Shown: positions 1 through 64,000 of the stretch, in pieces
Layout of the letters: each line of letters begins with the position of its first letter
Position numbering within the stretch: the first letter of the stretch is position 1
IMG/VR virus record: IMGVR_UViG_3300037076_000045
Span: 859 to 64,858 of that record
Source of the DNA: a virus
Lineage: Duplodnaviria > Caudoviricetes
Reading direction: 5' to 3' (one strand)
Length of the DNA: 64,000 bases
Made by a program: the position numbers and the translations under genes
Notes under the pieces: model-generated
What the model was told of the DNA's origin: nothing
The model's database searches: none
The model's input: the letters and a program-made list of their open reading frames with translations, nothing else

Positions 1-573
1 TATCCAACACCGAACGGCAATCATAGTTTTACCCATGAAGATCCATCTGGAAAAACAGTTTGGAAGAGTCCGTCTGCGAGCGATACAGAAATTCATAAAC
101 ATCTTGAAAAGCATTTTCCAACAAGCGGTTACAGTGTAAGTAAAACTGGATATCCACCAAAAGGAAAACTTGGTGAAGCTCGTGATCCATTCGGATTTGG
201 TAAAAAACATTTGGCACAATTAGGTACAATCGACAAAACAATCAAGAATCAAGTTGCAGCTACGAAAAAACCAAAGAAGGTTAGCGAAGCCGAGAAAGAG
301 CACCATGCAGCAAGCAAGCCAGCAAGTGATGTTGCGTCTCACGATGAAGTAGTCGCTCACGATAAAAGAGCGGCTGCAATTCGTGTCAAGGCCAGCCACG
401 GTCAAGCTGCATTCAATCAGAAGTGGCACTCAGCATCCGATGAAGAAAAGAAGTCGTTGAAGAAACATGCGTTCCAACACGATCTCGATATTCCGTGGCA
501 CGCAGCCGCCGCTCACGTATCGAAGTCTCCTATCCACAGCTTCGCAGAGCACGTAAAACAGGAAGGAAAGTAA
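1..573 (+). CDS. His/Lys-rich putative internal head protein (5' partial)
   Basis: Frame 1 is open from base 1 (YPTPNGNHSFTHED...) to TAA at 573; KPKKVSEAE linker; upstream of the head operon. Confidence 0.65.
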   Translation, partial: YPTPNGNHSFTHEDPSGKTVWKSPSASDTEIHKHLEKHFPTSGYSVSKTGYPPKGKLGEARDPFGFGKKHLAQLGTIDKTIKNQVAATKKPKKVSEAEKEHHAASKPASDVASHDEVVAHDKRAAAIRVKASHGQAAFNQKWHSASDEEKKSLKKHAFQHDLDIPWHAAAAHVSKSPIHSFAEHVKQEGK

Positions 574-1320
574 ATGGCGATCACAAATCCAAACTCATCC
601 GGGCAGGGACACGATCCTGACCACAAAGACAATCCGCATCATGCGACAATGTTGAAGCATGGCTATGTCTACAGCCACTCGACTCCTGTTCACCATCAGA
701 GTGGGATTGTGAATCACCACACCTATACGCACCCCGATTTGAAAGATCACGTCGCCAGCGTATACAAGCCGTCGAAAATGAATTCTCATGTCTGGTCTAC
801 TCACAAGCTAGGTGCCGGTTCGTCACATGAAGGACAGGGCGATGCAGACCTAGACAAACATCTGAAAGGTCATATCGCTCGTGCAAAAAAGAAAATGACA
901 ATGCAGAAAGATATGGAGCGCTTGAATGCTGTCGAACAGTTGATTCGGCAGAAACTCTCAACCGCTCTCAATGAACAACGGAAAAGGATCGCTACAAAAC
1001 TGTTCACTGAAGTGATTCAACCAGCCGCAACTGCACCAACAACACCGGGCGGTAGATCAGCAGTTACCTCAACACCAAAAAATGATCCGTTGGCAAAGAC
1101 AGCGCCACCCGCACCAAAGCCATCATCGAATGACGATATGGCGGCAATCGCAAGCAAGAAGAAAGACAAGATGGGCCAGATCACGGCACAACGTCAGAAA
1201 CTTCAAGCACTCCAAGCAAAAACCTCTTCAGCGAAAGATCCAAATGCAATGAGGCAGCAAATTCAGGCGCAGCAACAGAAGTTGTCAGCAATGACACAGG
1301 AACTCACAGCGATCAAATAA
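574..1320 (+). CDS. His-rich putative prohead core/internal protein
   Basis: 248 aa; His-rich N-module, gp67/68-like LNEQRKRIATKLFTE helix, coiled-coil C-terminus. Confidence 0.65.
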   Translation: MAITNPNSSGQGHDPDHKDNPHHATMLKHGYVYSHSTPVHHQSGIVNHHTYTHPDLKDHVASVYKPSKMNSHVWSTHKLGAGSSHEGQGDADLDKHLKGHIARAKKKMTMQKDMERLNAVEQLIRQKLSTALNEQRKRIATKLFTEVIQPAATAPTTPGGRSAVTSTPKNDPLAKTAPPAPKPSSNDDMAAIASKKKDKMGQITAQRQKLQALQAKTSSAKDPNAMRQQIQAQQQKLSAMTQELTAIK

Positions 1321-1324
1321 AACT

Positions 1325-1945
1325 ATGCCTTGGACAGTAAAAGACGTAGAGAGACATAACAAAGGACTGAGCGCACGTGAGAAACGTCAGTGGTGTCACG
1401 TTGCGAATGGTGCCTTAGAATCTGGCGATGATGATGGTACTGCTATCACCAAAGCCAATGGTGTGGTCAAAAAAGGCCGCATCGTTTCTCAAGCCGAAGC
1501 ACTCCTATACAAAAAGGCCAGCCGGTTGATCGAACTTGTCCGTATGCAGGAAATAGCTTCGTTGATGGAAGCTGATCCGAGACCCCGTGTTGAATTTGAT
1601 ATCGACGGGAAGTCAGTCCTTCCTACCCGCCAGCAATACACACAGTACTTCCAAGACATGCAAGCGAAGTACATCAAAGCTGCCGTGGATCAGGCGCATG
1701 ACCTATGGAAGAGTGCCAAGGCAGATGAGAAGAAAGCGCTCGACCTCGAAATTGAAGTCGGCAACGAAGTCCTGAACACAAAGAGCGTAACTGAAGCCGC
1801 CAAAAAGAAGCCAACAAAGAAACCAGTTGAAATCACTCGCACCGGCAAAGCATTACATACAGGTGTTGACATTGCAAGCGGCGGCAGTCCAATGGCTAGT
1901 ATGATTGCTGGACACCTTGCGAAATGGTTGTTCAAAGCTAAATAA
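1325..1945 (+). CDS. Putative prohead core protein with ChaB-like N-terminus
   Basis: MPWT...RQWCHVANGALESGDDDGTAITKANG resembles ChaB-like helical hairpins; directly upstream of gp21. Confidence 0.55.
   Translation: MPWTVKDVERHNKGLSAREKRQWCHVANGALESGDDDGTAITKANGVVKKGRIVSQAEALLYKKASRLIELVRMQEIASLMEADPRPRVEFDIDGKSVLPTRQQYTQYFQDMQAKYIKAAVDQAHDLWKSAKADEKKALDLEIEVGNEVLNTKSVTEAAKKKPTKKPVEITRTGKALHTGVDIASGGSPMASMIAGHLAKWLFKAK
1938..1944 (+). promoter_or_regulatory. T4-like late promoter CTAAATA
   Basis: Matches the TAAATA late core; upstream of SD GGAG and the gp21 start. Confidence 0.65.
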
Positions 1946-1961
1946 CAGAGGGAGATACGAA

Positions 1962-2624
1962 ATGAAGCTAATTTGTGAACAGAATGACAACGTGATTGTT
2001 GAAGCTATTGCCGAAGGATCAGGACCGGGCAAAGCCTATTTCATCCAAGGTGTCTTCCTCCAGGCCAACCTCCAGAACAGAAACGGTCGTGTGTATCCCC
2101 TAGATATTTTGGAACGTGAAGTGGGTCGCTACAATTCAGCTTACGTCGCCCAACACAGAGCGCTTGGTGAATTGGGACACCCAGACGGCCCGACTATCAA
2201 CTTGGATCGTGCAAGCCACTTGATTGTCGATCTATTCAAGGAAGGTAATAACTTCATCGGCAAGGCCAAGATCCTCGACACCCCACACGGCAAGATCGTA
2301 AAGAACCTCATTGACGAAGGCGTGAAGCTAGGCGTGTCCAGCCGTGGTATGGGTTCACTGAAAGAAAATAGCCGTGGTATCCAGGAAGTTCAGGATGACT
2401 TCTATCTGGCAACCGCAGCCGATATCGTTGCCGATCCTTCCGCTCCCGCTGCATTCGTGTCTGGAATCATGGAAGGCAAAGAGTGGGTCTGGAACAACGG
2501 CCTGCTGACCGAAGCGAAAGTCGAAGACATCAAGCGCACCGTTGTCCAGAAGAAATTCTCAGAGAAGGCCATGATCGAAGCATTCGACACCTTCCTCAAG
2601 AATCTATCTAACTCACAGTTTTAG
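1962..2624 (+). CDS. gp21: Prohead core protease gp21
   Basis: NRNGRVYP, ALGELGHP, GVSSRGMGS and DIVADPSAP motifs. Confidence 0.97.
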   Translation: MKLICEQNDNVIVEAIAEGSGPGKAYFIQGVFLQANLQNRNGRVYPLDILEREVGRYNSAYVAQHRALGELGHPDGPTINLDRASHLIVDLFKEGNNFIGKAKILDTPHGKIVKNLIDEGVKLGVSSRGMGSLKENSRGIQEVQDDFYLATAADIVADPSAPAAFVSGIMEGKEWVWNNGLLTEAKVEDIKRTVVQKKFSEKAMIEAFDTFLKNLSNSQF

Positions 2625-3243
2625 TCGCCCACTTCTTGAATGACGGGATGCCGAGCTTTTCGATTTGGTATGCCGAGACATCGTGACAGATCTGGATGAA
2701 TTCTGCGTCGGAGAGCTTTGTCTTTACCATCTGCAATTTCTTGTCGATCCATTGCACATTTCCCTCGGTATAGCCTTTGGATGAATCAATCCTATCAAGA
2801 GATGCGTTACCCGCAAGTTTGCCGTCAATCTTGCCCCACATCGTAAGAGGCTTACCCGATAGGGCGCATTTTCTGTTCTGCTTCAGGAAAAGTTCCCAGA
2901 CATATTCGATGGTGATCGTAAAATCTAAAGGAGGTCGGGCGACTGTGTGTCGTCTGTTTCTTCTTTGATCTGATGCTTCCTTTTTGATGCAATGCCATTG
3001 CCGACCGCTGATCTCTCCATAGCCGATCCATCTTGGATTTGTGTTGCCTCTGAATCTGAGCTTCTTACAGTTAGGACATTTGCTTTTTCTGTCTGTTCTG
3101 TTTTGAACCGCAGTCTGCCATTCGTGTTTACAAACGGGACATAGCCACCAAGCTCTATATTGACTTCCATGCGTGTAAGCACTGAATTGTTTCTCATTTT
3201 TTGTTGGGTGCCATTCTTGGGTCAAAGTATCTAAGAGTTCCAT
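2608..3243 (-). CDS. Zinc-ribbon plus HNH-like homing endonuclease
   Basis: WWLCPVCKHEW zinc ribbon, KCALSG and ASLDRIDSSKGY..GNVQW; ATG 3243 follows TATAGATA. Confidence 0.8.
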   Translation of the reverse strand: MELLDTLTQEWHPTKNEKQFSAYTHGSQYRAWWLCPVCKHEWQTAVQNRTDRKSKCPNCKKLRFRGNTNPRWIGYGEISGRQWHCIKKEASDQRRNRRHTVARPPLDFTITIEYVWELFLKQNRKCALSGKPLTMWGKIDGKLAGNASLDRIDSSKGYTEGNVQWIDKKLQMVKTKLSDAEFIQICHDVSAYQIEKLGIPSFKKWATKTVS

Positions 3244-3300
3244 GATACTCGTATCTATACACACAAAAACTCTAAGCTACTTTCCAAAAACAATGACTTT

Positions 3301-3307
3301 CTAAATA
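3301..3307 (+). promoter_or_regulatory. Late promoter CTAAATA (gp22)
   Basis: Late core upstream of GGAG and ATG 3342. Confidence 0.7.
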
Positions 3308-3341
3308 ATGAACAGATCCCTGTATCACGGAGTCATATAAC

Positions 3342-4805
3342 ATGGCAAAAAGAATTGAAGACAAGATTCTGGACATCCTCAACAAGACAGAACTTGCTGA
3401 AGAAGTTCAGTACGAAATTTTGGGAGGGCCGACGCCCAGTGAGACCTTAAAAGGCCCCATCGACTACGCAAAGAACGTTCAAAAGGCACACGTACCGCAA
3501 GCCCACCCGATTCCGGGCGTAGGTGAAGTTGGTAACGACGAAGCCGACGACAACGACCCAATCACTGACGTAATTGATAATATGGACGAGTCAGAAGAAG
3601 ACAAAGAAGACAAAGAAGAAGACGACGATGAGAAGGAGCCAGATGGCGACGAAGACGATGAAAAGCTCGAAGAGACTTTCACATCTCTGTTGGCCCGTCT
3701 AGCTGAAGAAGAAGTTGACGAAGACGAAGGCGGCGAGACCTCATTGAAGGACAAAGACGACGACTTCGGCACACCTGAAGAGACTCTTCCAGATGTTGAC
3801 TCAAAGTTGGAAACCCCAGAAAAGCTCGTAAGCAAGGCACCTGGAATTAAGGTAGCCGAGTGCGAATGTGGCAAGCCTGGATGCAAGAAGTGCATGACAG
3901 AAGACGAAGGCGAGACTTCATTGAAGGGCGACAATGGCGGAACTCCAACCGAGACTCTTCCTGATGTTGACTCAAAGTTGGAAACCCCGGACAAGTTGGT
4001 CACACCGGCAGTTGGCGCAAAGGCACCTAATCCGGCATTTGGAACACACGACACAGACGTGAAGGAAGATCTGGACGCCATTTTTGCTGGCTTCAAGTTG
4101 TCAGAGGCAGCAAAGACGAAGGCGGCAACAATTTATAAGGCCGCTGTTACTCGCCGTGTAAACGAAGAGAAGCAGCGTGTGCAGCAAGTCGCAACGAAGA
4201 AACTGAAAGAAGCATTTGCAATTCTGAAGGCACGTTCCGAGCAGAAGCAGAATGTTTACGAGCAGAATCTTACGAGTCAGGTAGATCGTTACTTGAACTA
4301 CGTTGTCGAGAACTGGATGGGTGAGAACCGCTTGGCTGTAGAGAAGGGCATTCGTGCCGAACTTGCAGAGAGCTTTATCACCGGCCTCAAGAATCTCTTT
4401 GTGGAACACTACATTGAGGTACCGGAATCCAAGGTTGATGTAGTTTCGACACTTGGCAAGAAGGTCACAAAGTTGGAATCCAAGTTGAACGAAAGCATCG
4501 AGTTGAATACAAAGATGCGCTCTTCGTTGAACGCATATCGCAAGGAAGAAGTAGTCCGTGCGGTATCTAGTGGATTGGCAGATACACAGCGTGAGAAGTT
4601 GGCGAAGCTGGCCGAAGGCGTTGAGTATACTACCCGCAAAGATTTCCAGGCAAAGTTGGTGACTATTAAGGAGTCGTTCTTCACAAAGGCTATAAAGCCA
4701 TTGAAGAAAGAAGAGCAACCTCTTGTAGAATCCGTACAGAAGCCAAAGAACGATGAAATGTCTGTGTATACGCAAACACTGGCAAAGATGAACAAGCGTG
4801 ACTAA
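3342..4805 (+). CDS. gp22: Prohead scaffold protein gp22
   Basis: VDRYLNYVVENWM..N.LAVEKG, LFVEHYIEVP and KLVTIKESFF motifs; between gp21 and gp23. Confidence 0.95.
   Translation: MAKRIEDKILDILNKTELAEEVQYEILGGPTPSETLKGPIDYAKNVQKAHVPQAHPIPGVGEVGNDEADDNDPITDVIDNMDESEEDKEDKEEDDDEKEPDGDEDDEKLEETFTSLLARLAEEEVDEDEGGETSLKDKDDDFGTPEETLPDVDSKLETPEKLVSKAPGIKVAECECGKPGCKKCMTEDEGETSLKGDNGGTPTETLPDVDSKLETPDKLVTPAVGAKAPNPAFGTHDTDVKEDLDAIFAGFKLSEAAKTKAATIYKAAVTRRVNEEKQRVQQVATKKLKEAFAILKARSEQKQNVYEQNLTSQVDRYLNYVVENWMGENRLAVEKGIRAELAESFITGLKNLFVEHYIEVPESKVDVVSTLGKKVTKLESKLNESIELNTKMRSSLNAYRKEEVVRAVSSGLADTQREKLAKLAEGVEYTTRKDFQAKLVTIKESFFTKAIKPLKKEEQPLVESVQKPKNDEMSVYTQTLAKMNKRD
3720..3999 (+). repeat. Internal ~100-bp duplication in gp22
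   Basis: GAGACTCTTCC-GATGTTGACTCAAAGTTGGAAACCCC occurs twice (ETLPDVDSKLETP x2). Confidence 0.9.
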
Positions 4806-4844
4806 GGATATTGAAGTGGGGGCTAACTGAAAATTAGGTATTTC

Positions 4845-4851
4845 CTAAATA
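4845..4851 (+). promoter_or_regulatory. Late promoter CTAAATA (gp23)
   Basis: Inside inverted repeat GGGGCTAACT/AGTTAGCCTC upstream of gp23. Confidence 0.7.
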
Positions 4852-4891
4852 GTAAAGTTAGCCTCAACGGACTAATGGAGAGAGAGACGAC

Positions 4892-6250
4892 ATGAATATT
4901 TCTGAGCAATTAAGAAAGAAGTGGGCAGAAGTGATTGACCACGACGCTCTTCCCAAGATTGCTGATGCACATCGAAGAGATGTGACGATTCAGATTCTTG
5001 AGAATCAGCAAAAGGCAATCAAAGAAGAGAAGGAACAACTTCTCCGTGAAGCCGCCCCAACTAACAACTACGGTTCAGGTAACATCGGCGCATGGGACCC
5101 GATTTTGATTTCCCTCGTGCGTAGAGCGATGCCTAACTTGATAGCCTATGATGTATGCGGTGTGCAGCCGATGACAGGTCCGACAGGACTCATCTTTGCG
5201 ATGCGCTCTAAGTACAGCACAATGGCAGCAACCGGACGTGATCCTAACACCGGCTTGTTTGCTGATGGTACTGGCACAGACCCGAACGAAGCATTCTTCA
5301 ATGAAGCCTCAACTGGCTTCTCTGGTTTGGACCCGACCACAGGCAATCCTGGACAGCCAATTGGCGCACAGGGCAGTAACCCATTCGCATCGCCTTATCT
5401 AACTGGTACGGCAATGACGACTGCGGAAGCTGAAGCATTGGGAACATTCCCATCTGGTAACTTCCAATTCAATGAAATGGCACTTAGCATTGACAAAGTA
5501 ACTGTCACCGCTCAGAGCCGTGCATTGAAAGCAGAATACACCATGGAACTCGCACAAGACTTGAAAGCAATTCACGGCTTGGATGCAGAGACGGAACTCG
5601 CTAACATTCTCAGCACAGAAATTCTTGCTGAAATTAATAGAGAGATCATCCGTACTTTGTATTTCATTGCAAAAGTGGGTGCTCAGAAGTCTGTTGCGGT
5701 CCCAGGAACCTTCAACCTCGACACGGACAGCAATGGTCGTTGGATGGAAGAAAAGTTCAAGGGTATGTTGTTCCAAGTTGAGCGTGATGCTAACCAGATC
5801 GCTCGTGAGACTAGACGTGGTAAGGGCAACTTTATCATTTGCTCATCTGACGTAGCTTCTGCACTAGCAATGACAGGTATCTTGTCCTATGCCCCGGCGC
5901 TGGCAACTAACCTGAACGTTGATGATACCGGCAATACCTTTGCTGGCGTGTTGAAGAATAACACGAAGGTCTTTATTGATCCGTACTTCAATAACACAGG
6001 TGACTTAAACACAGAATTGTTGATGGTAGGATACAAGGGCGCAAGTCCTTATGATGCTGGCTTCTTCTACTGCCCGTATATTCCATTGCAAATGGTACGT
6101 GCAGTTGGTGAGACTAACTTCCAACCAAAGATCGGATTCAAGACCCGCTACGGCTTGGTCGCAAATCCGTATTACACCAACGCATCTGGTGCTATCACAG
6201 CTACCAGCAACCCGTATTACCGCTTGGTCAAGGTGAAGAACCTCCAGTAA
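4892..6250 (+). CDS. gp23: Major capsid protein gp23
   Basis: DPILISLVRRAMPNLIAYD.CGVQPM.GPTGLIFAMR, ELAQDLKAIHGLDAE and QPKIGFKTRYG. Confidence 0.99.
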   Translation: MNISEQLRKKWAEVIDHDALPKIADAHRRDVTIQILENQQKAIKEEKEQLLREAAPTNNYGSGNIGAWDPILISLVRRAMPNLIAYDVCGVQPMTGPTGLIFAMRSKYSTMAATGRDPNTGLFADGTGTDPNEAFFNEASTGFSGLDPTTGNPGQPIGAQGSNPFASPYLTGTAMTTAEAEALGTFPSGNFQFNEMALSIDKVTVTAQSRALKAEYTMELAQDLKAIHGLDAETELANILSTEILAEINREIIRTLYFIAKVGAQKSVAVPGTFNLDTDSNGRWMEEKFKGMLFQVERDANQIARETRRGKGNFIICSSDVASALAMTGILSYAPALATNLNVDDTGNTFAGVLKNNTKVFIDPYFNNTGDLNTELLMVGYKGASPYDAGFFYCPYIPLQMVRAVGETNFQPKIGFKTRYGLVANPYYTNASGAITATSNPYYRLVKVKNLQ

Positions 6251-6276
6251 GCAGTAACCCGAACGCAGTAACCTCA

Positions 6277-6306
6277 GAGGGCCACGATGAAAGTCGTGGC
6301 CCTTTT
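6277..6306 (+). terminator. Intrinsic terminator after gp23
   Basis: GGGCCACGA-tgaaag-TCGTGGCCC followed by TTTT. Confidence 0.9.
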
Positions 6307-6328
6307 GCTTTGTGGCCTACATATTAGC

Positions 6329-6553
6329 ATGACACTTACTGAACTCAAGACAGCGCTGTCGCCGCTCATCAACGACTACAAAATCACTGGTATTCACGGA
6401 GTCGGCGTGAGCGATAACCATGTGACAGTCTATTACGAGAAGCGTGGACCGGGAACACAAGAGGCCGCATTCCAATATGCCAAGATGTTAGGTGGCGAGT
6501 CGGTCAAATTTGTAGAGAGTGACATGGCAGATCTTTGTACGGTCGTGATGTAA
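6329..6553 (+). CDS. Small hypothetical protein
   Basis: ATG 5 nt after CTACATA; IHGVGV motif. Confidence 0.55.
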   Translation: MTLTELKTALSPLINDYKITGIHGVGVSDNHVTVYYEKRGPGTQEAAFQYAKMLGGESVKFVESDMADLCTVVM

Positions 6554-6594
6554 GTGTTTTTCACAAGATGTAACTGTTTTTCATAAATATAGCC

Positions 6595-7671
6595 ATGCAA
6601 GGCTTCCTCCAGTACATCGCCGCTCTCGAAGAGTCATACATCAATTTTGGCGACTACAATCTGGAGAACAAATTCCATCATTATAACACAGTTCTGTTCG
6701 ACAATCACGTGCCTGCGTGTCCGGTCGTCTGGACTGAAAATTTGAAAAACGGATCGAGGTCTGCTGCCGGTCTGACAACATTCAATCACATAGGCCGCAA
6801 CTTGGTGCCTGGGTCATTGAAGATCCAAATCTCTACTCGTTTCAAACGTTCAGAGCAGGATCTTGACGCCACACTTGTACACGAAATGATTCATGCGTTT
6901 TTGGTAGTGCAAGGTTTCCCGGAAGAGAATCACGGATTTCGTTTCTTGGCGCAGGCGCACAGAGTCGAGCAGATGCTTGGACTCAAGATTCCGGTCACTG
7001 ACGATTTGAGTGCTCTTGAACTTACCAATGACGCATTCACGACTACGACAGTTCTTCTCAAGACTTATCGTCAATCCTGGGACGCCATTTTCTATAGTGG
7101 GACGATGTTTGACGATCCACGGAAGCAGGATGAACTCAAAGCCTTTTGGGGAGTGCCAGGAAGGTTGTCGGCGCACGAAGAGATACGAGTAATCAAGATT
7201 CAGAGCAATTTATTGATGAAGTACGGTGGCGCACGAACAGTAAAGCAAACCAAGTGGCACATCATTAGTCCGACAGAAATTGCCGACATCATGCAGCGTG
7301 GTCAGATCATGTTTACGATTACGCCGGGATCGGTCTCGCACGAATTTGCTGCTGCCAACTTGCCGACGAAAGAGGCGCTGGTGGTCACACGCACGAACAC
7401 ACGCACGCATGAGATCGCCGTTGCCTTCTACTTGCCGGGGATCGCACGTGATACTCTGAAGATGCAAATTTTGAAAGAGAAGTGGCACTCCTGGTACGCA
7501 GCCGGGTACGACGTAGACATTTTCCTTACGACTACGACGGCATTGAATCGTGGCTTTGTGATGCAGCGAGATCCATCGAAGGGATCGTATTACATCATGC
7601 GACCGAATAATTTGGGCACGGTCGATGAGCTTCGCCGGAACGCTAATTATCTGGAGCGCTGGCACCAATAG
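6595..7671 (+). CDS. SprT-like zinc metalloprotease with capsid-targeting-like leader
   Basis: AAG, TLVHEMIH and HGFRF motifs; N-terminus MQGFLQYIAALEE; ATAAATA 5 nt upstream. Confidence 0.85.
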   Translation: MQGFLQYIAALEESYINFGDYNLENKFHHYNTVLFDNHVPACPVVWTENLKNGSRSAAGLTTFNHIGRNLVPGSLKIQISTRFKRSEQDLDATLVHEMIHAFLVVQGFPEENHGFRFLAQAHRVEQMLGLKIPVTDDLSALELTNDAFTTTTVLLKTYRQSWDAIFYSGTMFDDPRKQDELKAFWGVPGRLSAHEEIRVIKIQSNLLMKYGGARTVKQTKWHIISPTEIADIMQRGQIMFTITPGSVSHEFAAANLPTKEALVVTRTNTRTHEIAVAFYLPGIARDTLKMQILKEKWHSWYAAGYDVDIFLTTTTALNRGFVMQRDPSKGSYYIMRPNNLGTVDELRRNANYLERWHQ

Positions 7672-7930
7672 GGCGAGAGCAAGACATCAACATGTCATCA
7701 CGCCAATCTTCGTATGTAACTGTCGTATCGCCCTTGCACATGCCGCACGTTACCCAATCGTCATGTAAGAACGAAGTGCGAGGATAGCCGCCATTACCTT
7801 TGCAGACCGGGCACGTGACTAACCTCACAGGCGAAGAAAAACCTATTCCATTGCAGTTTGGGCACTTCACCAGTCTGGGCACTTCACTTACAGTTTTTTG
7901 ACGATCCACCCGCAAATACAGTTTGGGCAC
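7643..7930 (-). CDS. DnaJ-type zinc-finger protein
   Basis: Three CxxCxG repeats. Confidence 0.7.
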   Translation of the reverse strand: MPKLYLRVDRQKTVSEVPRLVKCPNCNGIGFSSPVRLVTCPVCKGNGGYPRTSFLHDDWVTCGMCKGDTTVTYEDWRDDMLMSCSRPIGASAPDN

Positions 7931-7934
7931 GACA

Positions 7935-8156
7935 CTAACAGTGGAACAGATAGTGCTTGTGTGTCGTCGGATGAGTGTTGCACGGGCATGGATGTGGTTG
8001 ACCTTTGCTGAACGTTGTTGATTCCGAAAGCTCCCATTGGTTTTTGAGTCCTGTGGGCTGTGCTGTGTTCAGTCTGTTGGCTGCTTCTTCCGGTGTAAGT
8101 GATGTGCAGACACTCGCATTGCAGATGCCGATGCTGTATACTTCAAAGTCTTTCAT
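7935..8156 (-). CDS. Hypothetical protein
   Basis: Start overlaps the upstream stop; Cys/His C-terminus. Confidence 0.6.
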   Translation of the reverse strand: MKDFEVYSIGICNASVCTSLTPEEAANRLNTAQPTGLKNQWELSESTTFSKGQPHPCPCNTHPTTHKHYLFHC

Positions 8157-8335
8157 ACAGTTGCCCCTTTCATTTTCATTGGCGTTGGAGCTTCTTCTTC
8201 GGTGATTAGGCCCTGTTCGATCATACGGGCACGAATCAGATTCGCCAGCGCACAGTAACCCAACGTCTTAGATGCCGGGTCGGAGTAAACTTCGCTTCGC
8301 ACACGTAGATAGTCCGGGTGGGTGAAAATGTTCAT
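8153..8335 (-). CDS. Hypothetical protein
   Basis: Coupled ORF. Confidence 0.55.
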   Translation of the reverse strand: MNIFTHPDYLRVRSEVYSDPASKTLGYCALANLIRARMIEQGLITEEEAPTPMKMKGATV

Positions 8336-8535
8336 AAACCTTTTCCACTCTTTAACTCCAGGAGTTGCCGGATGGCCCGGACGATATCATCCTCGGTCCA
8401 GCCGGGGTTAGAAGGTACGCCATTTTCGTACAAGATTTGACGGAGGTCTTGCCGGAACTTAGCGAAGGAGGATTCGAGATGCTGAATCCATTCGAGTCGA
8501 GCCTGAGATGCAGAGTATGGATCATGGGCGCTCAT
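8332..8535 (-). CDS. Hypothetical protein
   Basis: ATG overlaps the stop of 8532..8813. Confidence 0.55.
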   Translation of the reverse strand: MSAHDPYSASQARLEWIQHLESSFAKFRQDLRQILYENGVPSNPGWTEDDIVRAIRQLLELKSGKGL

Positions 8536-8813
8536 ATTAGTCCTTTCATGATCGGCGCAAGCTCGTATGGGATTGGGTTGTGGTAATCGCAACATTCCCA
8601 CCACTCATCCATTCCGTGTTTGACGGAGACACTTATGTTGAACCCGGCATTAGATCTGACCACGGTGATGCCATAGATTGGCCAGTCGCCGTCTGTTGGT
8701 TGATAGAAGTGCTCTGTCTCTTTAACCGGCAGATTTTCAGTCGCCAAAACTTTCAAGTACGGATGTTCGTGTCGAAGTTCAAGGAATTCTTCTACAAAGG
8801 CGTCAGCACTCAT
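8532..8813 (-). CDS. Hypothetical protein
   Basis: 93 aa ORF in a compact run. Confidence 0.6.
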   Translation of the reverse strand: MSADAFVEEFLELRHEHPYLKVLATENLPVKETEHFYQPTDGDWPIYGITVVRSNAGFNISVSVKHGMDEWWECCDYHNPIPYELAPIMKGLI

Positions 8814-8831
8814 GTTTTGAGAATAGCAGAT

Positions 8832-9425
8832 TTACGAAGCGTAAGCAACAATCTCGTACTTGCCGGTGACATCCATTTTGTACCACGTCACCGTAACGAA
8901 AATGCCGTTGCCGATAGCGATGTGCTTGCGGCCTTCGTTGCCGTTCACTTTCCCGGCCACGGTGTCGTCTTCAAACTCGTGCCAGTCGAAGCCGCACGAA
9001 GCGATTGCATCTTGGATGACGCCGAATGCTTGCGCCTTGCCGGTGTAGCGAGTCTTGTTGACAGGCTCCAGGAGACCGTTCAGCTTCTTGGTTGCCTTGC
9101 GCTTGCTGGTCGAATCCATGACGGTGGTGTAAGGGTCACGGTGGTCATCGTGTGCGCTGGAAGCGTATGCGACGATTTCGTACCGGCCAGACCCCAGGCG
9201 GTACCACGTCATCGTAAGCCACATTTCCGGGCCAACCTGGACGTGTAGACGGCCCTCGTCGCCATGCAGATGCTCTTGGACTTTGCTAGGGTCTAGGTCG
9301 TGTTTCGTCAGCACCAGCGTGATTTCCCGGAGGGGCATTCCGGTGTGCTTTTGAGCGTTAATAGGCTCCAGGTCTGCGTTCACCTTTTTGGTGAGAGCTT
9401 GGGTTTCAGCCGGTGAGAGTTTCAT
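8832..9425 (-). CDS. Late protein of two tandem homologous domains
   Basis: TWY(R/K)...G(R/K)YEIVAYAS twice; ATAAATA 5 nt upstream. Confidence 0.75.
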   Translation of the reverse strand: MKLSPAETQALTKKVNADLEPINAQKHTGMPLREITLVLTKHDLDPSKVQEHLHGDEGRLHVQVGPEMWLTMTWYRLGSGRYEIVAYASSAHDDHRDPYTTVMDSTSKRKATKKLNGLLEPVNKTRYTGKAQAFGVIQDAIASCGFDWHEFEDDTVAGKVNGNEGRKHIAIGNGIFVTVTWYKMDVTGKYEIVAYAS

Positions 9426-9438
9426 GGCAGTATTTATC

Positions 9439-9627
9439 CTAACCTACCAGTTCTTCCCGGAACTTCCAAACTGCGGCAGCTTCGGTGAATCCCAAACCAG
9501 ACCACTGGCGGAAGCGCCGGGTAGCCTCTACAGCGTCCAGCATGGGACCGCTGTAAACCGTCACGTCATCCCACGTCATTTCCATCTGACCGTCCAGGAT
9601 CACGACTTGTAATTTGGTGCCGTTCAT
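9439..9627 (-). CDS. Small early protein (leaderless)
   Basis: ATG 6 nt after the -10 of promoter 9634-9662. Confidence 0.6.
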   Translation of the reverse strand: MNGTKLQVVILDGQMEMTWDDVTVYSGPMLDAVEATRRFRQWSGLGFTEAAAVWKFREELVG

Positions 9628-9633
9628 GTTCCA

Positions 9634-9674
9634 AGAATAGCACGCCCGGACCTGAATGTCAATAGATGTATCTA
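9634..9674 (-). promoter_or_regulatory. Sigma70-type early promoter with palindromic operator
   Basis: TTGACA-17-TATTCT; TAGATACATCTA abuts the -35. Confidence 0.8.
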
Positions 9675-9709
9675 CTTTTCTTCGGCGTATTTTGCCCGGA
9701 GAAAAGCCA

Positions 9710-10232
9710 TCAGTTCTCGCCGCCCTCCGGGGATGCGACACGCTCAATTTCAAACAATTTGTTGTCTACCATATGCTGCCACAGAGCTTTCAATGGAAGG
9801 ATACGTAACGCATAGTTCGTGCTGTTGCCGTAGTATTCGTCACGAGAGTAACTATCCGTCTTCGTCAGACGCATGATTGCTTTGTAACGAATGAACGTGA
9901 TGTTCGGAGCGAAGTGTTCAAGGATCTTGTCCAGATCGTCCCATTGAGGTTCGGTCTCGCCAGTGGAATAGGCGTGGTTTTCTCCACCCCCAACATGAGC
10001 CACCACCGATGCCGCCCGTGGTCCAGGACAGAACTAAAGCCGGTGCCTTTTCCCAAGGCTCTACGGTGTAGTCTTCGCTGTACAAAGAAATTCCACCGTA
10101 CAGGAAAGAACCGTCGAGATGGCTGGAATAGCCGTAACGCTTCTTTTCTTTCTTCGCCGGTTCTTTCGGAACGTCGGGAACAGTCAGGCCGATGATCTTC
10201 AGTTCTTTTACGAATTTTTCATACGTCCACAT
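9710..10232 (-). pseudogene. Probable single gene split by a frameshift at a G5 run (9987-9991)
   Basis: ...TTGGIGGGSCWG continues in the -1 frame as GGENHAYSTGETEPQW... Confidence 0.55.
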
Positions 10233-10254
10233 AACAGATCCATTATAGCACAAA

Positions 10255-10292
10255 ACCGCTTGAATCAAGTTGCCATCCCTGATTCAAGCGGT
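10255..10292. terminator. 13-bp hairpin at the 3' end of the tRNA array
   Basis: ACCGCTTGAATCA...TGATTCAAGCGGT; TTTG follows on the - strand. Confidence 0.65.
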
Positions 10293-10366
10293 CTTCGCTA
10301 CTGATGAACTTCTACTGATGAATCACACGCTTACGAAGTTTCACTCCTAAGAAAATGAGTGCGCTT

Positions 10367-10407
10367 CCTAAAAGGCGGCAATTCTTAAACCATTGAACTA
10401 CGGAGAG
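10367..10407 (-). pseudogene. tRNA 5' half (Lys-UUU-like)
   Basis: CTCTCCG-TA-GTTC-AATGGTTTAA-GAAT-T-GCCGC-CTTTTAG; no 3' half follows. Confidence 0.5.
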
Positions 10408-10412
10408 AAAAT

Positions 10413-10493
10413 TGGTGGATTCGGAGGGGATTGAACCCTCATCTTTCTGGGTAAGAGCCAGATATTCTGTGTCCTATTTTGAACTACGAATCC
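10413..10493 (-). tRNA. tRNA-Lys(CUU), enlarged D-loop
   Basis: GGATTCG/CGAATCC-A-CCA; TCTGG-CTCTTAC-CCAGA; 13-nt D-loop. Confidence 0.85.
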
Positions 10494-10685
10494 GAAACTT
10501 TGTGCGTGTGTTCCTCTTCCAGCCGCCCGCATTGAGCGCAACCGACACCTGTGTAAGTGTGATGCTCTCCATACGGATGGTTAGTCGGATGGAACTTGTC
10601 TGCCGGTTCCTTAGAATTCGGCAAATCGAAACTTAGTCGATATTGATACTGAAGAGTCGAAATGGCACCATTTATAAATATTGAC

Positions 10686-11201
10686 ATGTCAATTCAAGTA
10701 TGCTCATGTGGTGTTTCTACTACCAACCCAAAATATTGCTCACGATCTTGCTGTGCAAAGTCAACTAATCGCATACCAAAGCGGAAAAAAACAAAGCTAT
10801 GTAAATCTTGTACAACTCTCATCTCAAGCAAAAACAAGTATTGCTCAATCTGCCGTCCAGAAACTAAAAATTGGGACCAATTGACGTTGAATGATGTTGC
10901 TTCAATCCCTCGATATCAAATATTCGCAAGAATCCGTCAGATTGCTAGAGCGGTCTATAAACAATCCAAACAACCCAAATGTTGCGTTGTGTGTGGATAC
11001 GACAAGCATTACGAAATTTGTCATCGAACACCAATCAGCACGTTTTCTCTAAGTACGCTAATCAGTGTCATCAATGCAATCGAGAATCTTATTTCATTGT
11101 GCCCAAACCACCATTGGGAATTCGATAACGCAAAGTTGGTAGTCCCGGTAGGAGTCGAACCTACGGCCACAAGTTTAGGAAACTTGGACTCTATCCGCTG
11201 A
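10686..11201 (+). CDS. HNH homing endonuclease
   Basis: CVVCGY...EICHR...NLISLCPNHHWEFD; TATAAATA 5 nt upstream. Confidence 0.85.
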   Translation: MSIQVCSCGVSTTNPKYCSRSCCAKSTNRIPKRKKTKLCKSCTTLISSKNKYCSICRPETKNWDQLTLNDVASIPRYQIFARIRQIARAVYKQSKQPKCCVVCGYDKHYEICHRTPISTFSLSTLISVINAIENLISLCPNHHWEFDNAKLVVPVGVEPTATSLGNLDSIR

Positions 11202-11212
11202 GTTACGGGACC
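11137..11212 (-). tRNA. tRNA-Arg(CCU)
   Basis: Cloverleaf; CAAGT-TTCCTAA-ACTTG; CCA encoded. Confidence 0.93.
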
Positions 11213-11481
11213 ACATTTTTTAATCGTTGAACTATAAGACCAGGAACTTTCACTTCAATGCCACGCTTCCATTTACTTTCATCGAACTTACCGAACCTCT
11301 CAATGTTCAGTTGGATCGTCCTTTGAAAGCCGATCTTGAAATGAAACAACGCTTCTGCTTTGTTGTCGCCTTGGGCGAGGTAATCATACTCGACACCTTC
11401 GCACACCCAAAATCTTCCATCACGGATGAACCTTACATTGGTTCTTCCCAAGCCATCGATGTAAATGTTAATCGTAGTCAT
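11203..11481 (-). CDS. HicB-like fold protein
   Basis: FWVCEGVEYDYLAQGDNKAEAL resembles the HicB N-terminal QGxTxEEA motif. Confidence 0.55.
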   Translation of the reverse strand: MTTINIYIDGLGRTNVRFIRDGRFWVCEGVEYDYLAQGDNKAEALFHFKIGFQRTIQLNIERFGKFDESKWKRGIEVKVPGLIVQRLKNVVP

Positions 11482-11486
11482 AAAAT

Positions 11487-11562
11487 TGGTAGCCCCACAA
11501 GGACTCGAACCTTGATTCTCGCTTTAGAAGAGCGAGGCCCTATCCCATTGGACGATGGGGCC
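11487..11562 (-). tRNA. tRNA-Arg(UCU)
   Basis: TCGCT-CTTCTAA-AGCGA; CCA encoded. Confidence 0.93.
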
Positions 11563-11569
11563 AAAATTT

Positions 11570-11643
11570 TGGTAGCCACCCGCAGAGTTGAACTGCGATA
11601 GCTGGCATGTCATACCAGTGCTCTACCATTGAGCTAGGCGGCT
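11570..11643 (-). tRNA. tRNA-Val(GAC)
   Basis: CTGGT-ATGACAT-GCCAG; CCA encoded. Confidence 0.88.
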
Positions 11644-11680
11644 GCGGATTCTGAACATCTTCAGAATCATAAATCGTAGC

Positions 11681-12082
11681 ATGACTTGTCAAACCTGCCA
11701 TGCTCCACTCACAGGAAAGCAAACTAAATTTTGCTCTCGACCGTGTAAAAATCAAAACTCAAATGCAAACTACAACGTGTATGTTAAACAACAAGAACGT
11801 GCTCGTCGTAGAAAGATAGGATTCGTAATGGCAATGGGTGGAAAATGCACCAAGTGCGGCTACCGAAAAAATTTAGCAGCCTTGACTTTTCACCATAACG
11901 ATCCTACCCTCAAAGAACTCCAACTAGATCGGAGAATTATGTCAAACTACAACATGGAAAGATTGATTGCAGAAGTTGCTAAATGCACGCTACTTTGCTC
12001 AAATTGCCATGCTGAACATCATAATCCTACCGAAGAATCTTGGTGGACCGAGTGGGACTTGAACCCACAACCGCCAGATTAA
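11681..12082 (+). CDS. HNH homing endonuclease
   Basis: GGKCTKCGY..ALTFHH..P...KCTLLCSNCHAEHH. Confidence 0.85.
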   Translation: MTCQTCHAPLTGKQTKFCSRPCKNQNSNANYNVYVKQQERARRRKIGFVMAMGGKCTKCGYRKNLAALTFHHNDPTLKELQLDRRIMSNYNMERLIAEVAKCTLLCSNCHAEHHNPTEESWWTEWDLNPQPPD

Positions 12083-12116
12083 GAGTCTGTTACTCTACCA
12101 ATTGAGTTACCAGTCC
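12041..12116 (-). tRNA. tRNA-Lys(CUU)
   Basis: ACAGA-CTCTTAA-TCTGG; CCA encoded. Confidence 0.92.
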
Positions 12117-12122
12117 AAAACT

Positions 12123-12302
12123 TTAGGAACCAGCTTGCTTTGCATGATGCGTCATTTGGAGCGACACTTCTGTCACTTCCTGCACCAGCTTAACTTGCGG
12201 TTCTCTCGCATTACTTCTGCAATCTTCTTCCAGGCACACATTGATGTAACCTGGGTGTTTTCGGGCGGGAGTAAATTCCTCGCCACATATTCGACACTTC
12301 AT
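12123..12302 (-). CDS. Small zinc-finger protein between tRNAs
   Basis: SD GAGG; MKCRICGEEF...VCLEEDC. Confidence 0.55.
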   Translation of the reverse strand: MKCRICGEEFTPARKHPGYINVCLEEDCRSNAREPQVKLVQEVTEVSLQMTHHAKQAGS

Positions 12303-12371
12303 TTTATTACCTCTGCCGCAACCGGCTAAATTCACGGTCAACTTCTCAGAATAGCGACAGTGTAAAAACTT

Positions 12372-12447
12372 TGGTAGACCCGGTTGGACTCGAACCAACG
12401 ATTTCCTCCGTATCAGAGAGGCGTCCTAGCCACTGAACGACGGGTCT
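12372..12447 (-). tRNA. tRNA-Ile(GAU), variant body
   Basis: CCTCT-CTGATAC-GGAGG; CCA encoded. Confidence 0.88.
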
Positions 12448-12448
12448 A

Positions 12449-12536
12449 TGGTACTCCTGAGAGGACTCGAACCTCCATTGAGCTTGACGCTCCCACGTTC
12501 GTAGCGTGGTGCCTAATCCAATTAGACTACAGGAGC
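12449..12536 (-). tRNA. Class-II tRNA with ACG (Arg) anticodon
   Basis: CCACG-CTACGAA-CGTGG followed by long V-arm GAGC-GTCAA-GCTC; A73-CCA. Confidence 0.88.
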
Positions 12537-12547
12537 ATATTGAACTT

Positions 12548-12624
12548 TGGTAGCCCCGGTAGGACTCGAACCTACAAGTCTCTGCGTTCGTAGCGCAGCA
12601 TCCTATCCATTGAACGACGGGGCC
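12548..12624 (-). tRNA. tRNA-Arg(ACG)
   Basis: CTGCG-CTACGAA-CGCAG; canonical class I. Confidence 0.93.
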
Positions 12625-12639
12625 ACAACTTAAAAAATT

Positions 12640-12716
12640 TGGTCGGCCTAGATGGAGTCGAACCATCGACCTCTGTCTTATCAGGACAGCGCTCTAGCCA
12701 ACTGAGCTACAGGCCG
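12640..12716 (-). tRNA. tRNA-Ile(GAU)
   Basis: CTGTC-CTGATAA-GACAG; canonical. Confidence 0.95.
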
Positions 12717-12745
12717 TAAAACTTGCTTGCCCTGATTGTGTATGA

Positions 12746-12822
12746 TGGTGAGTCCGGTCAGACTTGAACTGACATCCCCCAACTTAAAAGGATGGTGCTC
12801 TGCCAGATTGAGCTACAGACCC
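12746..12822 (-). tRNA. tRNA-Lys(UUU)
   Basis: CCATC-CTTTTAA-GTTGG (one U-U mismatch); CCA encoded. Confidence 0.9.
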
Positions 12823-12877
12823 ATGATTGGCGGATCTGCGATAACACCACACACAGAGAGGACACTCGAATGCGATG

Positions 12878-12928
12878 TTATCGCTTTCGTTTATCTCTCC
12901 GAATTGTAATTCGACGTGTGCGTGTCAT
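12878..12928 (-). CDS. Putative leader peptide MTRTRRITIRRDKRKR
   Basis: 16 codons, 16 nt after TATAAATA (12945-12952), directly ahead of the tRNA array. Confidence 0.55.
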   Translation of the reverse strand: MTRTRRITIRRDKRKR

Positions 12929-12953
12929 TTTCTGAACTCTTTCGTATTTATAC

Positions 12954-13010
12954 AGAGAGTGGTGTGGCGAGAAAGCCATGATTACGGGCTTGTTTTTCAC
13001 ACCACTCTCT
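12954..13010 (-). ncRNA. Long hairpin in the tRNA-operon leader
   Basis: Perfect 13-bp IR AGAGAGTGGTGTG/CACACCACTCTCT with inner AAGCC/GGCTT. Confidence 0.6.
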
Positions 13011-13024
13011 ACTTCATTAACTAC

Positions 13025-13053
13025 AGTCTAGCACGACTTCCAAATCCTGTCAA
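13025..13053 (-). promoter_or_regulatory. Sigma70-type promoter P2 of the tRNA array
   Basis: TTGACA-17-(TGC)TAGACT. Confidence 0.8.
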
Positions 13054-13065
13054 GTGCCTTTTTTT

Positions 13066-13268
13066 ATTTGACCGATGTGGTGTGCGGCACACCGGCCAAC
13101 ATTCTGAACGGGAAAACACAATTGGATCTTCAACAGGCATCCATACTCCGTTCGTAGCATGGAGACCCAATTGTTCCGGCTTGACCGCCCCGGAGTCGCA
13201 CCCCATTACCGGGTAGAGCCGATTCACGTTGACTCATTCTCTACGGTCTGATTTACCGTCAACGCTCA
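13066..13268 (-). ncRNA. Candidate ~200-nt structured ncRNA
   Basis: Four consecutive helical domains downstream of promoter P1; no convincing ORF. Confidence 0.6.
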
Positions 13269-13274
13269 ATTATC

Positions 13275-13303
13275 AATTTAGCACAACAACAAAACGTTGT
13301 CAA
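13275..13303 (-). promoter_or_regulatory. Sigma70-type promoter P1
   Basis: TTGACA-17-(TGTGC)TAAATT. Confidence 0.75.
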
Positions 13304-13486
13304 CTATTGCCCGATCCACTTCACTGCATCGGCCCGCCCGCAAAACACTTCCCAGGCGTCTTTCAGGCGGCGCATACAGAACCAGGAACCGTGATTGAAA
13401 GGCAATGGTCTAGCTGGAACATAGCAGCCATCAACATAGGCTGCGCTGTGATTAACCCACTTTATCAATTCTTCGATCTTGTACAT
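13304..13486 (-). CDS. Hypothetical protein
   Basis: YVPARP...RRLKDAWEVFCGRADAVKW, a small phage-type protein. Confidence 0.65.
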   Translation of the reverse strand: MYKIEELIKWVNHSAAYVDGCYVPARPLPFNHGSWFCMRRLKDAWEVFCGRADAVKWIGQ

Positions 13487-13614
13487 ATGTCAAATCCAAA
13501 AGATGAAAGGCAATCATGATTGGGCCAATCGCAAATCCCCATATACGAATCCGCCTTCCTCGTGCAGTTAGGTTCCGGCAGAACTTATCTGTCGTACCTC
13601 TGTAAAATTTTGGT

Positions 13615-14082
13615 CTATGCGATAGTATGGCTTTGATGTACTTCCACATCTTTCAATGCCCTCACTTTCCAATAGCCCACTTGATGCGCTGTTTTTCTGG
13701 TGTGACAGTTTGCACATCTAATATCACACTTATCAATTTCTGCTTTCAGTCTCGACCAAGAAGTATAATGTCGCAACATTTTACTAATCTCTTCAGATTT
13801 GTTCTCCCGATGATCGAATTGAAGTACAAGTACATCGGCTTCTCCACAATCGGCACACGGGTGCTGCATCAAATATTCGAGAACTATTTTACGATTGTGT
13901 CGCTGATTCTCCTGGAGCTTTCTTTTCTGCTGCGCTCGTCTTTCAGACCCATTTTCTTGGTAATAACTTTTACAGCGAAGTCGCCCACACAATTTACATT
14001 CCCTTCGCCAACCGGGTTTGCCGTTTTGAGCTTTATAGAATTCGTCAAGCGACTTCGGTTTATTGCATGTACTACATATCAT
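13615..14082 (-). CDS. HNH homing endonuclease
   Basis: PCADCGE...VLQFDH...KCDIRCANCHTRKT; CTAAATA 5 nt upstream. Confidence 0.88.
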   Translation of the reverse strand: MICSTCNKPKSLDEFYKAQNGKPGWRRECKLCGRLRCKSYYQENGSERRAQQKRKLQENQRHNRKIVLEYLMQHPCADCGEADVLVLQFDHRENKSEEISKMLRHYTSWSRLKAEIDKCDIRCANCHTRKTAHQVGYWKVRALKDVEVHQSHTIA

Positions 14083-14114
14083 GAACCTATTTAGAGATTC
14101 ATGATTTCCGCTTC

Positions 14115-14477
14115 TTAATCGCACATTTTAAAAATCATTTCACCAATCAAGAAGATCAGGAAGCCAAGTTGCTTGTCAGTACCGCTGGCATTCGGTTCCC
14201 GCATCATCTTTTCCTTATACTCAAAGATTTGCTTGTACAGATCACGTACAGCATTGACCTTCGCAACGCTCTCTACGTCTGTGCTCTCCGCAATGGTAGC
14301 AGCCTCGCTCGACTTGAATGCTTCGATGTTATCAAGTGTGTAGCGTACCGCACGGCGGATAAATTCAGACCTATTCAGCGATGGGATTTGTTCTTTGAGA
14401 ACTTGGTCAACCGCCGCAGTAAGAGTGGACGGAAGCCTCAATAAAATTTTGTCGTCTTGTACTTTTTCCTTGGACAC
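14115..14477 (-). CDS. Ribbon-helix-helix (CopG-like) DNA-binding protein
   Basis: KILLRLPSTL...VD...NRSEFIRRAV. Confidence 0.8.
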   Translation of the reverse strand: MSKEKVQDDKILLRLPSTLTAAVDQVLKEQIPSLNRSEFIRRAVRYTLDNIEAFKSSEAATIAESTDVESVAKVNAVRDLYKQIFEYKEKMMREPNASGTDKQLGFLIFLIGEMIFKMCD

Positions 14478-14511
14478 AAAAATACCTCTACTTGTATATA
14501 TAACAAGTAAG

Positions 14512-15117
14512 ATGCCAAAAGGAATTTATTGTAGAAAACCAACGGCGAGGTACCAAGCCATAAAATCCAACGAGTTATACTATGATGGAAGAGCTTGCAA
14601 AAACTGTGGATCTACGACAAAATATGTACACGGGCAACATTGCGTAGCTTGTAAGAAGATTGCAAATGTTCCGACTGCTCAAAAAAGACAGTATCACAAA
14701 CAATGGTGCATTAATAATCGAGATCAAGATAGACAGCATAAAACTCGTTGGCGCAATGAAAACAGAGAACAAGCAAGAGCCGCTTCTGAGGTATGGAGAA
14801 AACGACACCCGGAGAGACACTCTTTTTATCAAGGCACACGGAGAGCAAAAAAACGAAACGCTCCAGGTACCCACTCATTTGAAGAATGGAGATTGTTAGT
14901 TGAAAAATTCGGAACCATTTGCCTCTGTTGCAAAATCTCTGAACGTAATCTGATAAAAACCACCGGACGAGCGCTTACAGAAGATCACATAATCCCTTTA
15001 AGCAATCCAGCTACCACAAATGATATTACCAACATACAACCACTTTGCTTGGAATGTAACATTCGCAACTACCTATTTTACAAAAAGACTGGTTCGCAAA
15101 AAGATTTTAGATGGTAG
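14512..15117 (+). CDS. HNH homing endonuclease
   Basis: CLCC...LTEDHIIPLS...NDITNIQPLCLECN. Confidence 0.88.
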   Translation: MPKGIYCRKPTARYQAIKSNELYYDGRACKNCGSTTKYVHGQHCVACKKIANVPTAQKRQYHKQWCINNRDQDRQHKTRWRNENREQARAASEVWRKRHPERHSFYQGTRRAKKRNAPGTHSFEEWRLLVEKFGTICLCCKISERNLIKTTGRALTEDHIIPLSNPATTNDITNIQPLCLECNIRNYLFYKKTGSQKDFRW

Positions 15118-15198
15118 ACCCGGCCAGACTCGAACTGGCGACTTTCCGCTTCGGAAGCGGATGTTCTCAAGGCTTTCGCTCCACTGAACTACGGGTCC
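15112..15198 (-). tRNA. tRNA-Arg(CCG) with D-loop insertion
   Basis: TCCGC-TTCCGAA-GCGGA; 19-nt D-loop containing GC-GAAA-GC. Confidence 0.85.
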
Positions 15199-15202
15199 AA
15201 AT

Positions 15203-15835
15203 TTACAACTTTCCGGCGTAGGACGACTTACTCTTTGCGTTCTGACCAAACTTGACTGAAAACATGTCGGCATCGTGAACAATTCTAGCTTCAATAGTCT
15301 GAGGCTCAACCGGACTGCCCCATTCCTTTCGGCCATGATGCGCTAGGATTGCGTGTTCAATTCCCAACACAATTTCAGGATGCACTTCTTTGTGCTGGAT
15401 TTCCATCAGAAAAGCAGCATGACTCCCGGCCACATGACGAACCAAGTTGCGGTAGTCCGTCTTCGCAATGTAAGTCGCCGGTTGACCATACGCATCCAAG
15501 TAGATTGAATCCGGTGTTGACTTATGTCGAATTTCATACTCGTTGATCTTCATAAAGTCGTGATAGATCGCTGCCGTAACAACCACGTCTTCGTCGGCGC
15601 TGACACCGGCTGTAGCTACAGAGTTAAATGTCTTCGCCTGATTAAAAGCAAAGTCTGTAACTTCGGCTGTGTGGATGATTAGTCCACCAGGATATGCATG
15701 GTGCTCACCGGCAGATCCAACCTGAGTGAAAAATTTTGGATTGTCGATGACTTTGAAACATGCATCCTGTAGTGCCGGAATAGTCAATTCGGTCGCATAA
15801 TGCATCAATAATTCTTTGGCTTGTTTTTCGTTCAT
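15203..15835 (-). CDS. HD-domain hydrolase (YhaM-like)
   Basis: HHAYPGGLIIH, YHDFMK, ILAHHG..EWGSPV.P and HDAD motifs. Confidence 0.88.
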   Translation of the reverse strand: MNEKQAKELLMHYATELTIPALQDACFKVIDNPKFFTQVGSAGEHHAYPGGLIIHTAEVTDFAFNQAKTFNSVATAGVSADEDVVVTAAIYHDFMKINEYEIRHKSTPDSIYLDAYGQPATYIAKTDYRNLVRHVAGSHAAFLMEIQHKEVHPEIVLGIEHAILAHHGRKEWGSPVEPQTIEARIVHDADMFSVKFGQNAKSKSSYAGKL

Positions 15836-15840
15836 GAAAT

Positions 15841-15931
15841 TGGTACCCGGTCGTGGAATCGGACCACGTTCTAGTCGGTAATCTGCCGAGACCGCTTATA
15901 AGGCGGCTTGAGAACCATCCTCCCACCGGGC
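15841..15931 (-). tRNA. Class-II tRNA-Ile(UAU)-like
   Basis: GCCCGGT/ACCGGGT-A-CCA; GCCGC-CTTATAA-GCGGT; long V-arm; G8; T-loop TCCGATT. Confidence 0.8.
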
Positions 15932-15936
15932 GTGAA

Positions 15937-16158
15937 CTAATTGCCGATGGTCAGTTGTATGAGATGTTGCCGTCGTTCTTTCTGAACTAAGTCACGAGTA
16001 CTGTAATTGAAAATGGCACAGACAAAATTGATGAAGAAGGCGAGAAAATTGATCGTCAATCCACTGGCCGATGTGGAGAACACAAGCAAAACTAGGCTGA
16101 TGACGCCAAGAGCAGCGCTCAACTTCCAAGCATCGGGATGTGAAAACCAGTTCATCAT
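15937..16158 (-). CDS. Small two-TM membrane protein
   Basis: Two hydrophobic stretches. Confidence 0.55.
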   Translation of the reverse strand: MMNWFSHPDAWKLSAALGVISLVLLVFSTSASGLTINFLAFFINFVCAIFNYSTRDLVQKERRQHLIQLTIGN

Positions 16159-16338
16159 ATTCAGTGTACTATAATTTAGACTCGGAGGCAAATTCCAATT
16201 GTTGTGCTGCATTAACAGCATCCATCTGTTTGCGATAACACCGGACGCAAAGATCGTGATCCTCCCGACTTTTTCTGTGGTTTTTTTGCTTCGGTGTCAA
16301 ATAATTAGCTGGCCGCCCGCAAATTTGGCAAGGGCGTG

Positions 16339-16911
16339 TCACGATTGCACCGGACATCCAAGACAATATACCTGTGACGGTTTACTAAGCTCCGTGCGAA
16401 GGCGCATCAAGAGCATACCGAGAAAATTGGTCTTTTCTTTTTTGGTACAATCATGACACCGGCAAGCTCCCCAATCATTATCGTGCCATGAATTGCCTTC
16501 GATCAATTCCGCCTCGCCGGTCTTCAAGAGTCTTTGACGAAGATCCCAATTTTGAGTGAACTTCGCTTTGAGAATGTCGTACATGACATCCAGCCGGGTC
16601 GCTTCCCAATCGTCCCGTTTCGTCACAACTTTGCCAGCAGATTTTGCTTGTCCTGGCGTTGTGGGCATCTCGTAGCCCGATTCCATGACATAAATCAGGA
16701 TCGTCTTCTGTTCGGCTGGATCGCTAGTCTTGGCCCATTGGTAAGCGTGCTCCGATGTGGAGAATTTTTGACCCCTCCAAGTAACCGGAGCGACATAGAA
16801 ATTGCTTAGGAAGTCGTATTCATTGCGGAAGGCTTCGATGATTACTTCACCAAATGAATTGGTTCGTTCTACCGGAAGACTCGTTTGAAGATGTGGTTGC
16901 GGCGACTGCAT
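16339..16911 (-). CDS. NADAR (YbiA-like) protein
   Basis: FLSNFY, SEHAYQ.AK, KFTQN..L...LL.TG..ELIEG...D..WG and N.LG..LM..R. Confidence 0.93.
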   Translation of the reverse strand: MQSPQPHLQTSLPVERTNSFGEVIIEAFRNEYDFLSNFYVAPVTWRGQKFSTSEHAYQWAKTSDPAEQKTILIYVMESGYEMPTTPGQAKSAGKVVTKRDDWEATRLDVMYDILKAKFTQNWDLRQRLLKTGEAELIEGNSWHDNDWGACRCHDCTKKEKTNFLGMLLMRLRTELSKPSQVYCLGCPVQS

Positions 16912-16945
16912 GAGATCAGTTTACCACACAGTCGCCATTCGTCAA

Positions 16946-17500
16946 CTACTGGAAGCCTTCGCCGTAATGATCGGTGTCGCAATCGCCCCGCCCGCAAAGA
17001 TCACACTTCCAATTTTGATGTTGTTTTTCTGCCTGTTCTTGAAGTGTCTTGTAATAGGTGAATTCCTTGCGTCCGTAGATTTCGACCAATTCCAGACCAC
17101 TCTTCGGCACAAAGATGTAGCCCATCAGTTCCATGCTGGTGTGCCCGTCGTCGCCGTAATTCTCATAGTGCTCGACCATGAAAATTTCTTCACCAAGATC
17201 CCAAATTCCGAAACCATGGCCGTGCTCATCGAACGTTCCCCACTTCGGGTGTTTGACCGCAACTTCATGGATTTCGGTACGGGTGATAATAAACGGACTG
17301 TATCCTTCCCGTAAGTTCTTATTGAGTGCCCATAGGTCGGTCGGGTAAATGCGTCCTTGCCGTGGCGCAAAGAAGCCGGGTTCGTGCGCAACAAATTCGG
17401 TGGCGAGATTGAATGTGGTGTACCGATTCATCAGGTACGGCAACCAAGATGGATCAAAGTACTGAGCTTTGTACTGCTCGTAAATGTTGGGTCGTTTCAT
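16946..17500 (-). CDS. Hypothetical protein with C-terminal zinc knuckle
   Basis: Long ORF; CDLCGRGDC; start uncertain. Confidence 0.6.
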   Translation of the reverse strand: MKRPNIYEQYKAQYFDPSWLPYLMNRYTTFNLATEFVAHEPGFFAPRQGRIYPTDLWALNKNLREGYSPFIITRTEIHEVAVKHPKWGTFDEHGHGFGIWDLGEEIFMVEHYENYGDDGHTSMELMGYIFVPKSGLELVEIYGRKEFTYYKTLQEQAEKQHQNWKCDLCGRGDCDTDHYGEGFQ

Positions 17501-17696
17501 TGAGCTTTTTTCCACACTTTTCGCAATACGTAGCCGTGCCGCTACAATATTGTCCACAGGATGAGCATACCTGTTTCACTTCATGTTTCAAAGGTCTTCG
17601 TAAGTAAGCGAGTTCTTCAGAAGACAAAATAGAAGGCCCCAAAACATTCGCATTACTATTTGTGTAAAATTGTGACTCCATCGTTTCCTTCTCCAA
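17454..17696 (-). CDS. Zinc-ribbon protein
   Basis: CSSCG...YCEKCGKKL. Confidence 0.55.
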   Translation of the reverse strand: MEKETMESQFYTNSNANVLGPSILSSEELAYLRRPLKHEVKQVCSSCGQYCSGTATYCEKCGKKLNETTQHLRAVQSSVL

Positions 17697-17868
17697 AATT
17701 TAACCACCAGCATTCGGATGCGTTCGGCAACGTTTGTTTCTCCATCAGTGAGTCGATCATGTCGGCCTTGGTATCGTCGTTGTAGACGTAAACACCGTTG
17801 CTCTGACATAAGTCTAGCACAGCGTCAGCCGACATGCTACGAAGCTCGGTGATGGTGTACTTACGCAT
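17656..17868 (-). CDS. Small helical protein (Rho N-terminal-like)
   Basis: ELRSMS...LC...GV......KADMIDSL. Confidence 0.5.
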   Translation of the reverse strand: MRKYTITELRSMSADAVLDLCQSNGVYVYNDDTKADMIDSLMEKQTLPNASECWWLNFGEGNDGVTILHK

Positions 17869-18023
17869 TCTCTTGTTCTAACTGCGCCAGCCAAATCAGC
17901 CGGTCAATGGCAGCTTTTTGCTCTGCTTCTTTCTGGAGTGCCTTTGCTGCCATCTTTGAAGCTAGTGAGTTAGTATCTTGACCTACTGGCCCATTAAGAC
18001 TTCCCCACGCCAGAGGGTGCTTG

Positions 18024-18317
18024 TTAGACGATGTAACAGGCATGGTGTCCTTTCGCAGACTTGCGTGGCTTCGGAGATAGCAGCCGCACCTTGATGTCAC
18101 CGGAAATGCCGTAGATGACTCCAGGAGGGTTCACCACGTTGGCGTCGAATTTGATGTCGTACTTGATCCGGCGCACGAACTTGCACTGCCAACCAATGAA
18201 GTCGGATTCGTCCCGGCGTATCTTGTCGGTCAAGCGTGCCGGTCCAAACCAGTCAGACGGAATGAAGCTGAACCGTTGTCCAACACGTAGCTGAGATAGC
18301 TTGATGACCTTGCTCAT
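18024..18317 (-). CDS. Hypothetical protein
   Basis: 97 aa ORF in a run. Confidence 0.55.
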   Translation of the reverse strand: MSKVIKLSQLRVGQRFSFIPSDWFGPARLTDKIRRDESDFIGWQCKFVRRIKYDIKFDANVVNPPGVIYGISGDIKVRLLSPKPRKSAKGHHACYIV

Positions 18318-18386
18318 TTTATCTTCCGATTGCCAATTTTGCTTCGTCTTTGATGTCGTTTAAGAGCGTGCCTACCCCCCGTTGCT

Positions 18387-18554
18387 TCAACTGGACGCAA
18401 AAGGAAGCGGGATTTCCGCTACGAAACGGTAACGGGTTCCGGTCTTCATCGAAACCAGCGTGAAGATGGCTTTGCCCGCCAGCATGAAGTTCTTGGCCGC
18501 TTCCGGCGTCTTGATCTGCGCTGCTGCGTGAACTGTGCTTTCTTCGTGTTCCAT
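18387..18554 (-). pseudogene. Truncated early gene
   Basis: Leaderless ATG after promoter 18561-18590; FMLAGKAIFTLVS.KTGTR.. then stops at 55 aa. Confidence 0.45.
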
Positions 18555-18560
18555 GATTGA

Positions 18561-18602
18561 AAGATAGCACACTCTCGCTCGGAATGTCAATAGATGTATC
18601 AA
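18561..18602 (-). promoter_or_regulatory. Early promoter with operator
   Basis: TTGATACATCTA-TTGACA-18-TATCTT. Confidence 0.75.
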
Positions 18603-18679
18603 CTTTTTCGGCTTTTTCTGCCTCAAGTCGATCCAAAATTTGCAAGATTTCTTCAGTGAATACCGTTGGGGTCATGTTT

Positions 18680-19063
18680 TCAATAGTTTGGCGGAATTCC
18701 TCGATGGACACCGTGTTCGGCAAAGTAGGCGGCTTCCTGTGCCTCTCCTAATGCCACGTCATTGGCGCTCAGAAGCCCTCCAAGCGCATCTTCGCCCACA
18801 AGGGAGTAATGACCCGCCCCGTGCATTTCAAGCTCGTAGGCGGCTTCTAAATCGAAATAGTGTGGTGTACCGGCGACATCGAACATCCAGGCCGTTCCGC
18901 CAGCTTCGCCGGGAACCTCAATCCACCCGTTGTCGATCAAGTAGCTCTTCTTTGCGCTCGTTTGCAGGAATTGAATACCCGCAATTTCCTGGTCACTGAG
19001 CTTGCAAGATTTTGCTTCTTTGATGACAAGATCGGTCAATTTGATAGCTTCGGAGAGAGTCAT
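18680..19063 (-). CDS. Hypothetical protein
   Basis: Coupled ORF. Confidence 0.6.
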   Translation of the reverse strand: MTLSEAIKLTDLVIKEAKSCKLSDQEIAGIQFLQTSAKKSYLIDNGWIEVPGEAGGTAWMFDVAGTPHYFDLEAAYELEMHGAGHYSLVGEDALGGLLSANDVALGEAQEAAYFAEHGVHRGIPPNY

Positions 19064-19485
19064 TTGGCACCATACTTTTCGTGGAGTTTTGTGTAAAGCT
19101 CCCGCTCGTGCTCTTCTTGCATCTGTTGGCGTTGCAATTCGGCTTCGTTTGCCAGCCGCTCACGTTCTTCCCGTTCGGCTTTCAGGTGTGCTTCCCAGGA
19201 GACCGTTTCCAGCGCCATGTAATCCGCAGTCCAGAGATAAGACAGAGGGAAAGTCACATCTTCGTAGTCGGTGTCGCCCCGGTAGTATTCACTGTAGTGC
19301 GCTGTGATAGTTTCGCCATCAACATCAAAATCAAAATCACTGTAACAGCCGTTATTTGGATTGACAAACAGACCTCGAAAAGTTGCGATTTCACGAGAGA
19401 TTGCAATGATGCAACTTTCCATCCATTCGTGATTCTTAGCGTGTTGTCGGATTTCCGGTTCGGTCATACGTTGTGGTTCGCCCAT
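19060..19485 (-). CDS. Hypothetical protein with coiled-coil C-terminus
   Basis: 141 aa. Confidence 0.65.
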   Translation of the reverse strand: MGEPQRMTEPEIRQHAKNHEWMESCIIAISREIATFRGLFVNPNNGCYSDFDFDVDGETITAHYSEYYRGDTDYEDVTFPLSYLWTADYMALETVSWEAHLKAEREERERLANEAELQRQQMQEEHERELYTKLHEKYGAK

Positions 19486-19817
19486 ATGAAATGTCTCACA
19501 TACTCCAAAGTCTCGTCCAGTGTGAGTAGAAGGATGTCTTCAAAGTTAGGAAGAGATCGTCCTTGAAGAAGGTCACTTACCCACCATATCTTTTCGGATC
19601 TGTCGGCGCTGTCATCTGCAAAGCCAGCTACCAGCCCGGAATTGAAACACCGAAGTTCGATAGTGCGTGTTTTGTTGAAGCCGTCTTCCCAAAAGATTGA
19701 GGAATAGTCGGCTGAGACCGTGGTTCTGTTATGTTCCAGGTCATGTTTTTTCATGCACTCAAATACGGCGTTCATGTTTCGTTCCGCAATGGGTGCCTGA
19801 GTGAAATGTGGTCGCAT
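19464..19817 (-). CDS. Hypothetical protein
   Basis: 117 aa. Confidence 0.6.
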   Translation of the reverse strand: MRPHFTQAPIAERNMNAVFECMKKHDLEHNRTTVSADYSSIFWEDGFNKTRTIELRCFNSGLVAGFADDSADRSEKIWWVSDLLQGRSLPNFEDILLLTLDETLEYVRHFIWANHNV

Positions 19818-20017
19818 GTTATGTCCAGAAAGTAGTGTCGGGAACTTCTTGCTTGCCGGTGATCGGATTGATGCGGACTACAACCGCATCGCACTTCTCA
19901 CACGTTCCCATTGTAACACCGTCGCCACGGGACATGAAAACCTTCAGTCCACAACACGGCGACAACTTTACTGGTTCTTCGGCTTCGGTCCAGCCTACTT
20001 TGGACCACGGATTTGCT

Positions 20018-20620
20018 TTACTCATCTTCTTCTCCTGCGCCAGCGGTCTTCGATTTTTCCAGCATGGCGAGAATGTCTTCACTCATTTTCGCACGGGCGT
20101 CGTGCATTTCCTTCGCTACTTCAACTTCCAGCGGATCGTCGGGATTGTACGGCGTCGGATTGGTGATGCTGGCGTACTTGTCCGTTTTCTTTTGCTCTTC
20201 GATGCGATCCAGGATGCGGACTTGGGCGGCTACCTTCGGGTCGCTCTTCGCCTTCTCACGCAAATCGGCCAAGTATTCCCGGTGCTCGGCTTCCCATTTC
20301 TCGTGTTGGAAGTAGCGGTTCATTTCTTCACGAATCTTTTTCAACGCAATGCGACGGCCCTGTTCGACGCAGATCTGAGCCATGCAGCAAAGGATGACTT
20401 CGATGGCATCCCGGCCTTGATCGTCCTTGTCGTATGCCAGTGACTCCGCAGTGAAGCGCTCTTCCGGCCCGATGCTGCACACACGCTCATCGTGACCAAG
20501 CGGAAGACCACGGTACGGAATGTCTTTCTTCTCATTCTTGCGGCGCATCGAATACGCAAACCGCAGAGCTTTCTTAAACGGGTCCATCAACAGATCGAAA
20601 GACGCTGGCTGATCGTCCAT
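20018..20620 (-). CDS. Hypothetical protein
   Basis: 200 aa, charged. Confidence 0.65.
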   Translation of the reverse strand: MDDQPASFDLLMDPFKKALRFAYSMRRKNEKKDIPYRGLPLGHDERVCSIGPEERFTAESLAYDKDDQGRDAIEVILCCMAQICVEQGRRIALKKIREEMNRYFQHEKWEAEHREYLADLREKAKSDPKVAAQVRILDRIEEQKKTDKYASITNPTPYNPDDPLEVEVAKEMHDARAKMSEDILAMLEKSKTAGAGEEDE

Positions 20621-21354
20621 CGGCCACGGTGTGATGCCATTTTTTCAAACGGGCGATTGGCGTCGAACGTGGGAACCGGATTGATCTCGAATTTGTGATT
20701 CGGGAACTGTGCCGTCATCTTCTCCAGGGCGACAGCGGCGATGTTGTAGATGCGCTGGCGTTCTTCGATTACGTGCTTTCGTGCCTTATCCAGCGCAACT
20801 TCAGGAGAGTTCTTCTTCCGGCCAACCACCTTGTAGCCTCGGTCATCGAAGACTGGCACGTCAAGAAATTGACCGGCAGTGTAAGCCACTGTCTTTTCCA
20901 GGTCAACATCCAACGGAGTGTTCACAACAAGCGTAGCGCACTCGTAAGCAGCATTCAGCCAGTCGGTAGGAGTGTTGTCGGGTAAATTGGTGAGGGAGTT
21001 GTACTCCATCGTCATCGGATACCAGTGCGTGTATTCAGTACTCGCCAAGCGCTCTTCGATGTCGGCTGGAATTTTGTTGCCCGTACAAAGAATACGGCGC
21101 TCGAAAAGCTCTTCAGGAATGCAGTCAGTGTCTTCGGCTGCTTTCTTGTGATTTCCGGCACCGATGTACCGTTCGAGGGCGATCAATTCATTGAGCTTGC
21201 CATCATCGTCACCACGTGACTGACGTTCACCATCATCGCCCCACGAGTAGCCGCTACCGTTGACACAGAAAAGCTGGTTCAGGACGGCGGCTCGGCTTTT
21301 GTATAGCGTGGGAAAGGTTGCGATGCTGTACTTGAGCGTATCTGCGTAGTTCAT
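20587..21354 (-). CDS. Hypothetical early protein (leaderless)
   Basis: TFPTLY..R..VLNQLFCVNGSGYSW; ATG 6 nt after TAGGAT. Confidence 0.75.
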   Translation of the reverse strand: MNYADTLKYSIATFPTLYKSRAAVLNQLFCVNGSGYSWGDDGERQSRGDDDGKLNELIALERYIGAGNHKKAAEDTDCIPEELFERRILCTGNKIPADIEERLASTEYTHWYPMTMEYNSLTNLPDNTPTDWLNAAYECATLVVNTPLDVDLEKTVAYTAGQFLDVPVFDDRGYKVVGRKKNSPEVALDKARKHVIEERQRIYNIAAVALEKMTAQFPNHKFEINPVPTFDANRPFEKMASHRGRWTISQRLSIC

Positions 21355-21360
21355 ATTCAG

Positions 21361-21401
21361 ATCCTAGCACATCGGGCGGCGAATGTCAACAGGTACATCT
21401 A
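21361..21401 (-). promoter_or_regulatory. Early promoter with operator
   Basis: TAGATGTACCTG-TTGACA-17-TAGGAT. Confidence 0.8.
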
Positions 21402-21674
21402 TTGACCTTGGAAATGATGGTTGATGTTGTTCCAAACCCCACCTGGAATGTCGTCCGTGAAAGTGACGTTGCACGTCCAGCACAGATCCCCGGCGCTGGT
21501 AGCAATTTGGAAGTTGACGCTACCACGAAACTTGGCAACCGCAAACGCTTGGGCAATGCGGTTCATTTCGTTGAGCAGTGCCATATCCGTGTCCGCAGCC
21601 GATGCCGTTGAAAGCGGTACATATGCGCCATCGGCCCCGGCCACGGACATTGAGTAGCTTACAGGCTTAGTCAT
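21399..21674 (-). CDS. Hypothetical protein
   Basis: Coupled to the upstream gene. Confidence 0.6.
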   Translation of the reverse strand: MTKPVSYSMSVAGADGAYVPLSTASAADTDMALLNEMNRIAQAFAVAKFRGSVNFQIATSAGDLCWTCNVTFTDDIPGGVWNNINHHFQGQ

Positions 21675-22362
21675 CGACCTTTACACCGAAGAGCGCCAGG
21701 AGACGAATGAAGATGTTGGCAACGTCGAGGAACACGCTGACACCACAGTCCATCGCATTGTCAATCGTCTTCGGCAACTCTTGCGCTCGGTTGAAATCGA
21801 AGATGACCCATGCTGAAAAGAGAATGATGCCCACCCAATCCAGGAGTCGCAACACGCCGGTTAACGGCAGTCCCATTGCGGCATAGATGATCGGAATGAA
21901 GATCTGCATGAGGATCAACACGATGAGCAGGACTAAAAGCGACAGGCCCCAACTCTTCAAACTGGTCGGCCATAACCAGCCGATTGCGCCAAGCACCACC
22001 GTGATAAACACCGTCGCCCCGGCGATCTCCGCTACAGATGCAACCTTGAAATGCCCGATGAACGGCCCACATATAGCGCCAAGTCCACCGGCAATCATAG
22101 TCAGGCCGAATATCTTGATCGGCGGGAAGTCAGTGGTGGAAACATAGCAGCCGATCAACGAAATGCAGAAGATGCCAAGGGTTTCCCACAAGCCCATCTT
22201 CGAGTGAATGAACAGCGCTGCGAAGACGCCGTATACCACCATTCCGAATGTCGTGGTAAGGGCGAAAATGAGGTTGAAGAGACCTTCAGGAATGTCATCG
22301 TAAGTGGTGATTCCACGACGGCTTCTTTGGTCCCATACTTTGCTTTTTGGCAGAAGTGCCAT
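21667..22362 (-). CDS. Bax inhibitor-1/YccA family membrane protein
   Basis: Seven hydrophobic helices; IFDFNRA...NA.D..V..FLD..NIF.RLL. Confidence 0.9.
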   Translation of the reverse strand: MALLPKSKVWDQRSRRGITTYDDIPEGLFNLIFALTTTFGMVVYGVFAALFIHSKMGLWETLGIFCISLIGCYVSTTDFPPIKIFGLTMIAGGLGAICGPFIGHFKVASVAEIAGATVFITVVLGAIGWLWPTSLKSWGLSLLVLLIVLILMQIFIPIIYAAMGLPLTGVLRLLDWVGIILFSAWVIFDFNRAQELPKTIDNAMDCGVSVFLDVANIFIRLLALFGVKVDD

Positions 22363-22383
22363 ACGTTTGATTTGCTCCTGTTG

Positions 22384-22812
22384 TTAGTTAGACGTAGTGT
22401 CTACGATTGTCTCGCCCGGAAAATCCTGAAAACGATCCTGCATCTGTTGCACCTTGTCAGCCGGAACGCCGTGTAAGTTACGTGCGGCGGCAATCTTCGG
22501 GTCCACTGTCAGGCGAACCACCTTGACCTCGCAGCCGAATCGAGCAGCCGTTTTCAGGTAGTTCTTCATTTCCCACAGCTTTGTGTTGGTGTTGTCCACG
22601 ACAATGGTCTCGTCGCCACGCTTCAGCGCTTGGCCGAATTGATCGCCGCACCATGCGTGAGCATTGCCCAACTTGGTCGGATCGAATTTGTACACACCGT
22701 CCTTGATGAAGAACTTGTCGGCGCTGCACACGGTAGCGTTCGGAAAATTAGCCTCGGTGTAGGTGCTCTTTCCGGCCCCGGAGATTCCACGAAGAATGAT
22801 GACTGTGCTCAT
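22384..22812 (-). CDS. AAA_33 / polynucleotide-kinase-like P-loop protein
   Basis: RGISGAGKST, CSAD.FF, VVDNTN and RN.HGVP. Confidence 0.9.
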   Translation of the reverse strand: MSTVIILRGISGAGKSTYTEANFPNATVCSADKFFIKDGVYKFDPTKLGNAHAWCGDQFGQALKRGDETIVVDNTNTKLWEMKNYLKTAARFGCEVKVVRLTVDPKIAAARNLHGVPADKVQQMQDRFQDFPGETIVDTTSN

Positions 22813-23024
22813 ATTTTTGCAACTTTACGAATGCCGTCGTAAACCTTGCCGCCAATTTCCTTGGCGGTCCAGTCGGTGTTGAATCCATCACGAGCCTTCG
22901 GCGGATTCACAACACCCTGCAAGAGAATTGCGGCAAGGCCCTTGGCTTCTTCCATCGTAAGCTGGATGGTCACACCTTTGATCTCTGCGCCAAATGCGGT
23001 TTCGGTACTTTCCTTTACGATCAT
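22809..23024 (-). CDS. Hypothetical early protein (leaderless)
   Basis: TTGACA-18-TATGCT-6-ATG. Confidence 0.65.
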   Translation of the reverse strand: MIVKESTETAFGAEIKGVTIQLTMEEAKGLAAILLQGVVNPPKARDGFNTDWTAKEIGGKVYDGIRKVAKI

Positions 23025-23046
23025 GCCTCAAGCATAACACATACAT

Positions 23047-23682
23047 CTATTTTTTGTCAACGGGTGCGGCACGCCGAATTTTGCCGAATTCGTGCTGGAT
23101 GTTAACTTTAGTGCATACGTCCAGGTCGAAGGTGATTTCAATGTTTTTGCCGCCCCAAAAGTCGGCCCGATCATGAATGTGGACAAGCTCTTGGTCAGTA
23201 TCGTGTGTGAAAATCGAAATGCTAGTTTCGTCTTCATCTGCGGTGAATATCTTACCGCATTGCTTCCACAACATAGATTCGCAGCACCGAATGATACCGG
23301 GCATGTACTGGACGCCGGTAGTTTTCGAGAATAGCACTTCGTATTCCAGAACGTATGATTCTTTGGTCTGCCGTTTGCTAGTCTGAAAGACTCGACCGTG
23401 CTGCCAGACAACTAAGGGAAGTTTGTGTTTTCCTTCAGTCTTACTGTTGAGCAATTCTCGGCTGACATGATAGGCACCGGACGATGTAGTCGGGCGCAGT
23501 ACCGATGACATTCCCTTGTCATTCGGTAAGAGAATGGGGGTTTCAATTCGGACGAACCTGAAAGCAGGGTTCACCTTACTCAGTTCCATCCCAAGGTAGC
23601 GAGTGAAGTAGCGAATTAGATTTTCCCGTGTCTCTAAATGATTTTCATTTAGGTACATTAAAGACCGGAAGCCCGTAGCCAT
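23047..23682 (-). CDS. Truncated class II aminoacyl-tRNA synthetase-like protein (Gly/Pro/Thr-RS core)
   Basis: IETPILLP (motif 1), LRPTT, KLPLVVWQ.GRVF, YVLEYE. Confidence 0.65.
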   Translation of the reverse strand: MATGFRSLMYLNENHLETRENLIRYFTRYLGMELSKVNPAFRFVRIETPILLPNDKGMSSVLRPTTSSGAYHVSRELLNSKTEGKHKLPLVVWQHGRVFQTSKRQTKESYVLEYEVLFSKTTGVQYMPGIIRCCESMLWKQCGKIFTADEDETSISIFTHDTDQELVHIHDRADFWGGKNIEITFDLDVCTKVNIQHEFGKIRRAAPVDKK

Positions 23683-23834
23683 ATATCAATCCCACCAGCC
23701 AGGATCAATGCTGCGACGATGACAAGCACCCATTGTTTGCCTGTCAGGATGTATTTGTTAAGGTCGCCGCTGGTGTCTTTCTTGTTGCTCCCGACTGTTG
23801 CTGCTAGTTCTGTGAATTCTGTTCCGAAGTTCAT
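23658..23834 (-). CDS. Small single-TM protein (58 aa, not in the ORF track)
   Basis: MNFGTEF...QWVLVIVAALILAGG. Confidence 0.55.
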   Translation of the reverse strand: MNFGTEFTELAATVGSNKKDTSGDLNKYILTGKQWVLVIVAALILAGGIDIWLRASGL

Positions 23835-23835
23835 G

Positions 23836-24090
23836 TTAGTGTCCTGTCCAAACGATTACAAAATTGATTCCGACGATTAGGATTATAACACTGAGTGCGA
23901 TGACAATCACCTTCATAGTGCAACGGTACCGTACTAGTTCCCATCTAGTTAATGGACGGAAATAGACGTGGATGCCGCCAACGATCCTGTCAACGACAAG
24001 AACCTGTCCATCAATGTCAACATAAGATCCGACAACAAGCCGTTCGGCGTCCATTACAGCCACACTTCCAAGATCTGCAAATTGTTCCAT
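23836..24090 (-). CDS. Small membrane protein
   Basis: C-terminal TM helix. Confidence 0.55.
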   Translation of the reverse strand: MEQFADLGSVAVMDAERLVVGSYVDIDGQVLVVDRIVGGIHVYFRPLTRWELVRYRCTMKVIVIALSVIILIVGINFVIVWTGH

Positions 24091-24653
24091 CAGAGTATCA
24101 CCGATCTGTTTTCTGAGTAAGTGATGCGTTCGTACTTCAACATCCCTTGCGTAATCTTCCGATAGCTTCCACCAGGATCTTGACGCATTACCTCGTAGAA
24201 TTCTGGAAGGTCTGCTGGTATGTAGCCTTTGGAGATGTCTTTGCGATAGGTGTAAAGAATGCCGCCGCCGCTTCCATCCTCCGTAGGAAAGTCTCCGAAG
24301 AATTCTTCGGCCACAGACTCAGGCGTAGCGCCCGGTTGCGATAGAAGCCAGCAGAACGCCACCATTGGGGATCTGTGCTTGCCAGCGGAACAGCACAAGT
24401 ACACAAGCGGGTATCCCATATCCAGGCACCAAAAGTCCAAAATTTTCTTGGTAGCGTAAAATGGAAGGTAGCCCCACGACTTTGAAATTTCATTGATCGG
24501 GAGCCACTTGAACATCGGGTGCTGCATCAGCGACCAATCAAAGTCATCTGTGACGGAGAGAATTGCTGTCGGATTGTATTTGAGGGCATCCTTTTGTGGT
24601 CCAATCTGGATGTTGAACTTTGGGATGCCCCGTGAAACTCGTATAAGGCTCAT
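24090..24653 (-). CDS. CX5R (PTP/dual-specificity) phosphatase-like protein
   Basis: VYLCCSAGKHRS; leaderless after TAAAAT. Confidence 0.75.
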   Translation of the reverse strand: MSLIRVSRGIPKFNIQIGPQKDALKYNPTAILSVTDDFDWSLMQHPMFKWLPINEISKSWGYLPFYATKKILDFWCLDMGYPLVYLCCSAGKHRSPMVAFCWLLSQPGATPESVAEEFFGDFPTEDGSGGGILYTYRKDISKGYIPADLPEFYEVMRQDPGGSYRKITQGMLKYERITYSENRSVIL

Positions 24654-24675
24654 GCCAGTATTTTAGCACACGTCT

Positions 24676-25194
24676 CTAGCTGGCGAGGCCGCACATTGCT
24701 TTGCGCTTCAAAAATTCACGCTCCCACGGTGTGTAGTTGCGTTCCTGTACAGCATCCAACAGTTCGACCGGGATGGAAAGCTGCCAGTTGATTACCGGCT
24801 GTTGCGTCATATTGAAATCGGCCTTGACCATCGCCTTGCCAACCGCAGTCGCAACGTCATCGTACATGCGATCTGGTAGGATGATGACGACACTGGTAGG
24901 CGAACTGTTCAGACCCGGCTCCTGGAACATCGTGAACGGGTACGTCTTCTGCCCCGCCATGAACTTGTACAGGTCGAACAGATCTTCACTGCCGCCAGAC
25001 TTCAGGATGATCCACGTCTTGTGCTTGGCCGAAAATTCCCGGAGCATGGCGAATTTGGCTTGCGCCACTTTTGTCAGCTTGCCCTTGTATTCGGTGAAGA
25101 TCGACCACAGATTGTCCAAAGCGTGACCGGCCTGGATTCCGTTGTGGATTCCATTCAGGTACATGTTGTTGAAAAAATAAGCCCGAAAATTCAT
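24676..25194 (-). CDS. Pth2-like peptidyl-tRNA hydrolase
   Basis: GIQAGHA, KTWIILK.G and F.EPGLN...T.V. Confidence 0.65.
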   Translation of the reverse strand: MNFRAYFFNNMYLNGIHNGIQAGHALDNLWSIFTEYKGKLTKVAQAKFAMLREFSAKHKTWIILKSGGSEDLFDLYKFMAGQKTYPFTMFQEPGLNSSPTSVVIILPDRMYDDVATAVGKAMVKADFNMTQQPVINWQLSIPVELLDAVQERNYTPWEREFLKRKAMCGLAS

Positions 25195-25213
25195 ATCGTC
25201 TACATAATAGCAT

Positions 25214-25780
25214 ATGGAACAAGATACTGTCAAGGTGGGGTACATCTATAAAATTACATGCCTTACGAATGGCAAAGGATATGTCGGCTGGACAAAAAAC
25301 ACACCCAACCGCCGATTCAATACGCATGTGTATCAGGCCACGCACAACAAAACGAAATATTTGCTACACAAAGCCATCCGAAAATATGGCCGGGATCAGT
25401 TCATCATCGAAGTTCTCTATTCATCTACCAATCTAATAGTATTAAAAAACTTGGAGTCGCACTATATCAAAGAGCAAAATACATTCTATCAAACTGGTTG
25501 TGGGTATAACATGACGGAAGGTGGCGATGGGACTTTGGGTTATAGATTTTCTGAAGATGCTAAACGAAGAATTGGGTTGGCACACAAAGGAAAACCAAAA
25601 TCTCCAGAACAGCGTGAAAAGATGAGTCGTGCCCGTCTTGGATGGAAACCATCGGATGAAACACGAGCCAAAATGAGTGTCGCCAAAAAGAAGAAACGAT
25701 CACCACACACATTGGAGCGACGAATTAAAATAGGTTTGGCATTGAAAAAATATTACGCTCAAAAGAGCAAGAACTACTGA
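25214..25780 (+). CDS. GIY-YIG homing endonuclease with NUMOD3 repeats
   Basis: YIY..T...NGKGYVG.T; GYNMTEGGDG; S.E.R.KMS repeats. Confidence 0.92.
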   Translation: MEQDTVKVGYIYKITCLTNGKGYVGWTKNTPNRRFNTHVYQATHNKTKYLLHKAIRKYGRDQFIIEVLYSSTNLIVLKNLESHYIKEQNTFYQTGCGYNMTEGGDGTLGYRFSEDAKRRIGLAHKGKPKSPEQREKMSRARLGWKPSDETRAKMSVAKKKKRSPHTLERRIKIGLALKKYYAQKSKNY

Positions 25781-27132
25781 ATTGCGCCTGTTTTTTGGGC
25801 AGCGAGTTCGACCAGCGATTTTTTGAAATCCATATCCCGGTCTGTCTCGAATGCAAATTCCACGCCTTCGTCTACTAGTCGCACGGCTGCTGCATTGACA
25901 ATAAGATTCATCAAAGCGGCCTGCTTAGGTTCGATCTTGTGAAACATGGTAACAGCATTTCCTTTCACGGTGAATGCTTCACGTACAGCGGATGATTGCG
26001 GCTTATCTTCGGGATGATTTTCTGGACGTTCTGGGGAGAGTTTAGAATCGCCAGATGGTTGTTCAACGTCCACAATTTTCATTTTGTTTCCGCCATACCC
26101 TTTATCGCTTATCCAACGTAGTATGTCGCCCGGACCTTTGCCACGATACCGATCAATGGCATGACCATCTTTGTCTTTCACAGCGATTGAATAGTCCTTA
26201 CCAATTTCAACAGTAAGTCCACGCTTCGGCGTAGCTGTTTGCTTGATCGGAACTGGATCAGTAGATGCGAATTGTGGATCGTTATTATTGCCCGGTTGTG
26301 GAATTTCCGGGTCATCATTCTTTGCATCGCCCATATCACCAGGAGCTTTACCTTCTGGTGACAGTGGTGTGTTATTCACTGGATTTGGATCATTCTCTTG
26401 TTGCTGTGCTTGCGCCTGTACTTGTGCCTGCCCGCCAGTAACCGGAGAGGGTTGCCCCGGCGCTGCGTTATCACCTTCTGCCGGTGTGCCAGCTACCGAA
26501 TGACCGAATGCCGATTCCAGACCAGCCTTTTTGACTTGGAAGAAAGTACGATAGTGATGTTTGTGGGTCTGTTCGATTTCGTATTCAGGATTAGAAGCAA
26601 CTACATCCATCGCAACAGAGCGCAAGACCATCTTCAATTTCCCATTTGCAAGATCGTCTAAGATGAGATTGGCTGGCTTTGCTTTACGAACGAAGTCCAC
26701 AATACCATGCGTAATTGTTACCCACACAGTTAGTGAGTCTTCATGAGACAATGCCGTGTCCCATCGCATGAACTGCTCTGGATGCCGACTGGAAAAGAAT
26801 GTCGCATAAAAAGTGGCATCTTGTGTCTGATCTGTGTTCGGTTGTCCTGAAGGTGCGAAGGCTGCTGGATCGGTGGCCGGTGGCATACCCATCTGCATTT
26901 GTTGGGCAGCGTCAGCTTGCTTTTCTTGTTCTTTTTCGGCTTGCTGACCTTCGACATCACCGACTTGGTGAAATGTAACTCGTACTTCAGCACCATCAGG
27001 AGCCATAAATCCAAGTTTCCAGACAGAAGATGATTTACCATCATTGGCTTGGCGTTGGGCGATCCACGACCATTGCAGTGGTATAGGTGCCTGTACCGCT
27101 GGCTGCGCTGTTTGCTGATTAAGGTCTGCCAT
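25774..27132 (-). CDS. Late Gln/Pro-rich multidomain protein
   Basis: 452 aa; CTAAATA 8 nt upstream. Confidence 0.75.
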   Translation of the reverse strand: MADLNQQTAQPAVQAPIPLQWSWIAQRQANDGKSSSVWKLGFMAPDGAEVRVTFHQVGDVEGQQAEKEQEKQADAAQQMQMGMPPATDPAAFAPSGQPNTDQTQDATFYATFFSSRHPEQFMRWDTALSHEDSLTVWVTITHGIVDFVRKAKPANLILDDLANGKLKMVLRSVAMDVVASNPEYEIEQTHKHHYRTFFQVKKAGLESAFGHSVAGTPAEGDNAAPGQPSPVTGGQAQVQAQAQQQENDPNPVNNTPLSPEGKAPGDMGDAKNDDPEIPQPGNNNDPQFASTDPVPIKQTATPKRGLTVEIGKDYSIAVKDKDGHAIDRYRGKGPGDILRWISDKGYGGNKMKIVDVEQPSGDSKLSPERPENHPEDKPQSSAVREAFTVKGNAVTMFHKIEPKQAALMNLIVNAAAVRLVDEGVEFAFETDRDMDFKKSLVELAAQKTGAIQ

Positions 27133-27139
27133 TATACTC

Positions 27140-27616
27140 TTATTTAGTTGTTTTCACTTTGACTTGCGGCATTGGACCCCAAAACTTTGTTCGGGCACGA
27201 AGATGTCCGTTTTGGAGTTGTTTGATAACGCAGATTGCCATGATGTGCCCACCAACTAGTCCTTCCCAATCTGTCTCGCTTGGACTGGTGTCTGTGTTTT
27301 TGCAATTCTTTTTATACGGGTGACTGTGGATGTCGCCGACGATGATTAGCTCAGTGCGTTTTGCTTCACGTTTGGCTTCGTACCACCATTCGTGTTGGAC
27401 ATCAACTTGACCGGGTGAGCAATAGTAATCGACATCAGTTGGATAGAACAAGCTATCTATGATGATTTTTTCACAATCGGTGTGTCCCAAAAGATAAGCA
27501 TAAGCCTCGTTTGGAAAACTCTTCTTGGCTTTCTTCTTAAAATCTTCTGTAAGTCGTTTTGATACTTGGATAACTACAGATCCGATAAGTGCTGTCGCTG
27601 CGGCTTGGCTCCCCAT
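27140..27616 (-). CDS. JAB/MPN+ metallo-isopeptidase
   Basis: PNEAY.YLLG ... GDIHSHP ... SPSETD (JAMM motif); CTAAATA upstream. Confidence 0.85.
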   Translation of the reverse strand: MGSQAAATALIGSVVIQVSKRLTEDFKKKAKKSFPNEAYAYLLGHTDCEKIIIDSLFYPTDVDYYCSPGQVDVQHEWWYEAKREAKRTELIIVGDIHSHPYKKNCKNTDTSPSETDWEGLVGGHIMAICVIKQLQNGHLRARTKFWGPMPQVKVKTTK

Positions 27617-27694
27617 TCCCTACCCTCCAGTTGCACGGATATTTAGGGTTTAGGGAGCCAGTTTTGTGCTTTCAACGACTTGAGAGAGATATAC

Positions 27695-28378
27695 TTACTT
27701 TTCGTCTTCGCTGTCGATAAGTGCTTGCTGACGTTGATACTTCACATCAGCCCACTCGTTGCCGCTTTGCCCAAGAACTTCCCATATGTCTTCCAGAGCC
27801 TTTTTCATCTGGAAAAAGATGTAGCCCTGACCTTTGGCATCTTCAAGAGCGTTGTGCGTGTGCTTCAGCGCCGGGTTGAACCATTTTCGTGGGAAGCGTT
27901 TCTTTGCAGAGTCATGATAAGTCGCCTGGAGTAGACACATTGCCATCGACTTCATATCAATCGCACTGAATCCGACACACGACTGTCCAAGGAACTTGCA
28001 AAGATACCAGTACGTGTAAGTGAAGTCATAGCCAGCCGGGTACGCAACTACGACCGGCGACGTTTTGGTTTCACGTGCAATTCTACGGACGATGGTTTGG
28101 AACCGTTCCATCGCTACCTTCGCCATGACACGATCCGTCATCATGCTGTCCCACAGACCAGGATTCTTCTCTTCCTGTTTCTGCCACCAATCCATTGTGT
28201 CGGGATCTTGTATGGCCCCTTCGATTGGATAGATGTTGGCGCTGTATTCTTCTAGGACTTTGCCGTCAGCATCGTAGAACACAGCGCCGAATTGCAGCAT
28301 GGAGTTAACGCCGGGGCACGGTCCATCTGCCTCAACGTCCACCGAGATGTAAAATTCTTTGATTCGTTTTCCCATCAT
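27695..28378 (-). CDS. DEDDh 3'-5' exonuclease
   Basis: SVDVEADGP, YDF and HNALEDA. Confidence 0.88.
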   Translation of the reverse strand: MMGKRIKEFYISVDVEADGPCPGVNSMLQFGAVFYDADGKVLEEYSANIYPIEGAIQDPDTMDWWQKQEEKNPGLWDSMMTDRVMAKVAMERFQTIVRRIARETKTSPVVVAYPAGYDFTYTYWYLCKFLGQSCVGFSAIDMKSMAMCLLQATYHDSAKKRFPRKWFNPALKHTHNALEDAKGQGYIFFQMKKALEDIWEVLGQSGNEWADVKYQRQQALIDSEDEK

Positions 28379-28813
28379 TTACCACGGTACCGACGTATCG
28401 TCTTCGTCTTCTTCGTCGTCGTCATCTTCTTCGTCTTCGTCGTCGTCTTCTTCCTCATCTTCGAGGTCTTCGTATTCGTCTTCACGAGGGATCGCAAAGA
28501 AGCCTTCTTCGATGATGAAGCGAGTTTCATCGTAGCCGGGGCGAATCTTCGCACGTTTGAACACGTCGATGAGAGTGGCGGCTTCGGCATCGGTGAGTTC
28601 AGTCGCAGTGAACGCACGTGACCAATCCTCGAACGAACTGTATTCGATCTGCTCGTTCGTGCCTACGCCGTATTCCCATGAAAATTTCTTGCCCAGGAAT
28701 TCCCGGACTTCTTCTTTCATGGTTTCCCAATTCTCTTTGGTGATGATAACGAAGCCGGTGATGTCCATTTCATCGGCCCAATTGTCGTTGTACTTCACGA
28801 AAAGTTTGCTCAT
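28379..28813 (-). CDS. Hypothetical protein with acidic tail
   Basis: NWADEMD..GF; poly-D/E C-terminus; leaderless. Confidence 0.75.
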   Translation of the reverse strand: MSKLFVKYNDNWADEMDITGFVIITKENWETMKEEVREFLGKKFSWEYGVGTNEQIEYSSFEDWSRAFTATELTDAEAATLIDVFKRAKIRPGYDETRFIIEEGFFAIPREDEYEDLEDEEEDDDEDEEDDDDEEDEDDTSVPW

Positions 28814-28816
28814 ATT

Positions 28817-29140
28817 TTACATTGTACCACTTTGGCACATCAGATGAAACGTGGCGGCTTCCACGGTCATACCAGTCTTTTCGATAAGCTGGTAAATTTC
28901 TCCTACGACGTTTCCAAATTCGCAAGAGTGGTTTTCATCGCCGCTCATGTATTGCAAAAGCTCCACCACAATTGCGTTGTGAAGCTGCATGTCGGTGCCT
29001 TCCATTTCGCACATGTCCAAAAGCCGGGACCGGCGCTCTTCGTAAGTTGGTTCTTCTAGGATCACGTCTTTATCCATTCCGAAAGCTGTCATCACTTGCT
29101 CTCTGCTTATCATACCAGCACGATAAGCCATCAGAAGCAT
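28817..29140 (-). CDS. Hypothetical protein
   Basis: ORF in a run; start uncertain. Confidence 0.55.
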   Translation of the reverse strand: MLLMAYRAGMISREQVMTAFGMDKDVILEEPTYEERRSRLLDMCEMEGTDMQLHNAIVVELLQYMSGDENHSCEFGNVVGEIYQLIEKTGMTVEAATFHLMCQSGTM

Positions 29141-29153
29141 TTGATAGTCTGGC

Positions 29154-29564
29154 TTATTTGACGAGTCCTGGGAAGGCTGCGTTGACAAGTTCCTTAGTGA
29201 TGCCATATGACGACAAATCCTTCTTGATGATGTTAATCAAGGCCACGGCGTCAGATGGATCAATTGACTCCAAAATTTGCCCCAACAGAGCAGACTTACG
29301 TTGTGGCGACACTTGCCGGTACGAATCCATGAAGACGTACAGCCGACGATGTTCGATGTAAAGCGTATTCGATGCGTAGCCATCTGGTTCATCGTTCTCT
29401 TTGTAAGAAGGAACGATCACATCAAATTTGACATTGGGATCGAGTGCGGCCAGCAACAGTTGACGGACAACCGGCTGGTTGTTGTTTTGGAGTATCATCA
29501 CCTTATCTTCAAAGTCAGGTGCTTCCGATACATCCTTGAGTATTTCTGCGAACATTTTTCTCAT
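29154..29564 (-). CDS. Conserved T4-like protein downstream of rnh
   Basis: L..E.RRLY.F...RK..L..QILE...P.DA...IT..LV..AFPGL. Confidence 0.75.
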   Translation of the reverse strand: MRKMFAEILKDVSEAPDFEDKVMILQNNNQPVVRQLLLAALDPNVKFDVIVPSYKENDEPDGYASNTLYIEHRRLYVFMDSYRQVSPQRKSALLGQILESIDPSDAVALINIIKKDLSSYGITKELVNAAFPGLVK

Positions 29565-29571
29565 AGTATTC

Positions 29572-29826
29572 CTACTTATAAAACTCATCTGGGTAGATGA
29601 CCATTCGGACTCCCGTTTCGACGCTGCAACCATTGTCTTCGATGTTTTGCATGGCTGCTTTCAGTGTGGTATTGTATCCAGGCGTATCTTCAAACATGTA
29701 CTTCACAAGTTCTTCTTTCACGTCGTACTGCAACTGATTACGCCACAATTGCAGTATGGTGGTACGACCATCTCTTCCTGAGAGATCTAACAACATCGCT
29801 CTGGTTTCTTCATATGTCGGCATCAA
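29572..29826 (-). CDS. Hypothetical protein
   Basis: Coupled to rnh. Confidence 0.55.
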   Translation of the reverse strand: MMPTYEETRAMLLDLSGRDGRTTILQLWRNQLQYDVKEELVKYMFEDTPGYNTTLKAAMQNIEDNGCSVETGVRMVIYPDEFYK

Positions 29827-30746
29827 AACTCCCGAATTGACTCCAACAGATTTCGCATTCTACTTCTGACTAGGTAGCCGAAGATCTTTTCACTTGCGCC
29901 CACAGGCGGCACATTAAATTCTGTGAGAATGGCAGCTTCGACCTCCACTGGAATTTCGGTCAGGTCAACCATTTTCTTGTTCCTATAGTAGTTGACAAGC
30001 ATCTTTTCGTTGCCATCGCAGAATATTTCTGGCGGCTGGCCGTACCATGCGTCAATCTTCACTTGATAAACCGGAGACTGCCGCACACCCGTAACAAGGC
30101 AATCATCGGGACTCAAAAAGTTAGGAACCCCATCGCCCTTGTCACCATGTAGTATGTGTTCAAACAGGAATTTCGCCGGATCTTCTGTCACCAGCATCTT
30201 GTCCTGGACCGGGCCGTATTGAGAAACGCCTTCATATCTCTGAAGCTGTTGGAAGTCTTTGTCGCCGGATACGATGAGAATATTTTCGTTGTCGTGGAAG
30301 TGCTTTGCGATGACACCAATTACATCATCCGCTTCGGCACCGGGCACGTCCATGACTTTGTACGGAAAGTTTTCTTTGATTTCGTCACGGAGATCATTCA
30401 AGATACTGAATACCAGCGGCCAGTCAATACCGGAATCGTCACGATCTTTCTTGCGGTTGGCTTTGTAGTATTGGAATGCTGACTTACGCCAGTAGTTGTG
30501 GTTGTCTGTAGCTATAACAAGCCGCCCGAATCTTTTCCGGTAACTTTTGTTGATCCTGCGAATTGAATTGAGGATCATGTGCCGAAGCATGGACGGGTTG
30601 ACTTCCCCGTTGTCTTCTTCCTCTTCAACGTCGTTCTGTTGTGCAAGCCAGCGGCGCTCGACAATTCTAGCGGGGTCTTTTTTGCTCTGTTTGAGTTGTT
30701 GATGCAGATTGCTGATCGCTACCTGCGAGAAGTCTAAAAGAATCAC
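29823..30746 (-). CDS. rnh: T4-type RNase H / 5'-3' exonuclease
   Basis: ILLDFSQ, LRHMILN, YKANR, EADD.I, SGDKDF.QL and GD..DGVPN. Confidence 0.96.
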   Translation of the reverse strand: MILLDFSQVAISNLHQQLKQSKKDPARIVERRWLAQQNDVEEEEDNGEVNPSMLRHMILNSIRRINKSYRKRFGRLVIATDNHNYWRKSAFQYYKANRKKDRDDSGIDWPLVFSILNDLRDEIKENFPYKVMDVPGAEADDVIGVIAKHFHDNENILIVSGDKDFQQLQRYEGVSQYGPVQDKMLVTEDPAKFLFEHILHGDKGDGVPNFLSPDDCLVTGVRQSPVYQVKIDAWYGQPPEIFCDGNEKMLVNYYRNKKMVDLTEIPVEVEAAILTEFNVPPVGASEKIFGYLVRSRMRNLLESIREF

Positions 30747-30788
30747 GGTCCTATTATCACACAGATTTTGATTTTGTCTAGTGGCGCA

Positions 30789-30935
30789 TCAACGTCCCAA
30801 CCACCGTAAAGCCACAAGCAGCCCAAGCAGTGCCAGTACGTACCACAAAATAACAATGGGTCCATACTTAGTCTCCAGCCATGCGCCAATGAATCCACCA
30901 ATGAGACCGCCCAAACCAGCTACTAAAATGGTCAT
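30789..30935 (-). CDS. Small two-TM protein (48 aa, not in the ORF track)
   Basis: MTILVAGLGGLIGGFIGAW...ILWYVLALLGLLVAL. Confidence 0.5.
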   Translation of the reverse strand: MTILVAGLGGLIGGFIGAWLETKYGPIVILWYVLALLGLLVALRWLGR

Positions 30936-31045
30936 CTCGGATCAATCCTCATTGCACGTAAAAATTCGTCGTCGCACCAGGACTCGTGCCATTTCCTGAT
31001 TAACCTACCTGTGGCAGCACACAGGATCAGCAAAACCAATTGCAT

Positions 31046-31411
31046 CTACGACTCTCCGTGTGTTCCGTTCATGCAGACCGCTTGTAAAGTGCGTTCCTTG
31101 GGCACTACGAAGGGCTTAATTGGCACGTAGACTTCACTCTCGATCTTGGACATGTCGGCCCACGGCACGGCGTACTTGCGGCCACAGGCGGGGCAGATGT
31201 AGAAATGGTCGCCCTGTCGATATTTTGGTTTTGCGTGCATGAAGATGCAAATGTAAACCAGAATTTTGTCGTGTGCATCTCGCCACCAAGAGGTTTTCTT
31301 GGGCACGATGGAGATCGGTTCTAGGGAATCGTCAAAGTGTTCCGATAGATGGGCAATAGCCAGATCTCGCTCCAGTGTCATTTGATGCACGATTAGGCGA
31401 GTGTGGCCCAT
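31046..31411 (-). CDS. Hypothetical zinc-binding protein
   Basis: CIFMH...CPACGR. Confidence 0.55.
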   Translation of the reverse strand: MGHTRLIVHQMTLERDLAIAHLSEHFDDSLEPISIVPKKTSWWRDAHDKILVYICIFMHAKPKYRQGDHFYICPACGRKYAVPWADMSKIESEVYVPIKPFVVPKERTLQAVCMNGTHGES

Positions 31412-31481
31412 CGTTCACGCACTTTTGCTGCCGGGGTCTCACGTACCGTATACTGCCCATCTTCGACGCTCGTGTTTGTCA

Positions 31482-31521
31482 TAGATGTACCTATCGTAGC
31501 ATGTGCCGTTATGAATGTCAA
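31482..31521 (-). promoter_or_regulatory. Early promoter with operator at +1
   Basis: TTGACA-17-TACGAT then TAGGTACATCTA overlapping an ATG. Confidence 0.75.
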
Positions 31522-32285
31522 ATCCTCGGCAGCGCCCGTAAAATCAACGTGTCCCGGCTAGTGCGTGGAGTGATCGCCTGGGGCACTGCTCGTATGGCGT
31601 CCCAATATCGGTGCATTTCGGACGGCGATTTTGAAATGAAGTCGTGGATCTGCTGCTTGGGTTTGCGAATGGTTTTGGTGGTTGACCGCTTTTCGTTGTA
31701 ACTAAGAATCGTCGTTCCTTTGGCTGACAATCCAGATTCACTCTTTGCGTAGTAGCAACCGAGTTTCCGGGTCTTCGTGTTGTAGACCCACAATTCTTTG
31801 GCTCCAACTAACTCTACCCGATTCAAACTGGATATTCCGGTCTCTTTGTCTTTTTCTAAGAAGAGCACTTTCTTGACGATCTCTTCTGGCGGCTTTTGTT
31901 TCTTTTTTCGTGGGTTGTGATTGCCGATTCGTAATTTGCCGGTGGCCGCATCATCATGCTTGAGCGACCGGAGTTCTCGAAACATCGCCATTGCCACTTT
32001 CAGACTTGGCTTGTCCCAATTCGAGTAAGCCTCAATAAAAAACTCATCGCCACCGAGCGCCGCCTTTATGTCTTCTTGACTGCGGTTATATTGCGCTTTG
32101 AGATTCTTCAATTCCACTTTGGTGAGCTTGCGTAGTTGTTCGAGAAGAGAAGACTCGAACGCCTTCAACTTGCGGTTGCGAATGCGTTCGAGCAAAGCAT
32201 CTACATGGGTGAGAGCAAGAGTCAACGGGCTATTTTCCGCACGAAACGGCCATTCTTGCTGCTTCGACTTTTTTATACGTGGCAT
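31518..32285 (-). CDS. Conserved T4-like hypothetical protein
   Basis: GAKELWVYNTKTRKL...GL..KGTTI....KTIRKP. Confidence 0.8.
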   Translation of the reverse strand: MPRIKKSKQQEWPFRAENSPLTLALTHVDALLERIRNRKLKAFESSLLEQLRKLTKVELKNLKAQYNRSQEDIKAALGGDEFFIEAYSNWDKPSLKVAMAMFRELRSLKHDDAATGKLRIGNHNPRKKKQKPPEEIVKKVLFLEKDKETGISSLNRVELVGAKELWVYNTKTRKLGCYYAKSESGLSAKGTTILSYNEKRSTTKTIRKPKQQIHDFISKSPSEMHRYWDAIRAVPQAITPRTSRDTLILRALPRI

Positions 32286-32337
32286 TTCCAGGTGTGAACT
32301 TTCATAGTACAGGACTTTTGAAATCTGTCAACTCTAC

Positions 32338-32967
32338 CTATACTTCGACCGTATTCAGCCAGTTCATCACCTGATCCGCAAGGCTGCGATATCGTGCATG
32401 GATGTTGTACACACGAATCTTTTGTGTCGGCGTCTTCCCCTTGTACGGTCCTAATGTCAAGGCTCTACCAACGTGGCGGATTCCCGCTTCAATTGTCTTA
32501 AATCTGGCTCTACCCGAATCCCATCCGAAGATGTTATTGTTGACGTGTGCCTTCCCTCCTGCTGATTCTATAAAAGCAAATGTGGGAAGTAAGCGCCAGT
32601 CCAGATCGTTTTCGTCTGCAACTTGCACAAATAATTTTGCATATTTGGCGGCAGGAGACTTATACTTGGCAAAGAATCGACGGATCTTTTCTTCACGTGG
32701 GTCGGCATCCCCAAAGTCAAGTTTTGTCTTGACTTTTGCCGTAATAGGCTCGATATGTGCTGCTGCGTGTGTTTTTATTACACACACTAATGCGGTCTCA
32801 TAACAGATCGTGTCTTCAAGAGAGTGCTGTGGGGCAGCGACCTCCAATCGCTGTTGGTCACTATTCCCCGCACAAACTTCATAATCATTATGAGCACCAG
32901 CAGTGATCGTGCTGTACAAACCTATGAACAACAAGGCTAATACAGCACGAAGCATCGTTCGTGTCAT
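32338..32967 (-). CDS. Secreted lysozyme/glucosaminidase-like hydrolase
   Basis: Signal peptide; LDWRLL......ES.GG...NNIFGW; CTAAATA 5 nt upstream. Confidence 0.75.
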   Translation of the reverse strand: MTRTMLRAVLALLFIGLYSTITAGAHNDYEVCAGNSDQQRLEVAAPQHSLEDTICYETALVCVIKTHAAAHIEPITAKVKTKLDFGDADPREEKIRRFFAKYKSPAAKYAKLFVQVADENDLDWRLLPTFAFIESAGGKAHVNNNIFGWDSGRARFKTIEAGIRHVGRALTLGPYKGKTPTQKIRVYNIHARYRSLADQVMNWLNTVEV

Positions 32968-32996
32968 AGGTGTATTTAGTCCTTTTTGATCGAGAA

Positions 32997-33161
32997 TTAT
33001 TCACCTTTCTCTTCAAAGTGCTCGTATAACTTTTCGAGCGCATCACAGAGAAGAGAGAAGTTTGAACGGGCTTTATACACATCCCTGGCTAAGTTCTGAA
33101 TCGCCAGTAATTCGTTGTAAGTTCCTGTAGAGATGACAGGCGGCAAAGTGTCTGTTAACAT
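32997..33161 (-). CDS. Small protein (54 aa, not in the ORF track)
   Basis: SD AAGGA; MLTDTLPP... Confidence 0.5.
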   Translation of the reverse strand: MLTDTLPPVISTGTYNELLAIQNLARDVYKARSNFSLLCDALEKLYEHFEEKGE

Positions 33162-33221
33162 GTTTCCTTTCCTTTCAGTCTAGTTCCATGAACATACGCC
33201 CCTGTTCATCAAACTTGGGGA

Positions 33222-33494
33222 TTAAAGTACTTCTATGATTCGGTCGGTGCGGATGGAACGCCAGTCGTTCTCTTCCACGTCCCATACCGTCACAATGTTG
33301 TCCGGGAGATCTTCAACTAGATCATCCGGGGTGATGCCCTCCTTCCTAAATTTCTCAGGAAGGTACTCATCTTGTAACGTGCCACGCAATACACGGAGCG
33401 TTCCGTCCGTCTTGCGAAATTTCACTTCTACTACTCGACATTTCAGCATTTCCAACAGAGTATCCCTGTTGTAGCCGATGGTTTCTGTATTCAT
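33222..33494 (-). CDS. WYL_2 / Sm-like SH3 barrel protein
   Basis: V.FRK.DGT.R...GTL...VWDVE...WRS.R. Confidence 0.85.
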   Translation of the reverse strand: MNTETIGYNRDTLLEMLKCRVVEVKFRKTDGTLRVLRGTLQDEYLPEKFRKEGITPDDLVEDLPDNIVTVWDVEENDWRSIRTDRIIEVL

Positions 33495-33524
33495 GGAACC
33501 ATTGTCCCACGGAAACAGAATTCG

Positions 33525-33689
33525 TCAAGTCATTAGCGGCTTTCCCTTCTCGGTCAGTACCTTCCAAAGTTTCAATTTTTCTGGCGGCGTCTGATGGTGG
33601 TATTCCCGGTGATGCTCTTCGATTTCTGCGACGGCATCACGCAGAGATGTCACTAGTATTTCATACTCAAAGTCTTCTAGTACTACCAT
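33525..33689 (-). CDS. Hypothetical protein (leaderless)
   Basis: TGTGC-TACACT-6-ATG. Confidence 0.55.
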   Translation of the reverse strand: MVVLEDFEYEILVTSLRDAVAEIEEHHREYHHQTPPEKLKLWKVLTEKGKPLMT

Positions 33690-33865
33690 ACTTTGAGTGT
33701 AGCACAAACCTCTAACAAGTACAATCGAATGAACTCGTAGTCAGCCTTTCCTGTGCCATCGCAATCAGGGCAATCAACCATTACCTCAATCGGTGGACCT
33801 CCGTAGCAAACCATGCCCATTCCTCGACCTTCGCCGTCACATGTTTCGCATACAGGAGGTTTCAT
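33683..33865 (-). CDS. DnaJ-type zinc-finger protein
   Basis: CETCDGEG...CPDCDGTG. Confidence 0.65.
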   Translation of the reverse strand: MKPPVCETCDGEGRGMGMVCYGGPPIEVMVDCPDCDGTGKADYEFIRLYLLEVCATLKVW

Positions 33866-34179
33866 TGAAGCAGCCGGATGATTTCTAAGGCTTCTTCGGG
33901 GTAGCCACCATGCCAAGCGCAGCGAGTGAAGAAATCGCTGTTGTCGGTCTTCTCCGGGTCGCCGCACAGCCAGTAGAGTGGCGTCTGATCGCAATCCCGG
34001 CCTCTGTAGACGACGAATAGGCGTGCGCCGTCCATTAGATGCGGATGCTTGTCGTCACCCACAATTTCGACCAGTGCGCCCATTGGAATTTGGTGGGTCA
34101 GAGTCGCATTGATCTGCCGGTACGTGCGGCCCTGCGTGTCGTTCGGGTCAACAATATCTGCAATCATAATAAGTGGCAT
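33862..34179 (-). CDS. Hypothetical protein
   Basis: H.IP.GALVE...RLFVV...RDCD.TPLY. Confidence 0.7.
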   Translation of the reverse strand: MPLIMIADIVDPNDTQGRTYRQINATLTHQIPMGALVEIVGDDKHPHLMDGARLFVVYRGRDCDQTPLYWLCGDPEKTDNSDFFTRCAWHGGYPEEALEIIRLLQ

Positions 34180-34180
34180 G

Positions 34181-34642
34181 TTAGCTCCAATATGAGACCA
34201 GAAGCCACTTCGGGTCGCTGTATGGAAGCCCCATCAGTTCGCAGTAATCTTGAAGCTGCTGCTTCCAATTCGGCTCAAAGTGTAAGCCGTTCGGAATTTC
34301 AGTTTCATCACCACGATAGACCATGTAGTGACCGGCCTTTACGCAGACGAAGTACATCGGGTAGTCGCCGGAACAGTATCTACCCACTTCACAGCCGCCC
34401 TTTTCGTTGATTTCTCGCTTCGCAGTCCAGTAAGCGACGTACTTGTCTTGGATGGCTTTGTCATCTCTGGAGTATTCTTCGGTAGGACTAAGAACGCCCA
34501 TCTTATTGGCATACAGCGTCTCGAAATCGCCATCAAAACCTTCATCTGGATCGTATCCGTGAAACTTTGCGATTTCATCCATCTGCAAATTTTCGCCGTA
34601 AGCGATGCCATAAAACAAAATACCGTTAGTGCTTTGTCCCAT
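34181..34642 (-). CDS. Hypothetical protein
   Basis: MGQST.GILFYG...CSGDYP...P.WLLVSYW. Confidence 0.7.
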   Translation of the reverse strand: MGQSTNGILFYGIAYGENLQMDEIAKFHGYDPDEGFDGDFETLYANKMGVLSPTEEYSRDDKAIQDKYVAYWTAKREINEKGGCEVGRYCSGDYPMYFVCVKAGHYMVYRGDETEIPNGLHFEPNWKQQLQDYCELMGLPYSDPKWLLVSYWS

Positions 34643-34656
34643 GAGTAGGGCCTTTC

Positions 34657-35427
34657 TTAAAACGGAACGTTGCGGGTAAACTTACCACCCGTCGAATCGT
34701 TGGCTGGATCGACTTTCTTGGTGCCAGCCACGATGGTGTCTTTCAGCAGACGCACGCTGCGAAAGATCGTGTGCTTCTCGCCGTTTTCTGCCGGTGCATG
34801 ACGAGTCGGAGTTGCGTGAATGGCAAAGCAGTCACCAAGCTGGACGAGCGATTCCCACTTTGCTGGCGCATCGTAAAAGAAGCCGATGTTGGAACTGCGA
34901 TCATTGACCACGAACATCGTGTCGCCCCGTGTTGCGTCATGATCGCCCACCCGCACGAGCTTGACGAAGAAGCGATCTTCTTTGTTCAAGGCACCCATAA
35001 ATTCACCGGGCTTGATGATTTTGGCTTCGCTCTTCAGGGCATTCAGCGTTTTCGGTTTTTGCGGCTTGAGCTTGCTGTACAGGTTCGGCATTGCCACTGC
35101 ATACGGGAATGTCAGCGGTGTGACCGTTTCCGCTTTTGCCGTGTCAACACACGTTTTGTACATCGCCCCATCCGGCATGGATTGAACGTTTTTGAATTCC
35201 GGCATCGTGTCGAAGATGCGAAAGAACCCGATCATTTCGTCCGCAAGATGCCAATATTCAGGATCTAACGTTGGGTTCGGATCTCTGGTCAGAGTTGCCA
35301 GAACCTTCGTCTGCGTGTTGGTATCAGCATTTCGGGTTGGCGCAATATAACCGTTGTCGGTATGAATCATGTCCAACGTTGTTGCAACCACCGTCCGCAG
35401 TGGACTGTTTGTGCCCTTAGTCGCCAT
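34657..35427 (-). CDS. Hypothetical protein with possible C-terminal OB fold
   Basis: GD...I.ATP.RH....GEK.T. Confidence 0.7.
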   Translation of the reverse strand: MATKGTNSPLRTVVATTLDMIHTDNGYIAPTRNADTNTQTKVLATLTRDPNPTLDPEYWHLADEMIGFFRIFDTMPEFKNVQSMPDGAMYKTCVDTAKAETVTPLTFPYAVAMPNLYSKLKPQKPKTLNALKSEAKIIKPGEFMGALNKEDRFFVKLVRVGDHDATRGDTMFVVNDRSSNIGFFYDAPAKWESLVQLGDCFAIHATPTRHAPAENGEKHTIFRSVRLLKDTIVAGTKKVDPANDSTGGKFTRNVPF

Positions 35428-36208
35428 TTGCTTTCGTCACCTTTACAATCTGCAAACTACCGTCTTCCTTTACTTCTACCACATGGCGTAGGGCAGTGTC
35501 AACACACCAGTTGAGGCTGTCGTGCGCCTTCTTCACTCGTACATCTTCCCGGAAGGAATGCCCAACCAGTTGATTCAAACCAGGAATCGGAACGAATTCT
35601 CGATTCCAGTCCAGCCACACGACACCACCGACACATGCGTTTCCGCCCCGGCCCCGGCCACAAGCCAACCATGAGGAAACCATGTTGACGTAGCGAAGTT
35701 TGTACATCGCCTCATCCGCCAGATCTTCAATGGATCGCTTGTCGAGACCCAAAATTGGGTTCAGCATGGATGGGTGAATACCGGCGTGCGAGACCAGCCA
35801 TTCGTTCGATGGCACATTGCCTCGTTCTTCATCGCTGGCAGGGGTTCCGATCCAGTGGATGAGCTTAAAACGCTTCCAATGGTCATTGTCGTTTAGGTGC
35901 TTCTGCACGATCTCCAATTTGTTCTTGTCGAAACCAGGGCAATCGTAAAATGGAAAAGCGTAACCAAGATCGTGGTTGCCCCACAGAAAAACATACTTCG
36001 GGTTTCTGACATTTTCAGCCAGCCATTTCACCATCATATGCGTCTGCCAAGTTAGACCGTTCCAGGTATCCATGAAGTCGCCAAGAAAGACAACCCAATC
36101 GACATCTTTGTAATGATGTAGGATTGACTTTAACTTCACAACCTGCTCATGCACATCCGGGACGATCAAACCAACAGTTCTTAGTTTCGGCTTCGACAAT
36201 TTGGGCAT
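35417..36208 (-). CDS. Calcineurin-like metallophosphoesterase
   Basis: PDVH, LGDFMD, GNHD, SHAG and GHS. Confidence 0.92.
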   Translation of the reverse strand: MPKLSKPKLRTVGLIVPDVHEQVVKLKSILHHYKDVDWVVFLGDFMDTWNGLTWQTHMMVKWLAENVRNPKYVFLWGNHDLGYAFPFYDCPGFDKNKLEIVQKHLNDNDHWKRFKLIHWIGTPASDEERGNVPSNEWLVSHAGIHPSMLNPILGLDKRSIEDLADEAMYKLRYVNMVSSWLACGRGRGGNACVGGVVWLDWNREFVPIPGLNQLVGHSFREDVRVKKAHDSLNWCVDTALRHVVEVKEDGSLQIVKVTKANGD

Positions 36209-36523
36209 TTTACTTTCAAAACGTTGTATACCATGTCACACCGGCTGCAACGCCGATGCCAGACTGGTGGATGCGGACGCTCTACAACCTCCCCATCTCC
36301 CTCATCAAGCGGTTCAACTTCTGTTTTTTCGATACTGCTGATCTCCACAGGGCGTCTCTTTCGCATTCGAGCCTCTTTAATGCTGGTGTCACCTGATCGT
36401 ACCACGTGTTGTATTCTTTCACTCGGCCAACATCATGACCGTGCCACGCACCTAAACCGTAGCCCACCAGAATGGGCCAGCAAAGCCACACGTAGTCCAG
36501 AATGAACTTCAGTATAGCATGAA

Positions 36524-36552
36524 TTGACAAATATGCAAACATGTGCTATTAT
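36524..36552 (+). promoter_or_regulatory. Sigma70-type promoter
   Basis: TTGACA-17-(TGTGC)TATTAT. Confidence 0.75.
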
Positions 36553-36566
36553 CTATATGGCGTACA

Positions 36567-36791
36567 ATGCTTTATACAAAACTGACCTACCAGGACATTG
36601 CAGACGAACTCAACTACGATTTTCGCACGGTGCTGCACGCAACGGCGACGGATTTTGGTGTCTCGATTGTGCCCATATGTCGTTTGAACATGTACCGCCT
36701 TGCTGCTAACATCGAAGTTAGCCGTGTGATTACGTCCCGGCCAAATTTGACTATCACCAACACCGATAGCGGAATCATCTGCATTCGGTGA
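36567..36791 (+). CDS. Small protein with possible HTH
   Basis: LTYQDIADELNYDFRTV. Confidence 0.5.
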   Translation: MLYTKLTYQDIADELNYDFRTVLHATATDFGVSIVPICRLNMYRLAANIEVSRVITSRPNLTITNTDSGIICIR

Positions 36792-36817
36792 TTCTATATA
36801 TGGGAGAGGACACTCCC

Positions 36818-36991
36818 ATGACAGTCACAGTTGTATTCAAAGCAGATGCCAAGTCACACAAAGGCCAATCGTTCAATGTAACCACCTATGAAGCTCACAA
36901 CACATTCGGATTTTTGGAACTCGGATTAGAAGATGGTAGTGAAATGTACATCAACCTTGCTGATATTTTCACATTCCAAGTAGTGAAGTAG
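36818..36991 (+). CDS. Small beta-rich protein
   Basis: SD GGAG/AGGA upstream. Confidence 0.55.
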   Translation: MTVTVVFKADAKSHKGQSFNVTTYEAHNTFGFLELGLEDGSEMYINLADIFTFQVVK

Positions 36992-36993
36992 GT

Positions 36994-37860
36994 TTACTTC
37001 TTATCGTGTTTCGGGCAGGGGCCGCTGCTCTTGCGCCACAAGCAAGTTCTGTGATGGCAGTATTTTTCAGGATGCTTGTCCTTGCTGGCTCTTACGCTGG
37101 CGGCAACTTGCCCGTGACTTGCTTCGTCAACCGGCGCTGGCGCTTCGGCTGGTTTTTCCGGTTCGGCTCCAGGCATCAATTTTGCAATGCGTGGCTTGAA
37201 GATTTTCTGTTCGCCGTGATTCGTGTCGGCTGTCGGCTGATTATGTTCGTCGGTGCCAAATCCCTTGATCTCGGCCTTGCGATTTTTGAACTTGCCTACT
37301 AACAACGTGTCGCCAGTTTTCAAATCAGGAAGTTTCAGAGTTTCGTCATCTTCACCTTCTTTGACAATTTTGGCTTTTTCACGGGCTGCTTTACGGCGTA
37401 TGTCAGCCTGTTTAGCTTCTTCACCAGAGATTCTAGTGCCGTTAGTGGTTCCTTTTGTTACTCGCATTCGTTCCTGTTGGGCCGCAGTCATCCACTCCAC
37501 GAGCTTTTTGTTTTTCTTCGGATCGGCTAGAACCTTCTTCAAATTCTCAACCATCTTCGTCTTCGGATAGACCATCTCCACGACCAGCTTTCCAGCCTTT
37601 TGGTTGTAGTGCTCTGCGGCCATCGTCACTAACGTGCTCAGTGATTCCATACGCTTTGGATCTACCAGGGCAGTATTCTCATTCAGACGAGCTTTGAGCA
37701 TCGTCACCGTGACATTGCCCTTTCCGTAGGTCTGTTCTTGTTCGTTGATAGTCTTGGCGATGTGTTCTAGCATCGTCCCGATTCTAGCACCAGAGACGGA
37801 TTGCGTCACAATGCGTTTGCCGTTCACATTCAAGTCGTATAGAAATCCGAAGTCGCTCAT
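36994..37860 (-). CDS. Late modular protein, putative internal head protein
   Basis: CTAAATA upstream; modules separated by L/V-x-E; SH3-like GDTLLVGKFKN module; C-terminal CCCH finger. Confidence 0.7.
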   Translation of the reverse strand: MSDFGFLYDLNVNGKRIVTQSVSGARIGTMLEHIAKTINEQEQTYGKGNVTVTMLKARLNENTALVDPKRMESLSTLVTMAAEHYNQKAGKLVVEMVYPKTKMVENLKKVLADPKKNKKLVEWMTAAQQERMRVTKGTTNGTRISGEEAKQADIRRKAAREKAKIVKEGEDDETLKLPDLKTGDTLLVGKFKNRKAEIKGFGTDEHNQPTADTNHGEQKIFKPRIAKLMPGAEPEKPAEAPAPVDEASHGQVAASVRASKDKHPEKYCHHRTCLWRKSSGPCPKHDKK

Positions 37861-37871
37861 GAGTTTAGCCC

Positions 37872-38603
37872 TTAGCTGTATTTAGCTCGTTCTGCACCAC
37901 GCAATCTACAAGTTATTGGTTCAATTCCTTTAGCTTTCAGTGTTTCTGATATTTTGGCTCGTTGTTCAGGTGACTTAGATACACCTTTGGGACCGCCGAC
38001 TCCGGTTTGAAGACCTTTGTTCCAGGGTTCAGTTCCCATTTTGGCTTCGGACATGTGTTGGCAATGTTCCTCTGTGCGTGGTGGTTTTGAAACGCCAGTT
38101 AGAGTTGCACTTATCTTGGCACGAGTTTCTTCAGTTACCACACGCCCACGAAATGAATCTGACATGCGGCGTCTAGTTTCTTCTGAGACAACATCGGGTC
38201 GCACGAAAAATTTATTGAGGATATTTCGATTGTAGAACGCTGGTCGCCCATCAAGCATCTTAGCTTTAAGCACATCGTTTTTGATTTGATGCTCCATCTC
38301 ACCGAAAGTCAATTCACCTTTAGTGGAATAGATAGTAACAATTTCACGAGAGAATGCGGATTCCCCAAGACATTGAAAATCTTCTTTTAACTCTCCACAA
38401 GAACTCCAATATTTCTTCCAATCCGATTCTTTCTTGTAATGAACTCTGTTTTTCCTGCCTTCCACTTTCTTGGTTAGGAGTGACCAGAATTGCTTCTTAC
38501 CGATGTACTTTTGTCCGGTATGTGTGTTTGTGATGAGATAAACGAAACCAAAGGCATCTTCCGGCGCAGTAGTGAATGGTTGCTCATTGTAAATCCAGTC
38601 CAT
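37872..38603 (-). CDS. GIY-YIG (Seg-like) endonuclease with NUMOD3 repeats
   Basis: GFVYLITN...KYIGKK; ESDWKKY; S.E.R..MS repeats. Confidence 0.9.
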   Translation of the reverse strand: MDWIYNEQPFTTAPEDAFGFVYLITNTHTGQKYIGKKQFWSLLTKKVEGRKNRVHYKKESDWKKYWSSCGELKEDFQCLGESAFSREIVTIYSTKGELTFGEMEHQIKNDVLKAKMLDGRPAFYNRNILNKFFVRPDVVSEETRRRMSDSFRGRVVTEETRAKISATLTGVSKPPRTEEHCQHMSEAKMGTEPWNKGLQTGVGGPKGVSKSPEQRAKISETLKAKGIEPITCRLRGAERAKYS

Positions 38604-38638
38604 GCACCTATATAGATGAGACTCTTGTTAGAAGATGC

Positions 38639-38833
38639 CTAAAATTCTATTTCTCTTTCTTCGTCGCTGTAATCCAAATCTCCGTCGTCCTCTTCATCTT
38701 CTACTTCATCTTCCTCTTCAAAGGTCTCCCCACAAAAAGCACAAAACTGCGGAGCAAGTAGATCCTCCGAAAATTTGATGTGGTAAGCCGCTCCACAGTA
38801 ATCGCACCCAACGTTTTTTCTCACATCAGACAT
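38639..38833 (-). CDS. Small zinc-ribbon protein with acidic tail
   Basis: CDYCGA...FCAFCGE. Confidence 0.7.
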   Translation of the reverse strand: MSDVRKNVGCDYCGAAYHIKFSEDLLAPQFCAFCGETFEEEDEVEDEEDDGDLDYSDEEREIEF

Positions 38834-38887
38834 GGCTGGTATGTTCTCCTGCTGGTAATTTATTCAGATGTGATTTTTGAAACACAA

Positions 38888-38918
38888 ATGGTCAGGCGAT
38901 GATAAGTCACCTGACCAT
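38888..38918 (-). terminator. Hairpin after nrdJ
   Basis: ATGGTCAGG...CCTGACCAT with a weak U-tract. Confidence 0.6.
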
Positions 38919-38938
38919 TATGGGGGATTTATTGCTAT

Positions 38939-41227
38939 TTACTTTCTACCGGAGTTGAAGTCCACCGGGCAAGCGCCGTTGTCGCATCCTACGTGCTCCC
39001 GGCCTATCTCTTCAGCCAAGGCAACCCGTTCGATTTTCTTTACGATTTCGGCGTAAGTTTCAAAATCGACCGACTCTTCCGGCTGATATTCGTAACTTGC
39101 CGTATCTTCCTGTGGCATGACAGCGCAGCAACGAACCTGCGATTGATACTTCAGAATCATTTTCTTGAAGTGATCGAAATCAACCAAGCTAGGCTTATAT
39201 TTGAGAGTGTAACTGATTTGATTGCCATTCTCTTCTTCTACTGGTTTGCCTTCCGGGGTGACACCGTGAATCCAGTATTTCTCGCCAAGCATGAGCCATT
39301 TGAATTGCTCTTCTGGTGTGGCGTTGGCCGCTGTGACCAACTTGTCGCCCATACCAAGCGTCGTAATCGTCGGCTCCGTGGGGAAGCCTACAATCGTCGT
39401 GCCTGTGTAATGAACGAGCTTCCGTACTGGATATCCAGCTTTCTTGTAGTCCTGGACAAGCGGATCGTCGTGACGGAACTGGACCCATCGCAGGAAATAC
39501 TCCATTGTGGGCAGATGCCAGCCTTCAGTCAGCAGAAACAGCTTAGAGGTAGTTCCGGCTGGCTTGATGGTGGTTTCGGTGTGCGGCGGCTTTACGCCCA
39601 ATTCTTTGGCATATGTAATTGCCTCTTCATGGACGATGTTATTGAACTTCGCCATCTGCATCCAGAACGGCTTTGACTTCTCTTCATCAATCAAGTCCCT
39701 AAAGCCGAAGCCAAAGAACTTATAAGCAAATTCGTGGACGCCGGTCATACCAACACCGATACGATTTGTGCGTTGGACTTCTTTGCTGTAGATCGAATCC
39801 ATGAGGTTCACACGCATAAGCGCACGAGTCACTACACGAAAGCACTCTTCAGCTTCTTCCAAGTCGTTACAATGAAACGGAACTACATCAGCGATGACAC
39901 AGAAGCCACCAAGCACATTCAAAGCGATCTCACCGCATGGATTAGTAATCGTATGAAACTTCTTCTTCTTAGCACGCTTCGCCAACCGAGACATCAAGAT
40001 TTGAGTGTCATCGTTGATCTGATACTTCTTCGACCCAACATAGTCGCCACGATTCAAATCAAGCCAGCCATCATCTTTCTGGACGAGTTTGTGAGAGTTA
40101 ATGAAGCCGGGTTCGCCAGTTCCATCTGCATAAGCCGCCGTGCAGACCATCTTGAAAACTTTCTTGGCGTGTTTGGCACGGGGAGACTTATCACGTGGAT
40201 TGCGAACGAGTGCCCAAAATTCATCGTCAACCGTCACTGAATTGTTGGATGACCACAGGAATGCGTTCGGCTTGTTTCCTTTGGCATTTTCTGTGGTGCG
40301 AAATTCGATGATTTCCGGCGCATTTTTGCCGTGAAATTCTAGCGGGCGCTTAATCGTGATGAAATCGAAGATGGTCGGGTCTGACCAGTGCTTTGTAGAC
40401 ATCCGTGCTGCCCTTCTAGCGCCGCCTACAAGCACGCATTCGGCAAAGTAGTGGTCTAGGTAGATCGCCTGTCTCCAGGGCGCTAGACCGGCTCCCTTGA
40501 GCTTTGCGGCCTTCTCAAACGCATCCATGAGAGCGACTGGACCCGAAGCTGGCCGATTCTGCATTCCTTTGATGGGAAGCCCTTTGGCACGTACTTTCGA
40601 GAAGTCGAGAATCAGCATCTTACCGGAGTGAATTTTCTCCCATGCCGCATTCTCCCAAATCTCAAGAGCTTTGGCCCAACCTTCTCGGCTGTCAGGCACT
40701 TCATACCACATTACGTTCGGACCTTCTTTACCGTACTTGTGAATAGCATCACGAACGGATTCATGTGCGCTGTAGTTGAAGTCCGGGTGATTGGAATCAA
40801 GTACACAGCGAAGGCTCGGGACATAATCCCAGTTGATTAGGATCATGTCGTCGTCATAGCAACGGCCCACGCCGCTACCGTTAAGTAAAAGATAGAAAAG
40901 CAAAAAAGAGGTACTGCTAGTAGCACAGTTGGTAAAGACTTCCATATTTCTGGTAGGCTGGAGATCGTCTCCATGTTGTAAATGTCTGCCAGACATAAGC
41001 GTGTTGCCGTTGGCGATATGCTTACGAAGTAAATGGTATTCTGATTCCGATGAGTGAATTGGTCCGTCGAAAAGATTTGCATTCCCACGTGCTACACGAT
41101 TGGCTACATCTCCCCAATCTTCATAATCTCCGTTCTCTTTTTTCCTCAAGATAGTTCTTTCTGCAACTGCTTGTCCCATACCCGGCGAAATAGGTCTGAA
41201 TGTCAATTGTGGTTTCGTTTGTGTCAT
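38939..41227 (-). CDS. nrdJ: Class II (B12-dependent) ribonucleotide reductase
   Basis: SGRHL, FTNC, V.DSREGW, RPASGP, GGARRAA, TNPCGEI, TIKPAGT and C-terminal CxxxxC. Confidence 0.93.
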   Translation of the reverse strand: MTQTKPQLTFRPISPGMGQAVAERTILRKKENGDYEDWGDVANRVARGNANLFDGPIHSSESEYHLLRKHIANGNTLMSGRHLQHGDDLQPTRNMEVFTNCATSSTSFLLFYLLLNGSGVGRCYDDDMILINWDYVPSLRCVLDSNHPDFNYSAHESVRDAIHKYGKEGPNVMWYEVPDSREGWAKALEIWENAAWEKIHSGKMLILDFSKVRAKGLPIKGMQNRPASGPVALMDAFEKAAKLKGAGLAPWRQAIYLDHYFAECVLVGGARRAARMSTKHWSDPTIFDFITIKRPLEFHGKNAPEIIEFRTTENAKGNKPNAFLWSSNNSVTVDDEFWALVRNPRDKSPRAKHAKKVFKMVCTAAYADGTGEPGFINSHKLVQKDDGWLDLNRGDYVGSKKYQINDDTQILMSRLAKRAKKKKFHTITNPCGEIALNVLGGFCVIADVVPFHCNDLEEAEECFRVVTRALMRVNLMDSIYSKEVQRTNRIGVGMTGVHEFAYKFFGFGFRDLIDEEKSKPFWMQMAKFNNIVHEEAITYAKELGVKPPHTETTIKPAGTTSKLFLLTEGWHLPTMEYFLRWVQFRHDDPLVQDYKKAGYPVRKLVHYTGTTIVGFPTEPTITTLGMGDKLVTAANATPEEQFKWLMLGEKYWIHGVTPEGKPVEEENGNQISYTLKYKPSLVDFDHFKKMILKYQSQVRCCAVMPQEDTASYEYQPEESVDFETYAEIVKKIERVALAEEIGREHVGCDNGACPVDFNSGRK

Positions 41228-41229
41228 TT

Positions 41230-41664
41230 TTATTTTTCTTCCAGATAACTAATTGCATTCCGTAGCACATCTATGCTCTCATGGAAGAGACCCAATGCAC
41301 GATTACAGGAGCCACACAACAAACCTCTCACCAGTCCAGTTCGATGACTATGATCGACATGCGGAATCAATAGCGGCTTCATGCAGATTGGACAAGTATT
41401 ATTTTGGTTCTGTATTAAACGATCAAAATCTTCCTTGGTCAAATCATACTTTCGAGAAAGATCATATCGCTTCTGATTATCACGGAATTTTACTGTTTGC
41501 TTATGCTTGCGGACGGAGGATTTTTGTCGGTCTGTTGAATTTCGTAGCCGACTGTCTTTGAGTTTGCATCCTACACATTGATTATTACTTACATACCGAT
41601 ACGAAGAATCGCATCGAACACAAGTATCGCTAACATACTTCGACCCTCTAATAGACACAAGCAT
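41230..41664 (-). CDS. Endonuclease VII-like homing endonuclease
   Basis: Q...CPIC....HVDHSH.TG.VRGLLC..CN..LG. Confidence 0.88.
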   Translation of the reverse strand: MLVSIRGSKYVSDTCVRCDSSYRYVSNNQCVGCKLKDSRLRNSTDRQKSSVRKHKQTVKFRDNQKRYDLSRKYDLTKEDFDRLIQNQNNTCPICMKPLLIPHVDHSHRTGLVRGLLCGSCNRALGLFHESIDVLRNAISYLEEK

Positions 41665-41719
41665 TCTCCATAAAATGAAATGGTGAGCGTCAAATTTGGC
41701 GCTCACGAGGCTTTGGTAT

Positions 41720-42643
41720 TTAGGTCTTGTTGAGCTTCCAGGAATGCAACGCTTTTGGACTAAAGAAATCAACAAATTCGCTGTATTCTCTCTTGCTCAT
41801 GCCGTAGTTCGCCGGGTCAGATACAAACTCACCATCCAACATATCTTTGATCGCAAGGATATCCATTCGAGACAACGTGCGTGCATACAGCACATAGTCT
41901 TCAAAGGCTTCCATTGAGAGCGGAAAATATGGCTTGGCGAAGTCGTACATTGCCTGTGCGAAGTCCCGAATTTCACGTTGAGCGTGTGCATCCAGGCGCA
42001 GACGGCAGAAGTGGAAAAAATTGTGGAGATCAATTTTCCAATAGCATTCTGTGTAGTTGGCGACCGGCAGAACCATGCGGGACAGTTCCTTCGCCATACC
42101 AGGGAAATCTTCACTGAAGATCTCACTACGAGTCATTGTCGAAACTGTCACTTCTTCGTTCAACATTTCCTGATAGTTGGCGTAAGAAGTGTCGTAGCAT
42201 TCTTCAAGAAGGTCTTTGATTACCTTCTTGTCTTCGTCGTTGATTGTACCGGCACGTCCCTGCTTGTTAGTTGTGGACTGCGCTTCCATGTAATCAAAAT
42301 CGGGTAGGTAAAACTCATCCGACATTTCTGAATAACGCCCGGAGTATTCGTTTACATTGGCGGTGCGGTGGCGTATCAGTTGCCGCATTACGAATATCGG
42401 CAATTTGAGATGGAACTTCACTTCCGCCATCTCGAACGGGCTGGTGTGCTTCTGGCGCATCATGTACCGTAGGAGGTTGCGGGTTTCGCTAGTAGTTCGA
42501 TTTTCGCCATTGCCACCATACGAGACACGGGCGGCTTGGGCAATCTCTTCGTCACTGCCCATCGTGTCGATCAGGCCAACAAAGCCGTGGTTGTGAATGG
42601 GTTTGTAATTTGGGTCGTTGAGGATCAGTTCTTGTTTTGTCAT
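41720..42643 (-). CDS. thyX: FAD-dependent thymidylate synthase
   Basis: AARVSY, HTSPFE, RHRTANVNEYSGRY and HAQ.EIR. Confidence 0.97.
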   Translation of the reverse strand: MTKQELILNDPNYKPIHNHGFVGLIDTMGSDEEIAQAARVSYGGNGENRTTSETRNLLRYMMRQKHTSPFEMAEVKFHLKLPIFVMRQLIRHRTANVNEYSGRYSEMSDEFYLPDFDYMEAQSTTNKQGRAGTINDEDKKVIKDLLEECYDTSYANYQEMLNEEVTVSTMTRSEIFSEDFPGMAKELSRMVLPVANYTECYWKIDLHNFFHFCRLRLDAHAQREIRDFAQAMYDFAKPYFPLSMEAFEDYVLYARTLSRMDILAIKDMLDGEFVSDPANYGMSKREYSEFVDFFSPKALHSWKLNKT

Positions 42644-42660
42644 TTCCTTTCTATGTAGAA

Positions 42661-42692
42661 ATGGGGAGTCCCACGGGAATGAGACTCCCCAT
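42661..42692 (-). terminator. GC-rich hairpin upstream of thyX
   Basis: ATGGGGAGTC...GACTCCCCAT with a short U-tract. Confidence 0.55.
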
Positions 42693-42720
42693 CGCCTTGC
42701 AAATTTTGGTTACGAGCGAG

Positions 42721-43101
42721 TTACGCCAACTGTGCTTCACGCTGACGGCGGCGCAGGGCCTTTGCTGCTTCCCGGTTGTAGACCAATTGAAGATTGGTGC
42801 TGCGGTTGTCGAACTTATTGCCGTTCTTATGGCGAACTGAGACGCCACGACGAAGAGCTTCGGGTCCGTAAGATACGAATGCCACTACCTTATTAAGTCT
42901 GGCATTGTACTTTTTGCCCTCCAAGTGTACAGTTACACGAGGTTCGTAGGTTGTTCCGCCGATTTCTTGGCCGTCACGATTGTAAATGCGGCCTGTCCGG
43001 GGATTGATGCGGCAATTTTTTACTACCTTTTGCACCGCACGGAAATGAGTACTCCGTGGGCGTCCATTCATGTACGTTGTTTGTGACGTGATTTGCTTCA
43101 T
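42721..43101 (-). CDS. HNH_3-like protein
   Basis: VRHKNGNKFDNRSTNL. Confidence 0.7.
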   Translation of the reverse strand: MKQITSQTTYMNGRPRSTHFRAVQKVVKNCRINPRTGRIYNRDGQEIGGTTYEPRVTVHLEGKKYNARLNKVVAFVSYGPEALRRGVSVRHKNGNKFDNRSTNLQLVYNREAAKALRRRQREAQLA

Positions 43102-43331
43102 ATGAACTTCTTATCTTCAATGTTGCGGTATGGAGTACGACTTACATAAACGTCTACCTTAGCCATTGCTTCCTCTTCGGTATCAGCACGAGTATACAAA
43201 GTTTTATATGATGGTTGACCATCGGGTAGAACCGTCAGGACTAACCTTTCAGGATCGAAATCCTTTTGCTCTTGGAGAGCCTGTAGTTCGGCTTCAGACG
43301 AGTAGGCGATGCGGAAAGAGTAGACGTTCAT
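43098..43331 (-). CDS. Hypothetical protein
   Basis: Coupled ORF. Confidence 0.55.
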   Translation of the reverse strand: MNVYSFRIAYSSEAELQALQEQKDFDPERLVLTVLPDGQPSYKTLYTRADTEEEAMAKVDVYVSRTPYRNIEDKKFI

Positions 43332-43358
43332 GTGTTGAGTCGTTCACAACTTCTATTA

Positions 43359-43637
43359 CTAGACTACCACCGAATTTGAATCTGTCAAGCGCTCCCACGC
43401 AGTCACCTGTGCTATAATCTCTGCGGGCAGCACGACGGTACGCTTCTTCTTGCACAGATTCAATTCTTCCTGAAGAGCATCGACCATAGCGTCAATTTCA
43501 TCACGCCGGTCCTCGAAGACCTCTTTCAAAATTTCCATCTCCAAGGATGAAAGATCAGCGAAAGAGACACCTAAAAGTTCGGGAGTATCCATTTCGTAAA
43601 AATGGATGTACAATGCTTCTTCGTCAAGTGGCATCAT
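43359..43637 (-). CDS. Hypothetical acidic protein
   Basis: Coupled ORF. Confidence 0.55.
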   Translation of the reverse strand: MMPLDEEALYIHFYEMDTPELLGVSFADLSSLEMEILKEVFEDRRDEIDAMVDALQEELNLCKKKRTVVLPAEIIAQVTAWERLTDSNSVVV

Positions 43638-44242
43638 TAGGCACCTACTTCAAGTTCAAGTTCACCGGCGCAGGCTTGCAGAAGATGCACGAGCATAGTT
43701 CCTTGCTCACGGGCATCATCCAAAGCGTTGTGGGTGATTTCAAAACCTTCGCTCCATTCCTTTGGAACCAAGGATCGCTCGGCTTCAGAATACGGCACTG
43801 CGAAGAGCGCCGAAATGAAGGTGCGGATGTCCAGCGCTCGGTTGCGCTTGAACAGATCGTTGACGGCATCTTCCGCAATAAACTTGTAGAGATACCAGAA
43901 CAAGAATGCAGCATCAAAAGCTGATGGGTTTGCAGCCAGGATGCGTGGTTGCGGCAGTGCGATGCACCAGTCATAAAACTCTCTCATGACTTGCGCCGGG
44001 TCACGACGTTCCTTACGAATGCGTTTCCATTCGTCAAGATTTTTCATCCAGAATGCCATCGTGCCTTCACTGCGCTCGGCACCATCCCATTCATTTAATG
44101 CGGCGTAAAAATGGCCGATTTCTTTTCCATCCCTGTAGGCGACTGCCCCTAGAGCAATCATGGAGTGGATTCCTGCGGTGAGACCTGTAGTCTCAATGTC
44201 AAAACTAACTATTGTATCCTTGCTGAGTAGACGATGCGACAT
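43637..44242 (-). CDS. DEDDh 3'-5' exonuclease (paralog of 27695..28378)
   Basis: SFDIETTG, FDAAF and THNALDDA. Confidence 0.88.
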   Translation of the reverse strand: MSHRLLSKDTIVSFDIETTGLTAGIHSMIALGAVAYRDGKEIGHFYAALNEWDGAERSEGTMAFWMKNLDEWKRIRKERRDPAQVMREFYDWCIALPQPRILAANPSAFDAAFLFWYLYKFIAEDAVNDLFKRNRALDIRTFISALFAVPYSEAERSLVPKEWSEGFEITHNALDDAREQGTMLVHLLQACAGELELEVGA

Positions 44243-45317
44243 TTCCTTTCCCGACAAACCCTTTCGGATTTGCCCAATGTTGTAGTTGAATTTTTGCCTG
44301 CAAACCGCTATAGAGATTCATGTCAATGATGTCACGAATTTTCTCTGACTTGTACCCAGCTAATATCATCAAATTGATATCCTTCTCTTTGATGTTATCG
44401 GGCCAAATACAGACAGTGTAGCCGTTTTCAATGGCCTTAGCGATCTTTTTAACTGTGTCTGTTTTGTGTCTCTCGTTGTCGTAAACCACTACTGTTCGAT
44501 CATGCGGAAACCCGGTTGGAATATCACTTCCTGCCATCGCCACACAATTGGGCAAAAACAGGCTGTCGAACGGACCTTCTACGATGTAGATTCGCTTTGA
44601 TATCTTGTCGAGCTTATTCATGCCAAAAACCCGTGGGGCGTCTTTATCGGCCTTTATGGTGATGTAGCGGACTGCGCCGGGGTAATCCATCCATTTATCC
44701 TTTCTGGCGTCGTAGCGAGGCTGTGAACGCCCCTGGAGGGCAATCAGTTGATGGTTGGCATCGTAGAATGGGATAATGATCCGGCCTTCTTCGATTAGGG
44801 CGTATTGATGGGTAGGCAAAAACTTGTCCACAACTGCCGGAAAGCTGTCAGCCCAATAAAGTTCGTCCAAATGTGGGAGTTTGCGCCAGTCCAAGTACGC
44901 ACGGGCGGGGTGATCCGGTCCAAGTGAAGATATTGCAGGACAACCAATCAGCGCCGTAGCCTTTGCTGGCTTGTAGTCTTTCTTTTGCTTGAATGGTGAC
45001 GGTTTCTTTTCTTCCGGTTCTTTCGGCGGTGCTTGCTGGCCCTTTTCCAAATACGTATCGAAGATGTACTCTTTGTAAATGCCGTCGTCCAGGTGCTTAA
45101 TCAGTTCCCCTAACGCCATCGTCTCGCCGCAATTGTGACACTTGAATCTTAGGGAGTCACGATATCGGTAGACGTAACCTCTGGCTCGGATTTTCTTTTT
45201 TCGAGAGTCACCGCAGACAGGACAAGAGAAATTCCAGAGGTAGTCCTGCTTCTTCCTGAAGTTCCGCAGAAGATGCCCGATGCTGTTGAGGAATTTTTCG
45301 TCAATGTAGAGAGACAT
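44205..45317 (-). CDS. gp61: DNA primase gp61
   Basis: CPVCGDS..K...RGY, CHNCG, RIIIPF, VEGPFDSLF and KDIN. Confidence 0.96.
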   Translation of the reverse strand: MSLYIDEKFLNSIGHLLRNFRKKQDYLWNFSCPVCGDSRKKKIRARGYVYRYRDSLRFKCHNCGETMALGELIKHLDDGIYKEYIFDTYLEKGQQAPPKEPEEKKPSPFKQKKDYKPAKATALIGCPAISSLGPDHPARAYLDWRKLPHLDELYWADSFPAVVDKFLPTHQYALIEEGRIIIPFYDANHQLIALQGRSQPRYDARKDKWMDYPGAVRYITIKADKDAPRVFGMNKLDKISKRIYIVEGPFDSLFLPNCVAMAGSDIPTGFPHDRTVVVYDNERHKTDTVKKIAKAIENGYTVCIWPDNIKEKDINLMILAGYKSEKIRDIIDMNLYSGLQAKIQLQHWANPKGFVGKGNVASSTQQGYNS

Positions 45318-45526
45318 TTGGTCTCTTCTATTACACCACGTAATGCGGATCTGTCAAGTTCTTCAAAACCCCAACAGTCGCAATCCTCATGGGTGCATGG
45401 GTCGCCAAAACATCCCCACCCGCCATCCGGCCTATGTTCATTGCTCTGATGGCCGCACCTACATGGGAATTTTGGATCTTCTGATTTCTTCAGCGCCGCT
45501 CGAAACGATTCAACTGTGAATGCCAT
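45149..45526 (-). CDS. Cys/His-rich small protein overlapping primase
   Basis: CRCGH....H...C....C....C.C..F; TAGATA 5 nt upstream. Confidence 0.5.
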   Translation of the reverse strand: MAFTVESFRAALKKSEDPKFPCRCGHQSNEHRPDGGWGCFGDPCTHEDCDCWGFEELDRSALRGVIEETKCLSTLTKNSSTASGIFCGTSGRSRTTSGISLVLSAVTLEKRKSEPEVTSTDIVTP

Positions 45527-45534
45527 AGATGTAT

Positions 45535-46107
45535 CTACTTTTTCGGTTTGGGAGAGTTTTTGCCGTGATTGAAAATTTTATTTGCGAACATTCTAGGGTC
45601 CACTGCTGGTGGGCCGACAAGCTCTAATTGATGCCGTTTCCGCTGGTATTCTGGATGCACGCCGGGTTCGCCTTGCGGCCCGACTCCGATACCGGCGATG
45701 TTGCCGCTGCCAGCGTTGTTCGTAGGTGCAGCGCCGCCTTCATCTTCTTCAAACTCATCCTCTTTTACGACTTTCTTCTTTTTTGGTTGTAAAGCAGGAT
45801 TCCACACTTGCTTACAATTTCCGCATTCCCGAAATGGCCCCGATGGTTTCACCTGTCCACTAACTTTACACATAGGACATGTTTCTTCTGTGATGCGCCA
45901 GTTATCCGACGCCTGTCCGCAATCCACACATTCTTTGAAGCCAGGATCGGGCGGCATCGCTTCCTGCAAATTTGGAGATCCACAATACGGGCACTGTCCT
46001 ATTGTACCATCCCGGACGCCTTCGTGGTACGCTTGAAGGCATTCGGCTCTGGTAAGGAACCTTTCGTTCAACTGTGCGTCTTTTCTAAACTTCTCGAATG
46101 TCTTCAC
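45535..46107 (-). CDS. Capsid-targeted-like protein with two zinc ribbons
   Basis: MKTFEKF...LNE leader; 4 CxxC; APTNN.G.G.IAG.G. Confidence 0.75.
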   Translation of the reverse strand: MKTFEKFRKDAQLNERFLTRAECLQAYHEGVRDGTIGQCPYCGSPNLQEAMPPDPGFKECVDCGQASDNWRITEETCPMCKVSGQVKPSGPFRECGNCKQVWNPALQPKKKKVVKEDEFEEDEGGAAPTNNAGSGNIAGIGVGPQGEPGVHPEYQRKRHQLELVGPPAVDPRMFANKIFNHGKNSPKPKK

Positions 46108-46666
46108 GGCTCACCACCACTACCTTTTTGGGGTAATTTTGAACTATCAGTTGGAACACTTCGATGCCCAAGATCTTCGTAATTGGCTTCAGATTCTTGG
46201 TTGCGATAACAATGGTTCCCTTTCGTAACTCGTCGCCCTTTGTGTCCAACATGTTATTTATGAGCTTGTACTTACCTTGCGATAGCATACTTTCTTCAAG
46301 GTATTGTTCTTCCAGGTATGTACTCTCCAATGCGTCGTTATCTTTCAAGTAACTCATAAAACTTCGTTCCATAATCAGTATGCCCTCTTCATCACCCATC
46401 TGCTCTCGTAGCAAAAACAATGCGGCTGCGTATGTTCCAATTTTTGATTTGCCACCAGGAATCTTCTCGATCAGGCGCTTGATATTGAAGACCAGCCGGT
46501 AAAACAGCGTGTATGCTTTCTGCTGTTCATCAGTCAGTTTGTCTGTGTGAATCTTCAGTTTGCCACTGGCATCAATCACACCCAGTTTGAACGCATCCGT
46601 TTCATCCCACGGCGTCACCAAAGTTCTGACGAAGCGGTAAACAATCCAAGCATCAAGCGGTCCCAT
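46085..46666 (-). CDS. Conserved T4-like late protein
   Basis: YRF...LVTPW....AFKLGVID..G; RLVFNIKRL; YAAALFLL. Confidence 0.85.
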   Translation of the reverse strand: MGPLDAWIVYRFVRTLVTPWDETDAFKLGVIDASGKLKIHTDKLTDEQQKAYTLFYRLVFNIKRLIEKIPGGKSKIGTYAAALFLLREQMGDEEGILIMERSFMSYLKDNDALESTYLEEQYLEESMLSQGKYKLINNMLDTKGDELRKGTIVIATKNLKPITKILGIEVFQLIVQNYPKKVVVVSREDIREV

Positions 46667-47059
46667 TTAGATACTCCGTAGCACTGCGATCAACCGTGCG
46701 TCGAGTGCGATGTCAGCCGATATAATATCAGCACCTTCGATCCCAATCACACGATCCGGCATGAAATTGAGAAATACAAGAAACGTCTTCAGAACCACCC
46801 ACAAATCCAATTCCAATCTCAGGAACAAAATCCTAGTGGCCGCTTCGACCCCGAATACGTTGTACAAGATGATAATGTGGTTCAGGATCAACCGTTCTTT
46901 CAATACGCCTTTCGTTTGGTAACGCTTAAACAAGCGCTTGATGTACTTGATCCTATCCAGATCTTCATTGAATTCTTGTACGCCACGACACGCCGGGTTG
47001 TCGTAATGCTTGATGGCATACAGAATTACGTTGTCGTTTGTGAGGTTGATGAACTCCAT
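46667..47059 (-). CDS. Conserved T4-like protein
   Basis: YAIKHYDNP.C....F.ED..R.KYIKRL; RLILNHII. Confidence 0.88.
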   Translation of the reverse strand: MEFINLTNDNVILYAIKHYDNPACRGVQEFNEDLDRIKYIKRLFKRYQTKGVLKERLILNHIIILYNVFGVEAATRILFLRLELDLWVVLKTFLVFLNFMPDRVIGIEGADIISADIALDARLIAVLRSI

Positions 47060-47365
47060 TTAGTTTGTGTAAAGGCGTCCGCTCACTGCCATATCGGAAG
47101 GCACTATCTTATCGTTTACGTCATCATCTACTTCTGTGAAGAGACGATCATCTATTCCAATCTGAGGTACTACGTCTTTTTCTGTCATGTCATAATCCGG
47201 TACTGCGTTAGGGATACCTGCTGTATCTATATCCTCTTTCTTTGACAGTTTCTTACGTAGCTTAGAAAAGGTAGGTTGCGTCTCAATAATTTTGTGAGGC
47301 TTGAGTTGAGGTAGGCGGCGAGTCATACCAGCCGAAATTTCATTCTCAGTGGTTACTTTTTTTTT
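47060..47365 (-). CDS. Probable frameshift-accessed C-terminal extension of 47353..48633
   Basis: Joined by the -1 frame at an A9 run: DVKKKVTTENE. Confidence 0.55.
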   Translation of the reverse strand, partial: KKKVTTENEISAGMTRRLPQLKPHKIIETQPTFSKLRKKLSKKEDIDTAGIPNAVPDYDMTEKDVVPQIGIDDRLFTEVDDDVNDKIVPSDMAVSGRLYTN

Positions 47366-48633
47366 ACGTCTGGCCGTGCCACTCTCCATTTCTTAGCATC
47401 ATCAGAGGAAAGCGAATTCACGTCTTTGATGTGTTTGGAAAGCGAAGAAGCACTGTTGCCATTACTTTGTTCAGATCCCCATGCTGGCGACCCGGCTGTA
47501 GAACCAACCGAGATTACATGCTGAGTCTTTGGGTGAACGTATGTGTGAACTCTTCCTCTTGGATCTTGATCGTGACTGGATTCGTGTTCGTAACCATGCT
47601 TTGTGAGAGTCGTGTGAAATGGATGGTTTGTATACGATCCAGTGCTATGGAATTCTTTGGCTTCAGCTACTTTTTTTTTAGGTTCCTCTGATTCACCAAA
47701 GCCGATTGCGCCCGGAGTTGTACCACGTTCGATAGTTGCATCAAGTGTGTAGACGCCACCAGTCTTTTGGTATGTGACTACGAGATTTAGGCCACCAGGA
47801 ACACGATCTTTGACACCATCATCCTGACTGATAAATGTGCCAGGATCGCCAAGCGCACCGAAGCGCCCACCAAACATGTTGATTGGAACTTCTGTTCTGC
47901 CTTGCTCACCTATTAGCATAATCTTCTTCAAGTCGAAGTTTACGCCGATCATCATGAGCTTCTTCCAAAGCGCATTCAACGGGTAATATGGATTGATGTA
48001 CTGGTGATTAGCAATGTCGTGGCAGTAAGCATTCAGCTTCTCCAAGATCTCTGGCTTCTCTACGGAGAATGCGGCAGAATCAACGTCATCTACTGCTTGT
48101 GGTGTTGCGATAGGAGCGACCTCTGGCGTGTTCCAGCCAACCCACTCCGTAATGTCCCTGTAAGTCTTCATTTTCTTCTCCGTAATTACCGCCCCTTGTG
48201 GCTCATAGTGCTGAACTGTCAATCGTGTCTGATCTGGATGATTGTAGAAATGATTTACACGCATGACGGTTTTGGCAATCATTTCCAATTCATGCTTTTC
48301 TCTGTTCCACACAACTACAACAGGAGAATTTACCTTGGTCGAGAGATCCGTAAGTACCGAATCAAATTTCTTCTCTGTGTCGGGAGTTACTTTCTTAGAA
48401 ATCATGGCACCGTATTTCTTGTAGACATCAGTAAAAATCTTGACAAGCTCGGTGGCCTGAATCTGTTTGCCGTTGCGTGGATCATTGACTCGTTCAAAAA
48501 AATGCTTGGTGAACTCGAAATCAATTCCCAGGTGTTCCCATACACCATTCAGATACTTCTCCACATGCCGAAGCTCTCCAGTCGATATCGGTTGGTCGCC
48601 CTCTTCCCGTAGTAATTGCCTGAATAGTTTCAT
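47353..48633 (-). CDS. Modular late protein, putative internal head polyprotein
   Basis: CTAAATA 7 nt upstream; MKLFRQLLREE leader; internal MKTYRDITE; His-rich module. Confidence 0.75.
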   Translation of the reverse strand: MKLFRQLLREEGDQPISTGELRHVEKYLNGVWEHLGIDFEFTKHFFERVNDPRNGKQIQATELVKIFTDVYKKYGAMISKKVTPDTEKKFDSVLTDLSTKVNSPVVVVWNREKHELEMIAKTVMRVNHFYNHPDQTRLTVQHYEPQGAVITEKKMKTYRDITEWVGWNTPEVAPIATPQAVDDVDSAAFSVEKPEILEKLNAYCHDIANHQYINPYYPLNALWKKLMMIGVNFDLKKIMLIGEQGRTEVPINMFGGRFGALGDPGTFISQDDGVKDRVPGGLNLVVTYQKTGGVYTLDATIERGTTPGAIGFGESEEPKKKVAEAKEFHSTGSYTNHPFHTTLTKHGYEHESSHDQDPRGRVHTYVHPKTQHVISVGSTAGSPAWGSEQSNGNSASSLSKHIKDVNSLSSDDAKKWRVARPDVKKK

Positions 48634-48650
48634 TCTCACATATTTAGACA

Positions 48651-48686
48651 AAAAAGAAGGGCGTCCTAAAACTTCATGGACGCCCC
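48651..48686 (-). terminator. Intrinsic terminator after the fibre gene
   Basis: GGGGCGTCC...GGACGCCCC-TTCTTTTTT. Confidence 0.88.
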
Positions 48687-48712
48687 GAAAGCATGTGCTT
48701 GTTGTACTTGTG

Positions 48713-51700
48713 TTAGTTGATTGTTATGCCTGTAGTGGTTGGCGCAGAGAATGTCAGCGTCAACGGGTTGCCAGCAGCATCTTTGATGGTCGTACCGGCA
48801 GCGAGAACAATCGGTGAGGTAACACTGAATGTCGTCGGAGCGGAAACGTCGGTCGAAGCAACTTGATAAGCAAAATGCAGCTTATTTGTGCCGCTTCCGC
48901 TAAAGTATCTTGCGGTGCCGCCAAGAACTGCGGTAAGTGTACGAGATCCGATACTAGCAATCGTCATCGTAGGAGCAGATGTGTATCCAGATCCCACGTT
49001 GGTGACAACGACTCCGGTGATATCGCCGCTGCCGTCTACCGTGACTATTGCTGCAAAGCCAGTTCCACCATGACCAGCATTGGTGACTGTGACAGGACCA
49101 GCAACGACTCCAGTGGTTGCCGATCCACCGATAGTTACTTCGGAGACGCTGCCACTGCTTGTCATTACCAACGGAACCGTAGCGCCGCTGCCATTGACTA
49201 CAAATACCGGCTTCGACGTGTTGAGTGTCAACGTGAAGAAATCTCCAGTATTGAAGGTTGTCTGCGTGATTACATCACCAAAACGATCATGCGTGATGTC
49301 GGCTGAAGAAACAGTCGGAGCCACACCGTCTACAGTGCAGCTTCCAGCAATTGCGCTGCCCATTACAGCAGTCAATGTGTTGTCTGTCAGTGCCGTCCAG
49401 AACGTAGTTGCTGTATCTGGCTGTTCGTTGAAGTTGGTTACGCCGCCGATCTTTACTTTGTATCTGGTGCCAGAATACAGAACAACTTGGCCAAGAGCGT
49501 AATTAGAAGCGCTACCAGACCATGTTGGTGGTGGGGCTACCACAATGGTTGGAGGGGTGGTATAAGAACCGGCATTGGTCAGAACTACTCCAATGATGTT
49601 TCCTGCGTTGTTTGCTCGGATTGTTCCGACTGCTACATTCCCACCCACCGCAGCGCCCGTGAATACGAGTGCTTGGCCGGTTTCATATCCAGTGCCAGTA
49701 CTTCCAACTGTCACGCCGGATACAAATTGCGAAGTATCAAATGTGAGAACTGGTGTCTCTGTTGCTGGAGTGAATGAAACCACAGCAGCACTGTAGATTG
49801 GAGTTGCAGGAGCTATCGGCAAAGTTGCAGTGTAACCGGAACCAGCCGATGTACCGGCAACAACAGCAGTGAAGGTCAATCCAGCGCCTCTACTTGGGCG
49901 AGGATATTTCACAACCGGGACACTATTGTAACCAGTGCCAGGGTCATCAATCACAGCAGTGACGGTCTGTGCCGTAATCGTTTCAAAGCCGTTGGCCGAA
50001 TTAGTTGTGACGGTATTGACAACATGAATGTGTGCCTTTGCATTACCCGTCAAACTGAGTTTTTCGCCTTCAATGTAGTTGTTGTTAGAAGTACCACTTA
50101 CATTGATAGCTGATACGTAGCCGTTCGTTGTGACCGCAATGACATGACCACGATCATCAATCGTTGCCGTTGCCAATGCGCCAGTTCCATCACCAGCGCC
50201 GACTGTTACAGTTGGGGCGACAGTGTAGCCGCTTCCTGGATTGGTTACTACGAAAGTGCCAAGTGCGCCGCTAAAAACTGCTGTTGCTGCTGCGAGTGTT
50301 CCGCCGTTCACCGGAGTGAAGACTACTGTTGCATCAGAATAGCCAGAACCTTCAGATTCTACCTGAACTGACTTGACAGTTTGCAAAGTGTAAATGGTTG
50401 CCGTTGCGGTTGCCGTTGTTCTAACCACTACGCCAGCGCCCAAAGTCGTAGAGACAGCAGTGGTAGCTGGATTACCAATTACAAGGCCAGGAGCAGCAGT
50501 GTAACCAGTGTTAGTTCCTGCGACCGTATAAGAAGCAATCGGGAATCCAAGAACTGCGGTAAGAGTTCTATTTGTGAGACCAGCAATCGTCAAACCTGGA
50601 GCCGATGTATAACCCGATCCAACGTTTGTGATTGTGATTCCGGTAATATCGCCACCAGCGCCAGTAACACTTGCTGCGAAGCCGGTGCCGCCATGACCTG
50701 TATTGTCAACAGTGACAGAACCAGGAGTTACCGTTGTATCTGCTGTTCCGCCAATAGTCACGTCGCAGACAATACCAGCAGTACCCAAAACCGGAGTGAT
50801 GGTTGCATTGGTGCTTCCACCACCGGATTGAGTAACCGAAGGTACCGATCTGTAGCCAACACCAGCAAGAACTGGAGTGACTGTGTTAACGGCATTGTCG
50901 AGTACTGCGAGTGCAGTTGCTCCCGTGCCTGTAGTGCTAGTGATAGAAACCAACGGAGCAGCCACATAGCCGGAACCGTTGTTGGTCATTGTGTAGCTTG
51001 TAACACCACTTGATACGACGCCGCTTGCTGCTGCGCTAGTACCAGTGCCGCTATCTACAGAAGTCCACGTTGCACCGCCACCAATCGGACTAGTGAATGT
51101 GATCTGCGATGATGTTGCCACCAAGTTAGAAGCAACTTGATAACGGAACAAAATACGATTCGTTCCCTTGCCATTGGCCGGAATTCCAAGAACTGCGGTC
51201 AAAGATGCCGGGGTTGCTGCGCCATAGGAAGCTACTGGTGTAAATGTGTTGCCAGAGCCATGTGAGGTTGCTGTTGCTGCGGTCGGTGCGCTGGTATAAC
51301 CTGTGCCACGATTTGTAAGAACAGCCTTGGTTACGTTGCCAGCAGCATTGACTACGATGTATCCGGCTGCGCCTGTACCACCGCCGCCGCCGAAGACCAA
51401 TCTGTCACCATTGAGATAGCCTGTACCAGAGCCACCAACTGTGACACTGACAACATGGCCGGTGTCTACAGTGACGGTCGGGGCAGAAGCATAGCTTGAG
51501 CCACCGGATGTCAATACGATGCCTGTGATTGCATTGCTTGCGCCAACGGCAGAAACATAGCCGCTTGCGAGACCAGGAACGTCATCATAGACGCCTGAAA
51601 GATTTGCATCGTTTGGAAATGTCTGATTTCCTTGTTGTCCGCTGCCACCAAAAATTAGCTTGTCGCCAACTTGATAATGCTGACCGCCGCCGCCAATCGT

Positions 51701-52084
51701 AATTGACGTGACCTTACCAGCAGAAGCGGACAGTTGATCTGTCGTATCTTGAAAGTAAGCAAAGGTAACGGGTGTGGTATTGATAGTTCCTGAAATTGAT
51801 GGCGGGCCACCAGACCATGTTACAGCTTCGCTGAACACAGCTTCCAGAACAATGTAATCACCAGCGGCATACGTAATGTCATGCCCAAGTTCTTGACTTG
51901 TGGTGAATTGACTCTTGTTGTTGTAAATTCCTAGTTTGACCAATTCTGAGGCTGCGCCTTTGAAGGTAGACAATCCTGTGACGGCAACATAAAGTTCGCC
52001 CGTTACTGGATCTGCCCAACCTGCTTCGGTTGCAACCGCATTAGGATAAAGAACTGGCGGTTGTTGATCGGTCCAAAGTGACAT
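48713..52084 (-). CDS. Large Gly/Thr-rich virion decoration or fibre protein
   Basis: About 10 GSGY..AP repeats, two Ig-like G.GTN.L.F.YQV domains and a CBM5/12-like module. Confidence 0.85.
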   Translation of the reverse strand: MSLWTDQQPPVLYPNAVATEAGWADPVTGELYVAVTGLSTFKGAASELVKLGIYNNKSQFTTSQELGHDITYAAGDYIVLEAVFSEAVTWSGGPPSISGTINTTPVTFAYFQDTTDQLSASAGKVTSITIGGGGQHYQVGDKLIFGGSGQQGNQTFPNDANLSGVYDDVPGLASGYVSAVGASNAITGIVLTSGGSSYASAPTVTVDTGHVVSVTVGGSGTGYLNGDRLVFGGGGGTGAAGYIVVNAAGNVTKAVLTNRGTGYTSAPTAATATSHGSGNTFTPVASYGAATPASLTAVLGIPANGKGTNRILFRYQVASNLVATSSQITFTSPIGGGATWTSVDSGTGTSAAASGVVSSGVTSYTMTNNGSGYVAAPLVSITSTTGTGATALAVLDNAVNTVTPVLAGVGYRSVPSVTQSGGGSTNATITPVLGTAGIVCDVTIGGTADTTVTPGSVTVDNTGHGGTGFAASVTGAGGDITGITITNVGSGYTSAPGLTIAGLTNRTLTAVLGFPIASYTVAGTNTGYTAAPGLVIGNPATTAVSTTLGAGVVVRTTATATATIYTLQTVKSVQVESEGSGYSDATVVFTPVNGGTLAAATAVFSGALGTFVVTNPGSGYTVAPTVTVGAGDGTGALATATIDDRGHVIAVTTNGYVSAINVSGTSNNNYIEGEKLSLTGNAKAHIHVVNTVTTNSANGFETITAQTVTAVIDDPGTGYNSVPVVKYPRPSRGAGLTFTAVVAGTSAGSGYTATLPIAPATPIYSAAVVSFTPATETPVLTFDTSQFVSGVTVGSTGTGYETGQALVFTGAAVGGNVAVGTIRANNAGNIIGVVLTNAGSYTTPPTIVVAPPPTWSGSASNYALGQVVLYSGTRYKVKIGGVTNFNEQPDTATTFWTALTDNTLTAVMGSAIAGSCTVDGVAPTVSSADITHDRFGDVITQTTFNTGDFFTLTLNTSKPVFVVNGSGATVPLVMTSSGSVSEVTIGGSATTGVVAGPVTVTNAGHGGTGFAAIVTVDGSGDITGVVVTNVGSGYTSAPTMTIASIGSRTLTAVLGGTARYFSGSGTNKLHFAYQVASTDVSAPTTFSVTSPIVLAAGTTIKDAAGNPLTLTFSAPTTTGITIN

Positions 52085-52106
52085 GTGTTTTTCTCCCTTT
52101 TACTTT

Positions 52107-52373
52107 TTACGGACGACGTGTCGTGAAAGTTTTGTATTCAGGGTTGATTACGATTTCCTCTTTCTTCCCTGACAGTTTCTCTTCCGGCTCATCTTCATCT
52201 GGTAAATTCATCGCTGATACAGAATCTTCAGCCACCAGATCTTCCTGACCTTCTGTATGAAAACAGCTACCTACAACTGCGCCACACGACGGACAGGACT
52301 CAAGAACATCTTGTGTCTCCACAATTTTCTTCGTTGCTTGTAAAAGCGATGTTGGTAAATCTTGGATGTTCAT
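52107..52373 (-). CDS. Small late protein
   Basis: TATAAATA 6 nt upstream; KLSGKKEEIVINP. Confidence 0.7.
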   Translation of the reverse strand: MNIQDLPTSLLQATKKIVETQDVLESCPSCGAVVGSCFHTEGQEDLVAEDSVSAMNLPDEDEPEEKLSGKKEEIVINPEYKTFTTRRP

Positions 52374-52436
52374 GAAAGTTATTTATAATCAAAGAAAAGT
52401 CGGGTTGCATCACCGTGGTGCATACATAGGATGTAA

Positions 52437-52877
52437 ATGCCTGATAAACTTCAGCAATACCGAAAAAAGGTGGCACAAAAACGCCATCTGTCGCCGCACT
52501 ATAGAGCACAGACTTTATTTTGGGCCGCACAACGAGCAGCCAAAAAGAACAACGAGCAATTCGATCTGGATGTACCCTGGATCGAGAAAAAGCTCGTTGC
52601 CGGGATCTGTGAAGTCTCCGGGATTCCGTTCGCCTTCAAATCTCTAAACACTAAACGGGGCGGCGCTGGCAGTCAGAATCCATTCGGGCCTACACTCGAC
52701 CGCACGATGCCACACAAAGGATTTTTGAAGTCAAACGTGAAAGTGGTGATATGGATGTATCACGCCGGAAAGCAGAACGTTTCTCATGAGACGTTTATGC
52801 AGCTTTGTAGAGCCTTGGTACGAAAGGAAATAAATACAACCGATGACCGCACAAATTCCACTTCAACCGTGGCCTGA
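52437..52877 (+). CDS. HNH-like endonuclease
   Basis: G.CEVSGIPF...PFGPTLDR....KG....NVKVV; paralog of 58932..59411. Confidence 0.75.
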   Translation: MPDKLQQYRKKVAQKRHLSPHYRAQTLFWAAQRAAKKNNEQFDLDVPWIEKKLVAGICEVSGIPFAFKSLNTKRGGAGSQNPFGPTLDRTMPHKGFLKSNVKVVIWMYHAGKQNVSHETFMQLCRALVRKEINTTDDRTNSTSTVA

Positions 52878-53385
52878 AGCAGCAGAAGATCTGTCTATCG
52901 AGAAGATCTATCAGAAAGCACACCAGCGTGCCAAAGAGCTTCTACCACGCTTCAAATCGCTCCTGGAACCCCACGTTCCAGCGGACAGCCGTCTCCTAAC
53001 GAATATCAAAAGCCAGTCTTCATTCGTCCGCAAAGCGAAGCGTAAGCCGGTACAAAAAATTCATGATGTTCTCCGGGCGGCGATTCTCACTCAAACCAAA
53101 GAGGAAGCCAAAGCGACGGCCCAAGCTCTGAAAAGATCTTTGAAGGTTGTCGAATTTGATTTCAAGAATCAGCCGGATAATGTTGCATCCGGCTACCACG
53201 GCGCTTACCACATCAAGATTTTGTTGGCCGACATGGTTTGCGAAATCCAAGTGATGACAGAAACTTTATGGGTGTACAAAGAACGCAATCACTCATCTTA
53301 TACGAATGACGAAGCAGAACACGATTCTTCTGTCAAGTCATTCAGTCATTGGTTGTACGATACCGCTAACAAAGAGAGCGCCTAA
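52843..53385 (+). CDS. Small alarmone synthetase (RelA/SpoT domain)
   Basis: IK...S..RK, IHDVLR, SGYHGAYH and CEIQV.T; ATAAATA 6 nt upstream. Confidence 0.8.
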   Translation: MTAQIPLQPWPEAAEDLSIEKIYQKAHQRAKELLPRFKSLLEPHVPADSRLLTNIKSQSSFVRKAKRKPVQKIHDVLRAAILTQTKEEAKATAQALKRSLKVVEFDFKNQPDNVASGYHGAYHIKILLADMVCEIQVMTETLWVYKERNHSSYTNDEAEHDSSVKSFSHWLYDTANKESA

Positions 53386-54275
53386 GCTACGTACATCGCT
53401 TTGCCAAATTTTCCGGCCATTGCCAGCAGATCTTTGATCGGCAAGTTCACTCGATATGTGTCTACTGAATAGTGCGGGTCACGATTCAACAGCGCCAGCC
53501 AACGATGATGTCCGTCAAAGACGTAATTGTCCTTTGAAACGATGAACGGCTTCGTAGATATCGTTTGAGAATTTTGCAAAGCAGAAACCTTCTTCGGGTC
53601 CACCTGATCGTTACCTTGAGCGCAGCGTAGCAAAGCGACCGGCATAGAAAGGAACTGCACTGTGATGCCCTGCCCTTCAAGCCAGTCGATAAACTCCATC
53701 GTGTTGGCCGCTGTGATCTGTGGCATCTGTTCACGTGTCATGTTTAGACTAGTCTGTGGCACGTAGACCGGCCCGCCGCCAAGCGTTATGTCGCCTATTG
53801 TGTATTCGTTGATCGACGTGTTTCCATTGGCTTTCACTTTCGTTTCCTCGCCCTGGAGAACAAGAAATGATGGTGGCGGCTTCAACTCATCGTAGTCGTA
53901 ATGTTCAGGAACTTGATACGACAGACTGATGTGCGGAATGAACGTAGGAAATTCACTCTTCCCGCCAAGGTTCATTGCTTTCTGCCATTGCTCTACAAGG
54001 GGGTCGGACTTGAACTGAACCACCAATGCTTGGTTCATCATGGCGATTCGATACGTCGCCGGATTGAGCATCACCAATGCAGGATCGACAGAATAACCAG
54101 GAATCTCCACCATTGACGCAATAACAGTGCAATGCAGTTCACTCGGTGGGATTGGATTTGGCACCCGATTCTCTTTCATCCACTCGTATAGGAATTCAGA
54201 GCTTTGTGGATTCAGCCTTCGGAATGTGTATAAGCCGGTGACAGATTCGGATATGAATTGAAGGTAAGTCTTCAT
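53382..54275 (-). CDS. Acb1/gp57B-like 2H phosphodiesterase fused to a ParB/Srx-like domain
   Basis: GLY...RVPNP.P..LHCT...PHISLSY; C-terminal P.IVSKDNYVFDGHHRW; leader MKTYLQFISE. Confidence 0.85.
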   Translation of the reverse strand: MKTYLQFISESVTGLYTFRRLNPQSSEFLYEWMKENRVPNPIPPSELHCTVIASMVEIPGYSVDPALVMLNPATYRIAMMNQALVVQFKSDPLVEQWQKAMNLGGKSEFPTFIPHISLSYQVPEHYDYDELKPPPSFLVLQGEETKVKANGNTSINEYTIGDITLGGGPVYVPQTSLNMTREQMPQITAANTMEFIDWLEGQGITVQFLSMPVALLRCAQGNDQVDPKKVSALQNSQTISTKPFIVSKDNYVFDGHHRWLALLNRDPHYSVDTYRVNLPIKDLLAMAGKFGKAMYVA

Positions 54276-54289
54276 CGTGGAGCCTACAA

Positions 54290-54781
54290 CTATTTAGTTG
54301 CGACTTCATCCTTTCCCCATCCTGGAAGGGAGCGGTATTTCACTGGAATGTTTTTGCTGTGCGAATGGTCGATTCCCAACTGCATACCAGGACTGATCCC
54401 CAAGTCATTATAGACCACAGTGTAGTCACTCACTTTCCTGAAAGCGAATCCAGCTTGAATACCATTTGTTCTCTCTTCTGGGTTAGTATCATCCAACACT
54501 TGAGTGTAGATGGCATGGCTGGCGAATGGCGCTTCACCACGCAACAGGCAGTCTCGTAGGGCCGCACGCAGGTACTTGAGGTTCCGGTCGAGATCTTCGT
54601 AGTTGTTGCCCTTGTACGGGCTCTCTACGATGACGATTGGGACGTACCGAAGAGGAAATGTTTGAGGCTTTGAGAGTGGATCTTGTCCATTCAAATAACG
54701 CCATAGATTTTCCATCTCTTCACATTCGGCGTCCCCGCATGTGCCTTTACAGCGGGGACGGATTGGTTGTTCGTTGCTCAT
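54290..54781 (-). CDS. Nucleoside deoxyribosyltransferase-like protein
   Basis: IVESPY.G...N..Y......GEAPFASH..Y...LDD..P.ER..G...GIS.GM. Confidence 0.7.
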   Translation of the reverse strand: MSNEQPIRPRCKGTCGDAECEEMENLWRYLNGQDPLSKPQTFPLRYVPIVIVESPYKGNNYEDLDRNLKYLRAALRDCLLRGEAPFASHAIYTQVLDDTNPEERTNGIQAGFAFRKVSDYTVVYNDLGISPGMQLGIDHSHSKNIPVKYRSLPGWGKDEVATK

Positions 54782-54783
54782 AC

Positions 54784-55029
54784 TTAAATTTTTCTATTTC
54801 GGTCCAAATACGAAGCCAGAAGCTCTTCGTGTATGTCAACTAAACGGTTCATAATCGGACTATTCTTAAATTGTGCCCGCATCTCTTTGAAATATTTCTT
54901 GGCTTCGTCCAATGTCTGTTCCCACGTGCCGGATCGTTTTGCAATTTCTAGGCAATCACCATCTGGAAACACGTACCCATCAACAAAAACCTCACTCCAC
55001 AATTTGTGTGCAATATCCTCTGTGTTCAT
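54784..55029 (-). CDS. Hypothetical protein
   Basis: Coupled ORF. Confidence 0.5.
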   Translation of the reverse strand: MNTEDIAHKLWSEVFVDGYVFPDGDCLEIAKRSGTWEQTLDEAKKYFKEMRAQFKNSPIMNRLVDIHEELLASYLDRNRKI

Positions 55030-55802
55030 ATCAACTGCGCCATCCATCCTTTATGCGGACCTGACGTGATCGGGGTGCCACGACTTACTGTATTTGCCAT
55101 GCTTTGTACATTCAAATTGTGTGCCACACAGAAGTGCCGCAATGACTTCACAATGTACTCCAATCCGTCAGGCGACGTGACTTTATATGACTTGGCATTC
55201 GGATGTAAATCGCCAGTCATCTTCTGAACCCGTTTCGCTATTGTCTCTGCGGATTGTTTTCTGCCTTTGCTTGCTGCTGCCATTCTCTGTCTAGTCTCTT
55301 CAGTAATCTGTTTCCCAGTGCTCCAATGGTGGTCACCGCAAATGTGGTTGTGGCTGGCACGCATCTTAGTTCGTGTTACTTCGGAGTGCTGCTTGCCAAA
55401 CATAGGATGTTGATTTCCAGTTTTTCCATACATAGGATTAAGGTCGCCAGCCACTAAATGACCTTTACCCCACATACCATGTCGTTCACCACGAAGACCA
55501 ACAACCCCGCCACCACCTTCTGTCATGTTGTATCCGTTACCGAATGTTCCCAATTTGGCAATCCATTCCATTTCTTTTCGATTCAATTCTTCGAGCGTTT
55601 CTGCGAGGTCAAGTTGTTCAATCAAAAACATTCGTTTTCCGTGTTTCCGAATCGCTTGATAAAGCACATAATGTTTTGGAGTTTTTCGATTATGTGCTGC
55701 CCACAAATGGCTGCGCCATCTCTTTTGAATGTTGGTGACTGTTTGTCCAATGTACTTCTTTCCATTCACAATATTTGTAATCTGATAGATGATGCCATAC
55801 AT
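55026..55802 (-). CDS. GIY-YIG homing endonuclease with NUMOD3 repeats
   Basis: IIYQITN.VNGKKYIGQT; GYNMTEGG; NPMYGK. Confidence 0.93.
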   Translation of the reverse strand: MYGIIYQITNIVNGKKYIGQTVTNIQKRWRSHLWAAHNRKTPKHYVLYQAIRKHGKRMFLIEQLDLAETLEELNRKEMEWIAKLGTFGNGYNMTEGGGGVVGLRGERHGMWGKGHLVAGDLNPMYGKTGNQHPMFGKQHSEVTRTKMRASHNHICGDHHWSTGKQITEETRQRMAAASKGRKQSAETIAKRVQKMTGDLHPNAKSYKVTSPDGLEYIVKSLRHFCVAHNLNVQSMANTVSRGTPITSGPHKGWMAQLI

Positions 55803-55861
55803 ACAAACTATCTATACAAATTACAAACATTGTCTGTAACTTATTGAAAAAAAAAGACTTA

Positions 55862-56440
55862 CTAAAGGTAATGCAGGTAAGTCCTCAGTACGTACTTGTC
55901 GCCTGATTGCGGATGCTCTTCGGAGTGCGGCCACGCCCACAGCGAAGGATACATTGCCAAGCGGCCTTTCTTCGGCTTGATACGAACGTTCGGGTGTGGG
56001 AAGAACGTCTCACCGCCCGTCTCCACATCGTTGAGATACCAGCACAGAGCCAAATACCGGCGTGCGCTGGAGTGCGAGTTGACATCTACATGGTAGGCAA
56101 AGTAGTCTTTCGATTCCGGCCCACCACGATACTTCTTCACACGAAAAACTTCGCAGCCAATTTCCTTGGGGAACGTGCGTACCGGAAGCTCCGACTGATA
56201 CTTGCCGACAGCAAGCTCAGTAATCTTCATCAGGACAGGTTGAATCTGTTGAGCAAAACCTTCTAGCAACGTGAGGTTTAATTCCTGGTTGCTTCGCACC
56301 GTCAACTTATCGTCGGTAGCTGCGGTCTCTAGCTCTTCAGTCACCAGTCCCGGAACCATTTCAAATTGTGCTATGAGTCCGGTACATAGATCTTCCGGCA
56401 TTGCATTCTCATAGACTTTGATGTAGTCAGTAATGAACAT
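55862..56440 (-). CDS. 2OG-Fe(II) oxygenase
   Basis: HVD, YLNDV..GGET.F, WPH and KY. Confidence 0.9.
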   Translation of the reverse strand: MFITDYIKVYENAMPEDLCTGLIAQFEMVPGLVTEELETAATDDKLTVRSNQELNLTLLEGFAQQIQPVLMKITELAVGKYQSELPVRTFPKEIGCEVFRVKKYRGGPESKDYFAYHVDVNSHSSARRYLALCWYLNDVETGGETFFPHPNVRIKPKKGRLAMYPSLWAWPHSEEHPQSGDKYVLRTYLHYL

Positions 56441-56444
56441 AGGT

Positions 56445-58094
56445 TTATGTCTGTAATTTAGCCCTTGGTTTCTGCCCTGCTGAGTATGCGCTTTGTGAAA
56501 TCTGTTTTGGCCTATACGATACCGTCTCATTCTTAGCACTACTACGGCGGCGGTCAGCTTCTTCGTCGGCAGAGTTGAATGGCCGGTCTGCGGATGGAAT
56601 GTCGATGTCGAACACAGGCTCGGTTATTTCAGCTTCCATCATTCCCGATGGACCGGAAGATGGCATTGGAGCATCGTCTTCCAACAAACTAGAAACATCA
56701 ACAGCATCATCGTCGTCAGAAAGCGGAGATGCCTTTGGTGTGGTCAACGGCCCGTTGTCATCTTGTCCTTTCTGCGCCGATTCTTCCACATTGAATAATT
56801 TCTGTTTGCTGCGATCCACACCGATAATGAACTTAGACATGATCTTGCCGGTTTCCTTGTTCCGCATGTGAATGTCGCCGTATCGGTTCTTGAGGATCTT
56901 AACCATAAACTGATTCATGTTAGCCAACTCTTCGTTGCTGATAATGGAGAACATGAAATCCGCTGTCATCGGCAGACCAAATGACTCGCTTGTGTTGGTC
57001 AAGTCCGGGTCGCTGTTGTTAAAGCCCGCCCGATTTGTTTGTGTAGCGCTCCAAACCGGCACACAGAATTCGACGGCCAGACCACGAAGTTCTTCCGCAA
57101 TGCTCTTCACAAGCTGATACATGTCTGTGCTGGCCTTCACCCGGAATGAAGAGCAAATGTTCAAATAGTCGATGAAAATTGCATCTGGTTTGAACTGCTT
57201 CTTCATTTGAAGCTCATTCAGCAAGTGCCGGAAGTGGCCCACGTGTGCGGATGCTGTCGGGTATTCTTTGATGATGAGCTTGCCTTTGGTCTTGTCGTTG
57301 ATCTTTTCGATCTGCTTCAAGTACAGTTCTTTGGACATGAAGGTAAGATCGTCCACAGGCCGGTTCATCAAGTTAGCGTCGATACGTTCGGCAATCCGCT
57401 CTTCCGCCATTTCAAGCGTGATGTACAAAACGTTCTTGCCCATCTTGAGATAGTTCGCTGACATATCACACATGAAGAGCGACTTACCAACGTTAGTTCC
57501 AGCAAGGCAAATGTTCAGTGTCTTATTCGGGACACCGTTCTTTGTGATCTTGTTGAAGTAATCGAGATGGAATGGAATGCGGCTGTCGGCTTTGTGATAA
57601 AACTCGAATCGCTCTTCGGCGTCTTCAAGAAAGTCGTGGCCTACATGCGGGTCGAACGAGACAGCGAGGGCGTCCTGAAACATCTTCGGAATCATGCCCC
57701 TATTCCGCTTCTTGTCTTTGCCGTCCAGAATGAGAACGACTTCCGTGGCTGCGATGTAGAAGGCTTGCGTCTGGCACCATTCTTCCGTGCGCTCGATCAG
57801 CCAATTGATGTCTGGCTTGTCGTCCTTCTCTGCTTCCAGGCTGTTGAGGTAATTTACGTACTTGTCCAAATCATCTTGGTCGATGCCGGGAGTGTCGGTT
57901 AGATCAATGATGATGGCTTCCTTCGTCGGCAGCGTGTTGTACTTTTCGATGAATTCCTTGATACGGATGAAGATCGTGCGCTCTACTCGGTCGTTCAACG
58001 TAAAGTATTCTTCGAGGATGAACGGAAGAACCCGGCGCATGTAGTCGTCATCGTACATGAGACCACGTAGTATGATTGATTCAACTCTATCCAT
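56445..58094 (-). CDS. gp41: Replicative helicase gp41 with acidic C-terminal extension
   Basis: LAGTNVGKSL, LEMAEE.IAERIDAN, IKEYPT, IAEELRG, SATQT.R and TSESFGLP. Confidence 0.97.
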   Translation of the reverse strand: MDRVESIILRGLMYDDDYMRRVLPFILEEYFTLNDRVERTIFIRIKEFIEKYNTLPTKEAIIIDLTDTPGIDQDDLDKYVNYLNSLEAEKDDKPDINWLIERTEEWCQTQAFYIAATEVVLILDGKDKKRNRGMIPKMFQDALAVSFDPHVGHDFLEDAEERFEFYHKADSRIPFHLDYFNKITKNGVPNKTLNICLAGTNVGKSLFMCDMSANYLKMGKNVLYITLEMAEERIAERIDANLMNRPVDDLTFMSKELYLKQIEKINDKTKGKLIIKEYPTASAHVGHFRHLLNELQMKKQFKPDAIFIDYLNICSSFRVKASTDMYQLVKSIAEELRGLAVEFCVPVWSATQTNRAGFNNSDPDLTNTSESFGLPMTADFMFSIISNEELANMNQFMVKILKNRYGDIHMRNKETGKIMSKFIIGVDRSKQKLFNVEESAQKGQDDNGPLTTPKASPLSDDDDAVDVSSLLEDDAPMPSSGPSGMMEAEITEPVFDIDIPSADRPFNSADEEADRRRSSAKNETVSYRPKQISQSAYSAGQKPRAKLQT

Positions 58095-58097
58095 TTG

Positions 58098-58613
58098 CTA
58101 TGCTCGTTGCCAAACACCATTTTGCAAAATGTAGAACTTGCACAAGCTCTTTTCTACTTTGAAGAACGGTTCTTGTCGTGTTCCAAACCTCGTGTCTTTT
58201 GGCTTTGTTCCTGCGGCAAGTACATTCTTCATCGCTGTCATACAGATAGCATCATATGTGCAGTTACACATAATGAACAGATCGGCTTTGCTCTTTTTCT
58301 TACGTTTGGAAACATCTACCGTGTTATAGATTCGGCCTTCTGGACAGTTTTTAGACACAACTAAAAACGTTCCGTCTGTTGAAATCCACCCGATTTTGCG
58401 TTCCGCTTCGACAGCCAACGTCTTGTCTTCATACTGAATAAGATAATCCCAATCACCAAAACGATTTGGTTGTTCATCAATCGGCACATCAAGATGACAC
58501 TTATGGTCAATTTGTAGCAAAAATTCTGCCGAAATTTGCTTACTCAGGGGATCGTTCTCATTGTTATCTTTTTCTGAGTAATCTTTATGTTGTCCTTCTT
58601 CGTAGTAACTCAC
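58098..58613 (-). CDS. PD-(D/E)xK-like nuclease
   Basis: WDYL...AVEAERK..W. Confidence 0.55.
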   Translation of the reverse strand: MSYYEEGQHKDYSEKDNNENDPLSKQISAEFLLQIDHKCHLDVPIDEQPNRFGDWDYLIQYEDKTLAVEAERKIGWISTDGTFLVVSKNCPEGRIYNTVDVSKRKKKSKADLFIMCNCTYDAICMTAMKNVLAAGTKPKDTRFGTRQEPFFKVEKSLCKFYILQNGVWQRA

Positions 58614-58921
58614 TCTCCCTTCTCCTGGTCGGCCTTCACGAACACCGGCCCCTTCTGTAGTTCCTTCTCTAAAATCGCCATGAAGACATTCCGCAGAACG
58701 CCTATGAAATCTTCTGTCTCGGTAAGCGCCCGGTCGAAGCCTTCCGGGATGTCGGTCACTTGATAATCAAACTTGATCTCTTGCTGGCCGTTGTTGTCAA
58801 CGATCTGAAATTGTTTGGCGATGATGGCTTCGACGCCGCCATACTGCGGATGAATCAACCGGACCTTGCAATACGGTTCACTGTCCACATATTCAAACGT
58901 GGAAAAATACTGTTCGTACAT
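58610..58921 (-). CDS. Conserved small T4-like protein (gp40 position)
   Basis: Y.GV......IKFDY.V...F...L..VF..IL. Confidence 0.65.
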   Translation of the reverse strand: MYEQYFSTFEYVDSEPYCKVRLIHPQYGGVEAIIAKQFQIVDNNGQQEIKFDYQVTDIPEGFDRALTETEDFIGVLRNVFMAILEKELQKGPVFVKADQEKGE

Positions 58922-58931
58922 TGCTACCTCA

Positions 58932-59411
58932 TTAGACCACGGAACTGGATTTTGTCAATGCTTGTGCTAAACGCAGCACATCTGCGTGCGTTGAATCTTG
59001 TTTGGCCCGGTTGTAAATCCACACAACCAATTTCACATTTTCTTTCGTGTATCCTTGAACCGGGTCTGTTCGATCTAAGGAAGGTGCAAATGGTTGTTGA
59101 CTTCCTGCTCCCCATTTTCCGGTATTACGGCTTTCTAACACAAATGGAATCTTGCTTATCTCACATGTACCTCGTTCCAACTTTTCTTGTATCCATTCTT
59201 GCGTGATCGTCAACTTTAGATTCTTTTTTCTGGCAGATTGTCGGGCGGAATTCAATAGTGTATGAGCACGATATGGTATGGTACTCCGTTTCTTTCGATT
59301 TTTAGCAGCATGATAATCACTAAACCTGCGCCGCTCATCTTCCGTCATCGGCAACTTCAATTTCTGTTTTCTAAAAATACTCAACTCTTGAGGGTCTTTT
59401 CTTCTTCCCAT
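58932..59411 (-). CDS. HNH-like endonuclease
   Basis: GTCEISKIPF...PFAPSLDR.DP..GY...NVKLV...YN.AK. Confidence 0.8.
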   Translation of the reverse strand: MGRRKDPQELSIFRKQKLKLPMTEDERRRFSDYHAAKNRKKRSTIPYRAHTLLNSARQSARKKNLKLTITQEWIQEKLERGTCEISKIPFVLESRNTGKWGAGSQQPFAPSLDRTDPVQGYTKENVKLVVWIYNRAKQDSTHADVLRLAQALTKSSSVV

Positions 59412-59444
59412 GATTGAATCTCCTGATGATTCAATCGTATTTAG
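59412..59444 (-). promoter_or_regulatory. Late promoter with SD-occluding hairpin
   Basis: CTAAATA-C-GATTGAATC-ATCAGGA-GATTCAATC-ATG. Confidence 0.75.
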
Positions 59445-62101
59445 TCAAACCACTTCGACAACGATGCTCTCGGCTGAGTATCCCATCCAATAGCCGACAA
59501 AATCAATTGAAGAGGTTCAATAAAACTTTTGTCGAATTGGGTTTCCCAATCAATATACTGGTGCATTCCAAATTCCTGTGGCATCGCCGTAAGGAAGGCC
59601 ATTGCGTTCGTGCCCACCGGATTTGGTTCCAGAAGGTAGAAGAATTTCATCTTCTCGCCGTCTTTGATTTTGGGGTATTTACTCTCCAGGCCCATCGTGT
59701 CGATCAGATGGTTATAGACCAAAACTCCCCTGGTATGGAACGGCGTACCCTTAATGTAGATAGTCTTCTTGTTGCCGTACTTTTCCAACCCATTGACACC
59801 ACGAGGAAAACTGACAAGTTCAATTGGCTGTTGTTTGAATTTCAGCTTGGTATCGGCCACGAACTTGAACAACGTCTCCTGGTCCTTCTCCATGACAATG
59901 GCGACGGCTTCCTTCATCGCTTCCCTACAGAACTTCGGCACGGATGACTTGGCGATTTCTACACCCATGTATTTCAACTTCGCCACTTCAAAATACGAGA
60001 CGCCCGTAACTGGATCGGAGCGTATTCCTTCTGAGTCACGAACGTTGATAAGGTAACGCTTCTTAGCCGTCCAGATACCCTTATCACCAATGACTTCACG
60101 GTTCATAAGAAGGTATGTTCCGACGCCATTTAAGTACTGCTCTGTTATAACCCGGAATAGACGATTGATTTCCTTCTGGATGGACTCCTTACAAAGATTG
60201 TCAACGAAGTCAACTTTCTCTGCCATCGTACCGTTCGAGCAGAAACGGTCCACCACCGTCTTGAGTGTGACATACACCGAATCTGTATCGCTGTAGACCA
60301 CCCAACGTTGATCGGTCTTCAGTCTCCGATTCAAGTAAGAGTCGATTCCACGAGCGATGTATTGAATGATGAACTGACCAGTGGTAGTTACAGCTTCCGC
60401 ATTTTTCACGTCGAAGAAACGGAAGTATTGGTTGCCCATAGCGCCGTACAAACTATTCAACATGATCTTAGTAGCGTGTTGTTTCAGATCGTAGATGGAG
60501 ACTTGTGTCTCTAGCTCTGCTTTCTGAACAGCATAGTTCGCTTCGTGTTCATGCTCGTTCAGTGCAGACAGAGCCTTCTTCGCCTTCTTCATCTTGTCTT
60601 TGTAGTCCAGGCGATTGTTAAACAGTTCTTCAATCATGACCGAATAGAACGACTTCGGTTCACGCCGGTAGAAGACCGCATTTGCACCAACGGCAATATC
60701 TTCATCATAAAAGTGCTGAATCAAATCGCCGGTCAGTGCTGTTGTAATGACATCCGGGTTGACGTTGAGCTTGCCTTCTTCGTCGGCCACCATCAGATTG
60801 GAATTGATGAAGTTCTGATAGTTCCGCATTTGCGGCGTCATCTCATTGTGTGTGAGCTTGGTCTCCATGCCCATGTTCAAAGTACGCATGATGGTCGGAT
60901 ACAGAGATTGCACATCGAACGATACGACCCATTCAAACAGTCCTGGCGTCGGCTTCATGACGAATGCGCCCGTGAACTGTGCATCTTTGTCCACGTCGGT
61001 CTTCTGCGGAACTACCACACCTTGCGCCAACAGGTGATTGCAAATGAGTGTGTCCCACGTGCGTACCTGCGAGAGCACGTCCACATAGTTGACATGAGCA
61101 TGGTAGGCCACGATCATTTGAAGTTCGATCAATTTGCGCTTGGCGTCAATGCGATCCACTAATCTAACGTCGTGGATGTTATACTCGATAAATTTCTTGA
61201 AGTCGTTTTCATACAGCGCTTGTAAGCTGCCATGTTCGCTGTAATCGAGCTTACGTTCCTTCAATTCCACTTCAGCGATGTAATCGAGCCTATAGCTTTC
61301 TCGTGGTTCCAAGACGTTCTTGCGATAGATCAGCAAGTAGTCGAGCACGGAAAGACCGGCCACATCGTAGACCACTTCAGCTTTATTGAAGATATTCACC
61401 GTGGATTCTCTGATTGTGTTCCACGGGGAAAGACGGTTGGCGTCGTCTGGCGTCATAATCCTGGAGATGCGATTGATGAGGTATGGAATATCGTACATGC
61501 GAATATTCCAGCCGGTGACAATATCCGGCTCCAGGGTCTCCCACAGGTCCAAAAATTTGTCAAACAGTTCAAGCTCGTCGGCACACTGATGGTAAACAAT
61601 GACCGTATCTTTGTGCTCTTCGTTGTAGGCGAAATCATCGAATGGCTGGCACGCAAAGACGTGGAAGATGCCATCGACAGAGTTCTTAATCGTGATGGCC
61701 TGGACTTCATTTAGAGCGTCTTTAGCTTCGGAGAATCCCTGTTTAGATTCTACTTCGATGTCAAGATTGACGAGTACAATCTCGTTAGACTTATACTCGA
61801 TATGTGTGGGATATGTTTCGTTGATGTAGGCGTATTCGTAAGCGGTGTTGCCGTAAACACGAAAGTTATCTACCCCTTTGTACTTCTGGAGGAACTGATA
61901 GCAATCCTGCATGTTCCCCGGCTGAGTTGGTTCTACTGCTGTGCCGTCAGGGGCGTGCAGCGTAGATTGTCTGGTTGTGGTAGTATAAAGAGTGGGTTTG
62001 TACTCGGTTTTGAATTTTCGGCGTTTGCCATCTCGGACTTCTCTTACATAGAGGAACTTTCCTGCTCTGTAAACGTTTGTGTAGTATTTGCGAACATCCA
62101 T
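59441..62101 (-). CDS. gp43: Family B DNA polymerase gp43
   Basis: DIEV, GWN...YD, SFDVQSLYP, KIMLNSLYG, YSDTDS and KKRY. Confidence 0.98.
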   Translation of the reverse strand: MDVRKYYTNVYRAGKFLYVREVRDGKRRKFKTEYKPTLYTTTTRQSTLHAPDGTAVEPTQPGNMQDCYQFLQKYKGVDNFRVYGNTAYEYAYINETYPTHIEYKSNEIVLVNLDIEVESKQGFSEAKDALNEVQAITIKNSVDGIFHVFACQPFDDFAYNEEHKDTVIVYHQCADELELFDKFLDLWETLEPDIVTGWNIRMYDIPYLINRISRIMTPDDANRLSPWNTIRESTVNIFNKAEVVYDVAGLSVLDYLLIYRKNVLEPRESYRLDYIAEVELKERKLDYSEHGSLQALYENDFKKFIEYNIHDVRLVDRIDAKRKLIELQMIVAYHAHVNYVDVLSQVRTWDTLICNHLLAQGVVVPQKTDVDKDAQFTGAFVMKPTPGLFEWVVSFDVQSLYPTIMRTLNMGMETKLTHNEMTPQMRNYQNFINSNLMVADEEGKLNVNPDVITTALTGDLIQHFYDEDIAVGANAVFYRREPKSFYSVMIEELFNNRLDYKDKMKKAKKALSALNEHEHEANYAVQKAELETQVSIYDLKQHATKIMLNSLYGAMGNQYFRFFDVKNAEAVTTTGQFIIQYIARGIDSYLNRRLKTDQRWVVYSDTDSVYVTLKTVVDRFCSNGTMAEKVDFVDNLCKESIQKEINRLFRVITEQYLNGVGTYLLMNREVIGDKGIWTAKKRYLINVRDSEGIRSDPVTGVSYFEVAKLKYMGVEIAKSSVPKFCREAMKEAVAIVMEKDQETLFKFVADTKLKFKQQPIELVSFPRGVNGLEKYGNKKTIYIKGTPFHTRGVLVYNHLIDTMGLESKYPKIKDGEKMKFFYLLEPNPVGTNAMAFLTAMPQEFGMHQYIDWETQFDKSFIEPLQLILSAIGWDTQPRASLSKWFD

Positions 62102-62200
62102 GAGGTCTCGTTGAAACTTTGATTACCAGTCTACCACCGATCCCGAATCCGTCAAGTCGGACGGACTTGCCAAAATCCAAAGGTGTGATAGGCTAGTAAC

Positions 62201-62686
62201 GTGCTGGAAATCGGTTCTATTTATTGTGACATGGATCAGGTGCTTGTCAACTTCCTTGGCGGTGGCCGCAAGGCTCTTGGCCGGGAAATCAACGACCTTG
62301 GCCTGGACAACGACAGGTGGCCGATTCTCATTAACGAGTTCCCTACATTCTGGTTGGATTTGGAATGGATGCCGAATGCCCAAAAAATTTGGGAGCGCAT
62401 TCACAAAAAAGACGTGTTCATTTTGACGGCGTGCCCGCCCGTAGATCTAAACCCCGTCGCCGGTCCACAGAAAAAGCAGTGGTGTGAACGTGAGCTTGGT
62501 ATTTCACCGAATCGGGTCATCACGGTTCAAGATCGAAAAGGAAAATTGAAATATTCCGGCAATGGAAATCTCATTATTGATGACCACCTTGCGACCATTA
62601 TGGATTGGTGCGCCATTGGTGGGCAAGCGATCCATCACCATACAGTTCCCGAAACGATTATGCAGCTACGACAGTTTGGATTATAG
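62201..62686 (+). CDS. HAD-family 5'(3')-deoxyribonucleotidase
   Basis: CDMDQVL, ILTA, KKQW and IIDD; leaderless GTG after TTGCCA-16-TAGGCT. Confidence 0.88.
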   Translation: MLEIGSIYCDMDQVLVNFLGGGRKALGREINDLGLDNDRWPILINEFPTFWLDLEWMPNAQKIWERIHKKDVFILTACPPVDLNPVAGPQKKQWCERELGISPNRVITVQDRKGKLKYSGNGNLIIDDHLATIMDWCAIGGQAIHHHTVPETIMQLRQFGL

Positions 62687-63092
62687 AATCCGATTCTCGG
62701 AGCAATTGCAACAGCCCTTTGTGAAACTTCGATGACCGATTTTGAACGATGGTTTGGATCTGTTCGTAAGGCATCCACTCCAGGTAGCTGGTTTCCCAGG
62801 CAAACTCTTCGGGTGGATCGAACGTAAAGGCCGTAGGAACGATTCCAATGAAGTTGTGGTACTGGAAGCCTCGGAGACGGCAAACGAAGGCTTGGTGAAG
62901 CTCTATTGGCCCGGAGTAGCCAGTTTCTTCGGCAAGCTCCAGTAGTGCGCTGTCTTCCGGCGACCTACCGGCCTTGCACATACCGCCAATGACACCCCAA
63001 CGGTTGCCTTCTCGCACTTTCGGGGAGCGCCACGCCAAGCAAATTTTTCGGGTGTCGGCTGCGATGGGGAGAATGCCGCTGGCTAGATTCAT
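62658..63092 (-). CDS. NUDIX hydrolase
   Basis: WGVIGG.......SALLELAEETG. Confidence 0.88.
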   Translation of the reverse strand: MNLASGILPIAADTRKICLAWRSPKVREGNRWGVIGGMCKAGRSPEDSALLELAEETGYSGPIELHQAFVCRLRGFQYHNFIGIVPTAFTFDPPEEFAWETSYLEWMPYEQIQTIVQNRSSKFHKGLLQLLRESDSIIQTVVAA

Positions 63093-63685
63093 CGGTCAAA
63101 CCGCTTCTTCATTTCAGCATCAATTTGGACAATATCGAATACATCGCTCGGATGACGTTCGTGCCGAAGTTGAACATCTCTCCAGGCTTCATCTGTATCC
63201 TCGAATTCTCCACAGCTTACTATTGAAAATTCATTGACTATATTGGCAAATGCGTGGTAGCCGTTGAATCCACCCCGTTGAAATTTTGAGGACCAATTGA
63301 GTTTGCTTGTGCCGTCCACCCATACGATAGATGCGGCTTCTCCCCATTGATGCCATGACATACCGGGAAGAATGTCTGTGACGATGTTAGTTCCTTGCGG
63401 TTGGGCATGGCGCATACAGTCGGCCAGATATGGAGCCTTAGCATTTTCAAGTGCCAAGACTTTCAACTCGGCGTCAGTACGTGTTCTGCCTTGTTTCCAC
63501 AAAGACGCCTGTTCCAACGGAGAGACGACTGTAGAAAGAACCTCTATGATAAGCCTTTGTGCTTTGGCGTTAGCAATAGCTTTGATTAGCTGTTTGCGAA
63601 AATCTGGTGTGAGTAATGAGAGTTCTGCGGCCACGTACCTATTTAGTCGCCGTAGACAGGACTGCGTTCCTCTGTAATCACCCAC
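63089..63685 (-). CDS. Peptidase M15-like protein with degenerate active site
   Basis: SP.EQ..LW.QGRT and PG.SWHQWGEA. Confidence 0.7.
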   Translation of the reverse strand: MGDYRGTQSCLRRLNRYVAAELSLLTPDFRKQLIKAIANAKAQRLIIEVLSTVVSPLEQASLWKQGRTRTDAELKVLALENAKAPYLADCMRHAQPQGTNIVTDILPGMSWHQWGEAASIVWVDGTSKLNWSSKFQRGGFNGYHAFANIVNEFSIVSCGEFEDTDEAWRDVQLRHERHPSDVFDIVQIDAEMKKRFDR

Positions 63686-63912
63686 TTGTAGAGGCTTCTG
63701 AGATCGGCATCGGAAAGATCTTCAAGTGTTGCGTATGCGCCAGTGACCCGATTGACTGCGGAAGCGCAAAAGATAATCTGAAAATCGTTGCATTCGCCGC
63801 CAACTAGATCTTTTGCCGCATCACGGATGGCAAGAATACAGAGTTTCTTTTCGAGCGACCCCATGCGAGGATCATAACCCTCATACGGTCTCATACAGGC
63901 TTGACTCCCCAT
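63643..63912 (-). CDS. Hypothetical protein
   Basis: 89 aa ORF in a run. Confidence 0.5.
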   Translation of the reverse strand: MGSQACMRPYEGYDPRMGSLEKKLCILAIRDAAKDLVGGECNDFQIIFCASAVNRVTGAYATLEDLSDADLRSLYKWVITEERSPVYGD

Positions 63913-64000
63913 CCAAGTTTCTTCCGCAAAATCTGGAAGTATGTGTCGAGCGGATTCACAGTTTCGATGGTGTGTGCGTTGTAAGAAACATCGACGGCAC

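What the first reader, a model, noticed from the sequence alone, without database searches (positions are those of the whole stretch)
12823..12952. Leader peptide whose codons mirror the downstream tRNA array: candidate tRNA-depletion sensor
Seen: on the - strand, 16 nt after late promoter TATAAATA and 55 nt before the first tRNA, lies ATG ACA CGC ACA CGT CGA ATT ACA ATT CGG AGA GAT AAA CGA AAG CGA TAA. Of its 15 codons after Met, 11 are Arg (7, using five of the six Arg codons), Ile (2) or Lys (both codons). Of the 12 tRNAs in the window, 11 are Arg, Ile or Lys. The downstream segment GTGTGTGGTGTTATCGC can pair either with the stop region (GCGATAACATCGCAT, about 15 bp) or with the start region (ATGACACGCACAC, about 13 bp), and the two are mutually exclusive. 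Known: leader-peptide attenuators sense charged tRNA, and host anticodon nucleases deplete tRNAs during infection. Inference: ribosome stalling switches the RNA fold and gates transcription or processing of replacement tRNAs. No U-tract follows, so the output would be Rho-dependent or processing-based. The frame is also open upstream to GTG 13000. I know of no described attenuator on a phage tRNA array.
Basis: partly seen in the sequence, partly recalled or inferred. Interest (0 to 1): 0.92.

Follow-up and report, generated by a model that had tools for sequence, protein, structure and literature searches.

The report
Codon-matched mini-gene heading phage tRNAs
A tiny conserved gene written mostly in arginine, isoleucine and lysine codons sits inside a switchable RNA fold just ahead of a peat phage's arginine, isoleucine and lysine tRNA genes, and probably lets the phage gauge how well those codons are being read.

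Summary
On the - strand a 16-codon ORF (12928-12878, MTRTRRITIRRDKRKR) lies 16 nt after TATAAATA and 55 nt before tRNA-Lys(UUU). It is the only one of 549 short ATG ORFs in the window with at least 73% Arg+Ile+Lys.

Four further, distinct homologous leaders were found in metagenome and IMG/VR contigs. All keep the promoter box, a purine-rich pre-start motif, an ATG, the frame and a stop at the same place. All ORF length changes are multiples of 3. All carry 6-7 Arg, 2 Ile and 2 Lys.

Each sequence folds on its own into the same structure, with changes on both sides of pairs. A competing helix, stop region with a downstream copy, also shows a two-sided change.

A sister contig has a leader in the same frame that reads Tyr-Tyr ahead of tRNA-Tyr, so ORF codons follow array content.

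There is no conserved terminator. The leader tail is complementary to the 5' acceptor strand of the first tRNA, so I propose that the output is tRNA folding and processing. Modelling of that output is inconsistent across the leaders.

Translation, sensing and output are all inferred. Earlier notes of this scan describe codon-matched leader ORFs before tRNA arrays in other phages, with terminators. I found no published account.

The parts
13025..13053 (-). sigma-70-like promoter (TTGACA, 17 nt, TAGACT) that feeds the leader from upstream
   Evidence: scores 10 of 12 matches with a TG before the -10 box. By eye, similar boxes stand upstream of the leaders in L009, L012 and L011.
12953..13011 (-). 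hairpin 1, a 14-pair stem that ends directly before the late promoter box
   Evidence: the 208-nt fold has z -4.98. A hairpin of different sequence sits at the same place in L009, L012 and L154 (by eye). Its loop varies in one run.
12945..12952 (-). TATAAATA, a T4-type late promoter box
   Evidence: It is invariant in the 5 Arg/Ile/Lys leaders. Structural genes of this phage carry (C/A/G)TAAATA upstream. The exact 8-mer occurs 3 times in the window against about 2.7 expected, so the count alone says nothing.
12937..12941 (-). weak Shine-Dalgarno-like AAGAG
   Evidence: A GAG or AGG motif lies about 8-13 nt before the ATG in all 5 leaders, although the spacer varies in sequence and length: 14, 16, 17, 17 and 21 nt.
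12878..12928 (-). leader ORF of 16 codons plus TAA, encoding MTRTRRITIRRDKRKR
   Evidence: It is conserved in L009, L011, L012/L013 and L154, and all length changes are in frame.
12915..12928 (-). P1 5' arm: the start codon and codons 2-5
   Evidence: Pairs changed on both sides appear in L009 (A-U to G-C, C-G to U-A, G-U to U-A), and L012 has G-C where the window has G-U.
12900..12913 (-). P2 small hairpin inside the ORF
   Evidence: It is present in the window, L009 and L011 and absent in L012 and L154. This stretch is therefore not held by RNA structure, yet it stays rich in Arg and Ile.
12867..12889 (-). P3 local stem-loop that carries the last four codons and the stop in its 5' strand
   Evidence: It forms in all 5 leaders. 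It is 8 nt shorter in the window but still a hairpin. In L011 a synonymous CGA to CGT change comes with a changed partner strand.
12877..12884 (-). X: the stop-region strand GCGATAAC, which includes TAA
   Evidence: Sequence.
12841..12855 (-). P1 3' arm, GU-rich
12838..12845 (-). X'': a distal copy, GTTATCGC, complementary to X
   Evidence: The window has GCGATAAC with GTTATCGC. L009, L012 and L154 have GCGATAGC with GCTATCGC, a change on both sides. With a modelled stalled ribosome the probability of X:X'' is 0.98-0.99 in the window and 0.96 in L009.
12831..12839 (-). leader tail complementary to the 5' acceptor strand of the first tRNA ('anti-acceptor')
   Evidence: duplex energy -13.2 kcal/mol, reached by 3 of 500 shuffles. 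This is the strongest value among the 36 tRNAs tested, tied with the L009 leader. One search gives the pairing probabilities.
12746..12822 (-). tRNA-Lys(UUU), first gene of the array; its acceptor stem has two G-U pairs
10413..12716 (-). rest of the array behind the leader: Ile-GAU x2, Arg-ACG x2, Lys-CUU x2, Val-GAC, Arg-UCU and Arg-CCU, with HNH genes on the + strand between them

Best explanation
The element is a translated mini-gene, a leader ORF, built into the 5' leader of the transcript that carries the phage's tRNA array. The window is a fragment of a T4-like myophage.

The ORF is written in the codons that the downstream tRNAs read. Its start lies in one helix (P1) and its stop in another (P3).

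I propose the following mechanism. A ribosome that runs smoothly to the stop leaves the ground-state fold, P1 plus P3. In that fold the leader tail can hold the 5' acceptor strand of the first tRNA. A ribosome that lingers on the Arg, Ile or Lys codons keeps the P1 5' arm covered. The stop-region strand (X) then pairs with its distal copy (X''), next to the tail, the tail lets go, and the tRNA can fold and be cut by RNase P. Slow decoding of these codons would therefore raise the output of the tRNAs that decode them, without a transcription terminator. This works like erm/cat-type translational attenuation, with a tRNA acceptor strand unmasked in place of a ribosome-binding site.

Shown here: the conservation of the ORF, the fold, the alternative helix, and the match between ORF codons and tRNAs. 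Inferred: translation, stalling, and the output at the level of folding and processing.
For: ORF conservation. Five distinct leaders were found: the window, L009, L011 (cut by its contig end), L012 (identical to L013) and L154.
- All keep TATAAATA, a purine-rich motif, an ATG and a stop inside GCGATA(A/G).
- The peptides are MTRTRRITIRRDKRKR, MFTRRITIRRDKRKR, MTRRRITIREKRKR, MTRTRIRVRSIKRKR and MTRTRIRVRSISKRKR.
- At least 4 length changes inside the ORF are all multiples of 3. The spacer before it (14, 16, 17, 17, 21 nt) and the stretch after it (55, 64, 66, 62 nt) vary freely.
- In L009 the start codon has moved by exactly one codon.
- Counts are kept while positions turn over: Arg 6-7, Ile 2, Lys 2. 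One change, CGG to AGG, is synonymous.

RNA fold.
- Each of the 4 complete leaders folds alone into P1 plus P3, with z -2.35 to -3.54.
- P1 has 3 pairs changed on both sides in L009, plus G-U versus G-C in L012.
- X:X'' has one change on both sides.

Switch. With the 5' part of the ORF masked, the probability of X:X'' is 0.98/0.99 in the window, 0.96/0.96 in L009 and 0.02/1.00 in L012 (mask at codon 4 / codon 8). It is 0.00 with no ribosome or with a ribosome at the stop.

Codon match.
- The window ORF is 1 of 549 for Arg+Ile+Lys content.
- The 166-kb relative, 79% complete, holds only Lys, Ile, Arg x4 and Val tRNAs in its array, and its ORF also has a GTC Val codon.
- L008, a sister contig whose neighbouring 60-aa gene is 77% identical, has a leader in the same framework: TATAGATA, GAAGAGAG, ATGAC..., and ...AATCAT before the tRNA.
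- The L008 leader reads MTHYYLARA ahead of tRNA-Tyr(GUA) and a second GUA tRNA-like gene.
- A YY pair occurs in 1 of 296 ORFs of 7-12 codons in the window.

Output.
- The stretch upstream of each leader-adjacent tRNA is unusually complementary to the tRNA 5' end. Shuffles reach the observed energy 3, 1, 8 and 57 times in 500, and 44 times in 1000 for L008. Among the 32 other tRNAs tested, 3 are at or below 25 in 500.
- In the window, the modelled pairing of the tRNA 5' strand with the leader falls from 0.99 to 0.09 on stalling. In L009 it falls from 0.99 to 0.56-0.80.
- In L008 the acceptor stem stays at 0.94/0.73 while a ribosome waits on the Tyr codons, and falls to 0.25/0.23 once it passes them or sits at the stop.
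Against: - No RNA or ribosome data exist for this phage. No listed sequencing run is on record as RNA.
- The pre-start motif is weak (GAG or AGG). On late transcripts the 5' untranslated part would be only about 9-16 nt. That estimate uses the T4 rule for the start site, which I recalled and did not test.
- The last five codons are almost invariant at the DNA level. They double as P3 and X, so they say nothing about coding.
- The array content is nearly the same in all four Arg/Ile/Lys relatives. Co-variation of ORF codons with array content therefore rests on a single Tyr leader, for which I have no homologues.
- The output model is not consistent. In L012 and L154 the modelled acceptor and leader pairings do not follow the stall state, and X:X'' does not form in L154 (0.01/0.14). 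In the window the acceptor stem is predicted at 0.00 in every state.
- These folds ignore tRNA tertiary structure and folding during transcription.
- The five leaders come from close relatives, so their shared features are partly inherited. The two-sided changes come from few lineages. The GU/CA-repeat arms of P1 can slip, and the register in the truncated L011 is ambiguous.
- Three Thr codons (ACA) and one Asp codon have no matching phage tRNA in the window.
Confidence: 0.42

Rival explanations
1. The same codon-matched leader ORF acts as a sensor, but the output is transcription. Ribosome position would decide whether RNA polymerase stops before the tRNAs. The stop could be Rho acting on the C/A-rich, G-poor start of the leader, or a weak intrinsic stop at the P3 hairpin followed by the U/G-rich P1 3' arm.
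For: All the ORF, fold and codon-match evidence above also fits this reading. In L011, P3 is followed by a real run of U (TTCTTTTT). The P1 5' arm is rich in C and poor in G (sequence). Earlier notes of this scan on other phages describe terminators behind such ORFs (unchecked).
Against: The terminator scan finds nothing on the - strand at the leader. After P3 the window, L009, L012 and L154 have only 3-4 U in 8 nt, in UG repeats, so a U-tract is not conserved. If P3 were the terminator, stalling upstream would favour termination, which is the wrong sign for homeostasis. Rho sites cannot be tested with these tools, and the host is unknown.
Confidence: 0.17
2. The leader is a structured 5' processing or stability element of the tRNA precursor. 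It would protect the 5' end, guide RNase P or RNase E, or act as a folding chaperone for the first tRNA. The ORF would be untranslated, or translated without sensing anything.
For: The fold is strong and conserved, with two-sided changes. The most conserved ORF codons lie in helices. The tail:acceptor complementarity needs no ribosome. There is no terminator. Pre-tRNA leaders often matter for processing (general knowledge).
Against: This reading does not explain several features. The ATG and stop are kept at a distance that is a multiple of 3 through at least 4 length changes. The start codon has been re-created in frame in L009. Arg and Ile counts are kept in the stretch that has no conserved structure, since P2 is lost in L012 and L154. 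The composition is 1 of 549. The sister leader has Tyr-Tyr before tRNA-Tyr.
Confidence: 0.2
3. The ORF encodes a functional arginine-rich micropeptide, for example an RNA-binding or nuclease-blocking peptide made together with the tRNAs. The fold would only tune its translation.
For: The peptide is highly basic and ends in KRKR in all five leaders. Small phage peptides do act in tRNA conflicts; T4 Stp is an example (recalled). E. coli has a small protamine-like ORF, tpr, in the tyrT tRNA operon (recalled).
Against: The sister leader in the same framework encodes MTHYYLARA, which is not basic. The middle of the peptide turns over in sequence while the residue counts are kept. The KRKR codons are fixed at the DNA level by P3 and X. 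No protein of 22-70 aa in the 5.8-billion-protein set matched the 40-aa reading of this frame; the 16-aa peptide itself is too short for those tools.
Confidence: 0.1

Closest known systems
Multivalent leader-peptide transcription attenuators of amino-acid operons (thr leader: Thr and Ile; ilvGMEDA leader: Ile, Leu, Val; also trpL and hisL). Recalled textbook knowledge.
   Same: A short ORF enriched in several sensed codons overlaps mutually exclusive RNA helices, so that ribosome position chooses the fold.
   Different: There is no conserved terminator hairpin with a U-tract. The controlled genes are the tRNAs themselves, so the product is also the thing sensed. The element sits in a phage, behind a T4-type late promoter box.
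erm/cat-type translational attenuation (leader-ORF stalling remodels the mRNA and unmasks a downstream site). Recalled.
   Same: It has no terminator. A ribosome stalled in a leader ORF frees one strand, and the resulting re-pairing unmasks a downstream functional RNA segment.
   Different: The proposed unmasked segment is a tRNA acceptor strand, not a ribosome-binding site. The trigger would be slow decoding, not an antibiotic acting with a nascent peptide.
Stress-induced tRNA arrays of Anabaena, the trn operon repressed by TrcR (PMC10272220, abstract read; PMC8421152, search listing only)
   Same: A supplementary tRNA array is switched on when translation is impaired.
   Different: Control there is by a ribbon-helix-helix repressor protein acting on transcription in a bacterium. 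Those abstracts describe no leader ORF and no RNA switch.
Phage tRNAs as a counter to tRNA-cleaving defences (PMC10264068 and PMC11555353, search listings and abstract starts only)
   Same: A phage array is centred on Lys and Arg tRNAs, the kinds said to be targeted by anticodon nucleases. This gives a reason to gauge their supply.
   Different: Those papers, as far as I saw them, concern the tRNA sequences, not any control element ahead of the array.
Earlier notes of this scan: 'leader-peptide attenuators gating phage tRNA arrays' in other giant phages (AI notes that I did not check)
   Same: A tiny ORF written in the amino acids of the tRNAs that follow it is wired to an RNA switch.
   Different: Those are described with switchable terminators. 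This one has none and instead has a leader tail that matches the tRNA acceptor strand. Here a sister contig shows a swap of specificity, from Arg/Ile/Lys to Tyr.

Membership tests
Leader-peptide transcription attenuator (trpL/hisL/thrL/ilvL type) | Short translatable ORF with a start signal in the 5' leader | tested here: met
   An ATG preceded by a GAG or AGG motif, and an ORF of 14-16 codons, in 5 of 5 leaders. All length changes are in frame. Translation itself was not tested.
Leader-peptide transcription attenuator (trpL/hisL/thrL/ilvL type) | Enrichment of codons for the sensed amino acid(s) | tested here: met
   11 of 15 codons are Arg, Ile or Lys. This is 1 of 549 short ORFs. Relatives have 10 of 13 to 10 of 15.
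Leader-peptide transcription attenuator (trpL/hisL/thrL/ilvL type) | Mutually exclusive helices that overlap the ORF | tested here: met
   P1 plus P3 competes with X:X''. Both have changes on both sides of pairs. The switch is not predicted in L154.
Leader-peptide transcription attenuator (trpL/hisL/thrL/ilvL type) | Intrinsic terminator (G+C-rich hairpin followed by a U-tract) as one of the alternatives | tested here: not met
   There is no terminator-like site on the - strand at the leader. Only L011 has a run of U after P3.
erm/cat-type translational attenuation | Stalling in the leader ORF unmasks the ribosome-binding site of a downstream coding gene | tested here: not met
   The next gene is a tRNA 55 nt downstream, and there is no downstream coding gene. 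It resembles this family only in logic.
Rho-dependent leader-peptide control (tnaC type) | A Rho-loading site exposed or hidden by the ribosome | not testable with these tools
   I can only note a C/A-rich, G-poor P1 5' arm in the sequence.
T-box riboswitch | Specifier loop and T-box motif that bind uncharged tRNA | tested here: not met
   The Rfam scan of 9000-17000 at E up to 1 gives only tRNAs and chance plastid-family hits.
T4-type late transcription unit | A TATAAATA-like box at the right distance before the transcript | tested here: inconclusive
   The box is invariant in 5 leaders. TAAATA-type boxes stand before the scaffold, capsid and two other genes. The 8-mer count equals the chance expectation, and no start-site data exist.

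The most novel reading that the evidence does not exclude
This phage clade may carry modular, amino-acid-specific 'decoding gauges'. Each tRNA cassette would be headed by a translated mini-ORF written in its own codons: Arg/Ile/Lys here and Tyr in a sister phage. The regulated helix would be the acceptor stem of the tRNA itself. A ribosome that passes freely leaves or frees an anti-acceptor strand that traps the pre-tRNA. A ribosome that waits for the scarce tRNA lets it fold and mature. This would be attenuation at the level of tRNA folding and processing, with the tRNA as both signal and product. It could serve to replace tRNAs lost to host anticodon nucleases.
Probability: 0.3. Interest if true: 0.92.

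Novelty: new variant of a known kind. Interest (0 to 1): 0.8.

Why it matters
Why phages carry tRNAs, and how their supply is set, has been open for decades. If this reading holds, a phage measures decoding of particular codons directly. It then adjusts the tRNAs that read them, using a leader-ORF switch that needs no terminator and acts on the tRNA's own folding.

That would extend leader-peptide control from amino-acid biosynthesis to the decoding machinery itself. It would also make the 'tRNA replacement under nuclease attack' idea testable with a compact element of about 130 nt. Finally, it would give a natural design for codon-specific translation sensors.

The paired Arg/Ile/Lys and Tyr leaders in sister phages offer a ready-made specificity swap for experiments.

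Tried and rejected
1. The longer 40-aa reading from GTG 13000. The upstream extension is not conserved. Spacer lengths differ by values that are not multiples of 3, and L012 and L154 have no in-frame upstream start. No protein in the 5.8-billion-protein set shares words with it. Rejected.

2. Coding on the opposite strand. The long antisense frame is a different frame in the window (123 codons) and in L012 (126 codons), and the flanks do not align. Rejected.

3. A known RNA family. The Rfam scan of 9000-17000 at E up to 1 gave only tRNAs and weak plastid-family chance hits.

4. The phage collection. blastn 'distant' with 12400-13400 matched only tRNA parts in 32 records and nothing on the leader.

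5. Searches for relatives that found nothing useful:
- single-protein scans of viral contigs with the 60-aa and HD-domain neighbours
- an exact 30-mer
- a start-region pattern that found only L154
- a 22-mer of the upstream conserved RNA that found only L154
Filtering all loci then held, those from earlier scans included, left only the window's own copy, L009, L012 and L013
- a gapped pattern that gave 11 stretches, 1 true
- Genome contigs, 6 stretches, 0 true
- the four viral contigs relatives of the 60-aa gene (L002-L005), which lack the leader

I therefore could not fetch the contigs of P0002-P0007 directly. I used an alignment of those proteins with the search for related loci instead.

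7. Sequencing runs.
- No RNA holder is listed, so nothing can be said on expression.
- Four DNA runs were laid. Three gave short contigs identical to the window over 153-220 nt. One differed only in the loop of hairpin 1 (6 other letters, 3 gaps).
- This gave no information on variation within the ORF.

8. The Tyr leader of L008 has no match in the 166-kb relative G001. L008's own record is not held, so it was not searched. I have no homologue with which to test conservation of that ORF.

9. Mini-ORFs before tRNAs in more distant loci (L002, L014, L017, L022, L024, L026, and L009's two upstream tRNAs) showed no clear codon-matched leader. The one exception is a Met-rich frame in a 9-nt tandem repeat before tRNA-Met in L017. 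I did not follow it up and do not count it.

10. A consistent output model was not obtained. Modelled acceptor-stem formation follows the stall state in L008 and partly in L009. In the window only the tail:acceptor pairing changes. It does not follow the stall state in L012 or L154.

11. The MAFFT alignments A2-A4 put the GU-repeat arms out of structural register. I therefore did not run the count of structure pairs or build a covariance model, and read pairs from each sequence's own fold instead.

12. Literature. Searches found no paper on a leader ORF before tRNA genes; 0 papers hold both 'tRNA array' and 'leader peptide'. Subscription journals and supplementary files were not searched or seen.
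Full report
CONTEXT

The window is bases 859-64858 of a 64,858-base IMG/VR virus record rated 29% complete. Its major capsid protein is 62% identical to that of Pelagibacter phage Mosig and 58-59% identical to cyanophage gp23 proteins. PHROGs names T4-type scaffold, capsid, DNA polymerase, helicase and ribonucleotide reductase genes. It is therefore a fragment of a T4-like myophage with no close cultured relative. Twelve of the 22 sequencing runs listed, labelled peat metagenome in 11 of those 12, hold at least half of the sampled words of the leader region. Four of these runs may be the source of this DNA.

THE OBSERVATION

On the - strand the order of features is:
- a sigma-70-like promoter (13053-13025)
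- a 14-pair hairpin (13011-12953)
- TATAAATA (12952-12945)
- a 16-nt spacer with AAGAG
- ATG at 12928
- 15 further codons, then TAA at 12880-12878
- 55 nt
- tRNA-Lys(UUU) at 12822

The peptide is MTRTRRITIRRDKRKR. Eleven of its 15 codons after Met are Arg, Ile or Lys. Eleven of the 12 tRNAs in the window are Arg, Ile or Lys. ARAGORN tRNAs. Rfam adds one at 15198-15112, and I read its anticodon loop as CCG.

Among 549 ATG ORFs of 12-25 codons on both strands of the window, this is the only one with Arg+Ile+Lys of at least 0.73; the next bin is 0.5. The phage's own genes use Arg 4.5%, Lys 7.2% and Ile 5.4%.

RELATIVES

This gave four further distinct homologous leaders:
- L009
- L012 (identical to L013)
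- L154, which lies on a 166-kb record rated 79% complete
- L011, which is cut off by its contig end

All five leaders, the window included, keep TATAAATA, a GAG or AGG motif, an ATG, an open frame and a stop inside GCGATA(A/G). The peptides of the four relatives are MFTRRITIRRDKRKR, MTRTRIRVRSIKRKR, MTRTRIRVRSISKRKR and MTRRRITIREKRKR.

At least four length changes inside the ORF are all multiples of three. The spacer before the ATG (14, 16, 17, 17, 21 nt) and the stretch after the stop (55, 64, 66, 62 nt) change freely. In L009 the ATG sits exactly one codon further on.

The middle of the ORF differs between the two groups (RRITIRRD versus RIRVRSI). In L012 and L154 it has lost the small P2 hairpin, so no conserved structure holds it there. 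Every leader nevertheless has 6-7 Arg, 2 Ile and 2 Lys, and one change, CGG to AGG, is synonymous.

The 40-aa upstream extension and both antisense frames are not conserved. I conclude that the short sense ORF is under selection as a reading frame. This is inference, and no expression data exist.

RNA FOLD

Each complete leader, folded on its own, gives the same architecture with z-scores of -3.54, -2.77, -3.23 and -2.35.
- P1 pairs the start region (the AUG itself in the window and L009, codons 2-5 in all) with a GU-rich arm about 75 nt downstream.
- P3 is a local stem-loop. Its 5' strand is made of the last four codons and the stop.

In L009 a block of the P1 5' arm has changed, and the 3' arm has changed to match: A-U to G-C, C-G to U-A and G-U to U-A. 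L012 has G-C where the window has G-U. P3 survives an 8-nt deletion in the window and a 1-nt deletion in L154. In L011 a synonymous CGA to CGT change comes with a changed partner strand.

The stop-region strand X has a second perfect complement, X'', just after the P1 3' arm. The window has GCGATAAC with GTTATCGC. The other three complete leaders have GCGATAGC with GCTATCGC, a change on both sides.

P1 and X:X'' cross each other with almost no linker, so I treat them as alternatives and not as a pseudoknot (inference). I masked a ribosome-sized stretch around codon 4 or codon 8; the footprint size is recalled. With the mask at codon 4 / codon 8, the probability of X:X'' is:
- 0.98/0.99 in the window
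- 0.96/0.96 in L009
- 0.02/1.00 in L012
- 0.01/0.14 in L154

With no ribosome, or with one at the stop, it is 0.00 in all four.

DO THE CODONS FOLLOW THE ARRAY?

The arrays behind the Arg/Ile/Lys leaders all start with Lys-UUU and hold Lys, Ile and Arg tRNAs, plus Val-GAC in the window and L154.

In the 166-kb record the only tRNA matches are:
- eight in this array: Lys-UUU, Ile-GAU, Arg-ACG, Val-GAC, Lys-CUU, Arg-CCG, and two unusual genes whose loops I read as UCU and CCU
- one odd tRNA-like gene elsewhere

Its leader ORF also has a GTC Val codon.

Because array content hardly varies among these relatives, they cannot show co-variation. A sister contig can. In L008 the 60-aa gene is 77% identical, and the next genes are shared with L009. 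There, a leader in the same framework (TATAGATA, GAAGAGAG, ATGAC..., and ...AATCAT directly before the tRNA) reads MTHYYLARA. It is followed by tRNA-Tyr(GUA) and a second tRNA-like gene with a GUA loop. I read that second gene by eye; neither ARAGORN nor Rfam calls it.

A Tyr-Tyr pair occurs in 1 of 296 ATG ORFs of 7-12 codons in the window and in 1 of 80 in L008. I did not print which ORF that one is; the leader ORF itself qualifies. The L008 peptide is not basic, which argues against a conserved basic micropeptide. This is a single sequence without homologues in hand.

OUTPUT

No terminator-like site lies on the - strand at the leader. After P3 the sequence is UG repeats in four leaders, and only L011 has a real run of U. 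Classical attenuation therefore fails a defining test.

What I do see is that the last nucleotides of the leader are complementary to the 5' acceptor strand of the first tRNA:
- window and L009: duplex -13.2 kcal/mol, reached by 3 and 1 of 500 shuffles
- L154: -10.4, reached by 8 of 500
- L012/L013, which have a different first tRNA and a different tail: -9.1, reached by 57 of 500
- L008: -11.2, reached by 44 of 1000

Of the 32 other tRNAs tested, 3 are at or below 25 of 500.

The models then give the following.
- In the window, pairing of the tRNA 5' strand with the leader is 0.99 with no ribosome, 0.98 with one at the stop, and 0.09-0.10 with a stalled one.
- In L009 the same values are 0.99, 0.99 and 0.56-0.80.
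- In L008 the stop codon lies in a 12-pair stem, and the 3' strand of that stem is the anti-acceptor.
- The L008 acceptor stem is predicted at 0.93 with no ribosome, and at 0.94 and 0.73 with the first or second Tyr codon in the A site.
- It falls to 0.25 once the ribosome has passed the Tyr codons and to 0.23 at the stop.

The common logic in these three leaders is that a waiting ribosome lets the tRNA fold and a passing ribosome leaves it trapped. That is homeostatic.

L012 and L154 do not behave this way. In the window the acceptor stem, which has two G-U pairs, is predicted at 0.00 in every state. These are equilibrium energy models without tertiary structure. I therefore hold this output as a hypothesis, supported in 3 of 5 leaders.

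RIVALS

- The same sensor could act through Rho, or through a weak stop at P3. I cannot test Rho, and the sign would be wrong for P3.
- A purely structural leader explains the fold and the tail. It does not explain the frame-keeping, the composition or the Tyr leader.
- A basic micropeptide is weakened by the Tyr leader and by the turnover of positions.

COMPARISON WITH WHAT IS KNOWN

The element works most like multivalent leader-peptide attenuators in how it would sense. It works most like erm/cat translational attenuation in having no terminator and unmasking a downstream RNA strand. Both comparisons are recalled textbook knowledge.

It is not a member of either family. It lacks a terminator, and it has no downstream coding gene.

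In print, the nearest case I found is the Anabaena trn array, which is induced by translational stress through the TrcR repressor (PMC10272220, abstract read; PMC8421152, listing only). Four searches found no leader ORF described before tRNA genes.

Earlier notes of this scan report codon-matched leader ORFs with terminators before tRNA arrays in other giant phages. I did not check them, and they are not independent support.

LIMITS

There are five close relatives and one Tyr leader. There are no RNA or ribosome data, the host is unknown, and the transcription start site is not mapped. The P1 arms are low-complexity and can slip.

Noticed in passing
window 13066-13268 (- strand); L009 3670-3910; L012 140-380; L011 840-1070; L154 around 11257-11278: A stretch of about 200 nt with its own sigma-70-like promoter (13303-13275) lies upstream of the leader. 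It is conserved in all relatives and includes a 22-base block that is identical in the window, L012 and L154. No Rfam family matches it. It looks like a separate small RNA that heads the tRNA region.
   Followed up: partly
L008 7082-7389: A sister contig has a Tyr-Tyr leader ORF (MTHYYLARA) ahead of tRNA-Tyr(GUA). A second tRNA-like gene follows, with a GUA loop and a long extra arm, that neither ARAGORN nor Rfam calls.
   Followed up: partly
L170 1501-1574 and 2074-2149 (- strand), = G001 55017-55090 and 55590-55665: Two tRNA genes were found only by Rfam. I read their anticodon loops as CCU and UCU (Arg). They seem to lack a normal D arm and carry an extra stretch after the anticodon arm.
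   Followed up: no
window 12746-12822 and L009 4330-4405: The first tRNA, Lys-UUU, has two G-U pairs in its acceptor stem. In L154 the same stem is all Watson-Crick. The weak stem makes the competing leader tail the stronger partner in the energy model.
   Followed up: partly
window 10662-11201, 11681-12082, 13615-14124, 14395-15117: HNH-type endonuclease genes lie among and beside the tRNAs. Pfam hits HNH_2 and HNH for two of them. In relatives the spacing between tRNAs differs, as expected for mobile insertions.
   Followed up: partly
window 6583-6597 (+) and 9437-9423 (-): CATAAATA and GATAAATA boxes stand only 5 nt before the ATG of two genes. These late messages may therefore be leaderless or nearly so.
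   Followed up: no
L017, about 110-220 nt upstream of tRNA-Met at 2957 (- strand): A 9-nt unit repeated about six times gives a Met-rich frame (MSFMSFMSF...) shortly before a Met, Asp, Trp tRNA group in a distant relative. It may be only a tandem repeat.
   Followed up: no
L171 1440-1575 (G001 about 102.7 kb): A lone tRNA-like gene with its own sigma-70-like promoter. ARAGORN could not assign it a normal anticodon.
   Followed up: no
window 15203-15835, 16339-16911, 22384-22812: HD-domain, NADAR-domain and AAA_33 kinase-like genes lie near the tRNA region (Pfam). They may form an RNA or nucleotide repair and counter-defence neighbourhood.
   Followed up: no

Follow-up and report, generated by a model that had tools for sequence, protein, structure and literature searches.

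Small RNAs made within tRNA clusters are known from bacteriophage T4, whose tRNA region gives two small RNAs of unknown role (PMC3014915, PMC9697503). These RNAs, RNA C and RNA D (species 1 and 2 RNAs; NC_000866 70908-71171), are non-coding and have at least partial tRNA ancestry, with a T-arm in RNA C. They follow tRNA-Arg directly, at the 3' end of the cluster, without two flanking promoters. YrlA (Rfam RF02553), a bacterial and phage Y RNA-like RNA, is likewise a non-coding RNA that reuses tRNA-derived modules. In this study, we describe an element of ~200 nt, designated ncRNA1, which resembles the T4 RNAs as a small non-coding RNA of a tRNA cluster with probable partial tRNA ancestry, but which heads its cluster and is longer. 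Promoter-proximal structured RNAs that head a long untranslated operon, as ncRNA1 does, also include HK022 put and the boxA leaders of rRNA operons. As judged by the comparisons described below, ncRNA1 is a previously uncatalogued phage RNA with a supported fold.

The window, that is, the whole stretch of 64,000 nucleotides analysed here, is nearly all of a 64.9-kb IMG/VR virus record. Its source is, by its encoded proteins, a distant T4-type phage: the window contains a T4-type major head protein (phrog_138, E 1e-153) and a family-B DNA polymerase with at most 39% identity to cyanomyophage gp43. The tRNA region is on the minus strand at positions 10413-15931 (~10.4 to 15.9 kb). ARAGORN finds 11 tRNAs there, for Lys (3), Arg (4), Ile (3), and Val (1) only, and an Rfam model gives one more at 15115-15198, which is missing from the ARAGORN calls. 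Between the tRNAs there are four HNH endonuclease ORFs, three on the plus strand (10662-11201, 11681-12082, and 14395-15117) and one on the minus strand (13615-14124). A near-palindromic hairpin at 10245-10301 is matched on both strands by the same plastid 3'-UTR models (E 0.014-0.065, far under the gathering scores); this hairpin, at the edge of the tRNA region, is probably no more than a strong stem-loop.

On the minus strand, the main run of tRNAs has ncRNA1 at its upstream end. Read along this strand, the order is a 60-aa gene (13304-13486; phrog_21988), promoter P1, ncRNA1 (~200 nt), promoter P2, 200 nt more, and tRNA-Lys(UUU) at 12822. Promoter P1 (13275-13303, minus strand) consists of TTGACA, 17 bases, and TAAATT with a TG extension, matching the consensus at 10 of 12 positions, and its predicted transcription start is at ~13266-13270. 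The promoter scan finds it at 13303-13275, in agreement with a preliminary description of the sequence that placed the element right after this promoter. Promoter P2 (13025-13053, minus strand; TTGACA-17-TAGACT) lies 14 bases past helix P5 and forms the 3' bound of the unit. Both flanking promoters are of the sigma-70 type by sequence.

Using the head protein as an anchor, we found 550 relatives and kept the best 80 loci. One of these best 80 of 550, L003, whose head protein is 94% identical, contains a counterpart of ncRNA1 that is matched by blastn and nhmmer (72% identity over 190 nt, E 8.6e-26). The layout is as in the window: promoter, RNA, promoter, further leader, and tRNA-Lys(UUU). A third version, identical in the two metagenome contigs L127 and L128, was found by the invariant pattern of the P2 domain, and here the 60-aa gene, a TTGACA-17-TAAATT promoter, ncRNA1, and a second promoter follow one another. 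The counterparts of promoter P1 are TTGACA-17-TATATT in L003 and TTGACA-17-TAAATT in L128, and promoter P2 has its counterpart at the same place in both. Both flanking promoters are kept in all three loci, and in each of them ncRNA1 adjoins the tRNA cluster directly on its upstream side.

Of two covariance models, R1 is based on one sequence and R2 on the three distinct sequences; both match positions 13062-13270 of the window end to end, as well as L003 and L127/L128. Over the capsid-gene loci of the best 80 of 550 relatives and eight whole related records (G001 and G004-G010, including two near-complete genomes with head proteins 84% and 68% identical), the sole real match of R1 and R2 is record G001, which is the L003 contig. 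The other matches have E values of ~2-10, apart from those in which hairpin P5 is echoed on the reverse strand. A 401-nt query gave no blastn match in 50,697 phage records, and the upstream 60-aa protein used as an anchor gave six pattern matches and no relatives. The exact 22-mer of P4 is absent from the viral contigs searched. Of the 37 loci with CGGGGCGGTCAAGCCG in viral contigs, one is real, namely, the L003 contig, and the other 36 lie in GC-rich coding DNA and match by chance; the L003 contig is also the only locus hit by a junction pattern tolerating helix changes and by the linker pattern. GTDB genomes contain no match to the P2-domain pattern; a single linker-pattern match there, in an archaeal MAG, was discarded, as it is not matched by model R1. 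Since these further scans lead to known loci or chance matches only, ncRNA1 appears to be single-copy and, within the collections covered, is confined to a small, narrow clade of uncultivated T4-like phages.

Sequencing runs add a further variant. Run X6 contains both the window form and a divergent variant of ncRNA1, which differs from window positions 13176-13303 by 23 substitutions and 7 indels over 128 nt. By hand reading of the difference table, helix P1 of this variant is still paired with different letters. The middle of the variant (13062-13175) has under 80% likeness to the window and was left out of the analysis. Runs X3, X7, and X9 carry the window sequence without differences across the covered parts. 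Among the 21 sequencing runs listed, none is an RNA run with the locus. As far as these reads indicate, the diversity of ncRNA1 exceeds what the assembled collections show.

The fold of ncRNA1 (13067-13268, minus strand, with its ends set at the predicted start and at the foot of hairpin P5) comprises helices P1, P2/P2a, P3, P4, and P5, all given here on the minus strand. Helix P1 (13227-13264) is a 5' hairpin in which CGUUGAC (13258-13264) pairs with GUCAACG (13227-13233) around a variable interior. In the P2/P2a domain (13177-13221), CGGCU (13217-13221) and AGCCG (13177-13181) enclose CCCGG/CCGGG. The domain is invariant in sequence apart from an 11-nt loop segment missing from L003, and nine of the ten pairs in its helices never vary, making it the most conserved block of ncRNA1. 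Helix P3 (13118-13174), formed by ACAATTGGG at 13166-13174 and TCCAATTGT at 13118-13126 (ACAAUUGGG and UCCAAUUGU as RNA), encloses helix P4 and an asymmetric internal loop. Helix P4 (13140-13163) is formed by TCCATGCT at 13156-13163 and AGTATGGA at 13140-13147 (UCCAUGCU and AGUAUGGA as RNA) and is capped by the invariant 8-nt loop ACGAACGG (13148-13155). The single-stranded linker UUCCCGUUCAGAAUG (13100-13114), also invariant, contains CCGUUC at 13106-13111. Helix P5 (13068-13099) is a 12-bp 3' hairpin of TTGGCCGGTGTG (13088-13099) and CACATCGGTCAA (13068-13079) with the loop CCGCACAC.

The helices, the loop, and the downstream CCGTTC given in the preliminary description were all found in place on the minus strand. 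The exception in conservation is its CCCG-GTAA-TGGG GNRA hairpin, which is broken in L127 and mostly deleted in L003, the partner side being an 11-base insertion without counterpart in L003. The GNRA hairpin fails in two of the three sequences, all of which can instead form CCCG(G)/(C)CGGG. The 11-nt P2a-loop segment itself (13192-13204, minus strand), present in the window and L127 and absent from L003, is tRNA T-arm-like: GGTGCGACTCC agrees with GGTTCGACTCC of the phage's tRNA-Ile at 10 of 11 bases, and it may be another tRNA-derived patch.

GAACGG in the P4 loop and CCGUUC in the linker could form a pseudoknot of six standard pairs out of six in all three sequences, every base of which is invariant. 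The CCGUUCA stretch has an alternative partner at the 5' end, where UGAGC could pair with GUUCA. A closing helix between the 5' end and GUUCA was rejected: it has 4-5 pairs only, and its single change (columns 6/61) is equally explained by an extension of helix P1. Downstream of helix P5, the window has an A-run, AUAAAAAAA, L127/L128 have ACUUUUC, and L003 has ACAUAGG; a U-run thus follows helix P5 in only one of the three distinct homologues. The terminator scan of the window lists no intrinsic terminator (a GC-rich hairpin with a U-run behind it) at helix P5.

A second conserved non-coding element should be noted between promoter P2 and tRNA-Lys(UUU), at 12823-13024 of the window (minus strand), 19833-20095 of L003 (minus strand), and 425-695 of L128 (plus strand). 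Its invariant blocks include GTATAAATAC, ATGACACGCACA, TAAACGAAAGCGATA, and TATCGCA, and a long-range helix of GCGATAAC and GTTATCGC becomes GCGATAGC and GCTATCGC in the relatives. Rfam gives no match to it, and its pattern finds only the L003 contig in viral contigs. RNase P cleavage at the tRNA would free this element as a leader of ~200 nt. Behind the leaders, tRNA-Lys(UUU) has a length of 77 nt in the window, 76 nt in L003, and 94 nt in L127 (2544-2637) and L128 (696-789), and the greater length in the latter two suggests an insertion or an extended arm.

The folding energy of ncRNA1 alone is not beyond chance, since 13 of 200 shuffles fold as well as the minus strand (−72.1 kcal/mol, z −1.69). 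For the plus strand, the energy is −57.0 kcal/mol (z −0.28), which 72 of 200 shuffles equal. The choice of the minus strand in the preliminary description proves right on account of the lower energy, and the comparative pair changes are decisive. The covariation set consists of three distinct sequences (the window, L003, and L127 = L128), all related members of one clade. In the model-fitted alignment of these three, which leans the counts towards structure, standard pairs occupy 98.6% of 142 pair cells, compared with 30-43% when the partners are slid by 1-3 columns. On the same alignment, both sides have changed with pairing kept in 15 of 49 pairs, and none of 500 shuffles reaches any of the five measures. 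These two-sided changes are found in helix P1 (four of six outer pairs and two inner pairs), helix P3 (five of nine pairs), and helix P4 (four of eight pairs, including the loop-closing pair). No pair of P2, P2a, P5, or the pseudoknot has changed on both sides; in helix P5, nine pairs are invariant, three have changed on one side (G-U to G-C or A-U), and 97.2% of the cells are paired.

RNAalifold, making its own structure prediction on the model-fitted alignment, gives the same six helices with 54 pairs, 17 of them compensatory. It fails to recover the helices from a plain MAFFT alignment because they are misaligned there. The P2 domain, the P4 loop, and the linker are invariant amid the drifting stems P1, P3, and P4. 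This pattern is that expected of an RNA recognized by a protein or held by tertiary contacts. ncRNA1 is, very probably, a selected RNA structure.

Known families do not account for this structure. The covariance models of Rfam 15 gave 29 matches in an 8-kb search at E ≤ 10, none overlapping 13066-13268, and a search of 341 nt with the laxest filters gave two, both on the plus strand and with scores of 13.8 and 12.9 bits, where 56 and 55 are the gathering scores. ARAGORN finds no tRNA or tmRNA in the region, the Rfam tRNA model has no match at E ≤ 10, and the calls that ARAGORN makes at thresholds of 60-80% disagree among the three homologues. Compared with a tRNA, ncRNA1 is without a cloverleaf, a T-arm, and an acceptor stem with CCA, and only an anticodon-arm segment is alike. 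A group I intron, including a tRNA-borne one, was rejected, as there is neither an Rfam match nor a split tRNA around ncRNA1; 6S, SRP, tmRNA, RNase P, T-box, and Y RNAs were rejected for want of matches. The YrlA model has no match in 13066-13268, its only matches being weak (E 0.77 and 7) and falling on genuine tRNAs in other parts of the cluster, and the T-arm/D-arm module of YrlA is absent from ncRNA1. Models R1 and R2 do not match the T4 tRNA region. In Smith-Waterman comparisons of ncRNA1 with the T4 RNAs, 61-292 of 300 shuffles reach the score, and there is no similarity in sequence or structure between them. Homology of the P2 domain to T4 RNA D through CUACC(C)GGUAA was also considered and rejected, the likeness being within the shuffle range. 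No description of such an RNA was found in the literature searched. The earlier assignment as an unassigned phage ncRNA therefore stands on this lack of an Rfam match, the compensatory changes in P1, P3, and P4, the conserved promoter, and a 68-aa ORF that is not kept at the protein level among the homologues, as described later.

The relation of helix P4 to a tRNA of the same phage should be noted. The closest tRNA relative of the P4 segment, located outside ncRNA1, is an 88-nt tRNA with the anticodon ACG (Arg) and a long variable arm (12449-12536, minus strand). Among bacterial tRNAs, long variable arms are characteristic of those for Leu, Ser, and Tyr. All 88 bases of this tRNA are identical in L127. 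The 10-mer GCTACGAACG is common to ncRNA1 and both ACG tRNAs of the window, as the preliminary description reported. Its significance on its own does not hold, because a 10-mer in common with at least one of the 12 window tRNAs is also found in 2344 of 20000 dinucleotide shuffles and the counterpart in L003 is different, GCAACGAACG. The likeness is wider than the 10-mer. The 5' strand of P4, the loop, and two further bases are shared with the anticodon arm of the 88-nt tRNA-Arg(ACG), with identities of 15/15 in L127, 13/14 in the window, and 12/13 in L003, and the similarity runs a few bases into the D-arm side. The score of the local alignment to this tRNA, the best-scoring of the 12 window tRNAs, is reached by 0 (L127), 9 (window), and 8 (L003) of 3000 shuffles. 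In addition, a 10-mer and an 8-mer of the L003 RNA recur colinearly in the tRNA-Arg(ACG) of L003, in its variable and T region, a match that 6 of 1000 shuffles reach; a chain-of-exact-matches statistic is weak for the window and L127, whose values are reached by 30-88 of 1000 shuffles. This wider likeness suggests that part of the P3-P4 arm most likely descended from, or exchanged sequence with, a tRNA-Arg(ACG) gene. The 15-base identity in L127, reached by none of 3000 shuffles, keeps a tRNA-Arg-related origin or role in play.

The segment is not, however, folded as in the tRNA. The base at the position of U33 forms a U-A pair in ncRNA1, which is flipped to A-U in L003 (columns 133/142). As the U before ACG is paired, the loop is the 8-base ACGAACGG, in which ACGAACG is invariant in all three sequences. 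The 3' strand of P4 is unrelated to the tRNA arm, and the eight base pairs are in another register. An anticodon stem-loop mimic, with the 7-base loop CUACGAA, an unpaired U33, and a tRNA-like stem, is found in none of the three sequences. The likeness to an Arg-ACG anticodon loop noted in the preliminary description is thus a real relation, as the L127 identity indicates, and the loop mimicry falls with the paired U33 and the 8-base loop.

We tentatively read ncRNA1 as a stand-alone, trans-acting, and partly tRNA-derived small RNA, giving this reading somewhat less than an even chance. Host RNA polymerase would transcribe it from its own strong sigma-70-type promoter, promoter P1, at the head of the tRNA cluster. 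In the folded molecule, helix P1 is fixed in shape and free in sequence, P2/P2a forms an invariant bulged hairpin, and P3-P4 forms a long arm capped by ACGAACGG, the anticodon arm of tRNA-Arg(ACG) most likely having been re-registered into an 8-bp stem with an 8-base loop. The CCGUUC of the linker probably docks onto this loop as a pseudoknot. Promoter P2 is conserved beyond ncRNA1, so that the tRNAs would be independent of promoter P1, and because promoter P2 alone can serve the tRNAs, promoter P1 and ncRNA1 look like a gene of their own. Since the U-run is absent after helix P5 in two of the three homologues, the 3' end would come from processing of a read-through transcript. ncRNA1 may be cut from the long tRNA-operon transcript or may end near helix P5, which would act as a stable protective 3' hairpin after processing. 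The T4 RNAs are likewise made by processing of a read-through transcript. We infer a discrete species of ~200 nt, which would be a small RNA that accumulates stably in the manner of T4 RNA C and RNA D, and may act in trans with a protein bound through the invariant P2 domain and the loop.

The same absence of a U-run in two of the three homologues implies that transcripts from promoter P1 probably continue into the tRNAs, as would be expected just as well if ncRNA1 were a cis-acting 5' leader of the tRNA operon, and from the missing terminator we infer co-transcription of ncRNA1 with the tRNAs. The fold of such a leader would act on its own transcript only: it might shield the 5' end, direct processing by RNase E or RNase P, or render the polymerase resistant to Rho or hairpin-induced termination over the long untranslated operon. 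The position of ncRNA1 directly upstream of the tRNA cluster in all three loci agrees with this reading, as does the second conserved structured stretch between promoter P2 and tRNA-Lys, structured leaders seeming to be the rule here. However, the strong conserved promoter P2 only 14 bases past helix P5 serves the tRNAs without promoter P1, and the invariant P2 domain and loop resemble a recognition surface more than a stabilizer. No boxA-like or other known antitermination family is matched, and the described antitermination leaders, which bear only on this cis-acting reading, differ from ncRNA1 also in that a second promoter follows ncRNA1 at once. We regard a cis-acting leader as the main rival reading, possible but rather unlikely. 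The invariance of ACGAACG in the loop of all three sequences, together with the 15-base identity in L127, would also suit a decoy, which is a special case of the stand-alone trans-acting RNA. Here, the phage's own arginine-tRNA anticodon arm would have been recast as a rigid, pseudoknot-locked hairpin that offers the tRNA-Arg(ACG) anticodon loop to an anticodon nuclease, such as one of a defence system, or to the A34 deaminase TadA, titrating a tRNA-Arg-directed host enzyme and sparing or competing with the real tRNA. Lys and Arg tRNAs are classic anticodon-nuclease targets, and the tRNA set of this phage covers only Lys, Arg, Ile, and Val. Against the decoy, "U33" is paired and its U-A pair flips to A-U in L003, the loop has eight bases instead of seven, the equivalents of C39 and G40 lack a partner or take part in the putative pseudoknot, no relation to the tRNA is seen in the 3' strand of the stem, and the 10-mer alone is within chance. 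The decoy is accordingly an improbable version, and, if true, it would be the first RNA-only counter-measure of its kind, beside the spare Lys, Arg, and Ile tRNAs.

The compact fold, the invariant internal-loop domain, the likely pseudoknot, and the alternative pairing of CCGUUCA with the 5' end are features that a new class of ligand-sensing riboswitch or self-cleaving ribozyme would also have. Rfam, however, gives no match to such a family, the one change in the 5'-end pairing fits the extension of helix P1 as well, and regulation lacks a target, for ncRNA1 is followed by a promoter and not by a conserved terminator or ribosome-binding site. We consider this reading very unlikely; the switch suggested in the preliminary description finds no support, given a U-run after helix P5 in only one of the three distinct homologues. 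A decaying tRNA pseudogene or a recombination scar without a function of its own could explain the patches identical to the resident tRNA-Arg genes and the colinear matches in L003, and the four HNH endonuclease genes of the tRNA region could drive gene conversion. Yet the compensatory changes keep helices that are not tRNA helices, ncRNA1 has its own conserved promoter, neither ARAGORN nor the Rfam model finds a tRNA, and the relaxed ARAGORN calls differ between homologues, which leaves a mere remnant with a very small probability. The last reading is a small protein gene, the 68-aa ORF with a GTG start at 13021-13227. Its frame is open from VNRLYPVM to the end of the aligned stretch in all three homologues, but past ~20 residues the homologues are translated in different frames, into unrelated sequences, the indels between homologues (11, 5, 4, and 1 nt) are not multiples of three, the ORF crosses promoter P2, and PHROGs has no family for it. 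The nucleotide changes are compensatory in the helices. A peptide gene here is hardly credible.

The stand-alone, trans-acting small RNA thus stays our tentative reading. Immediate use of the finding is limited by the narrow distribution of ncRNA1 and the lack of a cultured host. Beside the species 1 and 2 RNAs of T4, ncRNA1 would be a second, unrelated example of its kind with a clearer anatomy, namely, a promoter of its own, helices supported by covariation, an invariant bulged hairpin, and a tRNA-related hairpin. It suggests that parts of tRNA genes are reused by phages to build new folded RNAs, and tRNA-Arg(ACG) may provide a concrete lead to the interaction of such RNAs.
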